From the IMG/VR virus record IMGVR_UViG_3300037010_004438: 64,000 nt of DNA. The stretch is one strand, 5' to 3'. The notes under the pieces were generated by a model. The model was given only the letters and a program-made list of their open reading frames with translations. It was not told where the DNA came from and ran no database searches. Positions 1-64,000 of this stretch are shown piece after piece. How positions within the stretch are numbered: the first letter of the stretch is position 1; each line of letters starts with the position of its first letter. The DNA comes from an uncultured virus (IMG/VR IMGVR_UViG_3300037010_004438). Lineage: Duplodnaviria > Heunggongvirae > Uroviricota > Caudoviricetes. The position numbers and the translations under genes are program-made.

Positions 1-265
1 AAATCAGCGACTTCCCGCAGGTTTTCCGAAGAGAACTCGCCGACCTCTCCAAACACCTTCATAACCACCTTATGGATCGGCCTGCTAACCTTCTTATCCA
101 TTCCACTCTCTCGCCCAGAAAAAGGACGTGCGTTTTTCTCGGGAAAACGCGCTATCCACTTTTCCATAAAGAGGTTATTAGCGTTATCTCCCCTTGCTCA
201 ACGCTTTATCCGCGCCGATCGGCGCGCGGCACACATCCCACACTCTTGTCAACCCCTATTTCACC

Positions 266-294
266 TTGACGCACGAAAAAAGCCTCTCTAGGTT
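266..294 (+). promoter_or_regulatory. sigma70-like promoter
   Basis: TTGACG-17 nt-TAGGTT, 13 nt upstream of ATG at 308. Confidence 0.5.
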
Positions 295-307
295 GGTCTT
301 TAGAAAG

Positions 308-811
308 ATGGCGAGCAGGAAAACGACTTCCGGGAAGCCGGTCGGAAAGCGGAGGGGTCCCGCTCCCGAGACGCCCATGACCCACCTGCGCAAGCGCCGG
401 ATGGCTGACTGTCCGCGCATCTCGATCGCCATCCCGGCCTCGCTCGCCGAGGCGACGGACAAGCGGCTCAAGTCGCGCGAGGGGGAGACGACCAAGGGCG
501 TCGACGAGATCATGGCCGCGTTCGGTCGCGAGACGTGGAAGGAGTACAACCTCCTTCGCGAGCATCTGGTGGAGTGTTCGCTCCACGAGTGCCGCACGCT
601 CTTCGTGCACAAGGGGTACTTCTCCCGTCAGAAGTACTGTTCTCGTCGGTGCCAAGAGATCGCGAATCGCAGAGCGCGCATCGACGAGCTGCGGCAGTCG
701 GAGCTGATGACGACCTATCTTGCGATGCTCGACAAGAAGATGCGCAAGGACGACGACGCGGACATGGAGACGATGTTTGGACCTTCGATAGGCAAGGACG
801 AGGAGGAGTGA
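308..811 (+). CDS. hypothetical protein with CGNR-like Cys motif (possible DNA-binding protein)
   Basis: ATG after promoter; CxxxxC...YCSRRC motif; stop overlaps next ATG. Confidence 0.6.
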   Translation: MASRKTTSGKPVGKRRGPAPETPMTHLRKRRMADCPRISIAIPASLAEATDKRLKSREGETTKGVDEIMAAFGRETWKEYNLLREHLVECSLHECRTLFVHKGYFSRQKYCSRRCQEIANRRARIDELRQSELMTTYLAMLDKKMRKDDDADMETMFGPSIGKDEEE

Positions 812-1659
812 TGGCGCTGAAAGCATCGCTTGTGGCGACGGACTGGAAGGCCCGGTATCGAGCGCGTTGGGGCAACCGGCCCCCTTTCGCGGGGCCGAAC
901 TGGTTCTACATCTCGGAGTTCGAGGACTCGATTCGCAAGTGCTGTGTGTGTGGCAGCTCTCACTTCTTCGAGCCGAACAGCATCGGTTACTGGTCCGCGG
1001 ACGTCTTCCGCTGCGCGCACTGTGCGAGTCGCGACAAGGCTCCTTCCGCCGATCAGGGCTGCTACATCGGCCGCGCGTTCCTCAAGTACGGCCAGGTCCA
1101 CAACGAGTGGCGAGCGACCTGCATTTGCTGTCGGACGCGCTTTTTCAACGAGGCGCCCCCTCGCCTTCGCAAGCGCACGGACAAGGAACGTTCTCGTGAC
1201 ACGATCGGGGCGCGGTATCGTCACGGCTCTGGTGCGAAGGCGAAAGACTCGTCGCTTCGCGACTTCTGTGATCGTTGCGATGGGTCGATGCGGCCTGCGA
1301 AGTACCCCTCCGAGTTCGGATACGAACTCCCCGAGAGGTGGCCGAAGACTCCTCCGAAGCGCAAGAAGCTCCCGAAGGAAAAGCCGGCAGTCCGCAATCG
1401 CCCGCAGCAGCGAGAGCCCCTTCCTCCCGCTCCCGAGCTGACGGAGGAGCAGAAGCGCCTCCGGAACAAGGTCATGACCCGTCGCGACTATCTGTCGCTG
1501 CTCAAGGAGGTCGACGCCGATCTCGCTGTCAAGCACAAAAAGCAGCGAGAAAGGGCGGAAAAAGAGGCTGCGGAAGCCCTCGCCCCGCCCTCGACTTCCA
1601 AGAAGTCATCCCGCTTCACGCTCCCTGCGTCCGGGCGTCGGCAAAAACGCGCATCATGA
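811..1659 (+). CDS. hypothetical multi-CxxC (zinc-ribbon) protein
   Basis: GGAGGAG RBS; CCVC, CAHC, CICC and CDRC motifs. Confidence 0.6.
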   Translation: MALKASLVATDWKARYRARWGNRPPFAGPNWFYISEFEDSIRKCCVCGSSHFFEPNSIGYWSADVFRCAHCASRDKAPSADQGCYIGRAFLKYGQVHNEWRATCICCRTRFFNEAPPRLRKRTDKERSRDTIGARYRHGSGAKAKDSSLRDFCDRCDGSMRPAKYPSEFGYELPERWPKTPPKRKKLPKEKPAVRNRPQQREPLPPAPELTEEQKRLRNKVMTRRDYLSLLKEVDADLAVKHKKQRERAEKEAAEALAPPSTSKKSSRFTLPASGRRQKRAS

Positions 1660-1715
1660 CGTAGTAGGGGGTGGGGTGGAGATCGAGAAATATCACGTTG
1701 GCGCCGGGCGTCAAT

Positions 1716-1728
1716 CGTTCTTTGAAAA
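1716..1728 (+). promoter_or_regulatory. boxA-like antitermination element
   Basis: CGTTCTTTGAAAA resembles the rrn-leader boxA (GTTCTTTGAAAA type); ~45 nt upstream of the first array repeat. Confidence 0.5.
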
Positions 1729-1771
1729 CCTGGATTCTCTGGAATGGCACGAGCACAGTGAACGATGTCTG

Positions 1772-2097
1772 GAGGTGGCGCGAGGTCTTCACTCTTGCGT
1801 CCGTGGGCTCCCTGTCTTAGAGGCAGCGCCTTGAAGCTCGCGACTGCGCTCACCTCGTGAAAGGCATTGCGACGCCTTGAAGTTCGCTAAATCCGCCATG
1901 AATCCCTAGTAGCGACGCGCGGCTGTGGACGGCGCGGCTATGGACGGCGCGACTCGCAAGTCAGAGCGCTGTAGGCATCGCGCGGCCCTGAACGGCGCGA
2001 CTCGCAAGTCAGAGCGCTGTAGGCATCGCGCGGCCCTGAACGGCGCGACTCGCAAGTCAGAGCGCTGTAGGCATCGCGCGGCCCTGAACGGCGCGAC
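1772..2097 (+). CRISPR. non-canonical CRISPR-like array, part 1 (7 structure-conserved repeats; the last 3 repeats are identical, at 48-nt period)
   Basis: Units at 1772, 1820 (loop deleted), 1861, 1909, 1972, 2020, 2068: 5-bp stem, 8-nt loop, ~GAAN, then 8 nt complementary to the loop; 16-18 nt intervening segments. Confidence 0.6.
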
Positions 2098-2236
2098 GAG
2101 ATCTCGGTGTGCCGCGGCCAGCTCCGCAGCGTCATCGGTGGATGGAGGAGGGCCTGCGCCTCCGCGGCGCGGGGAGCCGCGGCGGGATCGCTTTGCTCTG
2201 CCCTTCGGCGCCGGGTGCGAAGCATGTGCGGATGGC

Positions 2237-2404
2237 GCGGTACATGGTGGCGGGGCGGTGCGGTATGTGGCGGCGCAGACGGCGCGGCACATGGCGACGT
2301 AGATGGTGCGGTATGCGGTGGCGCAGACGGTGCGGTACATGGCGGCGCAGGCGGCGTGGTACATGGCGGCGCAGACAGTGCGGTATATGGCGACGCAGGT
2401 GGCG
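2237..2404 (+). repeat. degenerate 24-bp tandem repeat, ~7 copies
   Basis: consensus GCGGTACATGGCGGCGCAGACGGT; copies differ mostly by transitions. Confidence 0.8.
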
Positions 2405-2564
2405 GAGAGTGGCCGCGCGTGCTTCTCAGCTCCGGGCGCGAAGCGGATGGAGGACGAGGGCGGGAAGGTGCGGGCGGTGGGGCCTTATAAGGCGGCGGCC
2501 AAAGGTCGGTAGCGGCTCGACTTGCGGGAAGTCGGCGCCGGCGCGCCTGGAGGCGGCTTGAGCC

Positions 2565-3550
2565 GCGGACGGGTCCGCAGCTTGAGGTTTGGATGGGGGA
2601 GGTGATGCGGATGATGACGCGGAGTGTGGAGGCGGGCAGCGGCGGAGGCAGCGGCCTGGGAGGCGCTTCGACTCCGGGTGCGGCGGCGATGGAGCGGCTC
2701 AGTGAGGTGATGATGGAGAGGTAGGAGGGTCTTGGCTTCGCGGCCTCCGGAGGACGCCCGCCGCCATGGACGTCCGTCGGGTTCGGGCAGAGACGCGGAC
2801 GGCCCCGTAGCTTGAGGTTTGGATGGGGGAGAGGATGGAGATGGGGATGGTGGAGGCGGGGGCGGGCAGCGGCAACGGCAGCGGCCTCCACGGCACGTCG
2901 ACGCCGGTAGCGCAGTTCGCGTTCGGATCCGTTGCCACTTGAGCGTTGAGGAACGTGGTCGGAGGAAGGATGGCCCTCGGATGTCGGACGCCCATAGGGC
3001 CGCCGGTCGGGCTCGGGCGGAGACGCGGACGGGTCCGTAGCTTGAGGTTTGGATGGGGGAGGCGATGGAGATGATGGTGGGGAAGGCGAGGGCGGGCAGC
3101 GGCGGAGGCAGCAGCCTCCACGGCGCGTCGACGCCGGTAGCGCAGTTCGCGTTCGGATCCGTTGCCGCTTGAGCGTTGAGGAACGTGGTCGGAGGAAGGA
3201 TGGCCCTCGGATGTCGGACGCCCGCAGGGCCGCCGGTTTGGGCGATGTGGAGCCGCGGACGGGTCCGTAGCTTGAGGTTTGGATGGGGGAGAGGATGGTG
3301 GTGGCGGTGGGGAAGGCGAGGGCGGGCAGCGGCAACGGCAGCGGCCTCCACGGCACGTCGACGCCGGCGGCGCAGTTCGTGTTCGGACCCGCTGTCGCTC
3401 GAGCGTCGAGGAACGTGGTCGGAGGAAGGATGGCCCTCGGATGTCGGACGCCCATAGGGCCGCCGGTCGGGTTCGGGCGGAGACGCGGACGGGTCCGCAG
3501 CTTGAGGTTTGGATGGCGGAGATGATGAGGATGGCGGTTGGGAAGGCGGG
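2565..3550 (+). repeat. 230-bp tandem repeat, ~4.3 copies
   Basis: CTTGAGGTTTGGATGG recurs at 2581, 2811, 3041, 3271, 3501 (exact 230-nt period, not a multiple of 3). Confidence 0.9.
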
Positions 3551-3802
3551 GGCGGACAGCGGCCTCGTGCGCTTCTCGGCCCCGGGTGCGAGGTTGGTGG
3601 GGGCGTTGGAGGGGGCGGGGGAGGCGGGGGCGGAGGGTGTTCACACAGGAGCGAACGGGGCTCGGTGGCGGTTCGGGGCGTGGTTCGTAGGGCGGCTCGG
3701 GGCGTGGTTCGGAGCGCGCCTTGACGCGCGGCTCGGGGCGTGGTTTGGCGGGTGTTGGCGTACTGACCTGCGGTTCGGAAGGACGGGTTGATTTGCGGGA
3801 AG

Positions 3803-4621
3803 TCGGCAGCGCGCGGCTGTGAACGGCGCGAGGCGCGACTGCGATCGCAGAGGCGGCGCGGGGCCTTGGACGCCGCGACGCGTTCACGCGCTGGTAGAGG
3901 CGATCTCAGAGGTAGCGCGGGGCCTTGAAGAGACATCGCGTCGTCTTCGTGGCGCGACAGCTGCGAGAAGGAGAGGTTCCGCGCCGCCTTGAAGAGCGCG
4001 GACCGAATTTCAGGTCCAAGAAGGCTACGCGAGGCCTTGAATGCGCGACTTTCCTCGGATTATCGAAGAGCGGCGCGCGGCTCTGAACAGCGAGCAGAGA
4101 GGCGGAGGGCGGTCTCTGATCATCTTGTTCGCAAGAGGACGAATCGAGCTTCGGTCGAAAGCTCGATGTCACAACGTTGCGTCGGTGGCGAACGAGTGGC
4201 AGCGCTCGACGTTCTCGTAAAAAAGGATCGCGCGTCTCAGCATGCGCGAGTCCCAGTTGCAGGAGAGGCTGCGAGCCGTCTTTTGCTGGCTCGCCAAACA
4301 GAAGCAAAGAAGGTTGCGGATTGCCTTGAAACATCCGAGCAAGGAGACCGCGATTGGCGCGTCGCGCGGCGGACAGCGCGAGTAGGTGCCCCGGTTCCAA
4401 GACTGCACCGCGACGCAGTGAAGTTCGCGACGCAGTGAAGTTCGCGACGACGTCCACAGCGGCGAAAGGATCGCGCCCCTGTCGTGGAGCGCGAGGGAGT
4501 CTGGCGAGGTTGAGGACGGACGTCCCGGTGAAGTGGAATGCGAGATGTTCGTGGATGATCGGCGACGCGCCGACCGTACAAGAGCGCGGGGTAGCAGAGT
4601 CGGCGGCGCGCCGCCGCGAAG
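3803..4621 (+). CRISPR. non-canonical CRISPR-like array, part 2 (~14-16 structure-conserved, sequence-divergent repeats)
   Basis: Stem starts at 3803, 3850, 3909, 3973, 4021, 4067, 4099, 4138, 4222, 4265, 4310, 4356, 4402, 4465, 4559, 4600; typical period 44-48 nt; covarying stem and loop:3' pairing; some units degenerate. Confidence 0.6.
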
Positions 4622-4724
4622 GTCCGTCAGCGTAGAATCCGGGCTTTTTTTCATAGCCTTTCGATGTTCTTTCTTGTTGATCTTATTGGCTGTTCTGGTA
4701 GGGTCGGTTTTCTTACGAGGAGGC

Positions 4725-4937
4725 ATGATGGGACAGGAAATCAGCAGGCAGGAGCTTCTTCAGCTCCTCTTCAACGTGAAGCCTGAGATCAAGGGGCGCG
4801 GCCCGATGTCGGACGCGACGAGGCAGCTTCTGTCGGAGGACTTCATCGACGTCGAGATGGACGTGGACGGCGTGCACTGGAATGCGCGCCTCACTTCGAA
4901 GGGGGAGAAGCGGCTCTCCGCGCTTTTGGCGCAATGA
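4725..4937 (+). CDS. small hypothetical protein (winged-helix-like end, LTSKG)
   Basis: GAGGAGG RBS before ATG. Confidence 0.55.
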   Translation: MMGQEISRQELLQLLFNVKPEIKGRGPMSDATRQLLSEDFIDVEMDVDGVHWNARLTSKGEKRLSALLAQ

Positions 4938-5160
4938 CGTTGTTGAGAGGGTCTGGCCTCTGCGCAGCGTGCGGAGAGCGCAGGCCCGCCGCGTTTTTTC
5001 AAGATTCCGGAGGGTGTTCCGACTCCTCTCGGATACGACTTCTCGAAGCCGCTGCCTCCACGGTCTTCGGTGATGGCGGGCGGGAAGGTCTGGTACGTGT
5101 GTTCGACGACGTGTGCCAAGGAGACGCTCCGCAGGCATGGGCTGCCGGGCGGCGGATGAG

Positions 5161-5796
5161 ATGGTCGAAGCGCGCGAGATTGAGAAGATCAAAGCGCTGA
5201 TCGCACGGAGCGCGTCCCCCGCGGAGGAAGAGGCGCGTTCGAGTGCGTATTTGGCCTGCAAGAAGATCCGGGAGTTGGGTCTCACGGTCGCTGAGCCGGG
5301 AGCGACCTTTCTGTCGTCGGCGGGCGCGGACGCGGAGATGCGAACGCTTCGCGTACAGGCGCAGCAGCAGCAGACGCTCATCGACAAGCTGCGCAGAGAC
5401 CTGAAGAATCAGGAGCACCTTGCAGAGTCGTTTCGATCGTCGTGCGCGAACTTGGAAGCGAAGCTGAAAGCGTCTCAGAACGCTGCGGGCGAGCGGACGA
5501 GTGTTCTTGATGGACTTCCCGTCGCGAAGAGAGCGGCAGCGCCCGCGCCAAGGAAGCAAGCTTCCACAGCGCCGAAGACGGCTCCAAAACCTTCTCCGAG
5601 CAAGGGAGGAAAGGCGGGAGCAAAGGGGGCTCCGAAGGGCTTTCAGCGCATGGAGGGGTTCTACGATACGCGCGTGATCTTCGCCAAGTACGAGAGCGTT
5701 TGCCGAGCGTGCGGCTCCTCGATAGACGAGGGAGAGAAGGTGGTCTGGACGCCTGGGGAAGGCGTTCAGTGCATGAACTGCGGCGGGAGGGACTGA
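5161..5796 (+). CDS. hypothetical protein: DUF2786-like N-terminus, coiled coil, C-terminal Zn ribbon
   Basis: IEKIKALIARSAS..EEEARSS; AKYESVCRACG...CMNC. Confidence 0.6.
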   Translation: MVEAREIEKIKALIARSASPAEEEARSSAYLACKKIRELGLTVAEPGATFLSSAGADAEMRTLRVQAQQQQTLIDKLRRDLKNQEHLAESFRSSCANLEAKLKASQNAAGERTSVLDGLPVAKRAAAPAPRKQASTAPKTAPKPSPSKGGKAGAKGAPKGFQRMEGFYDTRVIFAKYESVCRACGSSIDEGEKVVWTPGEGVQCMNCGGRD

Positions 5797-6527
5797 TGGC
5801 CGGAAAGAGACGATACGTCGATGGGCGCATGTTCTCGGATTGCACCATCGCGATGCTGGACGTCGAAACGACGGGTCTTTGCCAGATCGAAGATCGGGTG
5901 ACCGAGGTTGCGCTCACGGCGATGGATCCGTACGGCGAGATCGTGGCAAGCTTCTCGTGGCTCTGTAACCCGGGCAAAGTCCTCGACGAAGAGATCATTC
6001 GCCTCACAGGGATCACGAATGAGATGCTTGTGGACGCTCCGACCTTTGGGCAGATCGCGGCCGGCTTGGCGGACATGATTCCGAAAGGGGCGCTGCCCGC
6101 GGCCTACAATGCGAAGTTCGACCGGATGATGCTGACGGCGGAGTGGATTCGGACCGGCATGCCGGTGCCCGATTTTCTCCAGTTCGACGCGGACTGGGTC
6201 GATCCCATGATCTGGGCTCGCGTCTACGAGCCGTATGCGCGCGGTCCCGGCCGCTACAAGCTCGAAAACGTCGCCAAGCGTCTCGGCGTGCAGGTCGAGA
6301 ACGCGCACCGCGCGCTCGTCGACACGGAGAGCGCCGCGAAAGTGCTGCGTGAGCTGCAGCCGTTCCGAGAGAACCGGAAGATCCCCGTCTTCACGGAAGA
6401 GCCGACCGTCTCGAAGTTCTTCATGCGGCAGCGCATCTTCCAGGCGAAGCAGGAGGCCGACTTCTTCAGCTGGATGATCAAGCAGCCGCCGCTGCCGGAG
6501 GACCCGTTTCTCAAGGGGCAGAGCTAG
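5796..6527 (+). CDS. DEDDh 3'-5' exonuclease (DnaQ/epsilon-like)
   Basis: LDVETTG, AYNAKFD, AHRALVD = ExoI/II/III motifs. Confidence 0.93.
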   Translation: MAGKRRYVDGRMFSDCTIAMLDVETTGLCQIEDRVTEVALTAMDPYGEIVASFSWLCNPGKVLDEEIIRLTGITNEMLVDAPTFGQIAAGLADMIPKGALPAAYNAKFDRMMLTAEWIRTGMPVPDFLQFDADWVDPMIWARVYEPYARGPGRYKLENVAKRLGVQVENAHRALVDTESAAKVLRELQPFRENRKIPVFTEEPTVSKFFMRQRIFQAKQEADFFSWMIKQPPLPEDPFLKGQS

Positions 6528-6799
6528 AACTTCTCTTGTACGGAGACGAAGATTCCTCCCTCGGTCTTTTTGACCGTGAACGAAATGTCTTTGCCGAGGG
6601 GGAGCGCGATGTTCGGAGGGGCTTCCAGCAGTCGCTTCTGCAAGCCAGCAAGGTCGAGCACGGGGTGTCCGCCAGCGGGAGGCTCGCGATGTTCCCCTGC
6701 CAGTTCGGGGATGGTGGCGCTCGCGCGGCCTTGGTTTTCCAGGTATCGCAGGTTCTCAATGAAGGTGTCGAGGCTGTACTCTCGGTCGGCGGCTGCCAT
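6524..6799 (-). CDS. hypothetical protein
   Basis: ORF with ordinary protein composition, convergent with the exonuclease. Confidence 0.5.
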   Translation of the reverse strand: MAAADREYSLDTFIENLRYLENQGRASATIPELAGEHREPPAGGHPVLDLAGLQKRLLEAPPNIALPLGKDISFTVKKTEGGIFVSVQEKF

Positions 6800-6816
6800 G
6801 TGACGATCGTAGCACT

Positions 6817-6845
6817 TTGACGCTCTGATTTGCGGAGCGTACGAT
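6817..6845 (+). promoter_or_regulatory. sigma70-like promoter, possibly giving a leaderless mRNA
   Basis: TTGACG-17 nt-TACGAT; ATG 8 nt downstream. Confidence 0.5.
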
Positions 6846-6852
6846 CGGCTTC

Positions 6853-7371
6853 ATGACGGATTGCGAGATCAGGACCTACCAGAACGTCTCCAAGTACAAG
6901 ATCGACTACCTGCGCTCGCAGTTGGCGGACGGTGGGGCGACGATTACGGGGAACAATCCTTGGAACGTCAACACGCACCGGAGCGCGCCGTTTTCAACGA
7001 CCAATGTCTTGCTTCGAGCATCGTGGAACGAGGGCGAGCAGGTCTTGACCGTGGAGATTACGGACAAGCCCAACATTGCTTCGTGTAATCGGGTTTGGAG
7101 CGAGATCGAGTCCCAGATTCAGACTGTCCTCGCGATGAAGGATCCCGAGGTGACGAGGCCTGCTCCGACGCCGGTGGGCAAGGCTGACGTCATCTACGTT
7201 CTCGACCGTCCGACCCTCAACCGCGCCGTTCTCGCCGCGACCGCGAAGAACGCGGAAGATGGTGAGAGTCAGAAGAAGGCCGTCGTGCTCATGGCGCTTG
7301 CCGTCGCGGGAGGTCTTGGGTACCTGATGTACAAGAAGGCGAAGGGTCGCGACGGTCTCGTGCCGGTTTAG
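6853..7371 (+). CDS. hypothetical protein with C-terminal transmembrane anchor
   Basis: AVVLMALAVAGGLGYLMYKK hydrophobic segment followed by basic residues. Confidence 0.7.
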   Translation: MTDCEIRTYQNVSKYKIDYLRSQLADGGATITGNNPWNVNTHRSAPFSTTNVLLRASWNEGEQVLTVEITDKPNIASCNRVWSEIESQIQTVLAMKDPEVTRPAPTPVGKADVIYVLDRPTLNRAVLAATAKNAEDGESQKKAVVLMALAVAGGLGYLMYKKAKGRDGLVPV

Positions 7372-7919
7372 CGCCTTCGGCCCCTAACCTTCAGGAAGTC
7401 CTCCTTGCGTACGTCGTCGCGATGGTTTTTTCGTCGACGCGAAACGGGGACGGCTGGCTTGCCGAAGGCAATGGCGGCGAGGGCGCGGTAGTTACTGTCG
7501 ATGAGCGTCGCGTAGTAGCTCCCGACGTCGCTCTTCTGCCGCGGCTTCCTCATTCCGTATTGGTAGGTAAGCTCTTCCCGTTTGATCCTCTGCGTTCTCT
7601 CGACAAGGCGCTTGTCGACGACGTAGACGTGCGCGTTGGGGATGGGGAGGGCGGGCTCCTCTTCTTGCTTCAGGTATTGCAGAATGGTGGCGGCGTGCGG
7701 CAGGCGTCAGATGTTTCCGGGCATGAACTGGATGTTGTCCGCGCGGATGAGGACGGCGTAGTCCGTGTCCACCGTCCAGCGCACGTTCCTGACGCGATAG
7801 TTGGGGCGGAGACGCGTCCCGGAGAGGTTGCGGCTGTCTGGAGAGACGTCCTGTAGGCGGCGAACGAGCGCGTCGACGTCCTCGAAGTGCGACTCTATGT
7901 GTCGATGATACTTCGCCGT
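7368..7919 (-). pseudogene. decayed ParB-N-like gene, in frame with the upstream exonuclease stop
   Basis: Frame begins ACG right after TAG 7920-7922; internal TGA at 7707-7709; YYATLIDSNYRALAAIAFG..AVPV resembles the ParB-N LIDGxHR motif. Confidence 0.5.
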
Positions 7920-8783
7920 CTACGCGAACGCAGTTTGTTTCGGGAAGAAGGGTTCGAGCGCCCTGTCGTCGATGGACAAGGATGCGAACATGGCGCGGGC
8001 CGCTCTTCGATTCGGGGCCGGCTGCGTGCATGTGAGCGTATCGGGCGCCATGAGCGTCATGAGGCGCTTGTTTCGTGCCACGACATCTTGGCCTTCGAGG
8101 AGCCTTTTGCGGCGTAGCTTGGTGAGCGCCTTCATGTCGCTTTGATAGAGGCCTTCGACGCTCCCGTACGCGAGAACGATCTTCGCCGCTTGTTTGACCC
8201 CCAAGCCTTGGATGCCGGGGATTTCGTCGGAGACGTCGCCGACAATGGCACGCACGTCGACGATCTGGTTCGGCGGAACTCCGTACTGCTTTTCGACGGA
8301 CTCGGGAGTGAAGACGGACTCTTTCTTACCCTTTTTCGGGGGCGGACAGAGGAGCGTCACGCGCGCGCCGACGGCCGATAGAAGGTCTCGGTCGGTAGAG
8401 ACAATGACGGCTTTTTCTCCGATGGGCCGCTCTTTTGCGAGGTGCGCGAGCACGTCGTCGGCTTCGTCGCCGTATCCAACGCACTGCCGGACGCCGAGCA
8501 GAGGAAGGACCTCTTTCAGAAACTGAACGGAGAACGTATTCGTAAGTTTTCCGCGGCTCGCCTTGTAGTCGGCAAAGATGCTCTTTCGCTTGTCGTTCTT
8601 GCCGTCCCAAACAACGACGACAGGGGCGATGGGATAGCGTTTGCGGAGGCTTCCGATGAGCCTGAGAAAGCCGTAGACCTCTCCTGTCTGCACGTCTTCG
8701 GAGGAGAGCGCGTCGAGACCGGGAGCGCGCGCACACTTGACCGCGATGTTGTGCCCGTCGACGAAAATGGTCTCGTAAGCCAT
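7920..8783 (-). CDS. 5'-3' exonuclease / flap endonuclease (PolA 5'-exo family)
   Basis: FVDGHN, VVWDG, YKASR, EADDV, STDRDL, GDVSDEIPGIQGLGVKQA (H3TH). Confidence 0.95.
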   Translation of the reverse strand: MAYETIFVDGHNIAVKCARAPGLDALSSEDVQTGEVYGFLRLIGSLRKRYPIAPVVVVWDGKNDKRKSIFADYKASRGKLTNTFSVQFLKEVLPLLGVRQCVGYGDEADDVLAHLAKERPIGEKAVIVSTDRDLLSAVGARVTLLCPPPKKGKKESVFTPESVEKQYGVPPNQIVDVRAIVGDVSDEIPGIQGLGVKQAAKIVLAYGSVEGLYQSDMKALTKLRRKRLLEGQDVVARNKRLMTLMAPDTLTCTQPAPNRRAARAMFASLSIDDRALEPFFPKQTAFA

Positions 8784-8878
8784 CGAATCGATGGTACTAC
8801 GCGCCTTGGCATCCGGTAAGTTTTTCTGGCGGATTGGAGCGAGTCCCGGCCCAACGCCGATGGCGCAGCTTGAGGCGG

Positions 8879-8953
8879 AGGACTCAGGGGGATTTGAACC
8901 CTCGATCAGCGGATTTAGAATCCGCGGCTTTGACCAGGTTAAGCTATGAGTCC
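8879..8953 (-). tRNA. tRNA with CUA anticodon (amber suppressor type)
   Basis: Cloverleaf GGACTCA TA GCTT-AACCTGGTCA-AAGC C GCGGA-TTCTAAA-TCCGC TGATC GAGGG-TTCAAAT-CCCCC TGAGTCC T; anticodon at 8916-8918; CCA not encoded. Confidence 0.88.
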
Positions 8954-9026
8954 GTATAGCTCGGGTAGGCTTCTCGCCCATCCCGAGCCTTTTCTCTCAC
9001 GTTTTCCTTTCGGAAGGCGAGAGGAA

Positions 9027-9398
9027 TCAATCAGGGCGACGAACCATGATGCACGGTCCCGCATGCTTCAGGAAAGTCTTCAGCATAGGCGAGGCTCGAT
9101 CCCAGAGAGCGTCGACGACGCGTTTTTTCCACTGGTAGCGCTGATCGCGCGTGGAGTCTGGGAACAGCGAGGCGACTCGCTCGTCGCGCGCTCCGGTGAG
9201 GTAGATGAGCGCGGTGTATTGAAGGGCGTTCAGCTCGGCTGGCTTGCGAGCGGCGCGCGTTGCTCGGTCGAGCATAATTTTCAGCTCGTTTCTGGCGGCC
9301 TCGACGTCGCGGATGGACACCTTGACGGCACCCGCGGAGGAGGCCTTGCCTTCTCCACGATTTGGCGCCTTTTTTTCAGGCTTCGTACACGTCGCCAC
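9027..9398 (-). CDS. hypothetical protein (possible HTH)
   Basis: ORF in a co-oriented block; start uncertain. Confidence 0.5.
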   Translation of the reverse strand: MATCTKPEKKAPNRGEGKASSAGAVKVSIRDVEAARNELKIMLDRATRAARKPAELNALQYTALIYLTGARDERVASLFPDSTRDQRYQWKKRVVDALWDRASPMLKTFLKHAGPCIMVRRPD

Positions 9399-9555
9399 CG
9401 GTAAAGATTATCACGACTTGCCGGAAGTCGAGAGGGGCGTGACGGGCCGCTTGAAAAATGAAGAACGCCTCCCTCGCGTGGCGAATCGCGAAGGAGGCGT
9501 AGGCGGTCTTCGTCAGGCAGTGGTCTTTCCCATCTTACGGCTTTTTCTTCTGGAG

Positions 9556-10125
9556 TCAATAGAAGGTTCGCTCTTCGGCGGCCTTTCCGGAATGGAATCG
9601 GATCACTTTCACCTTTCCGCTTTCGTGCGCTCTGCCAAACGTCGCAGCGATGGCTTCGACTTCGAGAGGGGCGAGGGTACCGTATGCGACGCCTTGGTGA
9701 AGGACGACAGATTCGAAGCCTGCATACCCCCAGAGCTTCGACGGGATTTTCGTTGCCTTGAACTCGATGGGGCGGAAGGATATGGCGGGGCACGCCGGGT
9801 CGGCCTCGAAGGCGTGCGCGGCGTCGATGGAAGTGGAGAGGACGACAGCTCGCTCGCAGGCGGTTTTTGTCCAGAGAATGATGCGTTCGCCCTGCTTTGG
9901 AGAAGCGCGTCTCGACGGGATGAAGATGTTCTTGCCGGGAACCTTGAAGTAGATGCTGTCTTGTCCCTTCTTGCGGAAGGCTTCGACGGCGCCTTCGCCG
10001 TCTTGAAGGACGGCACTCGCGAGTGCGTGCGGGGTCTTCGCGGAGTCGAACGAGAGGAGGCGACCATCCTCGGTCTTGGCGAGTACGCCGGGGTTCGGGT
10101 CGATGCGATGGATGGGGAGCTTCAT
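9556..10125 (-). CDS. hypothetical protein
   Basis: ATG-started ORF with genome-typical codon bias. Confidence 0.6.
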   Translation of the reverse strand: MKLPIHRIDPNPGVLAKTEDGRLLSFDSAKTPHALASAVLQDGEGAVEAFRKKGQDSIYFKVPGKNIFIPSRRASPKQGERIILWTKTACERAVVLSTSIDAAHAFEADPACPAISFRPIEFKATKIPSKLWGYAGFESVVLHQGVAYGTLAPLEVEAIAATFGRAHESGKVKVIRFHSGKAAEERTFY

Positions 10126-10225
10126 GATTCTTCGCCTGGGCGTAGACGGTTGGAGTGCGCGTGAAACGGCGAAGGGCTCCGGGATTTCCCGGAGCCCTTG
10201 CTTGACTCGGACGTTGACGCTCGAC

Positions 10226-11260
10226 TCAGTCGTCTTCGCCGGCTTCTTCTTCGGGCTCGGTCACGATGAGGAAGTCGCCGCGGTTCGCGTCGAGCACCCA
10301 CGCGAACGCCTCGCGGAGGATGACGCGGTCGCGCTCGGTGAGCTTGCGCTGCTTCGGTTCGGTGAGGGCGCGGACGGAGAGGGTCACTTCGTGCCCCGCC
10401 TTGACCTGCGCGTCCGTGAGCTTCTTGAGGATCTTGTCCTTGGCCCAGAGGACTTCGTCGCGGTTGCGGACGCGCGTCTTCTTCGGCTTGTCGCTGTTCT
10501 CGTCGTCGCTCTTCCTGCCATTCTTCGCGGGCTTGTCGTCGTCCTCGTCCTCTCCGGCCTTCGCGCCGAAGCGCAGCTCGAACGCCTTGAGCTGGTCCTC
10601 GTGCGACTCCTTCGACTGCTCGATGAGCCACTTCAGGGAGGGGGATTCGTCGGACAGCGAGGCGCTCGGACCCTCGAAGATTTCGAGCAGCTGCGGCGCG
10701 AGTTGGCGCCGCATGCGCAGGAGGTTCTGGACGTGCTTTTTCGTGATGCCGAAGGCTTCGGCGAGCTTGTTGTCGGCCTCCTTGTCGCCCTTGAAGTAGG
10801 TCTCCTTGATGAAGGCAAGTCGCTTGCTGAGCATGGCAGGGTGCGGCGCCTCGCGTCCGGTGTTCTCCGCGCCGTTCGCGATGAGGGCTTCGAGGGTATC
10901 GAAGGCGCGGATCTTCGCGCCGATGGTCTTCTTGCCCAGCATCTTGAAGGCCGCGTAGCGGCGGAAGCCCGAGATCAGGTGGAACTCGGTCTTGCCGGTC
11001 TCGCTGTTCGGAACGGCGCCGACCAGAACGTCCTGCAGCAGGCCGCCGGTCGCCTCGATGCTCTTCGCGAGCTGGCGGATGGAGGCTTCGTCCTGCATCC
11101 GCTTCGGATCGATGTTGAACTCGGGCGTGATGATGATCTGGTCGAGCGGAATCTCCGTCGACTGACTCGTGGTCGCGCCCACTTTCGCGAGCGCGGCATT
11201 CGCGCTCGGCACCTTCTGCCCGTTGCCCGTCTTCGTCTCCGTTGCCGTTTCGACCGCCAT
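10226..11260 (-). CDS. ParB/RepB/Spo0J-family protein
   Basis: IPLDQI, QLAKSI..GLLQDVLV, LISGFRRYAA, EN..RE, then an HTH-like LAEAFGITKKHVQNLL. Confidence 0.85.
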   Translation of the reverse strand: MAVETATETKTGNGQKVPSANAALAKVGATTSQSTEIPLDQIIITPEFNIDPKRMQDEASIRQLAKSIEATGGLLQDVLVGAVPNSETGKTEFHLISGFRRYAAFKMLGKKTIGAKIRAFDTLEALIANGAENTGREAPHPAMLSKRLAFIKETYFKGDKEADNKLAEAFGITKKHVQNLLRMRRQLAPQLLEIFEGPSASLSDESPSLKWLIEQSKESHEDQLKAFELRFGAKAGEDEDDDKPAKNGRKSDDENSDKPKKTRVRNRDEVLWAKDKILKKLTDAQVKAGHEVTLSVRALTEPKQRKLTERDRVILREAFAWVLDANRGDFLIVTEPEEEAGEDD

Positions 11261-11396
11261 GTCGTTCTCCTCTATTCCAAGCGCGAATGCGCGCGTCCTC
11301 GATGTTTCTCACGCCGAGGTCGAAGGACCGTAAGGTTGAACCCTACGGCCTTCAACTCTTTTCTTTCAGGCTCTCGCTAAACGCTTTTTTCTAAGG

Positions 11397-11645
11397 CTAG
11401 ACAGCCTCGGCCAGATGGAGTGTGGCGTGGGCGGCGCACAGCCTGGTGTACGACGCCCAGGCTTTCTTGACCGCCTCCTCGATGGGAGCATTCTCGAAGA
11501 TGCGCTTCTTGTCGTCGTCGGCAGTCTTCCACATTTCGACGAGGATGACGGCGCTACGATCGCCGATTTTCTTGCCGTCGACGATGACGTCCGCACCCGA
11601 GGTCGCGGCCTTGTCGATCTGGTTGATGCGCTTGGGAAGCTTCAT
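11397..11645 (-). CDS. hypothetical protein
   Basis: AAGGAG RBS before MKLPKR. Confidence 0.6.
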   Translation of the reverse strand: MKLPKRINQIDKAATSGADVIVDGKKIGDRSAVILVEMWKTADDDKKRIFENAPIEEAVKKAWASYTRLCAAHATLHLAEAV

Positions 11646-11815
11646 GATGATGGTCTCCTTGTTTCTCACAATTTCTCTCGCCTGTTTCTCACGAGCGAGC
11701 AGATTTAGTCCGTAGGGCAGGCTGGCGAAGTCGCTTCTGTTCGCGCCGGCGACGGGCTCGATGGAGGCGGAGAAGAGATCGTTCGCGGAGGGCCTGCCCT
11801 TTCTCTCCGCGGCCC

Positions 11816-12043
11816 CTATCGAGGCTTCATGAGCAAGAGGTGGAGGGCTCGGTAGATTTCCTTCGCTTCGGACTCGGAGACGAGCAGCTCCGCGACCTTC
11901 TCCTTGCCCCCGTCGAAGCGTCGGATCTTGAACATGTAGTAGTCCTTGTCTGCACGGCTGGTTCGGATGGGGGTGTCGATCGCGATCTTGGTCGTTCCGT
12001 ATTTGGTCGACTGCGGCTCGTGCCAGTTGTCGAGGATGCCCAT
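11816..12043 (-). CDS. hypothetical protein
   Basis: overlaps the stop of the upstream gene; RBS present. Confidence 0.55.
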   Translation of the reverse strand: MGILDNWHEPQSTKYGTTKIAIDTPIRTSRADKDYYMFKIRRFDGGKEKVAELLVSESEAKEIYRALHLLLMKPR

Positions 12044-12762
12044 CACGCCTCCTGCAGGACGGCGAGGTGCCGCTTGACGGTATTTGCCTTCGAGCCGTGC
12101 GCTTCGAAGGCGATGCCCATGTTCTTCTTCGCGAGCCTGTCCGCGTCCCAGCATAGGCGGCAGTCCGCGCACGTCTTGTCTTCCGCGATCTGCGCCGGGC
12201 ACGGGACGAACTTGACGCCTCCAGCCTCGAACGCCTTGCCGGCTTTCGGGAAGTCGGCGACGACGATCGCGGGCGCGTACCCCTGCGCGAGAACTTCTTT
12301 TGCGTCCTCCGCTCTCTCGATCGAAGCGAGGATGCTGATGCTTTCGGTCCACGCCGAGCGTGGCACCTTCTTCCACGCGTGCGTGTACGTCCAGCAGTGC
12401 TCGCCGCCGCGACCCCTCCAGCGCTTGACGGCTTCTCCGAGCGTCTTCGCCGCGCTTTTGGTCCTCGCGTCGCCCGAGACGTGAAGGCGCAGGGCGGTCC
12501 CCTTCGGGACATCGCCGCCTCCGTAGCTCTCGTCGATGGCCCTCGCCTCCGCTTTTGCGATGTCGGTACTGGTCGCGCCTTCCTCATCGAGCGGGGCGAC
12601 GTGGAAGCGCATCGGGTAGTTCTGCGCGTAGCAGCCGTTGTTGTAGAGCGCGCAGGACTTGTCGCACGACATGAGCGTTACGTAGGTGACGTCCGAGCCG
12701 GTTTTCTTGTTCGTGGAGGAGGCGATGTATCGGGCCAGCTGGCCCTGCGTGATTCCGTTCAT
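12043..12762 (-). CDS. Cys-rich phage protein (gp88/DUF7227-like, radical-SAM-like fold suspected)
   Basis: STNKKTG, SCDKSC..GCYA, LRLHVSGD, WTYTH, CPAQ..TCADCRLC, AFEAHG. Confidence 0.7.
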   Translation of the reverse strand: MNGITQGQLARYIASSTNKKTGSDVTYVTLMSCDKSCALYNNGCYAQNYPMRFHVAPLDEEGATSTDIAKAEARAIDESYGGGDVPKGTALRLHVSGDARTKSAAKTLGEAVKRWRGRGGEHCWTYTHAWKKVPRSAWTESISILASIERAEDAKEVLAQGYAPAIVVADFPKAGKAFEAGGVKFVPCPAQIAEDKTCADCRLCWDADRLAKKNMGIAFEAHGSKANTVKRHLAVLQEA

Positions 12763-12866
12763 GGTCACTTCTCCTTGAAGTGCGGGAGACGGTAGAAGGC
12801 GGAAGGCGGAAGGCGGACGGGTGGAGGTGGAGCGGGAGGCCTTGGCGACCTCCCGCGCCCTTGGAT

Positions 12867-15143
12867 TCACAGCTCGATCTTCTCTTCTTCGAGCTTCGCG
12901 GTGCAGGCGTATTCGACGCCGTCGAAGGTGAGCTTGATGTCTTTGTCGTCGAGGGAGGCGAATTCGGAGAACCAGACCTGGCCGACGATGACGTTGAACA
13001 CCATCTTCGAGAGGCCGAGCATCCCCCTGCGAACGTTCGCGCGGATGGCGTCCCGCTCGCTCTTGAGGAAAGCGTCGAGGACGGCCTGCTTGTTCTGGGC
13101 GTCGAGGTCCTTCACGGACTTGATCTTGGCGTCGACCGCTTCGATGAAAGGTCGCATGAGTTTGCCGCCCGCGCCGCCCTTGCCGGAGCGGGCTTCTTCG
13201 ACCTTCGGGAGGTTCGGCTTGGACGCGTCGCCGAGCCCCTTGATGGCTCCGCGGAGCATCTTCGACATGTAGAAGTCGCCGGTCTTCTCGGCAACCTTCG
13301 TCTCGGGAGGCTGGTAGCCGTTTCGGTCGTGAAGGCCGATGTCCTTGAGCCAGGCGGCCGCCTCTTCGCCGTACATGTACGCGTACCCCTGGTTCGCTTG
13401 GACGGTTCCCTCTTCCTCGAAGGCGTCGTTGATGACCTTCTGGTGCGCCTTGTCGCGGATGAGCGCATAGCAGTAGGCGAAGAAGTCCGCAGCCGTCGTG
13501 TTCTTCACGTCGCGTCTCGCCATGAGCGGGATGGCGGCGAGGTCGAAGACGACGTCGAACGTCATCTCTTCGGCGACGAGGATCTTCGAGTTGAGATCGA
13601 ACCCCTCGGAGATGGCGCCGAACTTCAGTCGCCCTTCCGTGTAGAGGTCCATGAGCGTCTTGAGGGTCTTCCCCTTTACGTTGGCGGGAAGGAATCGGAC
13701 GTTGACGAGACCGTCCTTGATCAGGGCGTAGTTCTTGAACTGCCAGGTCGGGAAAAGCTTGGGGACGGCCATCCGATGTCCGTCCTGCTTCGGCAGGATC
13801 CGCTTCGAGAGGTCGACGTACCCTTCGCGGCGGACGAGAACGGAGACGTTGGGCCTCGCCTGATTGAAGGTGAGGTCGCGGATCTCGTAGCCGTCGAGGT
13901 TCGTCGTGCGGGCGAAGTCGAGCGCGTTGTCGCTCTCGTCGGCGTCGATGCGACGGCGCCCGATGAGCTTGTAGTTGAACTTCCCGCTGTCGAGGAGCAG
14001 ACGACACTCGTCGGCCTGCAAGAGAGCGAGCAGGTCGAGAATGGTGAAGGCGTCTTCGCGCGGGACAAGGTTCGGATCTCGCCCCTTCTTGAAGCGGAGG
14101 GAAGGGTCGAAGGCTGCCTTGGTTGCCTGGTCGATGAAGAGACTGTAGGCCTGTTTGCCAAAGCAGTTGACGTACCTTTCGACGAAGGCGACGTCGGCGA
14201 GGTCCTTGAGGACGGCGAAGACGATGTCGCTCTTCATGCGCGAGGCGTAGACTGCGAGGGCGGCGTAGTGGCCGGCGAAGTCGGCACGCGCGGAGCTGAC
14301 GTCGCCCGGTGCCTCGGTCGAGAGGAAGTAGACATCGCCGGCGCTCTCGTAGGCACTGACCTTGCCGTCGACGACGGCGTAGGTGATGATGTCGCCCGAA
14401 GTGTCGAGGCTGAAGGCGACGTCGTGGACCGCCTTTTTGCCAATCGTGACCTCGACGCGGGGCGCGTCGGGCGGGTGAAGGGAGAAGGTCTTCTCCATCG
14501 AGGCGACGAAGTTGTCGAAGTCCTCAGCGAAGATGTGCTTGCCGCCGGCCTTCTCGGCCATGGCGCCGAGCATGGCGCGGTCCGCGTAGTAGCCGTATTC
14601 GACGATGGTCGTCGCCTGCACGAGCGCTCCGACCTCCTCGACGGCCGAGAGGATCTCGGCGCGCCCCCACTGGTTGTCTTGTCCGTCAGACATGAAGAAG
14701 AGGGAGAAGACGCCCTCGCTCTTGTCCTTGAGGCGGCTGACGAGGCCCTTGACGAGCCGGAGCGGTTTGACGAAGCCGGTGAGCCCCATCGGCTTGATCC
14801 ATCGGTCGATGACCTGGTGGACGGTCGAGAGGTCTTTCGCGGTCGCGACGGGCTCGGCTTCGAGCAGGATGCCGGCCTCGTCGCTTCCGGAGAACCAGAT
14901 GCAACTGAACGTGTCGCGCTCGCCGAGCATCTTCGGGAGCTTCTTCTTGAACTGTTCGCGCAGGCGAGGGAGATCGTTGTACATGCTCCCCGAGCAGTCG
15001 ATGACGGCGACGTGGTGAACGGGAGGCGGCAGGGCCGCCTTCATGGTCTTTTTCTTCCCGAGCGGGACGGAGGTGAGGAACAGGCCGTCCGCGATCTTGA
15101 CGGTCAGCGCGGACGGGGCGGCGGTCTTCTTCTTTGAAGTCAT
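12867..15143 (-). CDS. von Willebrand factor A (MIDAS) domain protein
   Basis: VIDCSGSM (DxSxS), G-LT-GF, FMSDG; 758 aa. Confidence 0.85.
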   Translation of the reverse strand: MTSKKKTAAPSALTVKIADGLFLTSVPLGKKKTMKAALPPPVHHVAVIDCSGSMYNDLPRLREQFKKKLPKMLGERDTFSCIWFSGSDEAGILLEAEPVATAKDLSTVHQVIDRWIKPMGLTGFVKPLRLVKGLVSRLKDKSEGVFSLFFMSDGQDNQWGRAEILSAVEEVGALVQATTIVEYGYYADRAMLGAMAEKAGGKHIFAEDFDNFVASMEKTFSLHPPDAPRVEVTIGKKAVHDVAFSLDTSGDIITYAVVDGKVSAYESAGDVYFLSTEAPGDVSSARADFAGHYAALAVYASRMKSDIVFAVLKDLADVAFVERYVNCFGKQAYSLFIDQATKAAFDPSLRFKKGRDPNLVPREDAFTILDLLALLQADECRLLLDSGKFNYKLIGRRRIDADESDNALDFARTTNLDGYEIRDLTFNQARPNVSVLVRREGYVDLSKRILPKQDGHRMAVPKLFPTWQFKNYALIKDGLVNVRFLPANVKGKTLKTLMDLYTEGRLKFGAISEGFDLNSKILVAEEMTFDVVFDLAAIPLMARRDVKNTTAADFFAYCYALIRDKAHQKVINDAFEEEGTVQANQGYAYMYGEEAAAWLKDIGLHDRNGYQPPETKVAEKTGDFYMSKMLRGAIKGLGDASKPNLPKVEEARSGKGGAGGKLMRPFIEAVDAKIKSVKDLDAQNKQAVLDAFLKSERDAIRANVRRGMLGLSKMVFNVIVGQVWFSEFASLDDKDIKLTFDGVEYACTAKLEEEKIEL

Positions 15144-15183
15144 TGGCGAGTCTCCTTGGCGTGGAATGGGGAGCGAGGAGCGC

Positions 15184-15636
15184 TCAGCCCTTGTTCTTCT
15201 TCTTGTTGCGCTCGCGCTCGCGCTCGGTTTTTCCGGTAACGCGCGGAGCGGGACCGTTCTGACGGCGGTTGCCCTCACGGGAGACCGCGGAGGCTATGCG
15301 GCTCGCCGCGTGCTCTTTGAGCTGCTCGTCGACCCAGGCGGAGGCCTGCTGCAGGAGGTTTCCGACCTCGGCGGCGAGCGAGGCGCCGTTGACGACCATG
15401 TCGGGCGTGTTGAAAGAGGAGGAGCGCTCGACGTGGGGGCGGAGGAAGGGCGACTTGCGTCCGCCGACGCGGTAGCTGTAGCGCGGGAAGCGTTCGATCG
15501 AGCGACTGATCTCGACCTTCGCGTGCTCGCCTTCGAGGACGTGCGCCGGCGTTTTTTCCCACTCGATGGCCGGACGCCCGTTGGCGCTCTTGGCGGTCTT
15601 CTCTTCGTGCTGCTGGAGGATGTTCGAGACGTTCAT
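15184..15636 (-). CDS. hypothetical protein
   Basis: ORF in the co-oriented block. Confidence 0.6.
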   Translation of the reverse strand: MNVSNILQQHEEKTAKSANGRPAIEWEKTPAHVLEGEHAKVEISRSIERFPRYSYRVGGRKSPFLRPHVERSSSFNTPDMVVNGASLAAEVGNLLQQASAWVDEQLKEHAASRIASAVSREGNRRQNGPAPRVTGKTERERERNKKKNKG

Positions 15637-15788
15637 CGCATTCTCGCTTTCATAGGCGTCACCGGAGCGACCATGGCGCCCGTCGCCGCGGCGACTTTCG
15701 GGAAGTTGTGGGAGCTGTTTAGGCAACTACGAAAAGACGTGTCCGGCTCTTTGGCCGCACGCTGGCCGTTTTTGGCGAACGGTGTACT

Positions 15789-16250
15789 TCATGGCGAAAC
15801 GCTCTCTTTCTCGTCTCGCTCGGCGGCAACGTGCGCGACAAGCTCCTTGAGACGCTTGATCTTGATGCTCGCGGTGGTGGTGTAGATGTCCGGGTGCTTG
15901 ACGATGCCGCGGAACGCGAAGCTCTCGCCGTCGAAGAGGACGTGATTGCATTTGGTGGGGACGCGGCGCTCGTCTTCGCCGAGATCGAAGTCTTCGGAGA
16001 GAAGGAGGCAGCCGTGTTTGCGGTATTCGTCCTTTTCCTCCTCGTCGAGGATGTCGTCGGAGAGGGGGCTCTCGTAGAAGTGACCAGGCATCCCCCAGTA
16101 GGAGAATTCCCAGACATCCTCGTCGGCGTCCTTGGCGGCGAGAATGGATTCGTGGCGGCGAAGGATGGACGCGACGTAGTCTTCGTCGAGGTCGACGACG
16201 GCGTAGTCGATGCTCGTCTCCTCGCTGCAGGCGTCGATAAGGAGCTTCAC
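15789..16250 (-). CDS. acidic hypothetical protein
   Basis: GGAGG RBS; coupled to the upstream gene. Confidence 0.65.
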   Translation of the reverse strand: MKLLIDACSEETSIDYAVVDLDEDYVASILRRHESILAAKDADEDVWEFSYWGMPGHFYESPLSDDILDEEEKDEYRKHGCLLLSEDFDLGEDERRVPTKCNHVLFDGESFAFRGIVKHPDIYTTTASIKIKRLKELVAHVAAERDEKESVSP

Positions 16251-16519
16251 GGGACCTCCTTGGCGGTCGGAGAGGCTTTTTTGCCGAGGCGGACGGTCTG
16301 TCCGCAGGCGGAGATGGGGAAGAGCTGGCCCTTGCGAGACTGCAGGGTCGCGGCGTGCGCGCGCGCCTCTTCGACGAGCGAAGGGCGCGCGCCGGCTTCG
16401 ACGGAGAGGGCGAGGGTGTCGTAGGGCAGGAAAGCGACGCGCGCGTATTCGCCGTGCTCCTCATGGTCTCGGTCGGCGTACGAGACGCCTCCCGGAAGGA
16501 TGCCGATGAAGAGGCTCAC
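16247..16519 (-). CDS. hypothetical protein
   Basis: RBS; overlapping stop/start. Confidence 0.6.
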   Translation of the reverse strand: MSLFIGILPGGVSYADRDHEEHGEYARVAFLPYDTLALSVEAGARPSLVEEARAHAATLQSRKGQLFPISACGQTVRLGKKASPTAKEVP

Positions 16520-16628
16520 GGCATCTCCTCGCCGAGGTCGTCGTCTTCGGCATCGAGGCGGAAGAAGCCCGCTTCGGAGAGGAATGCGATCTGGTCGGTC
16601 GTTTTGAAGAACTTGCGCGGAGTGTTGT

Positions 16629-16886
16629 TCATGCTTCTTTCTCCTTGTATCGAGCGAGGACAGCTTCGCCGTTCAAGCGGAGATTGATGAGGTGGAGGCG
16701 GTAGGCGAACGCGTCAGCTTCGCGCGCGAAGAACGCGATGTTGTCGTGCTCGTCTTCGACGAGCCACCAGCCGGCGACAGCCGCGAGGTCGGGCAGATCG
16801 TTCTCACGGGCGTAGCGGAGGGCGTATTCGTCGATCTCGGAGACGGAGATTGCCCCGAGCAGATCGTCGAGGTTTTGGCGTGTCAT
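16629..16886 (-). CDS. hypothetical protein
   Basis: short ORF in the operon. Confidence 0.55.
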   Translation of the reverse strand: MTRQNLDDLLGAISVSEIDEYALRYARENDLPDLAAVAGWWLVEDEHDNIAFFAREADAFAYRLHLINLRLNGEAVLARYKEKEA

Positions 16887-16888
16887 GG

Positions 16889-17248
16889 TTACGACGCTCC
16901 TTGCGCAGCGCGAAGCCGTTCGAGAAGCTCGTCGCGACGATCGGGCTCGAACATGTCGAGACCCATCCAGCGGTTCTGTCCGCCGATGTAGTCCTTGAGC
17001 CCCTTGCACGAGCGGTACATGCACCAGTAGGCGTCCGTCTTCGGTGTCGTGATCGGGTCGACGATGGAGCCTCCGACCTTCACGTAGAGACGCTCGGCGT
17101 GGAGCGTCACATCGCCGAGGATGCCGAAGCCTCCCTTGTTCGAGCGGACCTTATAGCGGCCCTTTTCCAGGCCGAGCTGCTTGGCCACTTCGCCGAGGAC
17201 GCGGCGATACTTTCGATGGAACGACTCTTTGACGGCGGGATTCATCAT
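16889..17248 (-). CDS. hypothetical phage protein
   Basis: AAGGAG RBS; VRSNKGG..GDVTLH..YRSCKG.KDY.GG.N conserved-looking motif. Confidence 0.65.
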   Translation of the reverse strand: MMNPAVKESFHRKYRRVLGEVAKQLGLEKGRYKVRSNKGGFGILGDVTLHAERLYVKVGGSIVDPITTPKTDAYWCMYRSCKGLKDYIGGQNRWMGLDMFEPDRRDELLERLRAAQGAS

Positions 17249-17311
17249 CCTCTCCTTCGTGCGGCTTTCCTCAAGCCGGTCTGTGGGTGGTAGGGCTGAG
17301 CGGAGGCCCTG

Positions 17312-17815
17312 TCAAGCAGCCTCCGCTTCGCCTTTCTTTTCGGAGCGTCGCACGCGGTTTTCGTCGAACCAGGCACGATGCTGCACGGGCTCGTACGGCC
17401 ACTTCTCGCTCCGTTCGGTCACAGCGATGCGCGCAGGCAGCTCCCAGATCGAGAGGTAGTCGTCGAGCACGGCTTGCTGACAGTCGGCGGGGAGGGTCGC
17501 GAATTTGATCTTCTTGCCGAGGTGTCCGTAGGTCGGCCAGTCGATGCGGTAGCCGTACTCGGAGCAGATCCCGATGCCTTGCGGGTGGAAGGGGCAGCTG
17601 TTCATGCCGAGGACGAGCGTGTAGCCGCGATCTTGCCCGACGCGCCGCGCGTACCGGCCGGTGAAGACGACGGTGTAGCGGTCGGCGGTCCTCCCACCGT
17701 TGTCGTAGATGCGCACGTACTTCGGCTCGCCGTTCGGGAGGAGACGGAGCGCGCGGAACATCTCGCGCTCGATGAGCGCGGCCGTCGGAGGTTTGGCGAT
17801 GGTATGGGCTTTCAT
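17312..17815 (-). CDS. hypothetical phage protein
   Basis: YDNGGRTADRYTVV..PFHPQG..HLGKKI.F..LP motif typical of phage hypotheticals. Confidence 0.7.
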   Translation of the reverse strand: MKAHTIAKPPTAALIEREMFRALRLLPNGEPKYVRIYDNGGRTADRYTVVFTGRYARRVGQDRGYTLVLGMNSCPFHPQGIGICSEYGYRIDWPTYGHLGKKIKFATLPADCQQAVLDDYLSIWELPARIAVTERSEKWPYEPVQHRAWFDENRVRRSEKKGEAEAA

Positions 17816-18071
17816 CAGACTCTCGCTGCGGCGAACTAGAGATTCTCTGCTTCGACGGCGTCGCCGTTGCCATCGAGGATGAGACCGTGGCGATGCTTGA
17901 GCGCGGGTCGCGACGGGCGGTGGAGTACCATGGGCGGGTGGTAGGACGAGCCCCGCATTCGTCCACGATTTTGCACGTCTTCGCACGCGATGACGAAAGG
18001 CGCCGCGCGCCACTTTGCCCGTCGCTTGGGCTTCCAGTCGTAGGCGGACATGAGGCGTCCTTTCAGGGCGC

Positions 18072-18395
18072 CTACGGAGCGCCGCTCTTGATCCAGAGAT
18101 CGAATGCCTTCTCGTGCTCCTCTTCGACGGTCTCGACGAGAGCGCGGCTCTCGGGACTCTCGCCCCTTTCGTCTCCCTTCGCTCGGGCGCGAACGGTCGT
18201 CTTGAGGTAGGAGCCGATGCATACGTGGATGTCGGCGTCGTGGTGGCGTGTTTCGAGGAAGCCGGAGAGGAAGCGCCCGAAGCGCTTCGCGTCCTCGACG
18301 TCGCCGTCGCCGAAGCCGTCATTGCAGATCGCGATCTCGATGATGGAATGGGCGGACGGGACGATGATGTCGTGCTGGAAAAGATCGCGGATCAT
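18072..18395 (-). CDS. hypothetical protein
   Basis: ORF in the operon. Confidence 0.55.
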   Translation of the reverse strand: MIRDLFQHDIIVPSAHSIIEIAICNDGFGDGDVEDAKRFGRFLSGFLETRHHDADIHVCIGSYLKTTVRARAKGDERGESPESRALVETVEEEHEKAFDLWIKSGAP

Positions 18396-18504
18396 GGGGC
18401 CTTCTCTTCGGTCTGCGAAGGTTCGTTGTAAGGACGTTTTTTCGAAGCTTCGGAGACTCTTGCGAGCTTTTCGGCGGCGCGTCTGCGGAACGATTTCCTG
18501 CCGG

Positions 18505-18846
18505 TCATGCGCTCTCCTCCATCTTCTTGAGGCGGGCGAGGATGGCCTCCGTTTGCTCGTCGCTGGCTTCTGTGCCGTGGAGGACGAGGGAGAGGAAGTT
18601 CGAACATTCGCCGAGATCGTCGTTCGGCGTGTAGTAGACCGTGGTCCCGCACACTTCGTTCTCGTCGTCGTCCGCGTCGCGGATGACGTAGAAGATGCGG
18701 ACCTCGTAGTTGGATTCGTCCCACGCAAGCTTCTTCTCGACGAGGGCGTCTCCGTGAAGGTGGGAGATGCCTGCGCGATGGAGGATTTCCTCTCCGAATT
18801 CGCGAACGAACGCTTCGCAGAGGTGGCCGTTGACGGAATCGCCCAT
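18505..18846 (-). CDS. hypothetical protein
   Basis: ORF in the operon. Confidence 0.55.
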   Translation of the reverse strand: MGDSVNGHLCEAFVREFGEEILHRAGISHLHGDALVEKKLAWDESNYEVRIFYVIRDADDDENEVCGTTVYYTPNDDLGECSNFLSLVLHGTEASDEQTEAILARLKKMEESA

Positions 18847-19081
18847 AGTCTCAGCCCTTTCGTTTTGTGTTGGCGGCTCCCATTTGCTGGAGAGCTTCAC
18901 GACGTATCGACGCCGAAGGCGACTTTGCAGTCGCGCCACGGCAGGCTCGGCCACTTTTCGACCTTGACGATGTTCTCGCCGATGAGAGACGCCGCGAAGT
19001 CGTTGCCGTCGGAGCCTTTCCAGCTGGTTCCCATGATCGACTGGTCGAACTCTTCGGCCCATCGAAGGGCGCCGGGACCGT

Positions 19082-19342
19082 TCAGAGACCGAGGATCTCG
19101 CGGAGCGCGGCAGGGGCGTCGTCGACGTTGCCGTCTCGGAGAAACCGTCGGAGGTGGTTGGGGTAGAGCCACTCTGCGAGTCGCTCCCGTGCTTCGCGGT
19201 CTTCGGGGATCGGCTTTCCGGCCATGCGCCACGCCACGCGGCGAACGTGCTGGTTCGGATGCAGGAGCGCGCGATGCGCGTCCGCGCCGAGGTGCTTGAG
19301 GGCGTATTCCGCGGAAGGACGGGTCATCTTGAGGATGTCCAC
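19082..19342 (-). CDS. hypothetical protein
   Basis: GAGG RBS; GTG start. Confidence 0.5.
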   Translation of the reverse strand: MDILKMTRPSAEYALKHLGADAHRALLHPNQHVRRVAWRMAGKPIPEDREARERLAEWLYPNHLRRFLRDGNVDDAPAALREILGL

Positions 19343-19399
19343 GTCGACCTCGTCGAGAGGCAGCGCGCTCGGAGGCGCGCCCCTCTCGTGTTCGGCGGA

Positions 19400-21022
19400 T
19401 TACTTGACCGGGACGTACGGAAGCGCGAGGAGGCTTTTGCTCTTCGGAGCCTTCATGGTGAGGAGGGCGCCAGCGGCGCGCTCCAGCTCGTCCTCGTACC
19501 AGGGGTCCTGGTTCGAGGTGTGCGCGTAGCGAGTGATCGCGTTCACCACGGCAGCACGGGTGTTGCCGCGGGCGGCCGAGGTATCCATCTCCCACGCGCG
19601 CACAAGCTGCGGGATAGTCTCCTTCGGCTTCTTGAGCGGCACCAGCTCGCGCTCGTACAGGCCGTTGAAGATGCCGGGGAGGGCGTCCTCGAAGCGGACG
19701 GGAAGGTCGACGCCCTTGGGGACGTCGAGAGTCTCGGCGTCGAGCTTCTCCTCGATCGCGTAATCCCACGCGTTGAGAAAGGCGCGGAGCGACTGGACCC
19801 CTTCGCGGAGTGCGATGCGCAGGCGGCTGGCGAGCTTGCCCACGTCGCCGATGTGACGGATGCGATCGAGCGGCTTGTTCGCCTCGTCGATGACGATGAG
19901 GTTCAGGCAGAGGTTCTGCCAGACCAATGCGCTCACGACGATGGATCCGTCGCCGGAGTCGGAGGCTCGGACGCGGATGCCGGCTTTGAAGAATTCCCCG
20001 GCCACGTAGTGCTTCGGCTGCACGTTGCTGTGGAACAGGACGTCGAAGGACGTCCGGTGTCCGTCGTAGTTGAAGTCCGCGCGTCCGTCTTGCGGCATCG
20101 CGATCTTGATCGCTTCGGCGACGCGGTCGACGTCGAAGGACGTGTAGGCGGGCGTCACGACGCCGTAGACCTCGCGCTGCCCCTCGGGACCGTTGCGGGT
20201 GCGGAACTTGATTCGATCCCGCTCCGGGGCGGGAAAGCGGCGCCGCTCGTACTCGGAGAGCGTGCTCCACCGCTCGACCGCCGCACGTTCGTCGGCGTCG
20301 AGCTTCGTCGCGTGCTCGTTGAAGTTGTGAGCGCGGAGCTGCGGCCAGCACTTGTCCATGAGGTAAGAGGCGCCTCCGATGTTCATGCGGTTGAGCAGGA
20401 CGGAGAAGGCCTCGCGGGTAAGCATGAAGCGCCCGAACCCCTCGTCGACGATGTTGCGTCCGGACGGGTCGCGACCGAGCAGGCGGAGCATCCGCCCGTC
20501 GGCGGCCATGCGCAGACCGGAAGCGGCGACGCAGACGTCTTTGCGTTCCTCGGCCCGGATGATGGCCCGGAAGTCGTCGCACGCCTTGCCGACGAAGGGG
20601 CGCGCGTTGTGCTCGTCGATCGAGCGTTGCGCGTTCTCTTCGCCGAGCGAGACGACGGGAGTGCCGCGCCGGTAGACGGTCTCGCGGAAGGAGAAGCCGC
20701 TCGCCTCGCCTCCGGCCTTGAGAGCTTCGGAGCGCGCCTTGCCGAGGATGTCGATCTCCCCGGACATGAAGCGTTCGATGGGCGCGGGAGGCGGCGCGAC
20801 GGGAGGAGGAGGCGCGGCGACGATCTCGGCCTGGAAGACGGGCCGCGGGGCCGGCGCGAGGTCGACGACGTTGGGCACGCCTCCGTGGCGGGCGACCATC
20901 TCATCACAGATCGGCATGACCTCGGAGGCGCTGAAGGCGAGGCGGGTCTCGCCGCCCAGCTCGATGCGGTGGGTAGGCTGACGGCGCACGGGCGCGCCGC
21001 CGACGATGTCGGTGCTCATCAT
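19400..21022 (-). CDS. DUF932-like protein
   Basis: YGVVTPAY..FD, GIRVRASDSGDGS, QNLCLNL and VVNAITRYAH resemble DUF932 motifs. Confidence 0.7.
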   Translation of the reverse strand: MMSTDIVGGAPVRRQPTHRIELGGETRLAFSASEVMPICDEMVARHGGVPNVVDLAPAPRPVFQAEIVAAPPPPVAPPPAPIERFMSGEIDILGKARSEALKAGGEASGFSFRETVYRRGTPVVSLGEENAQRSIDEHNARPFVGKACDDFRAIIRAEERKDVCVAASGLRMAADGRMLRLLGRDPSGRNIVDEGFGRFMLTREAFSVLLNRMNIGGASYLMDKCWPQLRAHNFNEHATKLDADERAAVERWSTLSEYERRRFPAPERDRIKFRTRNGPEGQREVYGVVTPAYTSFDVDRVAEAIKIAMPQDGRADFNYDGHRTSFDVLFHSNVQPKHYVAGEFFKAGIRVRASDSGDGSIVVSALVWQNLCLNLIVIDEANKPLDRIRHIGDVGKLASRLRIALREGVQSLRAFLNAWDYAIEEKLDAETLDVPKGVDLPVRFEDALPGIFNGLYERELVPLKKPKETIPQLVRAWEMDTSAARGNTRAAVVNAITRYAHTSNQDPWYEDELERAAGALLTMKAPKSKSLLALPYVPVK

Positions 21023-21089
21023 GAGGATTGCTCCTGGTTGATCGGGGTTTTTACCCCGGGGCGGAAGATGCGGCCGAGTGCTGCGTCTG

Positions 21090-21569
21090 TCAGGACTCGC
21101 TGCCGTGAGAGGGTTTTTTGAGATCGAGCAGCTCGCGAACCCAGTCCGCGCCGCCGCGCTCGGTCATGTATTCGATCTGGGCGAGGACGCCTTCGTTGTT
21201 GACGCTGCTCGCCTCCTGGGAAGCCAGCTCGTGAACATGGTCGTCGAGATCCTCGGAGCCGTACCGCGCCTTGATCTCCTCGATTTCATGGTCGGCGAGC
21301 GAAGGCGGCGATGGTTCGACCGAGAGGGACGAGACCTCGAAGGTCTCGCCCATCGTCTCCGCCCAGAACTCGATGAGCTTCGGATCGTGAGCGTCGATGC
21401 GGCGCGAAACGTCCTCGATCTCGTCGTCGGAGAGACCGACTTCGCGGAGGTTTCCGATCCACTCGCGCATGGTCGCGAAGCGGGCCGCGAACGCGGCCTC
21501 GACGGTTGCGAAGGCGGCGAGGTCCGTTCCGTGGCTGTGAGTGTATTCGAGGATGTGCACATGCTTCAT
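21090..21569 (-). CDS. hypothetical protein
   Basis: GTGA/ATG coupling; YTHSHGTD motif. Confidence 0.6.
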   Translation of the reverse strand: MKHVHILEYTHSHGTDLAAFATVEAAFAARFATMREWIGNLREVGLSDDEIEDVSRRIDAHDPKLIEFWAETMGETFEVSSLSVEPSPPSLADHEIEEIKARYGSEDLDDHVHELASQEASSVNNEGVLAQIEYMTERGGADWVRELLDLKKPSHGSES

Positions 21570-21994
21570 GTGTGAATGCTCCACGCCAGCTCGCGGCTCG
21601 GGGAGAGGGAGACGGAGAAGGACGGCTCCGCGCCGCTCCCCCATCCGTCATGCGGCCCGTGGAAGATGACGCCTCCGTTCGAGAAGAGGCGGTGCGGTTC
21701 TTCTCGCGAGACGATCGAGAAGCCGAAGGAGGCGGGCGCGAAGTCGGAGTAAAGGACGACCTTGGCAGGCTTGCCGAAGTACGTCCCTGCGCCGACCAGG
21801 CGCACGATCGTTTTGTAGAGGTCCGAGAGGCGTCCGATGCGGGACGCGAACTCGACGGTCCTCTGATAGTGATCTTGGCACTCGATCGAGATCTTCTCCT
21901 CGTACAGGAGCGCCGCGAGGATCGTGCCGTAGTACGTGATCTTCTCCTCTTCGGTCATGCAGGCTTCGACGCGGTCCATGGGATCTCCCTTCAT
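21566..21994 (-). CDS. hypothetical phage protein
   Basis: LYSDFAPASFGF..NGGVIFHG..WSIHT conserved-looking motif. Confidence 0.65.
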   Translation of the reverse strand: MKGDPMDRVEACMTEEEKITYYGTILAALLYEEKISIECQDHYQRTVEFASRIGRLSDLYKTIVRLVGAGTYFGKPAKVVLYSDFAPASFGFSIVSREEPHRLFSNGGVIFHGPHDGWGSGAEPSFSVSLSPSRELAWSIHT

Positions 21995-22049
21995 CGATCG
22001 CTCATCGCGACGCCGTGGTAGCCGGCGAGCTTCTTACGGACGCGCATGG

Positions 22050-22526
22050 CTAGAACCCCCGCGTCGGACGCTTCATGAAGCGGTTCTTGGCGGCGGCCGA
22101 CTTCGCCTTCTTCTCTGGCGCTGGCTTCGGCGTCGGGGAGGTCGCGCTCTCGTCGAGAGCGGCGGAGATGTAGAGGTAGCCGCACGACCTTCGCGGGTTG
22201 CATCGCAGGCGGTAACCGTCGCCCGCGATCTCGACCTCGGCGTCTTCGGAGGTGCGCGGGAGCTTGTAGTCGCGGGCCATGGCCCGGAGCATGGGCATCG
22301 CCTTGTGATTGAGCCATTCTTCGAGAGCTTTGCGCTCTTCGGGACTGGCCTCGCCCTCGACGCCCTGGCGATCCCAGAGCGTGTCGACGGACGTGCCGTC
22401 GAAGATTGCGCGCGCCGACCAGTGAAAGCGGACGCCTGGAGCGGGGTTCAGACCCCACCCCTTGTCAGGCCCTTTCGTGGCCGGAGATTTGACCGTTTCG
22501 CCGGTCGAGCCATTTTGGTTCGCCAT
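22050..22526 (-). CDS. hypothetical protein
   Basis: AAGGAG RBS. Confidence 0.6.
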   Translation of the reverse strand: MANQNGSTGETVKSPATKGPDKGWGLNPAPGVRFHWSARAIFDGTSVDTLWDRQGVEGEASPEERKALEEWLNHKAMPMLRAMARDYKLPRTSEDAEVEIAGDGYRLRCNPRRSCGYLYISAALDESATSPTPKPAPEKKAKSAAAKNRFMKRPTRGF

Positions 22527-22564
22527 GAAGATTGCTCCTTTGGTCTGAGGATGGCGCTAAGCGC

Positions 22565-23146
22565 CTAGCGAAGATGCTGAGCGACGTACCGCTTTGCTTT
22601 GGCGCGTACGTGCGCGGGCGTTTCGGCCGGGAGAGCGCTCTCGCCCGGCATTCGGGTACGAAAGGTTTCGAGCGAGTCATAGACGCCCGAGGCGATGGCA
22701 GCCTCGACGATCGTCTGATCGTGCGGCGGCCATTCGCCTTCGTAGCCGATGGTTTTGAGGATGGAGTAGAGTCTTGCGCGCCCCTCGCGGGACTTGAAGG
22801 AGGGGACGTCGACGCGGACGACGGCGCAGTCGTAGGGGAAGCGGCCGCTGTTTTTGTTGCGGATCGGCGGGTCGTAATCGGCGACGTCGGCAAGGATAGC
22901 GAGCCAGCTTCCATCGGGCGCTCGCCTTCCCCACTTTCCGCCGTGCTCTTCCCAGCGAACGTCGCTCCCGAGGTCGACGAAGCCGCGCATTCCGGGCGGC
23001 TGACGCTGCTCGTAGGCGCATTTGCGGCACGCTTCGAGGTGCTTTTCGACCTCGTGCGCGGCGGAGTCCCCCTCGACTCGAAAGCCGCACCAGCCGACGA
23101 ACGTGAGACGTTCGACGTCGGGCGGGTAGAGGTATCCGCGCTTCAC
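22565..23146 (-). CDS. hypothetical protein
   Basis: GGAGG RBS; GTG start coupled to the upstream stop. Confidence 0.55.
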   Translation of the reverse strand: MKRGYLYPPDVERLTFVGWCGFRVEGDSAAHEVEKHLEACRKCAYEQRQPPGMRGFVDLGSDVRWEEHGGKWGRRAPDGSWLAILADVADYDPPIRNKNSGRFPYDCAVVRVDVPSFKSREGRARLYSILKTIGYEGEWPPHDQTIVEAAIASGVYDSLETFRTRMPGESALPAETPAHVRAKAKRYVAQHLR

Positions 23147-23549
23147 GTTTCCTCCTTCGCCGCATCTTTGTCGACGATGCGGATCTTCTCCGGCGTGAAG
23201 GCGACGTCGGGGCGGGCCATGGTCGCGATGAGCGCCTTCGCGCGCTCCTCGGCGCACGCCTCGGCGCCGGGCGGCGTGCTGTAGCCTCCGTGTTCGAGCT
23301 GGTGACGAATCTCTTCCTGTCCCGTCGAAAGACGGCGGAAGGGGAAGCGGTACATTTTCATGAGGATTACTTCTTTGCGGGAAGAGCGAAATTCATCGGA
23401 GATTCGCCCTCCGCCTTTTTGGTGTTTTTTCGAGACGTTCGATTTCGGCGTCGAGTTCGTCGATTTCGTCGGCAAGTTCGACGCCGCGACACCGGGAGGC
23501 GATCGAGAAGCAGGTTCGCGCGCAGCTCGCGCGTCCGATCGAGCGTGAT

Positions 23550-24110
23550 TCAGCTGCCGCCGTCGCCGTAGCCGTTGCCGACGCCGCCGCCGACGCCGCC
23601 GCCGTCGCCGCGGCCGTCGCCACGACCGCTGCCGCCGCCGTCGCCGTCGCCGCCGCCGTCGCCGTAGCCGCCGCCGTCGCCGTCGCCGCCGCCGTCGCCA
23701 CGGCCGCTGCCGTAGCCGAAGCCGCTGCCGTCGCCGTAGCCGGTGCCGTCGCCGAAGCCGAAGACGGTGCCGTAGCCGAAGCCTCCGCCGTCGCCGTCGC
23801 CGTCGCCGCCGCCGCCGTTGCCGTCGCCGTCGCCGCCGCCGGTCTCTAGGCCACCCGCGTCGGATCCCGCCAAGCCATCCTCCGTGAGGTTGCGCGCTTG
23901 CGTCTCTGCACACCACAAGCTGTAGGCCCTCGGGTCTGCGGTGAGGCGCCTCCCGAGTTCGGCGACGTCGGACACGGAGACCGCGTACCAGGCCCGCGTG
24001 CCGCTTTCGTAATACGCGAAACCGTCGCTATACGGCATTGCGTTCAGGAGCGCGACGCCGGCGGCGAGGTGGTCGACGCGCGCGCCGAGGGCGATCTGGA
24101 TGGTCTTCAT
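23550..24110 (-). CDS. hypothetical protein with Gly/Asp/Tyr-rich (GDG/GYG) C-terminal tail
   Basis: AAGGAG RBS; ends ...GYGDGGS*. Confidence 0.7.
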   Translation of the reverse strand: MKTIQIALGARVDHLAAGVALLNAMPYSDGFAYYESGTRAWYAVSVSDVAELGRRLTADPRAYSLWCAETQARNLTEDGLAGSDAGGLETGGGDGDGNGGGGDGDGDGGGFGYGTVFGFGDGTGYGDGSGFGYGSGRGDGGGDGDGGGYGDGGGDGDGGGSGRGDGRGDGGGVGGGVGNGYGDGGS

Positions 24111-24215
24111 ATTTCTACTCCTTTTGCCGCGTCGTCCGTGCGAAAGAGCGAGAGGCTGCCGCGCGTATTCGCTCGCATCGCTCCCTTGTTTTCCGAGCAC
24201 CGGCGCGCGCCGCCG

Positions 24216-24273
24216 CGCGCGAGTCACGCTCGCGCGCCGCGGTGCACGATGCTACTCGGTCGTAAATCGCGGG
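24216..24273. repeat. 58-bp dispersed repeat, copy 1 (copy 2 at 28174-28231)
   Basis: CGCGCGAGTCACGCTCGCGCGCCGCGGTGCACGATGCTACTCGGYCGTAAATCGCGGG; both copies lie just past a Gly-rich gene stop. Confidence 0.9.
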
Positions 24274-24293
24274 AGCGTCCGATCGTATGGGTT

Positions 24294-24599
24294 TCAGCTG
24301 CCGCCGTCGCCGTTGCCGTCGCCGTCGCCACCGCCGGAGCCGGCGCCGCCGCCGATGCCGCCGCCGATGCCGTCGCCGTAGCCGTCACCGTAACCGTCGC
24401 CGTCGCCGCCGCCGACGCCGTCGCCGTAGCCGTCACCGTCGCCGTCGCCGCCGCCGCCGCCGTAGCCGTTACCGGAGCTGGAGCCGGAGCCGGAGCCGAC
24501 ACCGCCGCCGCCGCCGCGGCCGGCCATCGCACTGCCCACGTCGCCGTGGCCGGCCCTCACATTGCCCACGCCGCCGTGGCCGGCCATCACGCCGCTCAC
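24294..24599 (-). CDS. Gly-rich low-complexity protein
   Basis: GDG/GYG repeats; ends GDGGS*; GTG start overlaps the upstream TGA. Confidence 0.55.
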   Translation of the reverse strand: MSGVMAGHGGVGNVRAGHGDVGSAMAGRGGGGGVGSGSGSSSGNGYGGGGGDGDGDGYGDGVGGGDGDGYGDGYGDGIGGGIGGGAGSGGGDGDGNGDGGS

Positions 24600-24700
24600 G
24601 TTGCCCCCTCTATGGAGGCTGCGGCCTCCGGCTCGCGGACGTCGGCCGAGTAGGTGCGGACGATCACCGGCCGCAGGGCGGCCTTCGAGGTCTTCGTCAT
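24596..24700 (-). pseudogene. internally deleted paralogue of the DUF6948-like gene at 28569-28961
   Basis: 34 aa MTKTSKAALRPVIVRTYSADVREPEAAASIEGAT keeps both ends of RPVLIRTYSAG...QEAVASIEGAS; AAAGGAG RBS. Confidence 0.7.
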
Positions 24701-24819
24701 GTGGCAATGCTCCTTTCAGAAAACGAGAAAGCCCGCGCCATCCTTGTCGGACGGGCGGGCTTACGGGAAGTCGATGGGCGGCGCGGAAATCGATGGTCGC
24801 TAGGCGTCCCGCGAGCGGG

Positions 24820-25908
24820 TTACTTCGCGTTCCATGTGGGCAGCACGCGCCCACGGTATCCGAGTTCCTTCAACTCTTCCACCTTGGCCTTCGCGTCGCG
24901 TAGCCTGCTATAGCTCGCGAGCTTCTTGAATTCACCGTACCCCGTGAAATCGGCTCGGTAGCTCGACTCGGCCGTTTCGGCGTTCGCCGTCGGGCTCGTC
25001 GAGTAGAAGGGGACGATGTATCCATCGATCCCGACAGCTTCCATGGCGTCGAGGGCGGCGATCGCGTCCTCTTCGCTCGTGTAGCGCCGGAAATTCGGGA
25101 CATCGATCGGAATGCCCTTCGGGCGATGCCCGACGCGGACGTCGAAGCCGCGCAGGTGCAATTCGAGCTTCGCCTTGTCGGGCGGCGCGATGGCGGCGCC
25201 CTTGCTCGCGAAGTAGCGCGGCTCGACGAGGACCATGTATTCGCCTCGCCGCTCGTACAGCGGGCGAACTTCGACCTTTCGGCCTTGCGCCGCCAGCTCG
25301 GAGCGCTTTTTTTCGGCGGCCCTTTTCCTGCGGAAGGCGCCGCGCGAGACTTTCTGCCCCCACCCGGAGTCCCCCTCGAAGACGTCGGAGCGGACCTCGC
25401 GGACCTCGTACCGGGAGGGGCGGATCCCCTCCTTCAGCGGCGTGAGATTGACGCGGTTCGCGTCCTTGTCGCGCGCGGCGACGGTCCAAACCTCGCCGCT
25501 CTTCATGTTGCGTAGGTGTACGTTTACTGCGCCGAGGCGCAGGGCCGTGGCGGCGGCGTCGATGGCCTGTGAGCGGTGCTCGAAGGTCATCGTTTTCCCG
25601 ACCGTCGACCATTTGTCGTCTTCCTTGGCCCGCTTCTTTTCGCGGGTGAAGTAGACGCTCCACTTTTTGTCGACCTCGCGGATGGGCGTGAGGTCGAGCA
25701 CCCCGTTTTCGATCGCGATCTTCCACCGCCTCTTTTCGAGGCGGTCGGTTAGGATCACGTCCTCGAAGAGCAGTGGGAGGACGACGCAGCCCTCGGCGAC
25801 CTTGCGTGCTTCGGCAAGGTCCTCGTGCTCGGAGCGTTCGCGCGTTTTGCCGCCCTTCGCGCCGATGCGCGTGCGGCTAACCACGTACCGTTTCCTTTCG
25901 CTGCTCAT
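24820..25908 (-). CDS. hypothetical protein of repeated small alpha/beta modules
   Basis: GGAGGGAAGG RBS; overlaps the upstream stop. Confidence 0.65.
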   Translation of the reverse strand: MSSERKRYVVSRTRIGAKGGKTRERSEHEDLAEARKVAEGCVVLPLLFEDVILTDRLEKRRWKIAIENGVLDLTPIREVDKKWSVYFTREKKRAKEDDKWSTVGKTMTFEHRSQAIDAAATALRLGAVNVHLRNMKSGEVWTVAARDKDANRVNLTPLKEGIRPSRYEVREVRSDVFEGDSGWGQKVSRGAFRRKRAAEKKRSELAAQGRKVEVRPLYERRGEYMVLVEPRYFASKGAAIAPPDKAKLELHLRGFDVRVGHRPKGIPIDVPNFRRYTSEEDAIAALDAMEAVGIDGYIVPFYSTSPTANAETAESSYRADFTGYGEFKKLASYSRLRDAKAKVEELKELGYRGRVLPTWNAK

Positions 25909-26951
25909 TTCCTTCCCTCCGCCCTGGCCTTGCGATCGCGCTCCGCGATTCGCTCGACCTTGGCGCCGATCTTGTCTGAGCGCTTCTTTTCGCGCTCGGC
26001 CTTGCGGGCACTTTTGCCCGCCTCCCAAGCATCGCGCTCGGCCTTGGCCGCCGCCTTGCGCGCCTTTTCGGCTTCGGCGGCGGCGACGGCGGCGCGGTGC
26101 GCTTCGATGGCCTTGGCCGCACGCGCCTGTTGCTCGGCGCGCTTGGCGCTGGCGCGGGCGCGCAGCGCGTCCGCTTCCGCTTTCTTCTCTTCGGGCGTGC
26201 GAGGATCGTGCGGACCGCTCGCGCGAAGTTGCTCGGCGCGACGCCGTTCGAATTCCTCGCCCACGATCTGACGTTTGGCCTCGGCGATCGTCTTGTGAAA
26301 GGTCGCCTCGTCGAGGACTTCGGCGTCGAGCACGGGCGCCATGGGGTCGCGCTCGGCGCGCTCCTTGGACGCTCGGATGGCCTTGTAGGCCGCGGCGACC
26401 GCCTGGTCGCGCAGCTTGTAGGCCGAATGGAACCGCCACGGCTCGGCGGGCCAGCGCGTTCGCTGGCCGTACCGATCGGGAGGCGAATCCCAGGCCGCGA
26501 GGCGCGCGACGACGTAGAAGCGAGGGCCAGCGGCCGTCTCTGCCCTCACCGGGAGCAGGGTCAAGAGACCGGGCTCGGCGTTGTGCTTCTGCGCGACGCC
26601 CCACCGATCCCCGTTTGGAGCGGTCAGGACGAAATACCGGTTTCCCTTGATCACGAGGCGGCGCAGGACGCGCAGTGCGCCCTTGCGCGTCGCCGTCTTC
26701 GTGTGCCAAGGCTGGCCGCCTCGCAAGCCCGTGATCGTCCACGGCTCGCTCGGCGTACCGGCGGCGCGGGTGAACGTCCGACGTTGGCCGGTCGATTCTT
26801 CGATCAACTCGACCCCGGATGCGTCCGGGTCGGCGAGCATGTCGCGCGCGACCTTGATCGCCTCATCGAGCGGCCCGTCGTACACGAACACGTCGTTTTG
26901 CTCGGGATCCTTGTCGGTGACGAGGATCCGGTACCTGTATCGCTCGGTCAT
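25905..26951 (-). CDS. hypothetical protein with C-terminal coiled coil
   Basis: 348-aa ORF with typical codon bias. Confidence 0.65.
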   Translation of the reverse strand: MTERYRYRILVTDKDPEQNDVFVYDGPLDEAIKVARDMLADPDASGVELIEESTGQRRTFTRAAGTPSEPWTITGLRGGQPWHTKTATRKGALRVLRRLVIKGNRYFVLTAPNGDRWGVAQKHNAEPGLLTLLPVRAETAAGPRFYVVARLAAWDSPPDRYGQRTRWPAEPWRFHSAYKLRDQAVAAAYKAIRASKERAERDPMAPVLDAEVLDEATFHKTIAEAKRQIVGEEFERRRAEQLRASGPHDPRTPEEKKAEADALRARASAKRAEQQARAAKAIEAHRAAVAAAEAEKARKAAAKAERDAWEAGKSARKAEREKKRSDKIGAKVERIAERDRKARAEGRK

Positions 26952-27103
26952 CGAGCGCCATCCTACACCGGACCGATGACGCGCACCATCCCGCGCGGCG
27001 TGGTTCGGCGTTTTGGGGAAAACACGAAAACCCCGCGCCCCACGAGGGGGTGCAGGGTCGGAAGGCTCGCCGGATGGTATGGGCGAGCCGGGAAAGGGCT
27101 GGA

Positions 27104-28003
27104 TCAGAGGCGCGCGGAGCGGCGCTCAACGGCGTCGGCGAGGATCGTCAGCTCGCTTTCGCCCTCGGGCTCGAATTGACGGCGAATTGCCCTTAGTACG
27201 CCATCTTCCGCTTTCTTGCCGCGGAATGCGGCGGCGCGGGCGGCGCCGGCCTCCTCGCGCGTGTCGTGAACCGCGACGCTACAGCCGGCCCACGGGCGCA
27301 CGGCTTTGCTCGCGTTGAAATCCGCTCCGGGCGCAATGTCCCGGTTGAATCGGGAGATCTGAGCATCGCGCGCGATCGCGAGCCGTTCGGTAAGTGGCCG
27401 CTTTGGCGGCCGAATCGGCGCGGCGAGCGTCCGCGCTTCGGTCGACTTCCCGGGAGTCGGGGTCGCCCCGGCTTTCTGCTTCACGCGCCGGCAATCGGCC
27501 GCGCACGAGCCGATCGCGTCGGGGCAGACATGCACGACGTGCGCGATCGTCTTGCCGTGGGGGCGAGTGCCGGCGATCAAGACGTCGCGGACGATATGCG
27601 GCGGATTTTTGGATGCCGCACGCTTGAGCCCCTTCCTACTAGGGGTTGGCGATGCGGACGGCGCATATCCGTACAAGACGGCGAGCGAGACGGCCGGAGC
27701 CGTGTCGACGCGGTACGCGCCGCCGAGTCGATAACTCTCTATCTTCGCGACCTTGCCGCCGGGCAAGATCGTCCGGATCGTCACCGGGGCGTTGTGGGGA
27801 ACGAAGGTCGGGCGACCCTCGTCCATCGGGTAGCTGCACACGCCTCCCGCCGTCGTGGGCGGGGCGAACGTGCAGACGAGCGACGGGCGGACCGGCAGCC
27901 CGCGCTTGCGGGGGCCGAGGTCGCCACACACCTCGCCGAAGTACGGCAAGGTGTCGCGCGTAACCTGCTCGCAAGGCGGCAGGCCGGAAGGGTCGATGTA
28001 CAT
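27104..28003 (-). CDS. hypothetical protein
   Basis: AAAGGAG RBS before MYIDP. Confidence 0.55.
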   Translation of the reverse strand: MYIDPSGLPPCEQVTRDTLPYFGEVCGDLGPRKRGLPVRPSLVCTFAPPTTAGGVCSYPMDEGRPTFVPHNAPVTIRTILPGGKVAKIESYRLGGAYRVDTAPAVSLAVLYGYAPSASPTPSRKGLKRAASKNPPHIVRDVLIAGTRPHGKTIAHVVHVCPDAIGSCAADCRRVKQKAGATPTPGKSTEARTLAAPIRPPKRPLTERLAIARDAQISRFNRDIAPGADFNASKAVRPWAGCSVAVHDTREEAGAARAAAFRGKKAEDGVLRAIRRQFEPEGESELTILADAVERRSARL

Positions 28004-28032
28004 CGCGCTCCTTTGGTCAGTCGGAACCGCAA

Positions 28033-28162
28033 AAAGCCCGCGCTCGGTCCATTCCGAGGCGGGCCATGATCCGCGCTTTTCCGCGCTGGTAGATACGCCC
28101 GAAAAAAATCGAACGCATCTATCAACGCGGAAAGCGGAGCCGGGCAACGCCGGCTCACGCTT
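28033..28162 (-). repeat. ~130-bp structured leader repeat, copy 1 (copy 2 at 29361-29488)
   Basis: near-identical copies containing the long hairpin TTTCCGCGCTGGTAGATRCG..CGCATCTATCAACGCGGAAA. Confidence 0.9.
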
Positions 28163-28263
28163 TCCGTGCCGAACGCGCGAGTCACGCTCGCGCGCCGCGG
28201 TGCACGATGCTACTCGGCCGTAAATCGCGGGCGCGCTGTAGTGCGCGCCCGAACGTGTGGGTT

Positions 28264-28581
28264 TCAGCTGCCGCCGTCGCCGCCGCCGAAACCGTCTCCG
28301 TAGCCGTCGCCGAATCCAATGCCGCTGCCGGAACCGTCACCGGCGCCGTCGCCGACGCCGGCGCCGGAACCGTGTTCGTAGCCGGATCCGTAGCTGTATC
28401 CGGCCCCGTAGCCGGATCCGTCGCCAAAGCCGGCGCCGGCGTCGTTGCCGGTGCCGGAGCGATCGCCGTCGCCGGTGCCGGAGCCGTAGCCGGAACCGTC
28501 ACCCGAGCCGTCGCCCTCGGCGTAGCCATCTCCAGTGCCGTATCCACGACCGTCGCCGCGGGCGGGCATCACGCTACCCAC
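28264..28581 (-). CDS. Gly-rich low-complexity protein
   Basis: GDG/GYG/GSG repeats; ends GDGGS*. Confidence 0.6.
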   Translation of the reverse strand: MGSVMPARGDGRGYGTGDGYAEGDGSGDGSGYGSGTGDGDRSGTGNDAGAGFGDGSGYGAGYSYGSGYEHGSGAGVGDGAGDGSGSGIGFGDGYGDGFGGGDGGS

Positions 28582-28961
28582 GATGCTCCCTCAATGGAGG
28601 CCACGGCCTCCTGGGTACAGTCAATGATCTCGATCGCTTCCGTCAGAATGATCGTGACGGGCGACGCGACCTTACTCTTTGCTTGATCGAGACCGCTCGC
28701 CGCGATCTCGCTCAGTGTCCATGCGCCGAACCACTTCCATATACGGCGAGCGCGTTCCAGTTTTACCTCCTTGCCTCTTTGAGAGACAAGGTAGCCGAAG
28801 TGAACGCCGGCCGAGTAGGTGCGGATGAGCACGGGGCGGGCGGCGGTCTTCTTCGCGGTCTTCTTCGCGGTCTTCTTCGCGGTCTTCTTCGCGGTCTTCG
28901 CGGTCTTGGTGGTGGTTTTGGTGGTGGTTTTGGTGGTCTTGATGGTGGTTTTGGTATTCAT
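28569..28961 (-). CDS. DUF6948-like protein with Thr/Lys-rich N-terminal repeats
   Basis: VLIRTYSAGVHFG..ARRIWKW.GAWTLSEIA..IILTEAIEII; (TAKK)n N-terminus. Confidence 0.75.
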   Translation of the reverse strand: MNTKTTIKTTKTTTKTTTKTAKTAKKTAKKTAKKTAKKTAARPVLIRTYSAGVHFGYLVSQRGKEVKLERARRIWKWFGAWTLSEIAASGLDQAKSKVASPVTIILTEAIEIIDCTQEAVASIEGASWVA

Positions 28962-28987
28962 TGATCCTCCGTGTCCAACACGTGGCA

Positions 28988-29338
28988 CTACGCCGCAGTT
29001 TTGCTGTCGGAGCCGTCGCCGTCGCCGCCACCGATGCCGTAGCCGTAGCCGTCGGCGTAGCCGTAGCCGTCGGCGTAGCCGGAACCGTCACCGTCGCCGG
29101 CACCGGCACCGGAGCCGTCTCCGAAGCCGTAACCGTCACCGTACCCGGAACCGAAGCCGTAACCGTCGTCGATGCCGATACCGAAGCCGTCGCCGTCTCC
29201 GTCTCCGGAACCGAAGCCGTCACTGGAACCGTAGCCGAAGCCGGAACCGGAGCCGGCTCCGGCCGTCACGCCGCCCACGGTGGCCGCCGTGGTCACGATG
29301 GTCTTGGCGGCTTTGGTGGCCTTGGTTTCGGCGTCCAT
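28988..29338 (-). CDS. Gly-rich low-complexity protein
   Basis: AAAGGAG RBS; GFG/GYG/GDG repeats. Confidence 0.6.
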   Translation of the reverse strand: MDAETKATKAAKTIVTTAATVGGVTAGAGSGSGFGYGSSDGFGSGDGDGDGFGIGIDDGYGFGSGYGDGYGFGDGSGAGAGDGDGSGYADGYGYADGYGYGIGGGDGDGSDSKTAA

Positions 29339-29360
29339 GACTTCTCCTTTCAGAAAATAG

Positions 29361-29488
29361 AAAGCCCGCGCTCGGTCCATTCCGAGGCGGGCATGATCCG
29401 CGCTTTTCCGCGCTGGTAGATGCGCTCGAAAAGTCGAACGCATCTATCAACGCGGAAAGCGGAGCCGGGCAACGCCGGCTCACGCTTT
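29361..29488 (-). repeat. ~130-bp structured leader repeat, copy 2
   Basis: matches 28033-28162. Confidence 0.9.
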
Positions 29489-30329
29489 CTGCGTCGAAAG
29501 CCTTTTTCGCGAGACTCCGCGCGCCGCGTCTGAGCCTTGCAGCTCGCGACACTCTGCACGGGCGGTGACGGTCGCGCGTCACCTACTCGCGATTTTGGCC
29601 ATCGCGGCCCCGGCCAAGCGCCGGGACGGGCGATGAGTTAGGAACCGAGGCGCGCGCTCTCTCACCGCGCGCGCCCCATTCCGCATCCAGCGGGCCCGCT
29701 CTCACGAGCCCGCCGTTATCGATCACTCGCGCCGCGCGCCGCCGGACGCTTGCGCGCCCGCGGCCGCCGTGGTCGGCGATCGAAGCTCGAATCGCGACCG
29801 ATTACCGATCGCTGTCTACCGTGGTGGCACCTACCGCTGCTAGAGCGTCGTTTCGCGCGAGGGGAGAAATCGGCCAATCGGGCCCGTTGCACGGGCGCTA
29901 CCATGATTGCCGGTCCCTCGCACGGCGTGTCGCCGGTCGGGGCGGAGTGCCTACCCGGCGCGCGCCGCGTGGCGCGTCGCCGTGGTAGGGTGCCGCGCTA
30001 CCTAGGCGCGCGGACGGGACCTGTCACCCCCGCCTGGTTGACACGCGCGACGCGTGGCATAGGCACTGCGTGGAGGGGCGGTCCGGCCGGCAGCGCGAGC
30101 GCGCACGGGAGGGACCGCCCCGCCGAGGGGGCCGCCGCGACGTATACCGTCGAGGCAAGTCGCACATTAGCGCATCCATTCGCGCCGTCTACGAAAAAAG
30201 CGATAGCTCGAAAAAGAATTTTTTGAGCCGAAAAAAAAGCGCGAAAACGCGATCGCGCATGTTCCACGTTTCCGCGAAACCTGGATGCGAGACGATCCGC
30301 GGCGGCGAGCTTGCCGAACCATACGCGCC

Positions 30330-30565
30330 GCGGACGCTGCTCGACGCCGGGGCGGAGCACGACGCGCGGACGCTGCTCGACGCGCGGACGCTGCACGACG
30401 CGCGGACGCTGCACGACGCGCGGACGCCGCTCGACGCGCGGACGCTGCTCGACGCGGGGCGCGTGCTCGACGCCGGGGCGCTGCTCGACGCGGGGCGCTG
30501 CTCGACGCGGGGCGCTGCTCGACGCGGGGCGCGCTCGACGCCGGGGCACTGCTCGACGCGGGGCG
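30330..30565 (+). repeat. degenerate ~16-20-bp tandem repeats (GCTGCTCGACGCG core)
   Basis: more than 10 consecutive copies of (C/G)TCGACGC or CACGACGC cores. Confidence 0.8.
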
Positions 30566-30766
30566 GGGCGCAGACTCCGCTAGCAGGCGCGCCACGCACG
30601 CCGCGCGGCGCGTCGCGGCATAGCACGGCGCTGGCACGTCCGTTGCATGGTTGCGCCATATCAATGTCGCACACTGCTCACGAGGTACCCTACCTCGGCG
30701 GCGGGGTGCGCGGAATTGCGGTTTGCGGTTTCGCAGCCCTTGACGCGCCGCGTCATTCAACACGTC

Positions 30767-30828
30767 CGCTCGGTCGCCCGCTCGGTCGCCCGCTCGGTCG
30801 CCCGCTCGGTCGCCCGCTCGGTCGCCCG
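30767..30828 (+). repeat. 12-bp tandem repeat x5
   Basis: (CGCTCGGTCGCC)5. Confidence 0.9.
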
Positions 30829-31323
30829 CGCGATCCCGCGGGCGAACGTGGGCGGGCCTGGCCGGGCGGTAGGGCGCCCGCCCTCAGGTATGCCCCCTCG
30901 CGCGTACGCGGGTACGCACGCGTACGTACGCGCGCGCGTAGGCGCGGGCGCGCTCGTACGCGTACGCGCGAGCGCACGCACGCGTACGCACGCGCGCAAT
31001 TACGCGTACGCGCGTAGGGGAGCGCTTTCCCGATCGGGCGCCAGGGCGCGCCAGCGATCGGGCGCCAGGGCGTGCCGGCGGCCGAGCGCCAGGGCGCGCC
31101 GCCGATCGCGCCGAGGACCGCGCGGTCGGGCGGGCAGGAGATCGCGCTCGCGCGTCGAATGACGCGACACGACAAAGTGTGCGCGGCCTGCACACTTGCC
31201 CGGTGCGACCGTCGGCGCATACGGTAGAGTAACGCGGTGCGTCGTATTCCGGCGCGGCGGTAGCGGCTCGGCCGAGCGGCGGCGCGGCGGTAGCGCCCGT
31301 TTCGATCGATCCGCGCGAACGCG

Positions 31324-31468
31324 ATCGAGGCGAGGGCCCGATTGATTCGAGGCGATGGCCCGATCGATTCGAGGCGATGGCCCGATCGATTCGAGGCGAG
31401 GGCCCGATCGATTCGAGGCGATGGCCCGATCGATTCGGGGCGATGGGCTCGATCGATTCGAGGCGAGG
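31324..31468 (+). repeat. 22-bp GATC-containing tandem repeat (~6 copies), iteron-like
   Basis: CGATCGATTCGAGGCGATGGCC units. Confidence 0.85.
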
Positions 31469-31551
31469 TCCTGGCCGCGATTCGAGGTGAGGTCGGCGGA
31501 GGCTTGAGCAGACTCCGGCGCGCTCGTGAAGGGGTTGGACGCTTGCGAGGG

Positions 31552-32040
31552 CTAACGGACGCTCGCGAGGTATTCGTCCGCGAGAATGAGGTCGGGACCG
31601 GCCGCACGCAGGCGCCACAAGCGACTGATTGCGGCGAGCGGGATTCGATCGCGGGTCTTGGGATAGCCGTCTCGGTTGCGGCGGAAAGCGCTCGTGAGAG
31701 GGACTTCAACGAGATAGTTTGCACGGCCGGTTCGGCGCGGGTCGTCGCGTCCGAAGTCGACGTACGCTTCCGCGTCTTCGGGCCCATCGGCGAAGCATGT
31801 CCCCTCGGAAGGATGGCTGTAGCGCCCGACGCTGAGGATGCCTCCTTTACGCCAGTGGTCGTGCCACTCTTCGTGGGTCATGCCCCGATAGACGAACCCC
31901 GCGCGGGCCTCCTTGTGCAGGCCGCTCTCTCGCCGGGCATGCCGTTCTTCGAGGGGTAGCGCCAGCTCGGCGACCGTGAACGGACTCTCGTCGCGAGCCG
32001 CGATCGTTCGAAGGAAGCGGAAGCGAACGTTCGCGCTCAT
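31552..32040 (-). CDS. hypothetical protein (possible ART-like fold)
   Basis: VYRGM..E, GTCFAD, YLVEV motifs; the fold is a guess. Confidence 0.5.
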   Translation of the reverse strand: MSANVRFRFLRTIAARDESPFTVAELALPLEERHARRESGLHKEARAGFVYRGMTHEEWHDHWRKGGILSVGRYSHPSEGTCFADGPEDAEAYVDFGRDDPRRTGRANYLVEVPLTSAFRRNRDGYPKTRDRIPLAAISRLWRLRAAGPDLILADEYLASVR

Positions 32041-32671
32041 TCGGCGGCAAGCTTTCGCTGTTCGAGGACGCCTTCCTCGTACAGGAGCACGAGCCGCCCC
32101 TTCTCCGTGAGCCGGTAGTCGTAGTCGGAGGGGATCTTCTCGACAAGCCCTTCCTGGGCGAGAAGGCTGAGGCTTGCTCTGTGGGCGGACGAAAGGTCGG
32201 CGCCGCGGCGAACTTCGCGAAGGAGTCGGAGCTTGCTCATCGCCATGATCATCTCCTTGTGTTCGCGCCCGCGAAAAGAAGGGCGTGAGGGCTTCATCCT
32301 AATGGAAGCGAGCCCTTCGCGCTTTTCTTCGTTCGCGCTCTTGAGGATGTCGGGCGACTTACGACTTACGGGAAGCCTGCGCGGGAAAGCGATTGAATTG
32401 CGGATACGTAAGTCGGTAAGTCGCCCGTCCATAACTTGACAATGCAGATGAGGCTGGCGTACGCGCGCAAATTCCTCATTCATCGTCTCTCTCGAAATCG
32501 ACTGAATGGATGTCGATTCTTTTTGACGAGTCCAAACTAAGGCGGTACTCATCGTTCGCCCGATGACGAACGGGGCTCACAAAGCCCTGGCGCGCCTCTC
32601 GGGCCGGCATTAGAGTGACAACCCGCCTTTGAGGAAGAAGGCGGCCTTCGACGAAGAGGGGCATACATTCC

Positions 32672-33238
32672 ATGGCGAAGAAGCAGGCGGCCGCGAAAGA
32701 GGTCGCAAAGGGTTCGACGTCTTCGGAGCACGCGCCCGACGGCGCTCAGAAAGAGAACGCGATGCGCGAGACGCCCGCACCTCTCGCGGCGGTCGCTCCC
32801 GAGCCGAAGACCGCTCCCGCGCCGAAGACCGCGTCGCCGGAGGGTTGGGTTCGCTTGCCGCTGGAGCTTCGAGCTTTCTGGACACCCCTCTACAGCAAGC
32901 GCCCCCTCGAAGGCGTCCTCATCGCACAAGCGAAGCTCGACGTCGAGGGAATCTCGGTCCTCGCCTTCCGCTTGACGGCGGAGACGGATGTCCTCTTGCC
33001 GACGGGAGAGATCGCGATCGGCAAGATCGGGCAGGAAGTCCTCGTGCCGCAGTTCTACTCGCTTGGCGCGGTCGCGCAGCTCCTCTCGCGCCAGGACCTC
33101 TTCTACCAGGTCTTCATCGGCAACCCCGAGCGCGTCGAGGTCGCCGCGGCGGACGGGTCGGGCTCGATCCGACTCTGGAACTTCGACATCGTCGCGAATC
33201 CTCAGGGGATTCCGCGCGCGAGTTTTGGCGCCCGCTGA
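32672..33238 (+). CDS. hypothetical protein, paralogue of 33329-33883
   Basis: EGWVRLPLELRAFWTPLYSKRPLEGVLIA aligns with the next gene. Confidence 0.7.
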   Translation: MAKKQAAAKEVAKGSTSSEHAPDGAQKENAMRETPAPLAAVAPEPKTAPAPKTASPEGWVRLPLELRAFWTPLYSKRPLEGVLIAQAKLDVEGISVLAFRLTAETDVLLPTGEIAIGKIGQEVLVPQFYSLGAVAQLLSRQDLFYQVFIGNPERVEVAAADGSGSIRLWNFDIVANPQGIPRASFGAR

Positions 33239-33328
33239 CGCGGAGCGCGTCGACTTACGGAAAGTTTTTCTAGGAAGCCCATCGACGGGCGGCAGTGGCC
33301 ACAACCTGAAGGACAAAGAGGCAACGAC

Positions 33329-33883
33329 ATGGCGAACGTGAACGACAAGGGTCAGAAGAAGGGCGCGGCGGGCGAGGCTCCGGAGGGCACGGTCGTGAAC
33401 CTGGCGCCCGAGGGCTTCGTCCCCCTGAATCTCGACCGGTCCTTCTACAGCCCGCAGCACACGAAGGTGCCGCTCCAGGGCTACCTGATCGCGTCGGAGA
33501 CGATGCACTCGCCGGCGCTCGACCGCGACTTCGAGGCCGTCATCGTCCGCACGACCGCGGACACCGAGTGCGTCGACGGCAACAAGAACGTGACCCCGGT
33601 CAAGGCGGGCGCGGACGTCATCCTCGTCATCACCAGCTCGCTGAAGAAGCTGCTGACGCTGACGGGCAAGGACCGCATCCCCGAGATCAACATCGCCCAC
33701 GCCGGCAAGCGCAACATCGGCGGCGGCAAGACCCTGAACACCTACAACGCGTTCATCACCCCGCCCGAGAACTGGCCGACCCGCGAGAAGGTCGCCCCGG
33801 ATACCCTCGGCATGGGCGACGGCTCGGACTTCGGCGATCCGGCGCTCGGCTCGGGCGCGCAGCACCGCCAGCTCCAGGCCTGA
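33329..33883 (+). CDS. hypothetical protein (possible OB-fold/SSB-like)
   Basis: strong codon bias, beta-rich, flexible acidic/Gly tail; GC hairpin downstream. Confidence 0.7.
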   Translation: MANVNDKGQKKGAAGEAPEGTVVNLAPEGFVPLNLDRSFYSPQHTKVPLQGYLIASETMHSPALDRDFEAVIVRTTADTECVDGNKNVTPVKAGADVILVITSSLKKLLTLTGKDRIPEINIAHAGKRNIGGGKTLNTYNAFITPPENWPTREKVAPDTLGMGDGSDFGDPALGSGAQHRQLQA

Positions 33884-34076
33884 TCCGCGGGTAGCGAGGC
33901 GTCGGCGGGTCTGACGCCTTCGCGGGAACCTCCCTTCTTCGCTCCCGCCCGACTGGGCGACCGCCGCCGGGCGGGCGGGACGAAGATGAGGAGGTTTTCG
34001 TCTCTTTCGGCCTGTTTCGCAAGTCAGTGATGGGCGTCTCTCGAACGGGTCCGAGATTCGGTAGGATGGCTGCTCG

Positions 34077-35459
34077 ATGGCCGCAAAGAAGAAGAAGCGG
34101 GCGACCACGCTGAGGGGCTCTTCCGGAGCTTCGAAGGCTTCTTCTGCGGGCGCGCAAAGGCCTGTTCGGAGAACTCCGGCGAAGAAGGCGGCGGCGCGCG
34201 TGAAGTCGCGCCCCGCCGCGAAGCGCTCGGCTCCAAAGGGCCGCCCGGCTGCAAAGAAGCGTTCCGTCAAGACTCCGAAGGCTGCCTCTCGAAAGACGCC
34301 GAAGAAGGTCGTCCCCAGGAAGACGCCGAAGAAGGTCGTCCCCAGGAAGACGCCGAAGAAGGTCGTCCCCAGGAAGACGCCGAAGAAGGTCGTCCCCAGG
34401 AAGACGCCGAAGAAGGTCGTCCCCAGGAAGACGTCGAAGAGGGTTGCGACCAAGAAGGCCGCGGTCAAGAAGGCCGCGGTCAAGAAGGCTGCGGTCAAGA
34501 AGGTCGCGGTCAAGAAGGTCGCGGTCAAGAAGGTCGCGGTCAAGAAGGTCGCGGTCAAGAAGGTCGCGGTCAAGAAGGCCGCGGTCAAGAAGGCCGCGGT
34601 CAAGAAGGCCGCGGTCAAGAAGGCCGCGGTCAAGAAGGCTGGCGTCAAGAAGGCGGCCGTCAAGAAGACGGGCGCCAAGAAGACGACGAAGGCTTCGGCG
34701 AAGACGTCGAAGAAGGCGGTCAAGAAGGCCTCCAAGAAAGTCGTGAAGAAGACCTCGCAGGCCGCTAAGAAGGCCGCGGAGAAGGTCTCGAAGAAGGCGG
34801 CGAAGAAGGTATCGAAGAAGGCGGCGAAGAAGGTCGCAAAGGCCGCGAAGAAGGCTGCAAAGGCTGCAAAGAAGGCCAAGAAGCCTTCTCGCCGCTTCGT
34901 CAAGGTCACGCCCGAGCTGATTCTGATCGGGAAGGTCCCGAAGAAGCGAGGTCGGCGCGGCGGATGGGGACCCAAGACGGAGGCGATGAGGGTCGCAACG
35001 GATCGCGCGCTGGCTTTCGCGAAGTCGATCGCCGTCATGCACGGGTGGCGCGCATCGATGCATGTACACGCATATGCGGAGGGAGTGGTCGACGGAGACC
35101 TGTCGGTCGACATTCCTTCGACGGAGAATGACTACGACACGATCGCCAGGATGGTCCGTCAGGTCGTCGAGGGCATCGAGACTGTCGGAGGTCTTGGACG
35201 CTCTTTCGTGGTCTGCAACTGGATCCTTCGGCCGGACGCCGAGCGGCATCAGGATGAGGGAGCCCCGAAGTACAAGAAGCACGAGGGCGGCTTGAGGGTA
35301 CCGCTCCACTTTCAGCTCTTCGAGCGTCTTTCGGAGAACGCCTCGACGGCGCTGGTGGTCTTGAGAAACATCATCGAGGCGCACGAGGGGGAGGCGCCGA
35401 TCGGGTTCGTGGTACGAACGGCGTGGGCAGAGGACGGGAAGCTTCACCGGAGGGAATGA
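34077..35459 (+). CDS. histone H1-like Lys/Ala-rich protein with globular C-terminal domain
   Basis: (KTPKKVVPR)5 and (KK[AV]AV)~14 repeats, then a ~180-aa non-repetitive domain. Confidence 0.8.
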   Translation: MAAKKKKRATTLRGSSGASKASSAGAQRPVRRTPAKKAAARVKSRPAAKRSAPKGRPAAKKRSVKTPKAASRKTPKKVVPRKTPKKVVPRKTPKKVVPRKTPKKVVPRKTPKKVVPRKTSKRVATKKAAVKKAAVKKAAVKKVAVKKVAVKKVAVKKVAVKKVAVKKAAVKKAAVKKAAVKKAAVKKAGVKKAAVKKTGAKKTTKASAKTSKKAVKKASKKVVKKTSQAAKKAAEKVSKKAAKKVSKKAAKKVAKAAKKAAKAAKKAKKPSRRFVKVTPELILIGKVPKKRGRRGGWGPKTEAMRVATDRALAFAKSIAVMHGWRASMHVHAYAEGVVDGDLSVDIPSTENDYDTIARMVRQVVEGIETVGGLGRSFVVCNWILRPDAERHQDEGAPKYKKHEGGLRVPLHFQLFERLSENASTALVVLRNIIEAHEGEAPIGFVVRTAWAEDGKLHRRE

Positions 35460-35460
35460 G

Positions 35461-35688
35461 ATGGAAACGGCGAACGGCACGATCAAGGAAGCGATTCGCA
35501 GGATCGACGAGTCGATGGTCCCTGGCTCGGGGGTCACGACGGTCTCGATTTCGCGCGCGATGTGCGCGCTCGATCTGGACTCCGCGTCGGAGGTCGTGAA
35601 GCACTACCGCGAGAAGGGGTACGTCGCCGACGCGCGTCTGTCTCCGACGATCGTCGACTTCGTCATCGAGCCGAACGAGATTCGATGA
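35461..35688 (+). CDS. hypothetical protein
   Basis: operonic spacing. Confidence 0.6.
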   Translation: METANGTIKEAIRRIDESMVPGSGVTTVSISRAMCALDLDSASEVVKHYREKGYVADARLSPTIVDFVIEPNEIR

Positions 35689-36017
35689 TGGCCAAGCCTC
35701 TTCTCAAGCACCTCACCGACGAAGAGGTGCTCCTTGCACTTCTCCAGAACCCGAGCAAGCTCGACACGTTCGAGAAGCGCGTGTTCGAAGAGTGGCTCGG
35801 TCTCGCGGAGAAGGGGCGTCAGCTGAGCGACAAGCAGCGCGCGATGGCGCGCCGCAAGTTCGAGGTTCTCGACCTCATTTCCACGTTCGATCGTGACAAC
35901 CTCGCCTCGGTGACGAAGGTCACGGGGGCGAAGATGGCGATCAGGAGCGGCGGAGAGCTGGAATCTGTCTTGGGACCAAAACCTCTCGCGCCGCCGAGGC
36001 GGAAGTTGGACATTTGA
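35685..36017 (+). CDS. hypothetical protein
   Basis: ATGA overlap; LSDKQ motif. Confidence 0.6.
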   Translation: MMAKPLLKHLTDEEVLLALLQNPSKLDTFEKRVFEEWLGLAEKGRQLSDKQRAMARRKFEVLDLISTFDRDNLASVTKVTGAKMAIRSGGELESVLGPKPLAPPRRKLDI

Positions 36018-36075
36018 GTCTTCAAGAACGATTCTTTGATAGCCCTCACGGGCACCTGACAGAAGAGGATTGGCC

Positions 36076-36327
36076 ATGAAGTTTCGTTCGAGCGACGGGG
36101 CAACGATCGGGATCGAGGCGGCCGGCGGCAACGTCGTCGTCACCTTCGAGTACGCGGGAAGCAGCGGAGAGCTGCGTCTCGTTCTCTCGCACGCGAGGAC
36201 GCTCGCGGCGGGGATGGAGACGATCCTGCAGAAGTACGGGACGTTCCTCGCGATGGATCCGGGGTTGAAGAAGCGCGAGGCGGACATCCGAGGGTTCGTG
36301 AAGCACTTCAAGAAAATCGCTGGATGA
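36076..36327 (+). CDS. hypothetical protein
   Basis: GAGG RBS. Confidence 0.6.
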   Translation: MKFRSSDGATIGIEAAGGNVVVTFEYAGSSGELRLVLSHARTLAAGMETILQKYGTFLAMDPGLKKREADIRGFVKHFKKIAG

Positions 36328-36345
36328 AGACGTGCGAGCGCCCGC

Positions 36346-36879
36346 TTGGCGCTTGCGAGCCTCTCGCCGGCAGACGCGGCCATGATCGAGAAACTCGCCC
36401 CGAAGAAGTGCGTGGGACTCTCCTACACGCTCGACCGAGGCAAGTATTGGAGGATCATGGTCGACATCGAGTGCGAGGGTCCGGTTCGCGTCGATTTCTA
36501 CGAAGGGATCGGCGCGTTCCGTGAAGAGACTGCGGGAGAAGGCGGCGTTCCGTACGCAACCGCGGATGGAAGACGCTTCACGGTCTATACGACGGATTTC
36601 GCTCCCGGAGGATATTGGTTCATCGCGATTCGGAACATGTCCAAGTTCGACGAGGTCGTGATCTTCGACTCGTTCGCCGTCGAGACGGCCGTCGTCGAAG
36701 GGTACGTGCCTCCGAAGACGAGGACGCTGGAGGAGATGAAGGTGGGGTGGGACGGCAAACCGTCCCCTCCGCTGGCGGTCCGACGTTCGGCCGAGGAGAT
36801 CGCCTCGGGAGCCAAATCCGCACCTCCCAAGCACGACCTGTACGCGGCCATGATGGCTCGCTTGAACAAGAAAAGCTGA
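36346..36879 (+). CDS. hypothetical protein
   Basis: ORF with typical codon bias; start uncertain. Confidence 0.6.
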   Translation: MALASLSPADAAMIEKLAPKKCVGLSYTLDRGKYWRIMVDIECEGPVRVDFYEGIGAFREETAGEGGVPYATADGRRFTVYTTDFAPGGYWFIAIRNMSKFDEVVIFDSFAVETAVVEGYVPPKTRTLEEMKVGWDGKPSPPLAVRRSAEEIASGAKSAPPKHDLYAAMMARLNKKS

Positions 36880-37137
36880 GGCTCTGCGTGCCCGTGAGAA
36901 GGAGTCCCCCTGTGAAGACGATCATGTTTGGCGATCGCAGTCGGATTCGGATCGAGGAGGCTCAGGACGGGGTCATTCCCGTTCGGCACGACGAATTGAG
37001 GAACGGCGAGTGGTGCGAGATCGGAGCGTATGCGATTCCTTCCCACTGCGCGGGCGACGTGGCCGCGGCGTTCGCGGTTCGGTACGATGATCACCTCTTG
37101 AAGAAGATGCGCGACGCGAAGGGGAAGTGAGGGCGAT

Positions 37138-37536
37138 GTGAACCTGCTCCGCGCCGCCGTTGGCTTCGGCTTGCGTCTCGCCGATCGCTTGGAGGTGGTG
37201 AGGGCTCCGAAGATTGCGCTGCCGTGGGAGGAGAAGGAAGCGAGCGCGTGGGCGCGCGACAAGACGTCGAAGGAGAAGAGACTTCTCTGCCACCTCGCGA
37301 GGCGTGATCCTTTTGGAAAGGTGATTGCGGAGGTCAAGCAAGTCGGCGGAAGGATCGAGTGGACGGCGACGGGGATGACGGCGCAAATCATGGAGGGGAT
37401 CAATCTCGGTCCGGTTCGCACAGCCCCGACGCTCGTCTCTGCGATTCTCTCCGTCGACAGCTACCTTGAAGGAAACAACTGGGAAATTCAGGGCAAGATG
37501 GTCTTTCCTCCTGCGGAGGAGAGCGATGAGACATGA
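37138..37536 (+). CDS. hypothetical protein
   Basis: operonic ORF. Confidence 0.55.
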   Translation: MNLLRAAVGFGLRLADRLEVVRAPKIALPWEEKEASAWARDKTSKEKRLLCHLARRDPFGKVIAEVKQVGGRIEWTATGMTAQIMEGINLGPVRTAPTLVSAILSVDSYLEGNNWEIQGKMVFPPAEESDET

Positions 37537-37588
37537 GGCGAAGGCCTTGAGACATGAGGCGAAGGCTTTGAGAAAAAGGAGCATCGTC

Positions 37589-37927
37589 ATGCGTACCAAG
37601 TTCGTGTTCGGATTCGTTGCGTTCCTTCTGTCGGCGTGTTCGTCGTCTTCAGAGCCTGTCGCGAACGGCGAGGCGGAGTGCGAACGAATCGTAAATGGCG
37701 CGTGCGCGCGGATGGTCGTGTGCGGCGCGGAGCCGACGAACGCTCAGTGCGCACATGACATGGATCTAGACTGCGGGTCCTCGCCCTTCGCGGGCAAGGA
37801 CGTCGACTCGGAGCTTACCGATCAGTGCCTTGCGGCTTTCAACGCGCTTTCCTGCTCCGCGTTTCAAGTCTCTCCGTTCGAGCCCCCCGATGCGTGCATG
37901 ACCTGGGCGGCGCAGTACCACAAATGA
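37589..37927 (+). CDS. Cys-rich lipoprotein
   Basis: AAGGAG RBS; signal peptide with LLSAC lipobox; 8 further Cys. Confidence 0.75.
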   Translation: MRTKFVFGFVAFLLSACSSSSEPVANGEAECERIVNGACARMVVCGAEPTNAQCAHDMDLDCGSSPFAGKDVDSELTDQCLAAFNALSCSAFQVSPFEPPDACMTWAAQYHK

Positions 37928-37933
37928 GGCATC

Positions 37934-38461
37934 ATGGAGCCTTGGGAAGTCTCCGATACGGAGGGGGAGGACGCAGGGTTCGGCTTCGGCGTCAAAGTTG
38001 CCGGTAGCGAACGAGAGATCGTCGCGCGCGGCGCTGTCTCTCTCGCGAATGCGAGAGCCATTGTCGCCGCGCACAACGAGAAGATTCGAGTTCGCGTGGG
38101 GCGAGGCTGGAAGGGGAGAGGGGTGTACGCCGCCCGCGCGCACGCTCCGGATGAAGTCATCGAAGAGTGCCACGTCTTGCTCCTCCCTTCGAAAGAGCTT
38201 CGCGGGAAGCTCTCCTACTACTGTTTTCAGTGGAGCGACGAGATGAGCGCGCTGCTTCTCGGCAACGGTTCTCTCTTGAACCATTCCTACGCGCCGAACG
38301 CGTACGTGCTGTTCGATCGGAGGGGGACCATGGCCTCGGTCGTCGCGAGGTCCTCGATCGCTGCGGGGGACGAGATCCTCATCAACTACAATGGGGATCC
38401 GGACGCGACGGAAAAGGTCGCGTTTTATCGCCCTTTGAGGCGGACGAGGAAGAAGCGATGA
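37934..38461 (+). CDS. SET-domain protein (putative lysine methyltransferase)
   Basis: KGRGVYA, LLNHSYAPNA, GDEILINY. Confidence 0.92.
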   Translation: MEPWEVSDTEGEDAGFGFGVKVAGSEREIVARGAVSLANARAIVAAHNEKIRVRVGRGWKGRGVYAARAHAPDEVIEECHVLLLPSKELRGKLSYYCFQWSDEMSALLLGNGSLLNHSYAPNAYVLFDRRGTMASVVARSSIAAGDEILINYNGDPDATEKVAFYRPLRRTRKKR

Positions 38462-38775
38462 GTGAACGCGGAAAGATCGATGGATTGCCGAAGACGATGG
38501 TCGAGTCGCTGCTCGACCTCGACGAAGCGCTCGTCGAAAAGCCGGACATGCGTTTCGACGAGTTCGAGGCGCGCATCGAGAAGGACATGAACGTGGCGGC
38601 GCTGGAAGCAGTCGTCGCGCGCGTCGAGAACTGCGCGCCGGCGGAGGACGTGAGAACGCTGCTCTCGCTGATGGTCGTGCACCTGAGCCGATACACGCCC
38701 GGGTACGAGGAGATTCGCCCTCTTCTTGCGAAGTCGATGGAGCACCTTCAGGACAGAGCAAACAAAATCTCGTAG
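38458..38775 (+). CDS. hypothetical protein
   Basis: ATGA overlap with the SET gene. Confidence 0.6.
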   Translation: MSERGKIDGLPKTMVESLLDLDEALVEKPDMRFDEFEARIEKDMNVAALEAVVARVENCAPAEDVRTLLSLMVVHLSRYTPGYEEIRPLLAKSMEHLQDRANKIS

Positions 38776-38887
38776 AGGACTGAGCGTCGGCGCTGAATGG
38801 TTCCGCTGGCGCGACCATTTACGAAGACGGAGGCCTTCGACTTCCCGGAAGTCGAGGGGCCTGTAGGCCCTCATTTGGAGGCGAATC

Positions 38888-40246
38888 GTGGGCTCTGAAA
38901 AGGTCGATCGGTACTGGGTGAAGTTCGATGAGGACCGTTTTTCGGCTCTCAAACCGGTCTCGGAGAGGTCCGAAAAAGGGCCCAAATCGGCGTTCAAGTT
39001 CCAGTTTTCGCCCGACCAGGAGACTGCCTACAAGGGGGTCCGCTCGTGGATGAAGGTCAAAAACAAGCCTGTTTTGACCCTTGGAGGCGTGGCCGGTTCT
39101 GGCAAGTCCACGCTCATCACGGCACTGGCCGGAGACGCGTACAACGAGCGAATCGCGTTTTGCGCGCTGACGGGAAAAGCGACGAACGTCCTGCGCTCGA
39201 AGATGCGCGCGGCCGGCGTCCTCAGCCCCTACCATTCTATCTCAACCATTCACAGCCTTCTCTACCAATGCTTCTCGGAGCAACCAGATGAGGACTGCGA
39301 ACACGAAATCGCTGACGGGTCGTGCAAAAAGTGCGGGTGGTCTGGAAAGATTCTCTGGCAGAAAAAGCAAGGAAGCAGCTTCGGGTCGTTCAAGTGGATC
39401 GTCGTCGACGAAGGGTCGATGCTCGATGACGAGCTGATCGCGGATCTTTCGTCGTACGGTATCCCGATGCTCGTCGTCGGAGACCACGCGCAGCTACCTC
39501 CGGTCGGAGGGTCCGCGAAGCTCATGGAAGCGCCAGACCTCCGACTCGAACAGATCCATCGCCAGGCGCTTGGGAATCCGATCTTGGAGCTTTCGGCGAT
39601 CATTCGAAAGTACGGTCAGCTCCCCGCGACGCTTCCTGGCAACGGCGATGCGCGCGTTCGCTACAGCAAGCGTCACGACTTCGTCGACGAGATGCGCGTC
39701 ATCTATAAGGAGCTTGCGCGCGAGGATGTGGGCGTCCTGTCTTGGACGAACACCGTGCGGACGCGGCTCAATCAGATCCTTCGGCAGGTGTACTACGATC
39801 GCCCCGATCTCCCCTCGACGCCGATTGAGGACGACCAGGTCATCTGTCTGAAGAACGCCTTTCAGATCGCGTTCAACGGAATGCGCGGCTTTCTCCGCTC
39901 GCATACGCCGAGCAAGAGCAAGCATTTTTACGAAGGCGTCGCTGAGTTTCCCGATGACAATCTGCGTTTTCGCGGGTCCATCAACCGTCACGCGTTCGGA
40001 GCACCGCAGGGAGTGTCTCAGCTGACCGATTTCGCGGACAAGGACTTCCACCCGAAGAATTGGCAGGAGATGGGCTTTCTGCTCGACTACGGCTACTGTC
40101 TGACGGTCCACAAGGCTCAGGGAAGCCAATTTCATACGGCCGTGGTCATTCGCGAGAAGCCTCCCGCGGCGACGAACGATTATTACAAGAAGTGGATGTA
40201 CACGGCGGTGACCAGGGCTGCGGAACGCCTCCGGATCGTGATCTGA
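38888..40246 (+). CDS. SF1B helicase (RecD2/Dda-like)
   Basis: GVAGSGKS, ALTGKA, TIHSLLY, VDEGSM, VGDHAQLPPV, YCLTVHKAQGSQF, YTAVTRA. Confidence 0.95.
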   Translation: MGSEKVDRYWVKFDEDRFSALKPVSERSEKGPKSAFKFQFSPDQETAYKGVRSWMKVKNKPVLTLGGVAGSGKSTLITALAGDAYNERIAFCALTGKATNVLRSKMRAAGVLSPYHSISTIHSLLYQCFSEQPDEDCEHEIADGSCKKCGWSGKILWQKKQGSSFGSFKWIVVDEGSMLDDELIADLSSYGIPMLVVGDHAQLPPVGGSAKLMEAPDLRLEQIHRQALGNPILELSAIIRKYGQLPATLPGNGDARVRYSKRHDFVDEMRVIYKELAREDVGVLSWTNTVRTRLNQILRQVYYDRPDLPSTPIEDDQVICLKNAFQIAFNGMRGFLRSHTPSKSKHFYEGVAEFPDDNLRFRGSINRHAFGAPQGVSQLTDFADKDFHPKNWQEMGFLLDYGYCLTVHKAQGSQFHTAVVIREKPPAATNDYYKKWMYTAVTRAAERLRIVI

Positions 40247-40286
40247 CTTTCCGAAAGTCGGCGGGGCGCGGCGGGTCCCTGACAGG

Positions 40287-40595
40287 ATGGGCTATATGGT
40301 TGCGCGAGCAGAGCTTTGCGGTTATGCTCTTTGGGCAGTCATCGAGGATTCTATGTCGAAAGCGAAGCAAGACGACCTTTCGAGGCAGCGGCGGCTCAAC
40401 CAGGGCAAGTGCCCTATGCATGGGGCCCGCCTCGTGCAGACGGATTACCGATGGGCCGGAGGTGGCGCTCGCCCGGTCGTGGGCTGCTCTCGCAAAAGCT
40501 GCGATTTCGAGGTCGTCGTGCGCCCTGGGAGCAAGCTCGAAGCAGCGCTCGGATTCGGATCGCCCGAAAACCTCGATGGCGGGAGGCAGGAATGA
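40287..40595 (+). CDS. hypothetical Zn-ribbon protein
   Basis: CPMHG...CSRKSC; start may be internal. Confidence 0.5.
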   Translation: MGYMVARAELCGYALWAVIEDSMSKAKQDDLSRQRRLNQGKCPMHGARLVQTDYRWAGGGARPVVGCSRKSCDFEVVVRPGSKLEAALGFGSPENLDGGRQE

Positions 40596-41179
40596 GCGAG
40601 ACGGGCAAGGGACGCGGCTTCAAATCGATGAGTCCCGAGAAGCGCGCGGAGGTGGCTCGCCGAGGCGGCCAGACGTCGCAGGCAAAAGGGACGGCGCACA
40701 GGTTCGACTCGGATACGGCGAGGGCCGCAGCGCGAAAGCCGAGAGGACCTCGAAAGAGCAAGATCGGCAAGTTCGAGTCGATGCCGGCAGAGACGTTTCG
40801 GGAGATGGTTCGAAGGACCACGTTCGACCAGCTCGCGAACACGGTCGCGGCCATGGCGGCAGAAATCCTCCCGAACGTTCAGGGGGCGTACATCCTGGTC
40901 TCGCACGAGGGCCCGGACGGCAAGCTGGCGACGACCTCCAAGATGCTCACGGTCACCAAAGGCGACGGGTGGAGCATCGTCTCTGGTCTCATCGAGGGCA
41001 TGGAGAAAGACATCCGCGAGTGTGACGATCGGGCGAAGTCGGAGGGGCTCCGTCGCGTCGTGCCGAACACGTCGCTGACGCCGACCACGTTCCCCCGCGT
41101 CCCCTCAGCGGCGACAGGGGGCCTGCGGGTCATCCCCGGGGGCGATGGGCGTCAGGAAACGAAAGAGGAAGAGCGATGA
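40592..41179 (+). CDS. KGG-repeat (general stress protein-like) domain protein
   Basis: GFKSMSPEKRAEVARRGG..GTAHRF. Confidence 0.8.
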   Translation: MSETGKGRGFKSMSPEKRAEVARRGGQTSQAKGTAHRFDSDTARAAARKPRGPRKSKIGKFESMPAETFREMVRRTTFDQLANTVAAMAAEILPNVQGAYILVSHEGPDGKLATTSKMLTVTKGDGWSIVSGLIEGMEKDIRECDDRAKSEGLRRVVPNTSLTPTTFPRVPSAATGGLRVIPGGDGRQETKEEER

Positions 41180-41520
41180 ACAATCAGGGCAACGAAGGCG
41201 TGAAGAAGGGGTTTTCGCGGATGAGCGACGAAGCCCGGCGTGAAGCGGCGAGGCAAGGAGGCCGCGCGGCCCAGGCCAAGGGGACGGCGCACAAGTTCAC
41301 GCCGGAGAAGGCTCGCGAGGCGGCGAGAAAGAGCGTCGAGGTGCGCAAGGCTCGGGCGACGGCGAAGCTGGCGTTGGAGGCGGAGAAGCTGGCTCCGGAG
41401 GCGGAGAAGCTGGTGTCGGAGGCGGAGAAGCTGGCTCCGGAGGCGGAGAAGCTGGCTCCGGAGGCGGCCTTGTCCGCGCAAGCGGCGGCCGTGCCCGCGC
41501 GAGTTTCGTTCCTCTCATGA
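41176..41520 (+). CDS. KGG-repeat domain protein with (AEKLAPE)n tail
   Basis: GFSRMSDEARREAARQGG..GTAHKFT. Confidence 0.8.
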   Translation: MNNQGNEGVKKGFSRMSDEARREAARQGGRAAQAKGTAHKFTPEKAREAARKSVEVRKARATAKLALEAEKLAPEAEKLVSEAEKLAPEAEKLAPEAALSAQAAAVPARVSFLS

Positions 41521-41646
41521 TGAAGCGCGGCGAGAGTCAGCGTGGAGACGAAAGCGTTTGGCTCGCCATCATCGTCGCGCTCATCGTCGTCACGGCGCTC
41601 GGATTTTTCCTTGGGGGCAGCGACGATCTCGTCGCCCCGGACGAGG

Positions 41647-42096
41647 ATGGAAAGGCTGGTCTTCGTGGAACGCCAAGTGCTCATGGATCGGCAGACAAGG
41701 ACCGAGGAAATCGCGCGCATTCGTAAGGACGTTCTCCAGCGCGATCCGGGAGGAGAGATCGTCGAGGCCGAGAGCCTGTTCGAAACCGCCATCAAGGAAG
41801 CGAAGGCGAAGGGCATCACCATCATCCACGGCTCGTTCGGCGCGCACGATGCGATCGACCCCGTGAGCTGCGTCGCGAGGCTCTCCCCTCTCTACGATGG
41901 CGCGCTCGGCAGCGAGTCGTTCCTCGCGTGCGAGTTGCTTGGGTGGAACTACGATCAGATTTGGGCGTTCGTGTCTGGGTACGATCTCGAACATGAACGC
42001 TTGATCGATCCGAGAGCTTTTCGCCACCCCGACGTCGTGCAGCTCGGGGAGAGGATTCGGGCTCGCCATTGCCCAGAGCTTTCCAAAGAGACTTGA
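41647..42096 (+). CDS. hypothetical protein
   Basis: GAGG RBS before MERLV. Confidence 0.55.
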   Translation: MERLVFVERQVLMDRQTRTEEIARIRKDVLQRDPGGEIVEAESLFETAIKEAKAKGITIIHGSFGAHDAIDPVSCVARLSPLYDGALGSESFLACELLGWNYDQIWAFVSGYDLEHERLIDPRAFRHPDVVQLGERIRARHCPELSKET

Positions 42097-42144
42097 TTGT
42101 TTCGCCGAGACGGGCTTTGATGCATTTCCGAGGAGGTCTTCGGA

Positions 42145-42393
42145 ATGACGAATTTGGATTTCGATGCCTGGGCGGACGATGTGCGGAGGCAGCTCGACGG
42201 GATGAAGAAGAAACCTCTCGCGTTCGCTGTGATGATTCTGCCGGACGACCCGGACGTCGACATGGAGAACCCGAGGCTGCTCGCCGCCATCGGCACGATG
42301 TATCACTCGGACATGCATCGCCGGACCCTCATCGAGGGACTCTTCATCTTGGCCGAGCGCCTTGACGAGGCGTACCCGCCTCCCATCAACTGA
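42145..42393 (+). CDS. hypothetical protein
   Basis: GGAGG RBS. Confidence 0.6.
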   Translation: MTNLDFDAWADDVRRQLDGMKKKPLAFAVMILPDDPDVDMENPRLLAAIGTMYHSDMHRRTLIEGLFILAERLDEAYPPPIN

Positions 42394-42452
42394 CGCAAGA
42401 CGACGCGGACGCGAGGAAGACCCTCGCCGACTTGAGAAAAAGGAAGAACGAC

Positions 42453-43268
42453 GTGCTTCGCCTTGCCTGGATCACCGACCCGCACGCGAATTTCGTCGCG
42501 TCACGCGACTGGTTCCGCCGCATTCTGGACGAGCGTCCTGACGGAGTCCTCATCACGGGCGACATCGCCGAGAGCAAGAGCATTCGCGGCGTGCTGCTCG
42601 CATTCGCGGAAGAGACGGCGAGGCCCGTCTACTTCGTCCTCGGTAACCACGACTTCTATCGCTCCTCGTTCGCCAAGGTGCGCGCGAACGTGTCGAAGAC
42701 CGTCTTGGAGACGCCTTCTCTCACATACCTGCACGAGCACGGAATCGTCCGTCTTTCGGACAAAACTGCGCTCATCGGCGTCGACGGGTGGTACGACGGG
42801 CGCAATGGCGACTTCGATCAATCGCGCGCGGTGCTCAACGACTTCCTTCTCATCGAGGATCTGAGCAAGCACGCGCGCATCGGGGACATTGGAGGTCTCA
42901 AGCGCAGGATCGAGCAGTTCACGGACGCGGACGCGGAGAAGGTGCGGACGCTCCTCTCCGCGTGCATCGATCCTCGTCTCGAACGCATCGTCGTCGCGAC
43001 GCATGTGCCGCCCTTTGCGGGGGCAGCGTGGCATGAGGGTAGGGTGTCGGACGCGGAACACCTCCCCTTCTTCTCGAACCGCTCCATTGGCGACGCCATC
43101 ATGGAAGCGACCAAAACGTTCCGAGAGAAGCTCGGAGGCAAGGTCGACGTCTACTGCGGACACACGCACAGCGAGGGCGTCATTCATCCGGCGGAGAACC
43201 TGGCGGTTCGTACGGGCGCGGCGGAATATTACAGCCCCGGCCTCGCTGGGTTTGTCGAGTACGAGTGA
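42453..43268 (+). CDS. calcineurin-like metallophosphoesterase
   Basis: TDPH, TGD, GNHD, THVPP, CGHTH. Confidence 0.93.
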   Translation: MLRLAWITDPHANFVASRDWFRRILDERPDGVLITGDIAESKSIRGVLLAFAEETARPVYFVLGNHDFYRSSFAKVRANVSKTVLETPSLTYLHEHGIVRLSDKTALIGVDGWYDGRNGDFDQSRAVLNDFLLIEDLSKHARIGDIGGLKRRIEQFTDADAEKVRTLLSACIDPRLERIVVATHVPPFAGAAWHEGRVSDAEHLPFFSNRSIGDAIMEATKTFREKLGGKVDVYCGHTHSEGVIHPAENLAVRTGAAEYYSPGLAGFVEYE

Positions 43269-43303
43269 GCGGAGGGCGCGGCGAGGAGCTGCGGAAGATG
43301 GAC

Positions 43304-43537
43304 ATGAAGCTGTACAACGCGCGTCTTGGGTTCGCGAACAATTCCAGCTCGTCGCACTCGCTCCTCTTTCTCCCTGGCACCTCCGATGACTTTGCGGAGG
43401 CGGACGGCCGCGTGGAATTCGGGTGGGGCGGCTTCACGCTCGCCAGTCCGAAGGCGAAGCTCTCGTATCTCGCGACTGCGATCTATCCGCAGTACGTGAA
43501 GAAAGAAGAGATGCTTGCCGTGCGCGGGAAATGGTAG
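43304..43537 (+). CDS. short protein with the phage-conserved RxGFxxNSSSS N-terminus (possibly truncated)
   Basis: MKLYNARLGFANNSSSSHS. Confidence 0.55.
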   Translation: MKLYNARLGFANNSSSSHSLLFLPGTSDDFAEADGRVEFGWGGFTLASPKAKLSYLATAIYPQYVKKEEMLAVRGKW

Positions 43538-43956
43538 GCTCCCCGCCCATGAAAAATGAGTCTCGGACGCTGTGTCCGGCGCGTTCGCTCGTCACGGACG
43601 GGCCCGCAAACCTTGGCCGCGTGAAGCCGGTTCGGTGCATCCTGTCGAACGGCCACCGCGGCGGTCACACCAACGGCGTTCATCGATGGACGGACGAGGG
43701 GCAACAGGCGGCTCGCGAAGGCGGGCAGAAGGAACGAACGTGAGTCGAAGCGGTGGTAAGACCGGGTTTCAGCCCGTGCAATACACGAACGATCCGGTCG
43801 CGAACGCGATTCTGAACCTCGCGGCGGCCGTTCGAGAGAATGCTGAGGCCGTCCGTGAGAACGCCGAGGCCGTGCGCGAGGCAGGCATCGCGATTTCGGA
43901 TGCCCTTTACGACGCGGACGTGGACGAAGAGGGAATGGAAGAGGGCTTCGACGGCA

Positions 43957-44460
43957 ATGACGGAGGCAGCTGACGCGGCCGAGGAGATTGCGGAGGGTCG
44001 AGAGGACGCTTTTCTTGACACTCCGTTACTCCGCGTTCTTTTGCCCGGCACGCGCCTCGTGTCGCTCGCGAATCGGCGCGAGCACTGGATCGAGAAGTGG
44101 CGGCGCAGCAAGTCGCAGCGCGCCGCCGCAAAACTTCTCGTTCAGGCCGCGATGTCTCGAAAGCCAAAGGCGGAACGGCCGAAGCTTCCCTTGCTCGTGC
44201 GCATCACGCGCGTGTACGAAGGGAACGATCTCGACGCGGACGACAACCTCAACATTTCCGGCAAGCACGTTCGAGATGGGGTCTCGGACGCGCTCGGGAT
44301 CGATGATGGCTCGCCGCTCATCGCGTGGCGCTACTGCCAGATGCCAGGCCCGACCGGCGTGCTCGTGGAGATGTTTTCTCGCCACTGTTGCTCGTGCTGC
44401 GGGGAGGTTCTGTGGAAGAAGTTCTCAGTCCCCGCGGCGTCATCATCAAAGCGGCTTTGA
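43957..44460 (+). CDS. RusA-like Holliday junction resolvase/endonuclease
   Basis: SLAN.REHW, LDADDNL..SGKHVRDGVSDALGIDD. Confidence 0.7.
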   Translation: MTEAADAAEEIAEGREDAFLDTPLLRVLLPGTRLVSLANRREHWIEKWRRSKSQRAAAKLLVQAAMSRKPKAERPKLPLLVRITRVYEGNDLDADDNLNISGKHVRDGVSDALGIDDGSPLIAWRYCQMPGPTGVLVEMFSRHCCSCCGEVLWKKFSVPAASSSKRL

Positions 44461-44513
44461 TCGGTCATCATCGAAGCGGCTTTGATCGGCCATCATCGAA
44501 GCGGCTTTGATCG
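44441..44513 (+). repeat. 25-bp tandem repeat x3
   Basis: CATCATCGAAGCGGCTTTGATCGGY. Confidence 0.85.
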
Positions 44514-44597
44514 ATCTTCTCGCGCTGGTCGTCGGGTTGACGATGGCGACGGCGCGCACATGACTTGCCTATCTCGGCAAGAAACGCAAGGACGGAC

Positions 44598-44825
44598 ATG
44601 GGCCGTAAGAAGCACTACATCGACGCGCTCCTCGACGCCGCTCGCGAAGCCTTCGAAGACGGTCTCTTCGAGGAGCGAAGAACGCGTCTTCGCGACGACG
44701 TGATCGGAATCATCGAGCGGGAGAGGGAGGGCGCCGTCATCGAGCTTCGCGGCGAGATGGCCGCGCTCCGCAGAGAAAACGGAGAGCTGCGCCTCGCGGT
44801 TCGCAAGCTCGAAGAGGGCGAATAG
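44598..44825 (+). CDS. hypothetical coiled-coil protein
   Basis: AAGGA RBS. Confidence 0.55.
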   Translation: MGRKKHYIDALLDAAREAFEDGLFEERRTRLRDDVIGIIEREREGAVIELRGEMAALRRENGELRLAVRKLEEGE

Positions 44826-44827
44826 CC

Positions 44828-45199
44828 GTGCGCTGTCCGGGGTGCGATGGCAAGCGCGAGGGTTCGGGAGAGGTGGAGGATCCGTCGAGAGAGGCTTCGG
44901 CCGATCGCGCTTCGCTCCTCCTCGCGCGCAAGAGCGGCATCCGCGACTGCAAGCGCGCGTGCCTGCAGATGGGCATTGCGGCGCGCCTCGAACGAAACAC
45001 GGCGACGACCTCGAAGAACGAAGCGTTCGCGAAGGAGTGCGACGCGAAGATTCGCGCAGCTTTCGCCCTCCACCAGCGCCTCTCGGAGGTCGAGGCGTGG
45101 GCATGGAACAGCGACACGATGGAGGTTGCGTGCGCGCACGAGAAGCGCGAAGTGCTTGGCGAGCGGACATTCTGCGTCGAGTGCGGCTCGATCCTTTGA
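44828..45199 (+). CDS. hypothetical Cys-motif protein
   Basis: CPGC, CAHE..FCVECG. Confidence 0.5.
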   Translation: MRCPGCDGKREGSGEVEDPSREASADRASLLLARKSGIRDCKRACLQMGIAARLERNTATTSKNEAFAKECDAKIRAAFALHQRLSEVEAWAWNSDTMEVACAHEKREVLGERTFCVECGSIL

Positions 45200-45212
45200 A
45201 ATAGGGCGGATC

Positions 45213-45524
45213 ATGGCTCCCCGAGCCCCTCGACTTGCCGGAAGTCAGTTCGGCCGCCTCCTCGTCGTGGGCGGCTCTGAGCTGAAAGTATCGCGTGGCG
45301 GCGCTCGATACTACTTGGTCCCCTGTCGCTGCGACTGCGGCGAGTTCTTGAAGGTTCGCGTGAGCTATCTGAGGACGGGATCGACGAGATCGTGCGGATG
45401 CTTGCTTCGAGAGGCGATCGAGGCGGCGCGCGAGGTCCACTTTCGCAAAGTGCGAAGACGGTGGGCGGAGGAGGGGAAGCGGCGAGTGGTGGGACGAGAC
45501 GGCGGCGTGGACGAGGAATCGTGA
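45213..45524 (+). CDS. HNH-associated N-terminal Cys module without nuclease domain
   Basis: LAGSQFGRLLVV..CRCDCG..LRTGSTRSCGC. Confidence 0.7.
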   Translation: MAPRAPRLAGSQFGRLLVVGGSELKVSRGGARYYLVPCRCDCGEFLKVRVSYLRTGSTRSCGCLLREAIEAAREVHFRKVRRRWAEEGKRRVVGRDGGVDEES

Positions 45525-45536
45525 GCGGAGGTCAAG

Positions 45537-47585
45537 GTGCTGAGTCGGATCACCTCGCAGCGTGAGAAGCGCAAATTCGAGACGTACGACATGGAGTGGA
45601 CGCCGGGTCGTGCGAAGGTCGGAGATTCCGAGCCTACGAAGCTGAAGGACAACCTTCGACTGGTCGGCTCATACGACGGTAAGCGGTATCGAGCGTTTTA
45701 CACGGTCGACGACTTTTTGAACGCGAGGCTCACCGCGGAGAACAATGAGAAGTGGTTTTACGCCCACTACGGCGGCATGGCCGACTCGCAGTTTCTCCTG
45801 GAGCGCCTCATCTCGCGCATTCCGGAGTTTCAGGTGGACGCGAGCTTCTCGGGCTCGTCCGCGATCATCATCCACGTCCGCAAGGGACAGCACGTTTGGC
45901 ACTTCATCGACAGCTTCTGGCTCTTGCGCGACAAGCTCGCGAACATCGGCGCCGTCGTCGGACTTGATAAGCTCGGCGAAGAGTACGCTTGCTCGAATTT
46001 TCCGCACTGCGGTCATGTTGACGAACTCGACAATCGCTACCTCGACCCGGGGCGCGATCCGAGCTGTTCGCACCCGACGGACAAGCGGCACGACGACTTC
46101 TGCACGCTCTGCGGCAAGCAGTTCCCGCATGCGATGTGCGTCTTCTGGGCGAAGATGCCCGAGCTGAAGGAGTACAACGAGCGCGATTGCGTCATTCTCT
46201 ATCGGGCGATCGAGCAGTTCGAGGACGTCCTCTTTCAGCTCGGAGGACAGCTGCAGATGACGATTGCTTCCTGCGCCATGCACCTCTTTCGGCGCGTGTA
46301 CTTGCAGGACAACATTCGCACCAACGCGGCCGTCAACGGTTGGGCTCGCCTCGCGTATACCTCCAGTCGCGTCGAGGTGTTTCAGAGCCGCTGCGAGGAA
46401 GCTCACTATTTTGACCTGAACAGCTCGTTTCCCTACAGTATGACGTTCGACTGTCCTGGGAATGTGAAGAAGGGAGGGCTCAAGGACGGCAAGCTGCCGA
46501 AGAATCGCCTGGGCTCCATCTTCATCGCGGACTGCGAGGTCGAGGTGCCCGAGATGTACCTTCCTCCTTTGCCGTATCGGCACGACAACCGAGTCTTTTT
46601 CCCGATCGGCAAGTGGCGTAGCTGGTTCTCTGGCATCGATCTGGAGCTTCTCGAACGGCGCGGCGGCCGCATTCTGAAGGTGTACCAGAGTATCGAGTTC
46701 GAGAAGCAGAGCTACCTTCGCGACTACGCGCTCGACATCTACGCGCGTCGAAAGGCCAGCAAAACCAGCTTCGAAAAGCTTGTGTATAAGCTCCTTATGA
46801 ATTCGCTGTACGGAAAATTCGGTGAGAGAACGGAGAAGACGGGGCTCCTCGTGAACCCCGAGAGCCCTCACTGTCCGCACAAGGTGAAGCACCGTTGTCA
46901 ATCGTGGCCGGCGTGCGAGCACGCCCTTGCCGGCAACGAGTGCGACCTCTGCATGCAGCACCTCTTCGGATCGGCGTGGCTCGTCACGGACAACGTGCCG
47001 CTCTCGCACGAATGGGTTCCCATCGCGGTCGAGATCACGAGTCGCTCGCGCATGAACCTCGAAGGGCACCTCTGGAACGCGCAGCACGACATCTACTACT
47101 GCGACACCGACTCCGTCATCACGACGGCCAATCTCCCCTCCGATCCGACGACGCTCGGCGCGCTGAAGTTGGAGGACGAGATCAAGAACGGCGAGTTCGT
47201 CGCGTGCAAGATTTACGCGGTCGATGTCGTGACGACGGAGGACCACCTGAAGAAGAATCCCCACTACGGCCCGACCCATTGGAGCACCAAGGCCAAGGGG
47301 TTCTCGCGCATGAACTACCCGAAGTTCTGCGACGTTCGCCTCGGCGAGGAGATCCAGATCGCGCGCATGACGCGCCTCCGCGAGCTGTATCGCAAGGGCG
47401 CGACGTCGCCGGAGGAGGCCATCGTCTCGAAGTCTCTCGTGCAAAAGTGCATGCCGAAGCGCTGCATGTTCCCGAGCGGTCAGTCGCGCCCCTGGTCGGT
47501 CGCGGAGATCGAGAACAACTACATGGACCTCTCGATCCACATCGAGCCTCCCGAGCCCCCGGCGACGGTGGCGGACGTCTCCTGA
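45537..47585 (+). CDS. family B DNA polymerase, related to the protein-primed (DNA_pol_B_2) group
   Basis: ExoI YDME, ExoII YAHYGG.AD, ExoIII YNERD; YFDLNSSFP, KLLMNSLYGKFG, YCDTDS, KIY, KAKG. Confidence 0.93.
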   Translation: MLSRITSQREKRKFETYDMEWTPGRAKVGDSEPTKLKDNLRLVGSYDGKRYRAFYTVDDFLNARLTAENNEKWFYAHYGGMADSQFLLERLISRIPEFQVDASFSGSSAIIIHVRKGQHVWHFIDSFWLLRDKLANIGAVVGLDKLGEEYACSNFPHCGHVDELDNRYLDPGRDPSCSHPTDKRHDDFCTLCGKQFPHAMCVFWAKMPELKEYNERDCVILYRAIEQFEDVLFQLGGQLQMTIASCAMHLFRRVYLQDNIRTNAAVNGWARLAYTSSRVEVFQSRCEEAHYFDLNSSFPYSMTFDCPGNVKKGGLKDGKLPKNRLGSIFIADCEVEVPEMYLPPLPYRHDNRVFFPIGKWRSWFSGIDLELLERRGGRILKVYQSIEFEKQSYLRDYALDIYARRKASKTSFEKLVYKLLMNSLYGKFGERTEKTGLLVNPESPHCPHKVKHRCQSWPACEHALAGNECDLCMQHLFGSAWLVTDNVPLSHEWVPIAVEITSRSRMNLEGHLWNAQHDIYYCDTDSVITTANLPSDPTTLGALKLEDEIKNGEFVACKIYAVDVVTTEDHLKKNPHYGPTHWSTKAKGFSRMNYPKFCDVRLGEEIQIARMTRLRELYRKGATSPEEAIVSKSLVQKCMPKRCMFPSGQSRPWSVAEIENNYMDLSIHIEPPEPPATVADVS

Positions 47586-47813
47586 TTCATAAAGAGGTTA
47601 TGGAGGCGGGTTCGGCAGGCCAACCCGCGCTCGTCCCCGTTCCTGATGCGAGCCGCAAGGCGGCGATCAGGAGCGGGAGCGGGAGCGGGAGAGAAGGAGG
47701 ACAGAGGCAGCCCGCATACCCCTTCGAATGCGGGACGCGCAGTTGTGGCACGAGAGGGGCCCGAAGCCCTTTCCTCGAATTTCGGGCGAGAACATGGGTT
47801 CTTCGGCGGGGTC

Positions 47814-47841
47814 TTGACAGCTCTGCTAACGGAACTATTGT
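47814..47841 (+). promoter_or_regulatory. sigma70-like promoter of the Cas12m-like gene
   Basis: TTGACA-16 nt-TATTGT. Confidence 0.5.
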
Positions 47842-47909
47842 GGGCTCTGTCGAGAGGCTTTCTCGACAGGCTCCAGCGGAGTGAGGAACTCCGAGAAAGA
47901 GGCGCGAAC

Positions 47910-49841
47910 ATGCGCGTGTTGGTCTACCGCTACGGTCTCTTGGCCCCTACCGAGAACGCGGACGTGGTGCGCGAGCAGATGCGCGCCGCGCACGACTACC
48001 GCAACACCCTCGTCGAGATCGAGCGGGGGCGGCGCGCGGCACGGCGTGCGGCGGAGGCGGCTGCGCCGGAGGTGTCGAGCGAGGAGGAGGCCATCAAGGC
48101 GGCGGACAAGGTCGTCGAGGACGCGCTCAAGGCGGTCAAGCAGCACAGGTCGAAGGGGCGTACGCGCCAGGTTCCCGAGGAGCTGAAGGCGGCCCTCACC
48201 GATGCGCGCATCGCCCGCCGCGACGTCGTCGCGCGTCTGCGCGAAGCTCGCAAAGCGGCGCGTGAGAACAAGGATCTGAAGGCGCGCGTCGAGGAGATCG
48301 AGGAGATTGCGAAGGAGCTTCGCAAGAACGCGCGAGCCTACACCCCGACGTACTGGGGGACCTACCTCCTCGTCGAGGAGGCTGATCAGGCGGCTAGGAA
48401 GGCACCTCTCTACGACGGCGCGGAGCCGAACGATCCGGCCTTCCAGCACTGGTCAGGCGAGGGCCTCATCGGCGTGCAGCTGCAGAAGGGCGCCGAAGCG
48501 GCGGAAATCTTCGACATCCTCTCGCCGACGGAGCCGTTCGTGAACGGCCGCGCGGCGATGAAGGTCGTCTCTCGCTCGAACGATACCCGCCTGCGCGTCG
48601 AGCACGTCCCGCACGCGTCGGGCAAGGAGAAGCAGAAGAAGCGCTTCGGCAAGCTCTGGATGCGCGTCGGTTCGACGGAGGACCGCAAGCCCGTCTGGGC
48701 GGTCTTCCCGATGATCGTGCATCGCGAGCTGCCGCCGGGCGCGCGCATCAAGCGCGCGATCGTCCAGCTGCGCAAGATCGGCCCGCGCGAGGAGTGGTCG
48801 GTCCTCTTCACACTGGAGCTTCCGGACGCGAGTCGCGGGAAGAAGGGAGGCGTCGTCGCGGTCGACCTCGGTTGGCGCGCGCTCGACGGCGGCGCGATCC
48901 GGGTCGGGACGTGGCAGGACGATCAGGGCGGCTCGGGGGAGATCGTCCTCGACGCTCGCGCGGTGAGCGGCCTGCGCTATCCGGAACACCTGCGGTCCAT
49001 CCGTGACAAGGCGTTCGACGCGGCGCGCGAGGAGTTCGTCAAGGCGCTCAAGGAGCATCGGGAGCGCGCCTCCGAGGGCGCCGCGGCGACGCTCCCCGAC
49101 TGGCTCCTCGCGGCGACGGAGACGGTCTCTCAGTGGCGTTCGGCAGCGCGCCTCGCAGCGCTCGCGAAGCGGTGGCGTTCGCTTCGCTTCGAGGGCGACG
49201 CGGGGCTCTACGAGCCGCTGGAGCGCTGGCGATACCACGACCACCACCTCTGGCAATGGGAGAACGATCAGCGCTCGGGATCGCTCCGCAATCGGCGCGA
49301 GATCTACCGCGTCGCCGCGAGCCAGTTCGAGAAGCGCTACGACACGCTCGTCCTCGAAGGAACCGAGGACGGCAAGGCGATGAACCTCGCGGAGATGCGC
49401 GAGAAGCCGAGCGCGGAGAAGGCCGAGACGGGCGAGCGAAGTCAAGCGACGCTCGCGGCTCCCGGAGAGCTTCGCAGGGTCCTTCTCAACGCGTTCCAGG
49501 GCTCGATCGTCGATGGGGAAGCGAAGACGAAGCGCGTTGTCTTCATCCCCGCCAAGAACACGACGAAGACGTGCCATGCGTGCGGGAGCATCGAGACGTG
49601 GAACGCGGCGCGCGACGTTCATCACACCTGCTCGAAGTGCGGGACGTTCTGGGATCAGGACGTGAACGCGGCGAAGAACCTCCTCTTGCGCCACCTCACG
49701 GCGGGCCAGCCGGCGATCGTCGACGCTCCTCCGCCGGAGGCCGAGGCGACGCGGTGGAAGCGTGTGCGGGCGATGAAGAACGAGAAGGACGCTCGCAAGG
49801 CAGAGAAGGTCATCGAGGTCGAGGGCAGCGCCGAAGCCTGA
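47910..49841 (+). CDS. Cas12m-like (type V-M/V-U1) / large TnpB-family RuvC RNA-guided effector, 643 aa
   Basis: RuvC-I VAVDLGWR, RuvC-II LVLEG, Zn finger CHACG..CSKCG, RuvC-III DQDVNAAKNL; Cas12m-type motifs YWGTY, GEGLIGVQLQ, RVGS..PVW..P..VHR.LP, QWRS..RLA.L..W, AAPGELR. Confidence 0.85.
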   Translation: MRVLVYRYGLLAPTENADVVREQMRAAHDYRNTLVEIERGRRAARRAAEAAAPEVSSEEEAIKAADKVVEDALKAVKQHRSKGRTRQVPEELKAALTDARIARRDVVARLREARKAARENKDLKARVEEIEEIAKELRKNARAYTPTYWGTYLLVEEADQAARKAPLYDGAEPNDPAFQHWSGEGLIGVQLQKGAEAAEIFDILSPTEPFVNGRAAMKVVSRSNDTRLRVEHVPHASGKEKQKKRFGKLWMRVGSTEDRKPVWAVFPMIVHRELPPGARIKRAIVQLRKIGPREEWSVLFTLELPDASRGKKGGVVAVDLGWRALDGGAIRVGTWQDDQGGSGEIVLDARAVSGLRYPEHLRSIRDKAFDAAREEFVKALKEHRERASEGAAATLPDWLLAATETVSQWRSAARLAALAKRWRSLRFEGDAGLYEPLERWRYHDHHLWQWENDQRSGSLRNRREIYRVAASQFEKRYDTLVLEGTEDGKAMNLAEMREKPSAEKAETGERSQATLAAPGELRRVLLNAFQGSIVDGEAKTKRVVFIPAKNTTKTCHACGSIETWNAARDVHHTCSKCGTFWDQDVNAAKNLLLRHLTAGQPAIVDAPPPEAEATRWKRVRAMKNEKDARKAEKVIEVEGSAEA

Positions 49842-49927
49842 GGCGGCGGGCGCTAGGCAGAGCTTCGGAAATCGGGTAGGGTCGCCCGGCGACTCGGCCT
49901 CGCGTGAGAAACGAGAGGATGTGGCAG

Positions 49928-50269
49928 ATGAAGAAGACGCGGAGACTCTACCCCCTCGATCCAGACATCGTCGCGGCGGCCCGCGCTGGGCGCGACATGG
50001 GCGACGAGCGCGCCGCTTGGGCGCTCGTCGACGAAGTGCTCTTCTCGACGCCCATCCATGAAGACGGGCTCGTCGGGGCGGTCGAGGTCGCGCCGATTCC
50101 GGGGCTCATTCCGGTCCCGGTTGGCCTCGCCGCCTACGCGGTCCCGTCTTCGGACGCGGAGATGCGGCAAAAGGTGGAAGATCGTGCGGTTTCGCTCGGG
50201 GAGATCCTCGTGCACGCGGACGCGCGCGTCATGGTCGTGACGAACGGTCTCTCGGAGCTGAAGGGGTAG
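49928..50269 (+). CDS. hypothetical protein
   Basis: ORF directly downstream of the effector. Confidence 0.55.
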   Translation: MKKTRRLYPLDPDIVAAARAGRDMGDERAAWALVDEVLFSTPIHEDGLVGAVEVAPIPGLIPVPVGLAAYAVPSSDAEMRQKVEDRAVSLGEILVHADARVMVVTNGLSELKG

Positions 50270-50657
50270 ATTCGGTTTGGAGAGCGCGGTTCTCCATGTT
50301 GTGCAGGGCGCATGGCTCGTCGCCGTCATGTGGCCGCTCGTGTGGTTTGCGACGCGCGACGTCCCGAGCGGCGTCGATTCGGAGGACGAAGATGTTTCGA
50401 CAGGGCACGGCCTTCTTGGTGATGTGCATCCGCGAAAACGGGCAGATCGAGTCAATCGGCGTCTACAGTGAGCCGCATCCGACATCGATCGACGGGAGGA
50501 TCATGCTCTGTCTCAACGCGTTCCCCGCGAACCCGGAGATGGCGCCCATTCCCTATGGGCTCGCGGCGAAGCAGATGGAGAAGTGGGCGTTCGAACGGCT
50601 CCCCGCGCGTCTGCGTCCGTACATCCGCCGAACGGGCTGGACGCCGGAGCTGCCGCG

Positions 50658-51338
50658 ATGACTGCGCTCGGAGATCACGAGTCCGGCATCTATCGCGCCG
50701 TCTTCAAGAGCGATGGGGAGGAGGTGCGCGCGACCGTCGTGCGAGGGGTGTGGAACGAAGATCCGCGCCTCGTTCTCACCATCGAGAAAAGAGAGGGCGG
50801 GGCCCTCGGAGGGTTCGTTTCCCTCTTCGAGGGAGGCATCTCGAAGGAGGACATGTGCGCGGCGCTCGCGACGCTCAAGAACCTCGAAGAGGATCTCGCG
50901 GGCGAGAAGGGACCGAAGGAGATCGTCTTCGACGAGAGCGACGACGGCGCGCCAAGGACGATCTCGGAGTGGATGAAGGACGTCCATCGCACTAGCTGCG
51001 AGAAGGGCTGGTGGGCGATCCCCGAGCACTTCGACGCGGAGAAGGTTCCGTCCATCGCCGCGCTCGCGCGCCTGCTCTTCGCCGAGAAGATGATGCTCGT
51101 CGTCACCGAGGCAGGCGAAGCGGTCGACGAGTACCGAACGATCCCGAAGGGCGTTCCGCTTTCCGCCGTCCGCTACGAGGGCGACAAGCCTGTTTCCCTC
51201 GACAGCGAGATGGCCGACGTCGCGATCCGTCTCTTCGACCTCGCGGAGGCGGCCGGCATCGACCTCGAAGGCGCCATGCGGCGCAAGCGCGCCTACAACC
51301 GAACGCGGCCCTACCGCCACGGCGGCAAGGTGATCTGA
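50658..51338 (+). CDS. MazG-like nucleotide pyrophosphohydrolase
   Basis: KMMLVVTEAGEAVDE..SEMADVAIRLFD..K.AYN..RPYRHGGK. Confidence 0.8.
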   Translation: MTALGDHESGIYRAVFKSDGEEVRATVVRGVWNEDPRLVLTIEKREGGALGGFVSLFEGGISKEDMCAALATLKNLEEDLAGEKGPKEIVFDESDDGAPRTISEWMKDVHRTSCEKGWWAIPEHFDAEKVPSIAALARLLFAEKMMLVVTEAGEAVDEYRTIPKGVPLSAVRYEGDKPVSLDSEMADVAIRLFDLAEAAGIDLEGAMRRKRAYNRTRPYRHGGKVI

Positions 51339-52263
51339 GGCGATCATGCTCTTTCGCGTTCCGTGGCGAGAGTTCGGGGTCGGAGCCCTTCTCGGCCTCC
51401 TCTTCTTGCCCATGTTCATCGCGGTCTTCCGGCTCGGCTTCGCGTTTGGAGGCCTCGACGCGGACGTGAAGGCTCTCTCGCGCGAGGTTCGCGCGCTGGA
51501 GGCCGAGGCGAAAGAGGCGGGGGTTCTCGACGCGAACCGCGCGGATGCGGAGCGCTGAGGATGCCGACCTGCACGATCGAGATGCTCTGGGCGTGCAGCA
51601 TCTGGACGACTACGACGTCGAAGAGGAGGAGCGGCGTGAAGCGAAGTGCGACGTGCGAATGCTCGCCGAGCAGGTCCTTTTTCATGAAGCGCCGGAGCAT
51701 CGAACTTCGGCGCGAGATGGCCCCATGCCGGCTCATCGCCGACGTTCAGACGAAGAAAGGTCAGCTCTTGGAGATCGAGGAGAGGCTTTCCGGGCTCGAA
51801 TCGGAGCTGAAGAAGGCGAGGATGCGGGCGTCATGAGCGCAATCCTTTCGACGCGAGCATGGAGCGAGTGCGTCAGCGGATGTGAAGCTCCCGAGTCCAT
51901 TGTCCTTGCTGGGACGCGACTTGATCGGGAGCGCAGGATCGACGCCTTTTTCCATCGCCTTTCGATGGGACTGCCGAGGCTCGTCCTGCCTCCGCCGCCC
52001 ACGACTTCGGACATGGGCGCGTATCTTCGATGTCGCGGATACCAGCTGCAGCTATCGAACGGCAAGGGCTCGTTCTGGATGCCGCCCGACGGGGGCAAGT
52101 GCTTGCGGCTGAAGGCTGCGTATCTGAAGGAGCGGCAGATGGAAATTCAAGGCAGGTCGCGATGACTGCGCGCTCGTATACGTACCGCTCGCCGTTTGTG
52201 GGCGCCCTTCGAACGTGGAGTGACGGTTTTGGGGTCTTGTGAGGAGGAAGTGAGGAAAATGAG

Positions 52264-52725
52264 ATGAGCAAAGCGAATGCGAAGGGCGAAGCGGCGGTTC
52301 GGATTCCGTTCGGCGCGGTTTCCATGGAGATCCTCGCCCCGCAAGTCATCGAGCTGCGCGGGGAGTTCGAAGCGCTCGAAGCGAGGTTCGGGGACGTCGT
52401 CGCGAGCTTCGAGAGAACGGTCGCGAAGGTCGAGCGCTCGGGCGCGTTCGAGGCCGGGACGATCGAGTTCGTGAAGCAGAAGGACGTCGCGGACTGCCGT
52501 AGCGGATTCGACACCGCGCGCAACATCCTCTCGTACGTCGAGGAGTCGCTGCGCCTGATGGAGCGCGTTCTCGCCGACGCTCGCGATCCCCTCAGGGAGG
52601 TCGAGGAGGAGCTGCTGATGTTCGAGGAGGCGATCGAGCCCTCCGTTCCTCGCAAGACGTCGAAGAAGATGGGAGCGAAGAAGGTGGGGGCGAAGAAGCC
52701 TGCGGCGAAGGCGGGCGCGAAGTAG
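52264..52725 (+). CDS. hypothetical protein
   Basis: GAGG RBS; Lys-rich tail. Confidence 0.6.
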   Translation: MSKANAKGEAAVRIPFGAVSMEILAPQVIELRGEFEALEARFGDVVASFERTVAKVERSGAFEAGTIEFVKQKDVADCRSGFDTARNILSYVEESLRLMERVLADARDPLREVEEELLMFEEAIEPSVPRKTSKKMGAKKVGAKKPAAKAGAK

Positions 52726-52932
52726 TCATGTGCAGCTGCGCCGACGTCGTGAACGAGAGCCTCGCGAAGGAGGGACGGAGGCTCTCTCGACTCTACGCGC
52801 CGGTCGGCGCGGCGGTCCTTCCACACGTTCTCATCGCGACGGAGCCGATTTCGCTGGACGAGCGGACGACCCCCGTCTCGCGCAAGAAGAGCAAGGTGTT
52901 CGCGTCGTATTGCCCGTTCTGCGGGCGGAAGT

Positions 52933-53619
52933 ATGGGGGCGGCCGTGGTCAAGCTTCCGGCCGATGACGGGGCGATGGGCTTCATTCTGGCGGCACTGGC
53001 GACGGCGTTTGTGCTCTGGCGTTTTCTTTCGGGAAGATGGAAGACGCGAGAGGTTCGTCCGAAGGCTGCGAACATCGACGATCCGGACACACGGACCGCG
53101 GTTCACGAGGTGGGCCACCTCCTCGTCGCGGCGCGGTGCACGCGCGTCGACGCCATTATCGGGGCGGAGATTCGCGACGATGGTGGAAGCGTCACGTACG
53201 ACATTCGAAGCGACGATGGCAAGGTCGAGTGCGAGATGGTCATCCTTCTCGCCGGCCTCGCCGCCGAGAACATGGTCTACGGAATGTTTCACCCATCGGA
53301 GTGTCGGGACGATCTCATGCGCGCCAGGGTTCTCGCCAAACACGCGATCGCGCGACGTTTCCCGTACAGCTCTGACAATCTCCCGAAGTTCTTCGGCAAG
53401 GTCTTCGAGGTGCCCGCGAGTGAGAAGGAGAACGGGGCGATGCAGCTCGCGTACGTGACGGCGAGGACACTGCTCGAAAAAAAAAACGCGCTCGCGCACT
53501 CGAAGCTCGTGGGATCGCTGCTGGCGATGAGGAAGATGAGCGAGCGCGACATCGAGGCGCACGTCGGCGGACGAGGGTTCATCAAGGCGCTCTGTCATAC
53601 GCGCCGCCTCTTCCTCTAG
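52933..53619 (+). CDS. membrane-anchored M41 (FtsH-type) peptidase-like protein
   Basis: TM helix, TAVHEVGH (HExxH), LLAGLAAE..YG, DDL..A. Confidence 0.75.
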   Translation: MGAAVVKLPADDGAMGFILAALATAFVLWRFLSGRWKTREVRPKAANIDDPDTRTAVHEVGHLLVAARCTRVDAIIGAEIRDDGGSVTYDIRSDDGKVECEMVILLAGLAAENMVYGMFHPSECRDDLMRARVLAKHAIARRFPYSSDNLPKFFGKVFEVPASEKENGAMQLAYVTARTLLEKKNALAHSKLVGSLLAMRKMSERDIEAHVGGRGFIKALCHTRRLFL

Positions 53620-53695
53620 GCAGACCCCGCCTCTTCCTTTAGGCGGGCCCCTGCCTCTGCCTCTACCCCGCGGCCGACGAAGGAGGCCGCTGACT

Positions 53696-54085
53696 ATGAA
53701 CCAGCGCGAAGAAGCGGCCCTCGCTGTCGCCATGGATTTTGAGAAGCTTGAAGTCTATGGGCTCGCGACGGAGTTCGTCTCCGTTTCCTACGCGCTCGTG
53801 CGCGAGCTTTCATCCGAGTTTGCGGACATCGTTTCTCAACTTCGAAGAGCCTCATCGTCCGTCGCCCTCAACATCGCCGAAGGCGCTGACCGAATTGGGC
53901 CTAAGGACAAGGCAAACCGATACGCCATCGCGAAAGGATCCGCGGAGGAGTCTGCCGCGGCGCTGGAACTTCTTGCCCGGATGGGCGCAATCTCCGCGAG
54001 CGACCATCTGCGCGCAAGAGCGTTGGCGGCCCGCATCTGTCGAGGGCTTACGGCACTCTCGAAGGCGACGTTGAAGAGAGCGTGA
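53696..54085 (+). CDS. four-helix bundle protein (23S rRNA IVS protein family)
   Basis: FEKLEVY, QLRRASSSVALNIAEG, IAKGSAEE; flanked by inverted repeats. Confidence 0.9.
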   Translation: MNQREEAALAVAMDFEKLEVYGLATEFVSVSYALVRELSSEFADIVSQLRRASSSVALNIAEGADRIGPKDKANRYAIAKGSAEESAAALELLARMGAISASDHLRARALAARICRGLTALSKATLKRA

Positions 54086-54150
54086 TGGGGCAGGAAGCGC
54101 CGGCCTAGGGCCGGCGCGGGGCGAAGGCAGAGGCAAGGGGCAGCTTTCAG

Positions 54151-54564
54151 GTGTATCCTCCCACAATGTTCCACTCGAAGCCGACGGCGGCGATCGCCGT
54201 CATCCTCGACGATGAAGGGCGGATGCTCGCGGCGACGCGCAAGCATCCGAGCCTCTACGCGTTCCCTGGAGGGCACATCGACCCGGGCGAGACGCCGTAC
54301 GAGGCCATGGTGCGCGAGGTGCGCGAGGAGACCGGCATCGTCGTCGAGGAGGCGAGGAAGGTCTTCGAGGACGCGAACCATGGCGTTCGAGGAGCGCGCG
54401 TCGTGACGGCGTTCCTGGTGACGAAGTGGTCGGGAACGCCCCGCAAGAGGGAGGCGGGCGTAGACGTCCTCTGGGCCTCGCCGTCCTTGTTCCTCGACCC
54501 CGAACACTCGCCGTACCGCCGGTACGCCAAGAAGCTGTTCCAGGCGCTTGGTTTGGGCTCCTGA
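54151..54564 (+). CDS. NUDIX hydrolase
   Basis: GGHIDPGETPYEAMVREVREETGI Nudix box. Confidence 0.93.
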   Translation: MYPPTMFHSKPTAAIAVILDDEGRMLAATRKHPSLYAFPGGHIDPGETPYEAMVREVREETGIVVEEARKVFEDANHGVRGARVVTAFLVTKWSGTPRKREAGVDVLWASPSLFLDPEHSPYRRYAKKLFQALGLGS

Positions 54565-54856
54565 CGTTTATTTAGAAAGCCTCTTGCAATACTTTCTCGG
54601 CAGACGCATGATGTCGAGGCTAACTTCATGACGTGAGAAACGTCGGAGGAGAACATCTCTTTGGCGAGACGTCGAGCGTCAGCGGGTCGGCGACGGAGCT
54701 GCGCTCTCTCCTCGATCGATTGCGGACGAACATCAAGGCGGAGCGAGCGATCGTCGCCGTCCTCGCGGGGCAGATCGAGGACAAGGACGGTTGATGAAGT
54801 CCGATAAGGTCTGATAAGAAGGAATCCTCTCGTTCGAGGAGAACGAAGGAAAGGTC

Positions 54857-55066
54857 GTGGTCATGGCCAGGCGCGGGAAGAAAGACCTCTACGTCGACAT
54901 CGACGAGGAAGCGATCGAGGAGAGCGTCGACGAGGTGATGGAGACCATCGAGATGAAGGGAGGCCCCGACAGGATGACGAAGGATGAGTACATCGTCTTT
55001 CTGCATATGCTCTCCGAGAAAATCGAGGCAAACCTCCTCGCCGCGAAGGAGGAGATCGGGGACTGA
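54857..55066 (+). CDS. small acidic hypothetical protein
   Basis: ORF with typical codon bias. Confidence 0.55.
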   Translation: MVMARRGKKDLYVDIDEEAIEESVDEVMETIEMKGGPDRMTKDEYIVFLHMLSEKIEANLLAAKEEIGD

Positions 55067-55122
55067 TCTCGAATCAGGCCGCGAACGGGACCTTTGGAGG
55101 CGTCGATTCGGGGCGTGGTAGA

Positions 55123-55413
55123 ATGCCTCGGACGATGAAGACCTCCGACGAAACTCCCGAGTGCTCGCACTGCCGCGAGGAGACGAGGCGGGCGAACGGC
55201 GCCGAAGAAAAGTTGCGCGCCGCGTACGTGGACAGCGTGATGTTTCAGCGCTCCGTGGAGGATCTTCTCCTGCGAATGGAGAAGGTCCGCATCGGTCATG
55301 ATCTGCTCTGTCACGCGGAGGAGGGAGGCCCTTGCGCCTGCTCTCTTTTTCGGCTCGAGGAGAAGGTCCGAGAGGTGATCGGTTTTCTGTCGAGGTCCCG
55401 CATTGGAGAGTAG
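55123..55413 (+). CDS. hypothetical protein
   Basis: operonic ORF with Cys motifs. Confidence 0.5.
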   Translation: MPRTMKTSDETPECSHCREETRRANGAEEKLRAAYVDSVMFQRSVEDLLLRMEKVRIGHDLLCHAEEGGPCACSLFRLEEKVREVIGFLSRSRIGE

Positions 55414-55417
55414 TTTC

Positions 55418-55840
55418 ATGCCGAACGATGACTACAAGGGCTGCGCGGCGTGCAGCGACGACTCGTGCGATTGGTGCCGCGATCCGAGGACCGCGAAGCT
55501 CAAAAAGCTCGCTTCGGGCAGCGGGGCGGCAGCGCGGCGCAGGCTGGACGCGCTCTCGAAGGTCCTCGACGCCTCGGAAGGGCTCGTGCGCGCGGCGCGC
55601 TGGACCCCGATGCGGCCGAGGCTTGCGGACGCCGTGATGAGGATGTTGCAGACGATCGTCGGCGAGGTGGGAACGCCTGAAATTCTCCCTCCTCCGGCGT
55701 GGGCGGAGGACGATCTCTGTTCGCTTTGCTACGGCAAGGACGTGAAGGACCGCGCGGCGTCTTGCGACGCTTGCGGTCTGCGCAAGAAGGAGCGCGAGGC
55801 GGCGATTCGCGATTTCGAACTCGCTTCGACGGTTCACTGA
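55418..55840 (+). CDS. hypothetical CxxC protein
   Basis: CAAC..CDWC, CSLC..CDAC. Confidence 0.55.
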   Translation: MPNDDYKGCAACSDDSCDWCRDPRTAKLKKLASGSGAAARRRLDALSKVLDASEGLVRAARWTPMRPRLADAVMRMLQTIVGEVGTPEILPPPAWAEDDLCSLCYGKDVKDRAASCDACGLRKKEREAAIRDFELASTVH

Positions 55841-55850
55841 GGAGGACGAG

Positions 55851-56195
55851 ATGAACAAGAACGCAGTCGAGCGGATGGTGGAGAGACTTCGCAAAGAGGC
55901 CTCAGAAGGCAAGATCCGGCCCGAGACGTTCGAAGACGCCTCAGCGCTCCTGCTTTCGCTCGCGTACATCATCGGCGAAAAGGCCTCCCCGGCTACGGGC
56001 GCGAGGATCGAGATCGCGCTTGCGAACGGAACAGGCTCCGAAGCGGCCCCTGCGAAGGCGATGGCTCGGCGAGGAGCGTTCGTCGAGTGCAAGGGAGGCT
56101 GCGGCGTCTCGACGCAGAGTCCGACCGGCCTCTGCGCGGTCTGCACGAACGATCGGAACAATCTCACGCCGGAAGCGCCCGACCCCGAAGGCTGA
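55851..56195 (+). CDS. hypothetical protein with Zn ribbon
   Basis: GAGGAGG RBS; CKGGCG..CAVC. Confidence 0.6.
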   Translation: MNKNAVERMVERLRKEASEGKIRPETFEDASALLLSLAYIIGEKASPATGARIEIALANGTGSEAAPAKAMARRGAFVECKGGCGVSTQSPTGLCAVCTNDRNNLTPEAPDPEG

Positions 56196-56855
56196 TCGGA
56201 CGGCCCGCGTCGAGCCTCCGACTTCCGGGAAGTCGCGGTCGCGCTACACTCTCTTCGTGCTCTGGAAGAAGGCGATGACGGTGTGCGCGGGGCTCCTCAA
56301 AGGGCGCGCCTTTTTCATGCGCGGGTGGACGGTGAGGCCTCACTTCGTCGGCGAGAAGACGACCTTTGAGGTCGCGAACTTCGAGGAAGAGCCGGTCTTC
56401 GTGCATGTCTTTCCGTGCACGTTCGACGCGGTCTGGTTCTTCCTGAACATCGCCGACGCCCCCTTCATCGAGCTGCCGGGTTCGGCGAACGGTCTGCGGT
56501 AGGGTCGGAGGATGGGCGAGACTTCCGTCCGCAAGAGCAAGTGCGGGCGCGGCGCGCATGCAAAGCGCGCGATTCGCAAAGGGCAGGAGGTCATGACGAG
56601 CTGCGGGCATGATCCGACCGAGCGCCCGATGGGAGAAAAGCCGTGCAAGTAGGTGGGCGGTGCTGACGGAAGAAGAGCGGGCGCGGCTCGCGGAGGAGAA
56701 CCCCCGAGGCGCTCATGCTCGACGGCTTCGACGGGGAGTACCTCGGCATTGGACGCCGACTCGGTACGCCCTCGGTCGCGGTGCACGACCGGACCGTGTG
56801 CCGAACTCCGCTCGTGGTCGAGAGCGCTTTGTAGGACCGAGGTTAGGATACGAAG

Positions 56856-57476
56856 ATGTCTCATCGAGAAGAGCTGCGGTCCATCCCGTCGCGAGCCTCC
56901 CGCGTGGCGTACGCGAGGAAGCATCTTCTCCGGGTCTCCGTAAGACCGGCCGATGATCGCGTATCGTTTCGCATCCTCGATCGTTCGGGGGAAGTTCTCG
57001 ACGAGTTCGTGTGCTCGAAGGAGAGCTATCCGCGGATTGCTTCTGGCCGCGAAATCGATCGCCGGCCGAGCACGCGCTGGCGCTTTTACGAGACGCCGTC
57101 GGGGAGCAAGCCGGTCCTCGACGCCATCATGGCCCTCGCCGACAGAGAGCGTGCGCGTGTGAAGTCGGCGATGAATTTTGTGCGCGAAAACGGACTGAAG
57201 GCGGGCAAACGCCTGAAGAATCAGCCCGTTCATCAGATCTCCGTGGAGACGGGGACGAAGAGTCTTCGAATCATCTTTTCGCCAGAAGGCAAGCACGGAC
57301 ACGTGCTTCTCGCGCTCTACATCTACGACAAAAACACCGACCACACGCCTCAGCAGGCGCTCAAGATCGCGCTCGACAGGCTCGCGGAATGGCGGCGGCG
57401 CGGCGAGGAGATGAGTCTCTCCGCGCTGGAAGTAGGGCGCCGCGCTTCAACCCTGAAGCGTGCTCAGGCGAGGTAG
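56856..57476 (+). CDS. protein with C-terminal RelE/ParE-family (phage Gp49/DUF891-like) domain
   Basis: WRFYETPSGSKPVLD..RIIF..VLLAL..YDKNTDHTP..LKIALDRL. Confidence 0.75.
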   Translation: MSHREELRSIPSRASRVAYARKHLLRVSVRPADDRVSFRILDRSGEVLDEFVCSKESYPRIASGREIDRRPSTRWRFYETPSGSKPVLDAIMALADRERARVKSAMNFVRENGLKAGKRLKNQPVHQISVETGTKSLRIIFSPEGKHGHVLLALYIYDKNTDHTPQQALKIALDRLAEWRRRGEEMSLSALEVGRRASTLKRAQAR

Positions 57477-58294
57477 GCGGGCAGCTTCTTGTCGAGCCCC
57501 ATCTGCGCGGCGGCGTATCCCTCGTTGTAGCCGATGGCGTACATGTCGAGGTTCGGAGCCTCGAAGCTCGCGGCGCTTCTCGGCATCCTGGCGCTACCGT
57601 CTTGCCATCCTTGTTGCCAGCCCATGCGCATCGACGGCGCGCCGAGGCGGAGGAAGGCAGCCTGGTAGAGCGGCGTGTCCCAGTGGAATTCGATGGCGCC
57701 TCGGATCGTGCGCCCGGTGACGTTTCCGCGGCTGTCGGTCCCGAGCCCCGCGAGCCCCGGGTATTCGGCGGAGCCGGGCGTCGCGATGATGGATCTGTCG
57801 TCGATGTCGCGCATCGCGGTGCCGGCGGCGGCGTTGTACGCGTAGATTTTCGTCGCCGTCTTCCACTCGTTGCCCGCTCGGGTCCACGGGCTCGCCTGGT
57901 AGTACGCGTCGATGATCGGGATCTGCTTGCCGACGGTCATCTTCACGACCTCGTCGGCGAACTTCTTCCAGTCAGGGAAGTTCGACTGATCGCCCGGCAC
58001 CTTCTCTCCGGGGATGAGCCCGGCGCCGGCGGCGGCGGCGCGGGTGAGCTGGTTGAGACCGACGGCGATCGGCCACTCGTAGCGATTGCGCGGATTGCGC
58101 GCGGAGGGTTCGAGGTCGTGCGACTCGCTCGTGATGACCGTGAGCAGGTCGAACGGGTCCATGCGGTTCTTCTTCGCCATGGCCTCGAAGGCGACGAAGT
58201 CTTCGTCGGTCCACGCGGGGGTGAGGAGCTGGGCCGCGCGAAGGCTCTGGCGCTTCGCGTCCTGGAAGATCGACTGCTTCTGGTCGGGGGTCAT
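57464..58294 (-). CDS. lytic transglycosylase/lysozyme-like protein
   Basis: DLLTVITSES..PSARNP..AVGLNQL (ES...GLxQ pattern), IYAYN. Confidence 0.55.
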   Translation of the reverse strand: MTPDQKQSIFQDAKRQSLRAAQLLTPAWTDEDFVAFEAMAKKNRMDPFDLLTVITSESHDLEPSARNPRNRYEWPIAVGLNQLTRAAAAGAGLIPGEKVPGDQSNFPDWKKFADEVVKMTVGKQIPIIDAYYQASPWTRAGNEWKTATKIYAYNAAAGTAMRDIDDRSIIATPGSAEYPGLAGLGTDSRGNVTGRTIRGAIEFHWDTPLYQAAFLRLGAPSMRMGWQQGWQDGSARMPRSAASFEAPNLDMYAIGYNEGYAAAQMGLDKKLPAYLA

Positions 58295-58506
58295 GGAGGT
58301 CCCTAAAGAGCCAGAGGAAACGTGGTCGGAAGAGAAAACTTCGCCCGCCCCACACCCACACCCCACGCCCCACGCGCGAGCGGCGAGCGAAATCGAAGAC
58401 GAGAAGGAAGGGCAGGAAGGAGGGCTCGCCTTCGGCGAGCAGGAGCAGGAGCGGGAGGGGGAGAGGGAGGGGAGGGGGAGGGGGAGGGGGAGCGCCGAAG
58501 CGGCGC

Positions 58507-58935
58507 TTAGGGGATCCACTCGATGTACAGGCCGCCGGAGGTGAGGATGGCAGCGTCCGTCGCCCCGAGGGCGAGGATACGCGTTGGAAGGCCGCTACCT
58601 CCGAACGGGTATTTCTTGCCGTCGACGAACTGGAGGGGGACGAGGACGCTGCGCCCGAGCCCGCGCTGAATTTGCGCCCAGGTGATGGCCGCGGGGGCAG
58701 CGGGTTCGAGGTCCTTCAGCGTGATGGCGTCGAGGTTGACGAGGGCGATGGCAGAGGGGACGAGATCGAATCCCTTTGCGGCAAGAAGCGCTCCCGCCTT
58801 TGCGGAGAGGGCCTTCTTGGCAGCCGCGTCGAGCGGCGCGGCGGATTTCGCCTTGGCGCTCGCGACGCCGGCGAAGAGCAGGATCGCTCCTCCCACGAGG
58901 AGGAAGGGGATCGCCTTTTTGATCGACGCGCTCAT
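58507..58935 (-). CDS. exported or membrane-anchored hypothetical protein
   Basis: N-terminal KK plus hydrophobic helix and ASA. Confidence 0.65.
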   Translation of the reverse strand: MSASIKKAIPFLLVGGAILLFAGVASAKAKSAAPLDAAAKKALSAKAGALLAAKGFDLVPSAIALVNLDAITLKDLEPAAPAAITWAQIQRGLGRSVLVPLQFVDGKKYPFGGSGLPTRILALGATDAAILTSGGLYIEWIP

Positions 58936-58991
58936 GTGCCCCATCGTAGGGAAAACGCCTCTCCGCCGCAACGGAGGCGAGTTTTGATAGC

Positions 58992-59020
58992 TTGACAGAA
59001 GAGCCTCCCGCGACTAGCTT
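58992..59020 (+). promoter_or_regulatory. sigma70-like promoter of the methylase gene
   Basis: TTGACA-17 nt-TAGCTT. Confidence 0.55.
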
Positions 59021-59097
59021 CAGTCGGCGCGTATCGAGAAAAAACCTTCATTCCATCGAGAGACCTTCGCGGAGTGACGAACTCCTCAAGGAGCAGC

Positions 59098-59982
59098 ATG
59101 AATACTGAGTTCGCAGGGACGGGGGCCGCGGCCGCCGGCCAAGACACCGAAGGCTGCAAGCCCTTCATCAGGTTCGCGGGCGGCAAGACGCAGCTCCTCG
59201 GAGACCTCCTGCCCCTCGTCCGCGGGGAGGTGGAGACGTACTTCGAGCCGTTCGTCGGCGGCGGAGCGATGTTCTTCGCGCTCGCCGCGGCACGCCTCTT
59301 CCGGCGCGCCGTCGTGAACGACAAGAACCACGAGCTGGCGAACGCCTACCGCGTCCTCCAGGAGCGCAAGGACGATCTCGCTCTTTTGCTCCGCGCGATG
59401 GAGGAGGCTTACCGGAAGTCGCCCGAGGCCTACTACTACGAGCTGCGGGCGAAGCTCCCGTCGGACCTCGGCGCGCTCGAAGCGGCCGCGCGCTTCATCT
59501 TCTTGAACAAGGCGGGGTACAACGGGCTCTACCGCGTCAACAAGTCGGGCGGATTCAACGTCTCTTGGGGTAAGCACGCGGAGGTGAAGACCTTCGACGA
59601 CGCGGCGCTGTCGGCGTCGAGCCGCGCCTTGAAGGGGGTAGTCGTCCTGAACGAGGACTTCGAGAAGGCGTGCGAGGGTGCGAAGGCGGGCGATCTCGTC
59701 TACTTCGACCCTCCGTATCTCCCGAAGAGCGAGACGGCCAACTTCACGAGCTACACGAAGGACGGCTTCACCGCGGAGGACCACGTCCGTCTTGCGGACG
59801 TCGGCCGGAGCCTCGCGCATCGAGGGGTCCGCGTCATCATCTCGAACGCGGACACGCCACTGACGCGGGAAATCTACAAGAATGGCTACCAGCGTCACGA
59901 AGTCGTCGCCTCGCGCACCATCAACAGCGTCGCCGAAAAGCGCGGAAAAGTCTGGGAGCTGATCTTGGTGGGAAGGGCGTAG
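59098..59982 (+). CDS. dam: Dam-family (D12 class) DNA adenine methyltransferase
   Basis: FAGGKTQL, EPFVGGG, GYNGLYRVN, YFDPPY, ISNA. Confidence 0.92.
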   Translation: MNTEFAGTGAAAAGQDTEGCKPFIRFAGGKTQLLGDLLPLVRGEVETYFEPFVGGGAMFFALAAARLFRRAVVNDKNHELANAYRVLQERKDDLALLLRAMEEAYRKSPEAYYYELRAKLPSDLGALEAAARFIFLNKAGYNGLYRVNKSGGFNVSWGKHAEVKTFDDAALSASSRALKGVVVLNEDFEKACEGAKAGDLVYFDPPYLPKSETANFTSYTKDGFTAEDHVRLADVGRSLAHRGVRVIISNADTPLTREIYKNGYQRHEVVASRTINSVAEKRGKVWELILVGRA

Positions 59983-60061
59983 ATAGACGCCCCGTTTTTC
60001 CCGTTCCCGTTCCCGACGCGAGCGGCGACCGGCGGCGCCCCTGAGGACCTTGAAAGAAAAG

Positions 60062-60114
60062 TTGATTTTCGAGCTATCGCGATATACTCTACCTTTTCGT
60101 CGGGGTGAGAAACC
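60062..60114 (+). promoter_or_regulatory. conserved promoter, copy 1
   Basis: TTGATT-TTCGAGCTATCGCGATA-TACTCT, then CGGGGTGAGAAACC. Confidence 0.7.
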
Positions 60115-60884
60115 CTTGGGAGGACATCATGCATACGGAAGGTCTCAAGAAGCTCGCGACGCTCATGTACGACATCGACGGCGAGCACGCCGAGCTCCTC
60201 GACGTGCACAAGTTGAAGGTCGTCGAGAAGAACGGCGTCGCCATCGAGGATGACGGCGCCGCCGTGAAGGGCGGCGGCAAGGCCGACGCGACGGAGGCGC
60301 CGTGAGCTGGGAGAAGGCGTCAGAAGATTTCATGCGCTCCGTTCGGAGCGCACTTCTCATCCTCGGAGCACTTCTCATCGTCGTCGCGATGCTCGCGGTC
60401 TATGTGGGCTATCGCGCAGGGGAGGCGGACGGATTTCGGCGCGGCAAGGAGGAGGGGGTTCGCCTCGCCTCGAAAGCTCGGCGGATGGAGGCGTGCGCGC
60501 AGGACGCGGGCGGAGGTGCTCAATGAGCGGCGACAGCGCCCGCCCGATGTACGCCGGCGAGGTCTGTCCGATGTACGCCGGCGAGGTCTGCTCAATGATG
60601 GAGAGCGATGAGCTGGACGATCTACTCGAAATCGAGACAATGCTCGCCGACGTTCTCTCCGCGTTCGAACAGGTCGTCCCCTCTCTTCCGGACCATGTCC
60701 GACAAGCAGTGACCCTTCACAACGAGGCGACCGATCGCCTTCGCATCTTTCTCGTCGAGGCCGCGAAGAAGGACGCGCTCGCGCCGCCGGCAACGGGCGC
60801 GGCCGCGAAGCGATGTCAGGCGCGCTGGGGCGGCGAAGGCGGCTCGCAGTGCAAGTACGAGCAAGGGCATAAGGGGCTCCACTC

Positions 60885-60979
60885 GTGCTCGTAGACGGAC
60901 GACGCTCCTGCTCGTAGACGGACGATGCTCCTGCTCGTAGACGGACGACGCTCCTGCTTGTAGACGGACGACGCTCCTG
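60885..60979 (+). repeat. 22-bp tandem repeat x4
   Basis: GCTCGTAGACGGACGACGCTCCT-like units. Confidence 0.85.
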
Positions 60980-61025
60980 GCCGAAGGCGGGCGCCCCAGA
61001 CAACAAGTGCATCGGAGGAAGATTC

Positions 61026-61340
61026 ATGCCGCAGTTCGTTCCCTGGCCCGACATCGAGAGCTTTCACAACGTCCGCAAGGCCGCGGAGAAGTACCCGCAC
61101 ATCCTCGGCGGCATCTTCGGGACGGTCCTTACCGAGGCCCGCCTCGAACAGGGCGCGCGGGCCGTCGCGGGCGGAGACCTCGTGTTCGAGAAGAAGAACC
61201 TCGGCGCCTTCATCGGACGGGTCTGCAAGGACGTCGAGAAGGAGACGGGCGACGAGCTGGCGGCGGCGAACCTCGCCTGGAAGGAGGTCCAGAAGGCCGT
61301 CAGCGACGCTGCTCGCGTGTGGTTCTTGGCGAAGCTCTAG
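61026..61340 (+). pseudogene. probable internally deleted RNA ligase-family gene
   Basis: N-terminal FVPWPDIESFHNVR joined directly to VLTEARLEQG..GAFI..V.KDVEKE C-terminal-type segment; no KxxG catalytic motif. Confidence 0.5.
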
Positions 61341-61358
61341 CGAAAAAGGCGAGCGCCC

Positions 61359-61410
61359 TTGCCATTCCAGCTATCGCGATATATGGTGTTCCTGCCCGGG
61401 TGAGAAGCCG
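61359..61410 (+). promoter_or_regulatory. conserved promoter, copy 2
   Basis: TTGCCA-TTCCAGCTATCGCGATA-TATGGT, then CCGGGTGAGAAGCC. Confidence 0.7.
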
Positions 61411-61607
61411 CACGGCTCGGCCGCGGACTTCGACCTCGCGATGACACTCGCGGCCTTCTACAACCACGACCGCAGCATCACAGTCGCGAAGGTCGCGCTC
61501 GTCGAGCTGGACGCCGCCGCCGCGGTCGACATGAGCTTCTTCATCATGCCGACGGTCGTGAGTACGAAGACCGGCGAGACGCTCTGGACGCCGGAAAGGA
61601 GGATTGC

Positions 61608-62147
61608 GTGAAGATCAGCATCAAGAAGCGCATGATCGAGAAGGGGCTCGATTTCGCGGCGAACGGCTTTCTTCCGGGCGTCGAGCGCGACGTTCATCCT
61701 GAGCGCGAAGAGAACTGGACGGCGAACTACGCGATCTTCATGCTCGACGTCGTCGAGCCGCCGGACGAGGTGCGCGCCTACTTCGACGTGAGCCTCTTCC
61801 TCCGCGACTTCGCGGACGGCCTAGTCAAGCTCTTTGGGCGCAACGCGCGCTACGTGCGCGGCTGCTACGGGCAGGACGAAAAGGCGAAGATCGGCGAGAT
61901 CATCGTCCGCTTCTGGATGCGCGATAGTTGGGGCGCGGAGGTCGAGGTCGAGCGCATCCGCGAGAAGATGGACGTCAAGAAGGCCGACAAGAAGGCTGAC
62001 AAGAAGGCGGTCAAGAAGGAGGTTAAGAAGGAGGTCAAGAAGTCTGTCAAGAAGGCGGCGAAGAAGGCGGCGAAGAGGGGCGCCAAGAAGGTCTCCAAGC
62101 AGAAGGGCTCCAAGCCTTCCGAGAAGGTCTCCAGGAGAACGCGATGA
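61608..62147 (+). CDS. hypothetical protein with Lys-rich histone-like tail
   Basis: GGAGG RBS; KKAxKK repeats. Confidence 0.65.
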   Translation: MKISIKKRMIEKGLDFAANGFLPGVERDVHPEREENWTANYAIFMLDVVEPPDEVRAYFDVSLFLRDFADGLVKLFGRNARYVRGCYGQDEKAKIGEIIVRFWMRDSWGAEVEVERIREKMDVKKADKKADKKAVKKEVKKEVKKSVKKAAKKAAKRGAKKVSKQKGSKPSEKVSRRTR

Positions 62148-62446
62148 GCGCCCGCCACGTCATCGTTCTCAGCTTCCTCGCAGCGGCAGGGCTTTTGAGC
62201 TGGGGCTTCGCGTTCTACGTGGTTCGCCGCGCGGAGAAGATTCGCGCGGTCGGCAGAAAGGAGGAATCGCCGCGAGCATCGATTCACTTCAAGGTCGAGA
62301 AGAAGCATGTGGAGGAGACGACCCCTCCCGAAGAGCGCCGCTCAGGCGATCGGATGCAGTTCCGGCGCGAGACGGGCCTCGTGAGGTCGCGGTCGAAGAA
62401 CGAGAAGAAGCGCGAGCGCCGTCTCGCCGCGGAACAAGGAGCGTAG
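62144..62446 (+). CDS. single-pass membrane protein
   Basis: N-terminal TM helix; ATGA overlap. Confidence 0.6.
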   Translation: MSARHVIVLSFLAAAGLLSWGFAFYVVRRAEKIRAVGRKEESPRASIHFKVEKKHVEETTPPEERRSGDRMQFRRETGLVRSRSKNEKKRERRLAAEQGA

Positions 62447-63103
62447 GCCGTGTGCGATCCCTTCCTTCATTCATCGCGCCAGATGCGAAGAGCGGTTCGG
62501 CGCAGCCTTCGCGATCCGTCGGGCAGAAACCTGCGCAAATTCCTCTCGTGGTACCTGCGGTGCTGCAACGCATGGATGGTGAGGTACGCGCCGAACCTCG
62601 GTCGAGATGACCGTTCCGTTCGCTACGAGGGCAAGCTCCACTTCCGGAGGGAGACGGCTCGCCAATTCCTCCTCGACGAAGAGGAGCGGAGGGATCTGTT
62701 CATCGCGTGTTCCTGGCCGGTCGGAGGGCAATATGTCGCGCGATGACGAGGACGCTCCCGCGCCGAAGAGTCCGTCGATGGGCTTCTCTGCGAAGTCAAT
62801 GGGCTTCTCTGCGAAGTCGATGGGTCTCTCCGCGAAGTCGATGGCTTTCTGGAAGTCGAAGCCGCTCGTCGTGTTCGTGTCGGACCGCCTCGACGTCTCG
62901 GAAGCGGAGTTCGAAGCGCACTACCGCACGCGTATCGAGGCGCTCCGCCAGATGGGGCGAGGTTCGTCATCGGCGACGCTCGAAGGACGCTCTGATCAAA
63001 GAGGATCGGTAAGATGCTTCTCTGGAGAAGGGCGACTTGTTGCGGCGGCTGGTTTGGGGACGCGGAGGATGAGGTCGATCATCTTCCGTGCAGGGAGAGG
63101 ACC

Positions 63104-63568
63104 ATGAAGAACGTGTTCGAGAGCCGGTTTGTCGTAAAGGCGCTGCAGGGACCGGAGCACGGGGATGGGATGGACGACCGTCCCTACTGGACCGCCGTCG
63201 TCTCCGAGCCGCCCGGCGTCGCGCACGTCTGGGGAAAGAAGAACGAGGCTGCGATCTTCGCGACGGAGATGGACGCGATGATGGTGAGCCGGCTCGCGAC
63301 GCGAGACGGGTTCCCGTGCGCCATCGAGGAGCTGGACGAGGACGTCTCAGGCATCCTCAACCAGGGCGCGGACGAGAGCCTCGCCGACGCGGCGAGAAGG
63401 GTCGTTCGAGAGCGCCTCGAAGCGCAGGACCTTCTTCTCGGAATCGGCAGGCTGGTCGACCAGCATGTCGAGGACGGCGAGTCGCTCCTCGACGCCGTTC
63501 GGCGTACGGCCGCTTTGGCTCGCAGAGCGAGCGCTGCAGGAAGGCCGATTCGTCCCAAGAACGCTTGA
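63104..63568 (+). CDS. hypothetical protein
   Basis: GGAGAGG RBS before MKNVF. Confidence 0.6.
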   Translation: MKNVFESRFVVKALQGPEHGDGMDDRPYWTAVVSEPPGVAHVWGKKNEAAIFATEMDAMMVSRLATRDGFPCAIEELDEDVSGILNQGADESLADAARRVVRERLEAQDLLLGIGRLVDQHVEDGESLLDAVRRTAALARRASAAGRPIRPKNA

Positions 63569-63783
63569 CGCTCTTCGGAGAATGGACCATCGAGTTCCAT
63601 GAAGCAAGAGTTCGTAATCCGGTGCTACCACATTCTCTTCTGGCTCCTTCTGCTCTGCGGGTACTCCGGCCTCGCGAGCCTCGCGAGGCTGAGCCTTACA
63701 ACGACCGCCCTTGGAGGCGCCTGCATCGGGCTCGGGTCGGCGTTCTACGTTGCCTACCGGATGAAGAAGTCGCAAGACGAAGA

Positions 63784-63847
63784 TTGACATTCGAGCTATC
63801 GCGATATAACCTCGACGCTGCTTGATGAACTCGCCCGGTGAGAAACC
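63784..63847 (+). promoter_or_regulatory. conserved promoter, copy 3
   Basis: TTGACA-TTCGAGCTATCGCGATA-TAACCT, then CCCGGTGAGAAACC. Confidence 0.7.
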
Positions 63848-64000
63848 GAAGGAGAGGACATGACGACGCGCGGAGAGATTCAGGAGCGGCCGGTCACCGG
63901 AAAGGCGAAAGGTGCGACGCGCGGCATTATCGCCCGCGACACGTTCGATCACGAGGACTACCCGGTCTACGTGATGTCGGGCCAGGATCCGAAGAAGAAG

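Follow-up and report, generated by a model that had tools for sequence, protein, structure and literature searches.

Cas12m effectors belong to CRISPR type V-M (formerly V-U1), and two of them, MmCas12m2 and GoCas12m, are encoded at plasmid or chromosomal loci with arrays adjacent. The type is further characterized by guidance through crRNA alone, with no tracrRNA, and by self-processing of the pre-crRNA. Virus genomes, meanwhile, reportedly carry mini-arrays and solitary repeat units. The RuvC triad of Cas12m occurs in several states, among them D-E-D, N-E-D, H-D-D, N-D-D and H-E/Q-K (PMC10442227, PMC11013384). In the assays described by Bigelyte et al. (2024, PMC11013384), DNA was bound by D-E-D, H-D-D and N-D-D proteins alike and dsDNA was cut by none; four D-E-D orthologues were assayed, and all bound dsDNA and left it uncut. 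Conversion of the H-D-D triad of Cas12m2 to D-E-D is described as leaving cleavage unrestored, and in the same paper Omura et al. considered hydrolysis possible for the D-E-D clades (PMC10442227). A phage-borne Cas12m is also already in print, as MvCas12m of myxophage MV-1 (2026 preprint, 10.64898/2026.09.14.751636).

Here we describe a cas12m gene in a stretch of 64,000 nucleotides from an uncultured virus of the Caudoviricetes (IMG/VR record IMGVR_UViG_3300037010_004438). This stretch, hereafter the window, is part of the virus genome. The encoded protein adds a new member to a known and much-studied family, in which an intact triad comes as no surprise. What is unusual is the split locus, together with a compact, diverged and apparently fixed guide set. 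The D-E-D orthologues represented by structure 23vw and by TfCas12m and MsCas12m (PMC11013384) share the D-E-D triad, the CCCC ribbon, a length of ~600 aa and a two-stem pseudoknot repeat with the window's system, and homology to 23vw is full-length, with D, E and D at aligned positions. In contrast to these orthologues, the window's gene is phage-borne and has no adjacent array; its units are diverged and compact (46-63-nt periods) and lie 43.5 kb off. The protein also ends in a conserved basic helix (residues 615-642) outside the 23vw alignment. MmCas12m2 and GoCas12m (8hhl, 8hio, 8pm4) share the fold, the crRNA-only pseudoknot handle and the helical REC domain, but are H-D-D proteins, with His and Asp where the window's protein has Asp319 and Glu483, at an identity of 22-23%.

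Compared by MV-1's published description, MvCas12m resembles the window's system in being phage-encoded and D-E-D, in lacking cas1, cas2 and cas4, in having spacers whose targets were not found, and in the suggested Polyangiales host. It differs in its 610 aa, in the array alongside (one consensus repeat, eight spacers) and in its temperate phage with an integrase, whereas the window has a 643-aa protein, a distal diverged array and a neighbouring polymerase of the protein-primed type. TnpB (IS200/IS605) and Cas12f have the same core of RuvC and zinc ribbon, but their sequence matches span the last ~55 residues, while the window's protein has a long REC insertion and no TnpA; in addition, Cas12m relatives carry CRISPR repeats in place of the omegaRNA of TnpB. 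As in the virus mini-arrays, the repeat units occur in a virus without adaptation genes and distant from cas genes. Unlike in those cases, the virus itself encodes a matching effector, so that the units need not act on a host system.

The effector is a complete Cas12m

A preliminary description, made from the sequence alone, had read the gene as a Cas12m-like effector in a phage, descended as a TnpB-to-Cas12 intermediate and possibly nuclease-competent. The open reading frame and the D, E and D motifs that it gave are borne out by translation and alignment, and the neighboring gene matches a DNA polymerase B (Table 1). The 643 aa and stop are the translation of 47910-49841(+). The frame is open already from 47646, but alignments with relatives begin only at residue 3-4 of the 643-aa form, and we therefore take the ATG at 47910 as the start. 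The ORF is intact, with a codon-position GC resembling that of neighbouring genes, and the PHROG and Pfam matches of the window's ORFs agree with the phage setting that had been claimed.

The protein is a full member of the Cas12m family and not a TnpB. The PADLOC profile Cas12u1 matched residues 1-594 on profile positions 1-529 of 533 (E 4e-105). A second PADLOC match, also full-length (PDLC01692, 1e-98), is labelled Cas12f; since solved Cas12f chains match only the C-terminus (E>=1e-3), this label evidently spans V-U1-like proteins. In phmmer searches of the PDB, full-length matches went to Cas12m 23vw (1.1e-65), GoCas12m 8pm4 (1.4e-28) and Cas12m2 8hio (6.9e-28), and TnpB and Cas12f chains reached only E>=1.7e-4, confined to residues ~540-596. 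The comparison of a predicted structure with MmCas12m that had been suggested gave the same answer. Cas12m2 and GoCas12m (8hhl, 8hio, 8pm4) rank first in Foldseek with the AF2 model (E 1e-30 to 1e-27, TM 0.54-0.61), followed lower down by Cas12f (E 1e-11, TM 0.34) and TnpB 8h1j (E 5e-6). The model has the compact bilobed Cas12m fold of ~600 aa, with WED, helical REC1/REC2, RuvC and zinc-finger/TNB domains. Its helices at residues 17-163 lie between WED strands (pLDDT 86.1), with RuvC and ribbon C-terminal. The helices noted in the preliminary description are thus real, but they form the ordinary REC domain of Cas12m and no insertion peculiar to this protein. The REC region is rich in Arg and Lys (33 of 147 residues); of the three residues in the Arg pocket or 'Roof' of Cas12m2 (R111, R112, R126) one aligns to Arg, in a part where the alignment, at 23% identity, is unreliable.

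The descent from a TnpB-to-Cas12 intermediate did not hold up: the architecture is that of a complete Cas12m, in a family of 1867 representative clusters (E<=1e-30), and TnpB and Cas12f match by sequence only at the C-terminal zinc ribbon. An ordinary transposon TnpB of an IS200/IS605/IS607 element with a 3' omegaRNA would account for the common PF07282 zinc-ribbon domain and for weak NCBIfam TnpB matches. However, the score of guided_TnpB, 34.5 bits over residues 541-594 only, is below its cut-off of 100, and the full-length matches go to Cas12m. In addition, Cas1, Cas2, Cas4 and TnpA families are absent among the 66 other ORFs of the window (Pfam, E<=1e-4), an Rfam search of 47400-50400 gave no match, the next ORF follows the stop codon after only 62 nt, and 35 of 39 relatives have CRISPR repeats downstream. 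We consider a transposon TnpB extremely improbable. Because the protein does not fall among ordinary TnpBs, the Cas12m reading is favored. Two other candidates were set aside. TldR proteins, nuclease-dead TnpB-like repressors, are defined by an inactivated RuvC triad in the description given in preprint 10.64898/2026.03.26.714355, and the triad here is intact. For Cas12j (CasPhi), the type V effector of huge phages, 7odf_A reached only E 0.32 by sequence, and the group is absent among the listed Foldseek matches (E<=6e-5).

Upstream of the gene, one promoter-type site was seen against 0.1 expected (50 shuffles), in agreement with the earlier claim that the gene has its own promoter. The predicted 5' UTR of 70 nt folds at -31.1 kcal/mol (z -3.2), and its hairpin was unrecognised by the covariance model of the family repeats. 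Among public RNA runs, none is listed as containing 47600-50000.

Table 1 Features of the Cas12m system and its neighbor in the window
Feature	Position	Strand	Basis
Putative guide-unit cluster A, ~6-7 Cas12m-type repeat units incl. three identical 48-nt units (29-nt handle + 19 nt)	1814..2097	+	
Putative guide-unit cluster B, six diverged units, handles of 29 nt spaced 17-34 nt apart	3804..4095	+	
Single canonical 36-nt repeat, ATCGCAGAGGCGGCGCGGGGCCTTGGACGCCGCGAC	3844..3879	+	35.1 bits, E 1.9e-6
Putative guide-unit cluster C, three units, two overlapping	4304..4448	+	
DNA polymerase B, protein-primed type (neighbor, outside the system)	45537..47585	+	phrog_1907 E 9e-40; PF03175 E 5e-33
Predicted sigma-70-like promoter of cas12m, TTGACA-16-TATTGT	47814..47841	+	Consensus match only, 10/12 positions
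9-bp hairpin, predicted 5' UTR of cas12m	47847..47869	+	Folding
cas12m, type V-M / V-U1 effector, D-E-D form, 643 aa	47910..49841	+	PADLOC, phmmer vs PDB, Foldseek
RuvC-I Asp319 codon (VAVDLG)	48864..48866	+	Aligned to D of 23vw, H of Cas12m2/GoCas12m
RuvC-II Glu483 codon (LVLEG)	49356..49358	+	Alignment with relatives
CCCC zinc ribbon C555, C558, C574, C577, TNB domain	49572..49640	+	PF07282, E 4e-12, residues 538-591
RuvC-III Asp584 codon (DQDVN)	49659..49661	+	Alignment with relatives

Relatives and the state of the RuvC triad

The best protein match to the cas12m product is 51% identical, and a metagenome scan for relatives gave one locus, at 43%. Phage-borne Cas12m is common in IMG/VR: the collected relatives include 24 IMG/VR loci and one GenBank phage record, in which the gene is annotated merely as transposase-like. 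Given this presence on many viral contigs, the claim made in 2026 of a first Cas12m from a phage needs qualification. Other relatives occur on contigs of Polyangiaceae MAGs (L003, L004). When 72 other proteins of the window were compared by tblastn with the relatives' loci, just three weak matches were obtained and close phage relatives were not found.

The triad D319/E483/D584 is intact and represents one of the known states of Cas12m. Of 226 relatives, 177 retain D-E-D and 49 have lost it, mostly at the first position, which indicates that catalysis is dispensable in the family. Among locus-derived proteins it is lost in 16 of 38, scattered over a quick tree (midpoint-rooted, with weak deep support and no TnpB outgroup). 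In the same tree, D-E-D is kept throughout the sub-clade of the window's protein, which is also distinguished by the residues that follow the catalytic Glu (EGTEDGK..., common to relative P0002). The suggestion of nuclease competence had started from the premise that characterized Cas12m proteins carry non-canonical triads. D-E-D members are already known, and the four assayed are described as leaving dsDNA uncut (PMC11013384). The reading as a possibly nuclease-competent TnpB intermediate is therefore weak, D-E-D being a known Cas12m state whose four tested orthologues do not cut. Most likely, the window's Cas12m would block target DNA by binding and not by cutting. This expectation is taken over from tested orthologues whose sequences are only partly shared, with a match of 223 bits to the closest one of known structure. 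Meanwhile, pure binding is no explanation for the retention of D-E-D in most relatives and in the whole sub-clade.

Diverged putative guide units lie far from the gene

At 35 of the 39 related loci, the first ~1 kb downstream of the gene contains a 36-nt pseudoknot repeat; 26 of these 39 have an array of at least three repeats just downstream, and nine more have 1-3 repeats. The relatives' repeats have a period of ~73 nt and are near-identical within each array. Covariation supports the pseudoknot (93.4% of cells paired, 9 of 9 pairs changed on both sides, equalled in 0 of 500 shuffles). Array adjacency in Cas12m is a habit of the locus and not a property of the protein. The preliminary description had seen no array, cas1/2/4 or TnpA next to the window's gene, and here the family model likewise found only noise in the flanks (47698-47736, 10.9 bits, E 1.4; 49970-49989(-), 8.1 bits).

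The covariance model, built from the relatives' repeats alone, recovered a single canonical repeat in the window, which is identical at 28 of 36 positions to the repeat of locus L019. Seven of the next nine best matches are on the + strand at 1.8-4.4 kb. Altogether, ~15 diverged units of the Cas12m type occupy 1.8-4.45 kb on the gene's strand, with the pseudoknot kept. The units other than the canonical repeat score only 9-16 bits, overlapping noise matches elsewhere in the window, and the case for these lower-scoring candidates is made by their clustering, their strand and the base pairs that they retain. A strict pseudoknot pattern had 10 matches in the window, nine of them at 1908-4432(+), compared to a mean of 2.9 in 20 whole-window shuffles. 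In 12 distinct units, 98 of 107 stem cells are paired, against 31-52 of ~106 when the units are slid. Compensating changes have thus preserved both pseudoknot stems in these units, an argument that the RNA fold is under selection.

The 15 units comprise 13 distinct sequences with a median pairwise identity of 48%, and 14 of them are degenerate by the family model. The intervals between the 29-nt handles measure 17, 34, 19, 19, 19, 18, 34, 32, 17 and 17 nt. As they are never shorter than 17 nt, they fit the optimal guide of ~17 nt reported for PmCas12m (preprint 10.64898/2026.03.26.714355). Oddly for a guide set, one and the same guide occurs three times.

The claim that guides are encoded ~43 kb away thus gained cognate-looking units ~43.5 kb upstream of the gene. 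This distance is measured in the window, that is, in a part of the genome; in a circular or short genome, gene and units may in fact be nearer to each other, and a closer array could lie beyond the window, in the remaining genome. The units are located within a non-coding, repeat-rich stretch of 3.7 kb, which includes 24-nt and 230-nt tandem repeats. No promoter-like site was found on the + strand at 800-4800. Clusters B and C show no differences in contigs from four public runs, which may include the source sample. In 4 of 4 runs there is also an alternative continuation after 3740, and it carries a repeat-like unit absent from the window.

Search for targets

Targets within the window were searched with the 18 nt after 14 unit ends on both strands, allowing up to two mismatches, and only the tandem copies themselves were retrieved. 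The best of the other matches, at 34017(+), covers the first 11 nt of the guide that occurs three times; it is preceded by TT and lies 60 nt upstream of the ORF at 34077. We did not take it as a target, since chance alone would give ~0.4-0.9 matches of this kind ahead of any PAM filter. In IMG/VR, no exact match was obtained with two full spacers of 23 and 24 nt, and the best match of the array region to GenBank phages had only E 0.8. Against three Myxococcota MAGs, the array region gave GC-rich noise (E>=0.003), with guides touched only at the low-complexity segment 4346-4386.

Proposed mode of action and alternatives

Based on these findings, we postulate that the phage probably combines a D-E-D Cas12m with a distal, fixed guide set at 1.8-4.45 kb and uses it to bind DNA without cutting. 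Cas12m would be made from its own promoter within the replication module and would bind RNAs transcribed from the 1.8-4.45 kb region by their ~29-nt pseudoknot handle. The 17-34 nt after each handle would then serve as guides for PAM-dependent binding of dsDNA, and transcription or replication of the bound DNA would be blocked without cutting, as with all tested Cas12m. As adaptation genes are absent, the phage is presumably unable to acquire spacers by itself. The guide set looks old and fixed, because the units differ from one another and are unchanged in four samples; it may therefore represent a hard-wired targeting or regulatory set rather than an updating immune memory. Possible targets would include rival elements, host genes, or phage genes outside the window.

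Two other readings accept the same protein. In one of them, Cas12m is catalytically active and its D-E-D site cuts or nicks the target or the displaced strand, destroying the targeted DNA. Triad and zinc ribbon are intact, the triad is the prevailing state among the relatives and the only one in the sub-clade of the quick tree, and hydrolysis was raised for D-E-D clades by Omura et al. (PMC10442227). The sub-clade's own sequence after the Glu implies, moreover, that the tested orthologues may not represent it. However, no dsDNA nuclease activity is described for the four D-E-D orthologues (PMC11013384), the back-mutation from H-D-D is described as without effect on cleavage (PMC10442227), and the first catalytic residue has repeatedly been lost among close relatives. 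We regard an active nuclease as unlikely.

Alternatively, the effector may be an orphan. The units would then be a decayed remnant or serve another purpose, as decoys against a host Cas12m or as part of a replication or packaging region, and the guides would come from the host, a co-infecting element or the rest of the genome, unless the protein is heading for loss. The degeneracy of 14 of the 15 units, their repeat-rich non-coding setting, the failure to find targets or a promoter, and the further repeat-like unit on the branch after 3740 are consistent with this, and a host Cas12m to decoy is conceivable given the relatives on Polyangiaceae contigs. Against it stand the compensating changes in both stems, a spacing never under that of a usable guide, the location of every unit on the gene's strand and the intact, neighbor-like ORF. 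An orphan effector seems quite unlikely to us.

A bolder version of the fixed guide set, doubtful but possible, is hard-wired RNA-guided control. The D-E-D Cas12m of the replication module and at least 10 diverged minimal crRNA units (29-nt handle and 17-34-nt guide) in the distant non-coding region would act as fixed programmable repressors of host or phage genes and not as immunity. The conserved D-E-D site may contribute an activity that has so far escaped detection, for instance a nick in the displaced strand. If this were true, the virus would possess a CRISPRi regulon of natural origin whose effector and guides are encoded apart.

The layout of the locus is noteworthy in itself: Cas12m is uncoupled from its array, and the guide units have drifted yet kept their RNA fold, packed at minimum length and unchanged in four samples. 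If the guides are functional, the locus would be a natural case of CRISPR serving as a virus's fixed targeting or regulatory set. The sub-clade could also be used to test why D-E-D persists though tested members do not cut dsDNA. The phage sequence derives from sediment and mat samples.

Identity of the cas12m product

By sequence and by predicted fold, the product of cas12m belongs to the Cas12m family. It is a real and ordinary-looking Cas12m effector, and its unusual feature is a split locus. Translation of the gene gave 643 residues and a stop, with the RuvC residues present at VAVDLG (D319), LVLEG (E483), and DQDVN (D584) together with four zinc-ribbon cysteines, in agreement with the D-E-D triad of the preliminary description. 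The reading frame is open upstream as far as 47646. The alignment with the two closest relatives begins only at residue 3-4 of the 643-residue form, and a predicted sigma-70-like site falls inside the upstream open stretch, hence we place the start at the ATG at 47910. This site (one found against 0.1 expected) also fits the earlier claim that the gene has its own promoter. Between this site and the ATG is a 9-bp hairpin at 47847-47869(+), with a UTR fold z of -3.2.

Pfam recognized PF07282 alone (Cas12f1-like TNB zinc ribbon; E 4e-12), and the PADLOC Cas12u1 model covered the whole protein (E 4e-105). V-U1 is the former name of type V-M. Full-length phmmer matches in the PDB were to Cas12m 23vw (1.1e-65), GoCas12m 8pm4 (1.4e-28), Cas12m2 8hio/8hhl (7e-28), and UnCas12m4a (1.6e-16); Fanzor, Cas12f, and TnpB-like chains were matched only at E>=1.7e-4, in residues ~540-596. 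An AF2 model built from an alignment of 32 sequences (mean pLDDT 86.1) had Cas12m2 and GoCas12m as its top Foldseek matches (E 1e-30 to 1e-27, TM 0.54-0.61), followed by Cas12f (1e-11, TM 0.34) and TnpB 8h1j (5e-6). Profile searches and the comparison of the AF2 fold with Cas12m2 therefore both matched Cas12m best, as first proposed. A TnpB identity was rejected, since the NCBIfam TnpB model scored 34.5 bits (cut-off 100), confined to the last 55 residues, and the full-length sequence and fold matches go to Cas12m. The full-length matches from PADLOC, the PDB, and Foldseek likewise contradict the proposed half-way form between TnpB and Cas12. The helices described as a long N-terminal insertion are present (residues 17-163), but they correspond to the ordinary REC domain of the family. 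The 32-sequence alignment also shows a conserved basic helix at the C-terminus (residues 615-642; 49752-49838), with the consensus ..RW.RAKR..AEK.AR..; it lies past the part of the protein that aligns to solved Cas12m.

Relatives and their repeat arrays

A word-indexed search yielded 287 relatives at E<=1e-5 among 8000 candidates scored, the closest of these being 51% identical and from a Polyangiales MAG, and searching 1.84 billion representatives exhaustively gave 1867 clusters at E<=1e-30. Pattern-seeded scans recovered 24 loci on viral contigs of IMG/VR, 15 in MAGs or bacterial genomes, and one on a metagenome contig. GenBank phages contained one homologue (L040), in Virus Rctr197k (KX853510.1, a 197-kb record; 33.5% identity, E 5e-52). 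It is labelled 'similar to transposase', and an annotated CRISPR repeat region directly adjoins it. Some relatives of 930-990 aa (P0039, P0166, and P0211) have an additional N-terminal part, with PF16003 in P0039.

In a quick, midpoint-rooted tree with weakly supported deep branches, the window protein grouped with two paralogues of one 152-kb IMG/VR contig (SH-aLRT 83), and then with two further viral contigs and one MAG contig (93), all members being D-E-D. Two viral loci of this group are flanked by PHROG replication genes (for example, those for helicase, HNH, thymidylate synthase, and a polymerase exonuclease subunit). On one 152,857-bp IMG/VR contig, two Cas12m paralogues (L017 and L024) lie ~49 kb apart, one with a 9-repeat array and the other with just three diverged repeats nearby.

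An array of at least three repeats lies 3′ of the gene in 26 of 39 related loci (k-mer scan), starting 25-570 nt past it, mostly 60-300 nt. A covariance model of 22 such repeats found 1-3 repeats downstream in nine of the other 13 loci, several of these nine being cut by contig ends. The repeats are 36 nt long with a period of ~73 nt, are near-identical inside each array, and share a pseudoknot whose two stems measure 4 bp and 5 bp (93.4% of cells paired, both-side changes in 9/9 pairs, 0/500 shuffles as high). The accessible texts on Cas12m2 and PmCas12m describe the same architecture for their crRNA (PMC10442227; preprint 10.64898/2026.03.26.714355). Eight of the ~73-nt-period arrays (L001, L002, L021, L023, L028, L030, L033, and L036) include single units at 38-64 nt spacing, which implies spacers of ~2-28 nt.

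The leaders of loci L001-L039 (60 nt before the first repeat) display the motif (C)CGCTCGCAA at a fixed distance of ~-53, and a subset (9/29 by pattern) has GGAATGAT or TGAAATCA, also at a fixed distance, at ~-27. The first motif is similar to the repeat's own 5′ end. In some loci it falls inside cas12m, at the 3′ end of the ORF, and in others past the stop, so it is a nucleic-acid signal. The tail of the window gene has GCTCGCAAG at 49793-49801, with no array after it.

Putative guide units distant from the gene

The preliminary description had placed no array beside cas12m and guides ~43 kb away. In the window, no repeat of this kind adjoins the gene; the nearest plus-strand covariance-model matches do not rise above noise, and 62 nt separate the stop from the next ORF. 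The distal location is supported by both sequence and structure of the putative units, since the relatives' repeat model and the pseudoknot pairing point to 1.8-4.45 kb. The covariance model, built without any window sequence, matched 3844-3879(+) at 35.1 bits (E 1.9e-6), a canonical repeat identical to that of the related locus L019 at 28/36 positions, and seven of the nine next-best matches were on the plus strand at 1814-4339. A strict two-stem pattern had 10 matches in the window, nine of them at 1908-4432(+), against a shuffled mean of 2.9 (20 windows).

Fifteen units, 13 of them distinct, were found, with a median pairwise identity of 48%. Pairing is kept in twelve distinct units (98/107 stem cells versus 31-52 of ~106 when slid), with compensating changes such as a stem position that is G-C, A-T, T-A, or C-G. 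Most units conserve only the 3′ ~29 nt of the repeat, the part forming the pseudoknot; the first seven repeat nucleotides are disordered in the Cas12m2 structure, according to the accessible text (PMC10442227). The intervals between these 29-nt handles are 17, 34, 19, 19, 19, 18, 34, 32, 17, and 17 nt. Their minimum, 17 nt, coincides with the optimum given for PmCas12m guides in the available part of the preprint (10.64898/2026.03.26.714355). A similar period, 47 nt, occurs in L014, a Cas12m locus of Actinomadura. The surrounding stretch also contains G-rich runs; it may represent an origin, a packaging region, or one end of the genome.

Features of the window related to cas12m and to its phage context
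Feature	Position	Strand	Comment
Stretch without convincing ORF	812-4532		3.7 kb; contains the Cas12m units
Unit clusters	1814-2097; 3804-4095; 4304-4448	+	
24-nt repeat	2237-2402		~7 copies; inside 812-4532
230-nt tandem repeat	2560-3602		~4.5 copies; inside 812-4532
tRNA, anticodon CTA (amber suppressor)	8877-8953	-	ARAGORN: tRNA-Pyl; Rfam 62.5 bits
CbeA-antitoxin-like protein	22050-22526		Weak match, just under Pfam cut-off; unusual phage cargo
SET-domain protein	37934-38461		Unusual phage cargo
Sigma-70-like site	47814-47841		TTGACA, 16 nt, TATTGT; 5′ of cas12m
cas12m	47910-49841	+	
23S rRNA intervening-sequence protein	53696-54085		Unusual phage cargo

Judging from sequence, the guide set looks fixed. 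Active arrays duplicate the repeat at every acquisition, and the window units differ among themselves. The phage has no adaptation genes: as noted earlier for cas1/2/4 and TnpA, none of the 66 other window ORFs matched Cas1, Cas2, Cas4, or a transposase. Contigs from four public DNA runs (metagenomes of sediment and microbial mats, which may include the source and may stem from one campaign) span 3711-5600, and the units are unchanged in them. Each of the four runs also has a contig that matches 3711-3740 and then continues into other sequence resembling a further Cas12m repeat unit. This continuation is absent from the window even at 3 mismatches, which points to further units, located either in another part of the genome or in a variant that co-occurs.

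No guide targets were found in the window, IMG/VR, GenBank phages, or three Myxococcota MAGs. A match to the opening 11 nt of the guide present three times (TCGCAAGTCAG), at 34017-34027(+), was rejected as within chance expectation; it is preceded by TT and lies 60 nt upstream of an ORF with lysine-rich tandem repeats (34077-35459).

Binding or cleavage of DNA

Comparison with characterized orthologues suggests that the window protein probably binds DNA without cutting it. The intact triad had been read as possible nuclease competence, a premise that is now outdated. The accessible text of Bigelyte et al. lists 134 Cas12m variants and reports tests of eight (four D-E-D, two H-D-D, and two N-D-D at the three RuvC positions), of which none cut dsDNA and all were PAM-dependent dsDNA binders (PMC11013384). 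In the available part of Omura et al., changing H-D-D to D-E-D did not restore cleavage (PMC10442227). These results make some triad-dependent cutting or nicking by the window protein unlikely, and the repeated loss of the triad also speaks against it: 49 of 226 relatives are altered, mostly at the first residue (N or H) with the third Asp almost always kept, and among 38 locus-derived proteins the 16 altered ones (beside 20 D-E-D and 2 truncated) are scattered over the tree. Such losses indicate that catalysis is dispensable in the family. In favor of cutting or nicking, D-E-D is retained by the majority (177/226 in the alignments), indicating that the site still does something. The site could perhaps bind the displaced strand in a metal-mediated way, which has been shown for H-D-D.

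Known counterparts and phage context

Among known proteins, the D-E-D Cas12m orthologues come closest. In its setting, the window protein most resembles MvCas12m, from a temperate myxophage, which the available part of a September 2026 preprint (10.64898/2026.09.14.751636) reports as the first Cas12m of a phage, with eight spacers in an adjacent array. MvCas12m has 610 residues versus 643, and the window protein, in contrast, belongs to another kind of phage and has no adjacent array. Full-text searches of openly accessible articles on Cas12m orthologues and on V-U1 in huge phages gave no account of a phage Cas12m that lies apart from a diverged array.

The window itself looks like a phage from its gene content. 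It encodes a protein-primed type-B polymerase (PF03175), a polymerase exonuclease subunit, and a 5′-3′ exonuclease. Further genes encode a ParB-like protein, a Dda-like helicase, a Dam methylase, a MazG-like pyrophosphatase, and a NUDIX protein, and many window proteins have matches in PHROGs alone, or nowhere. TAG is not obviously recoded, since it ends 23 of the 73 rough ORF calls (TGA 46, TAA 4).
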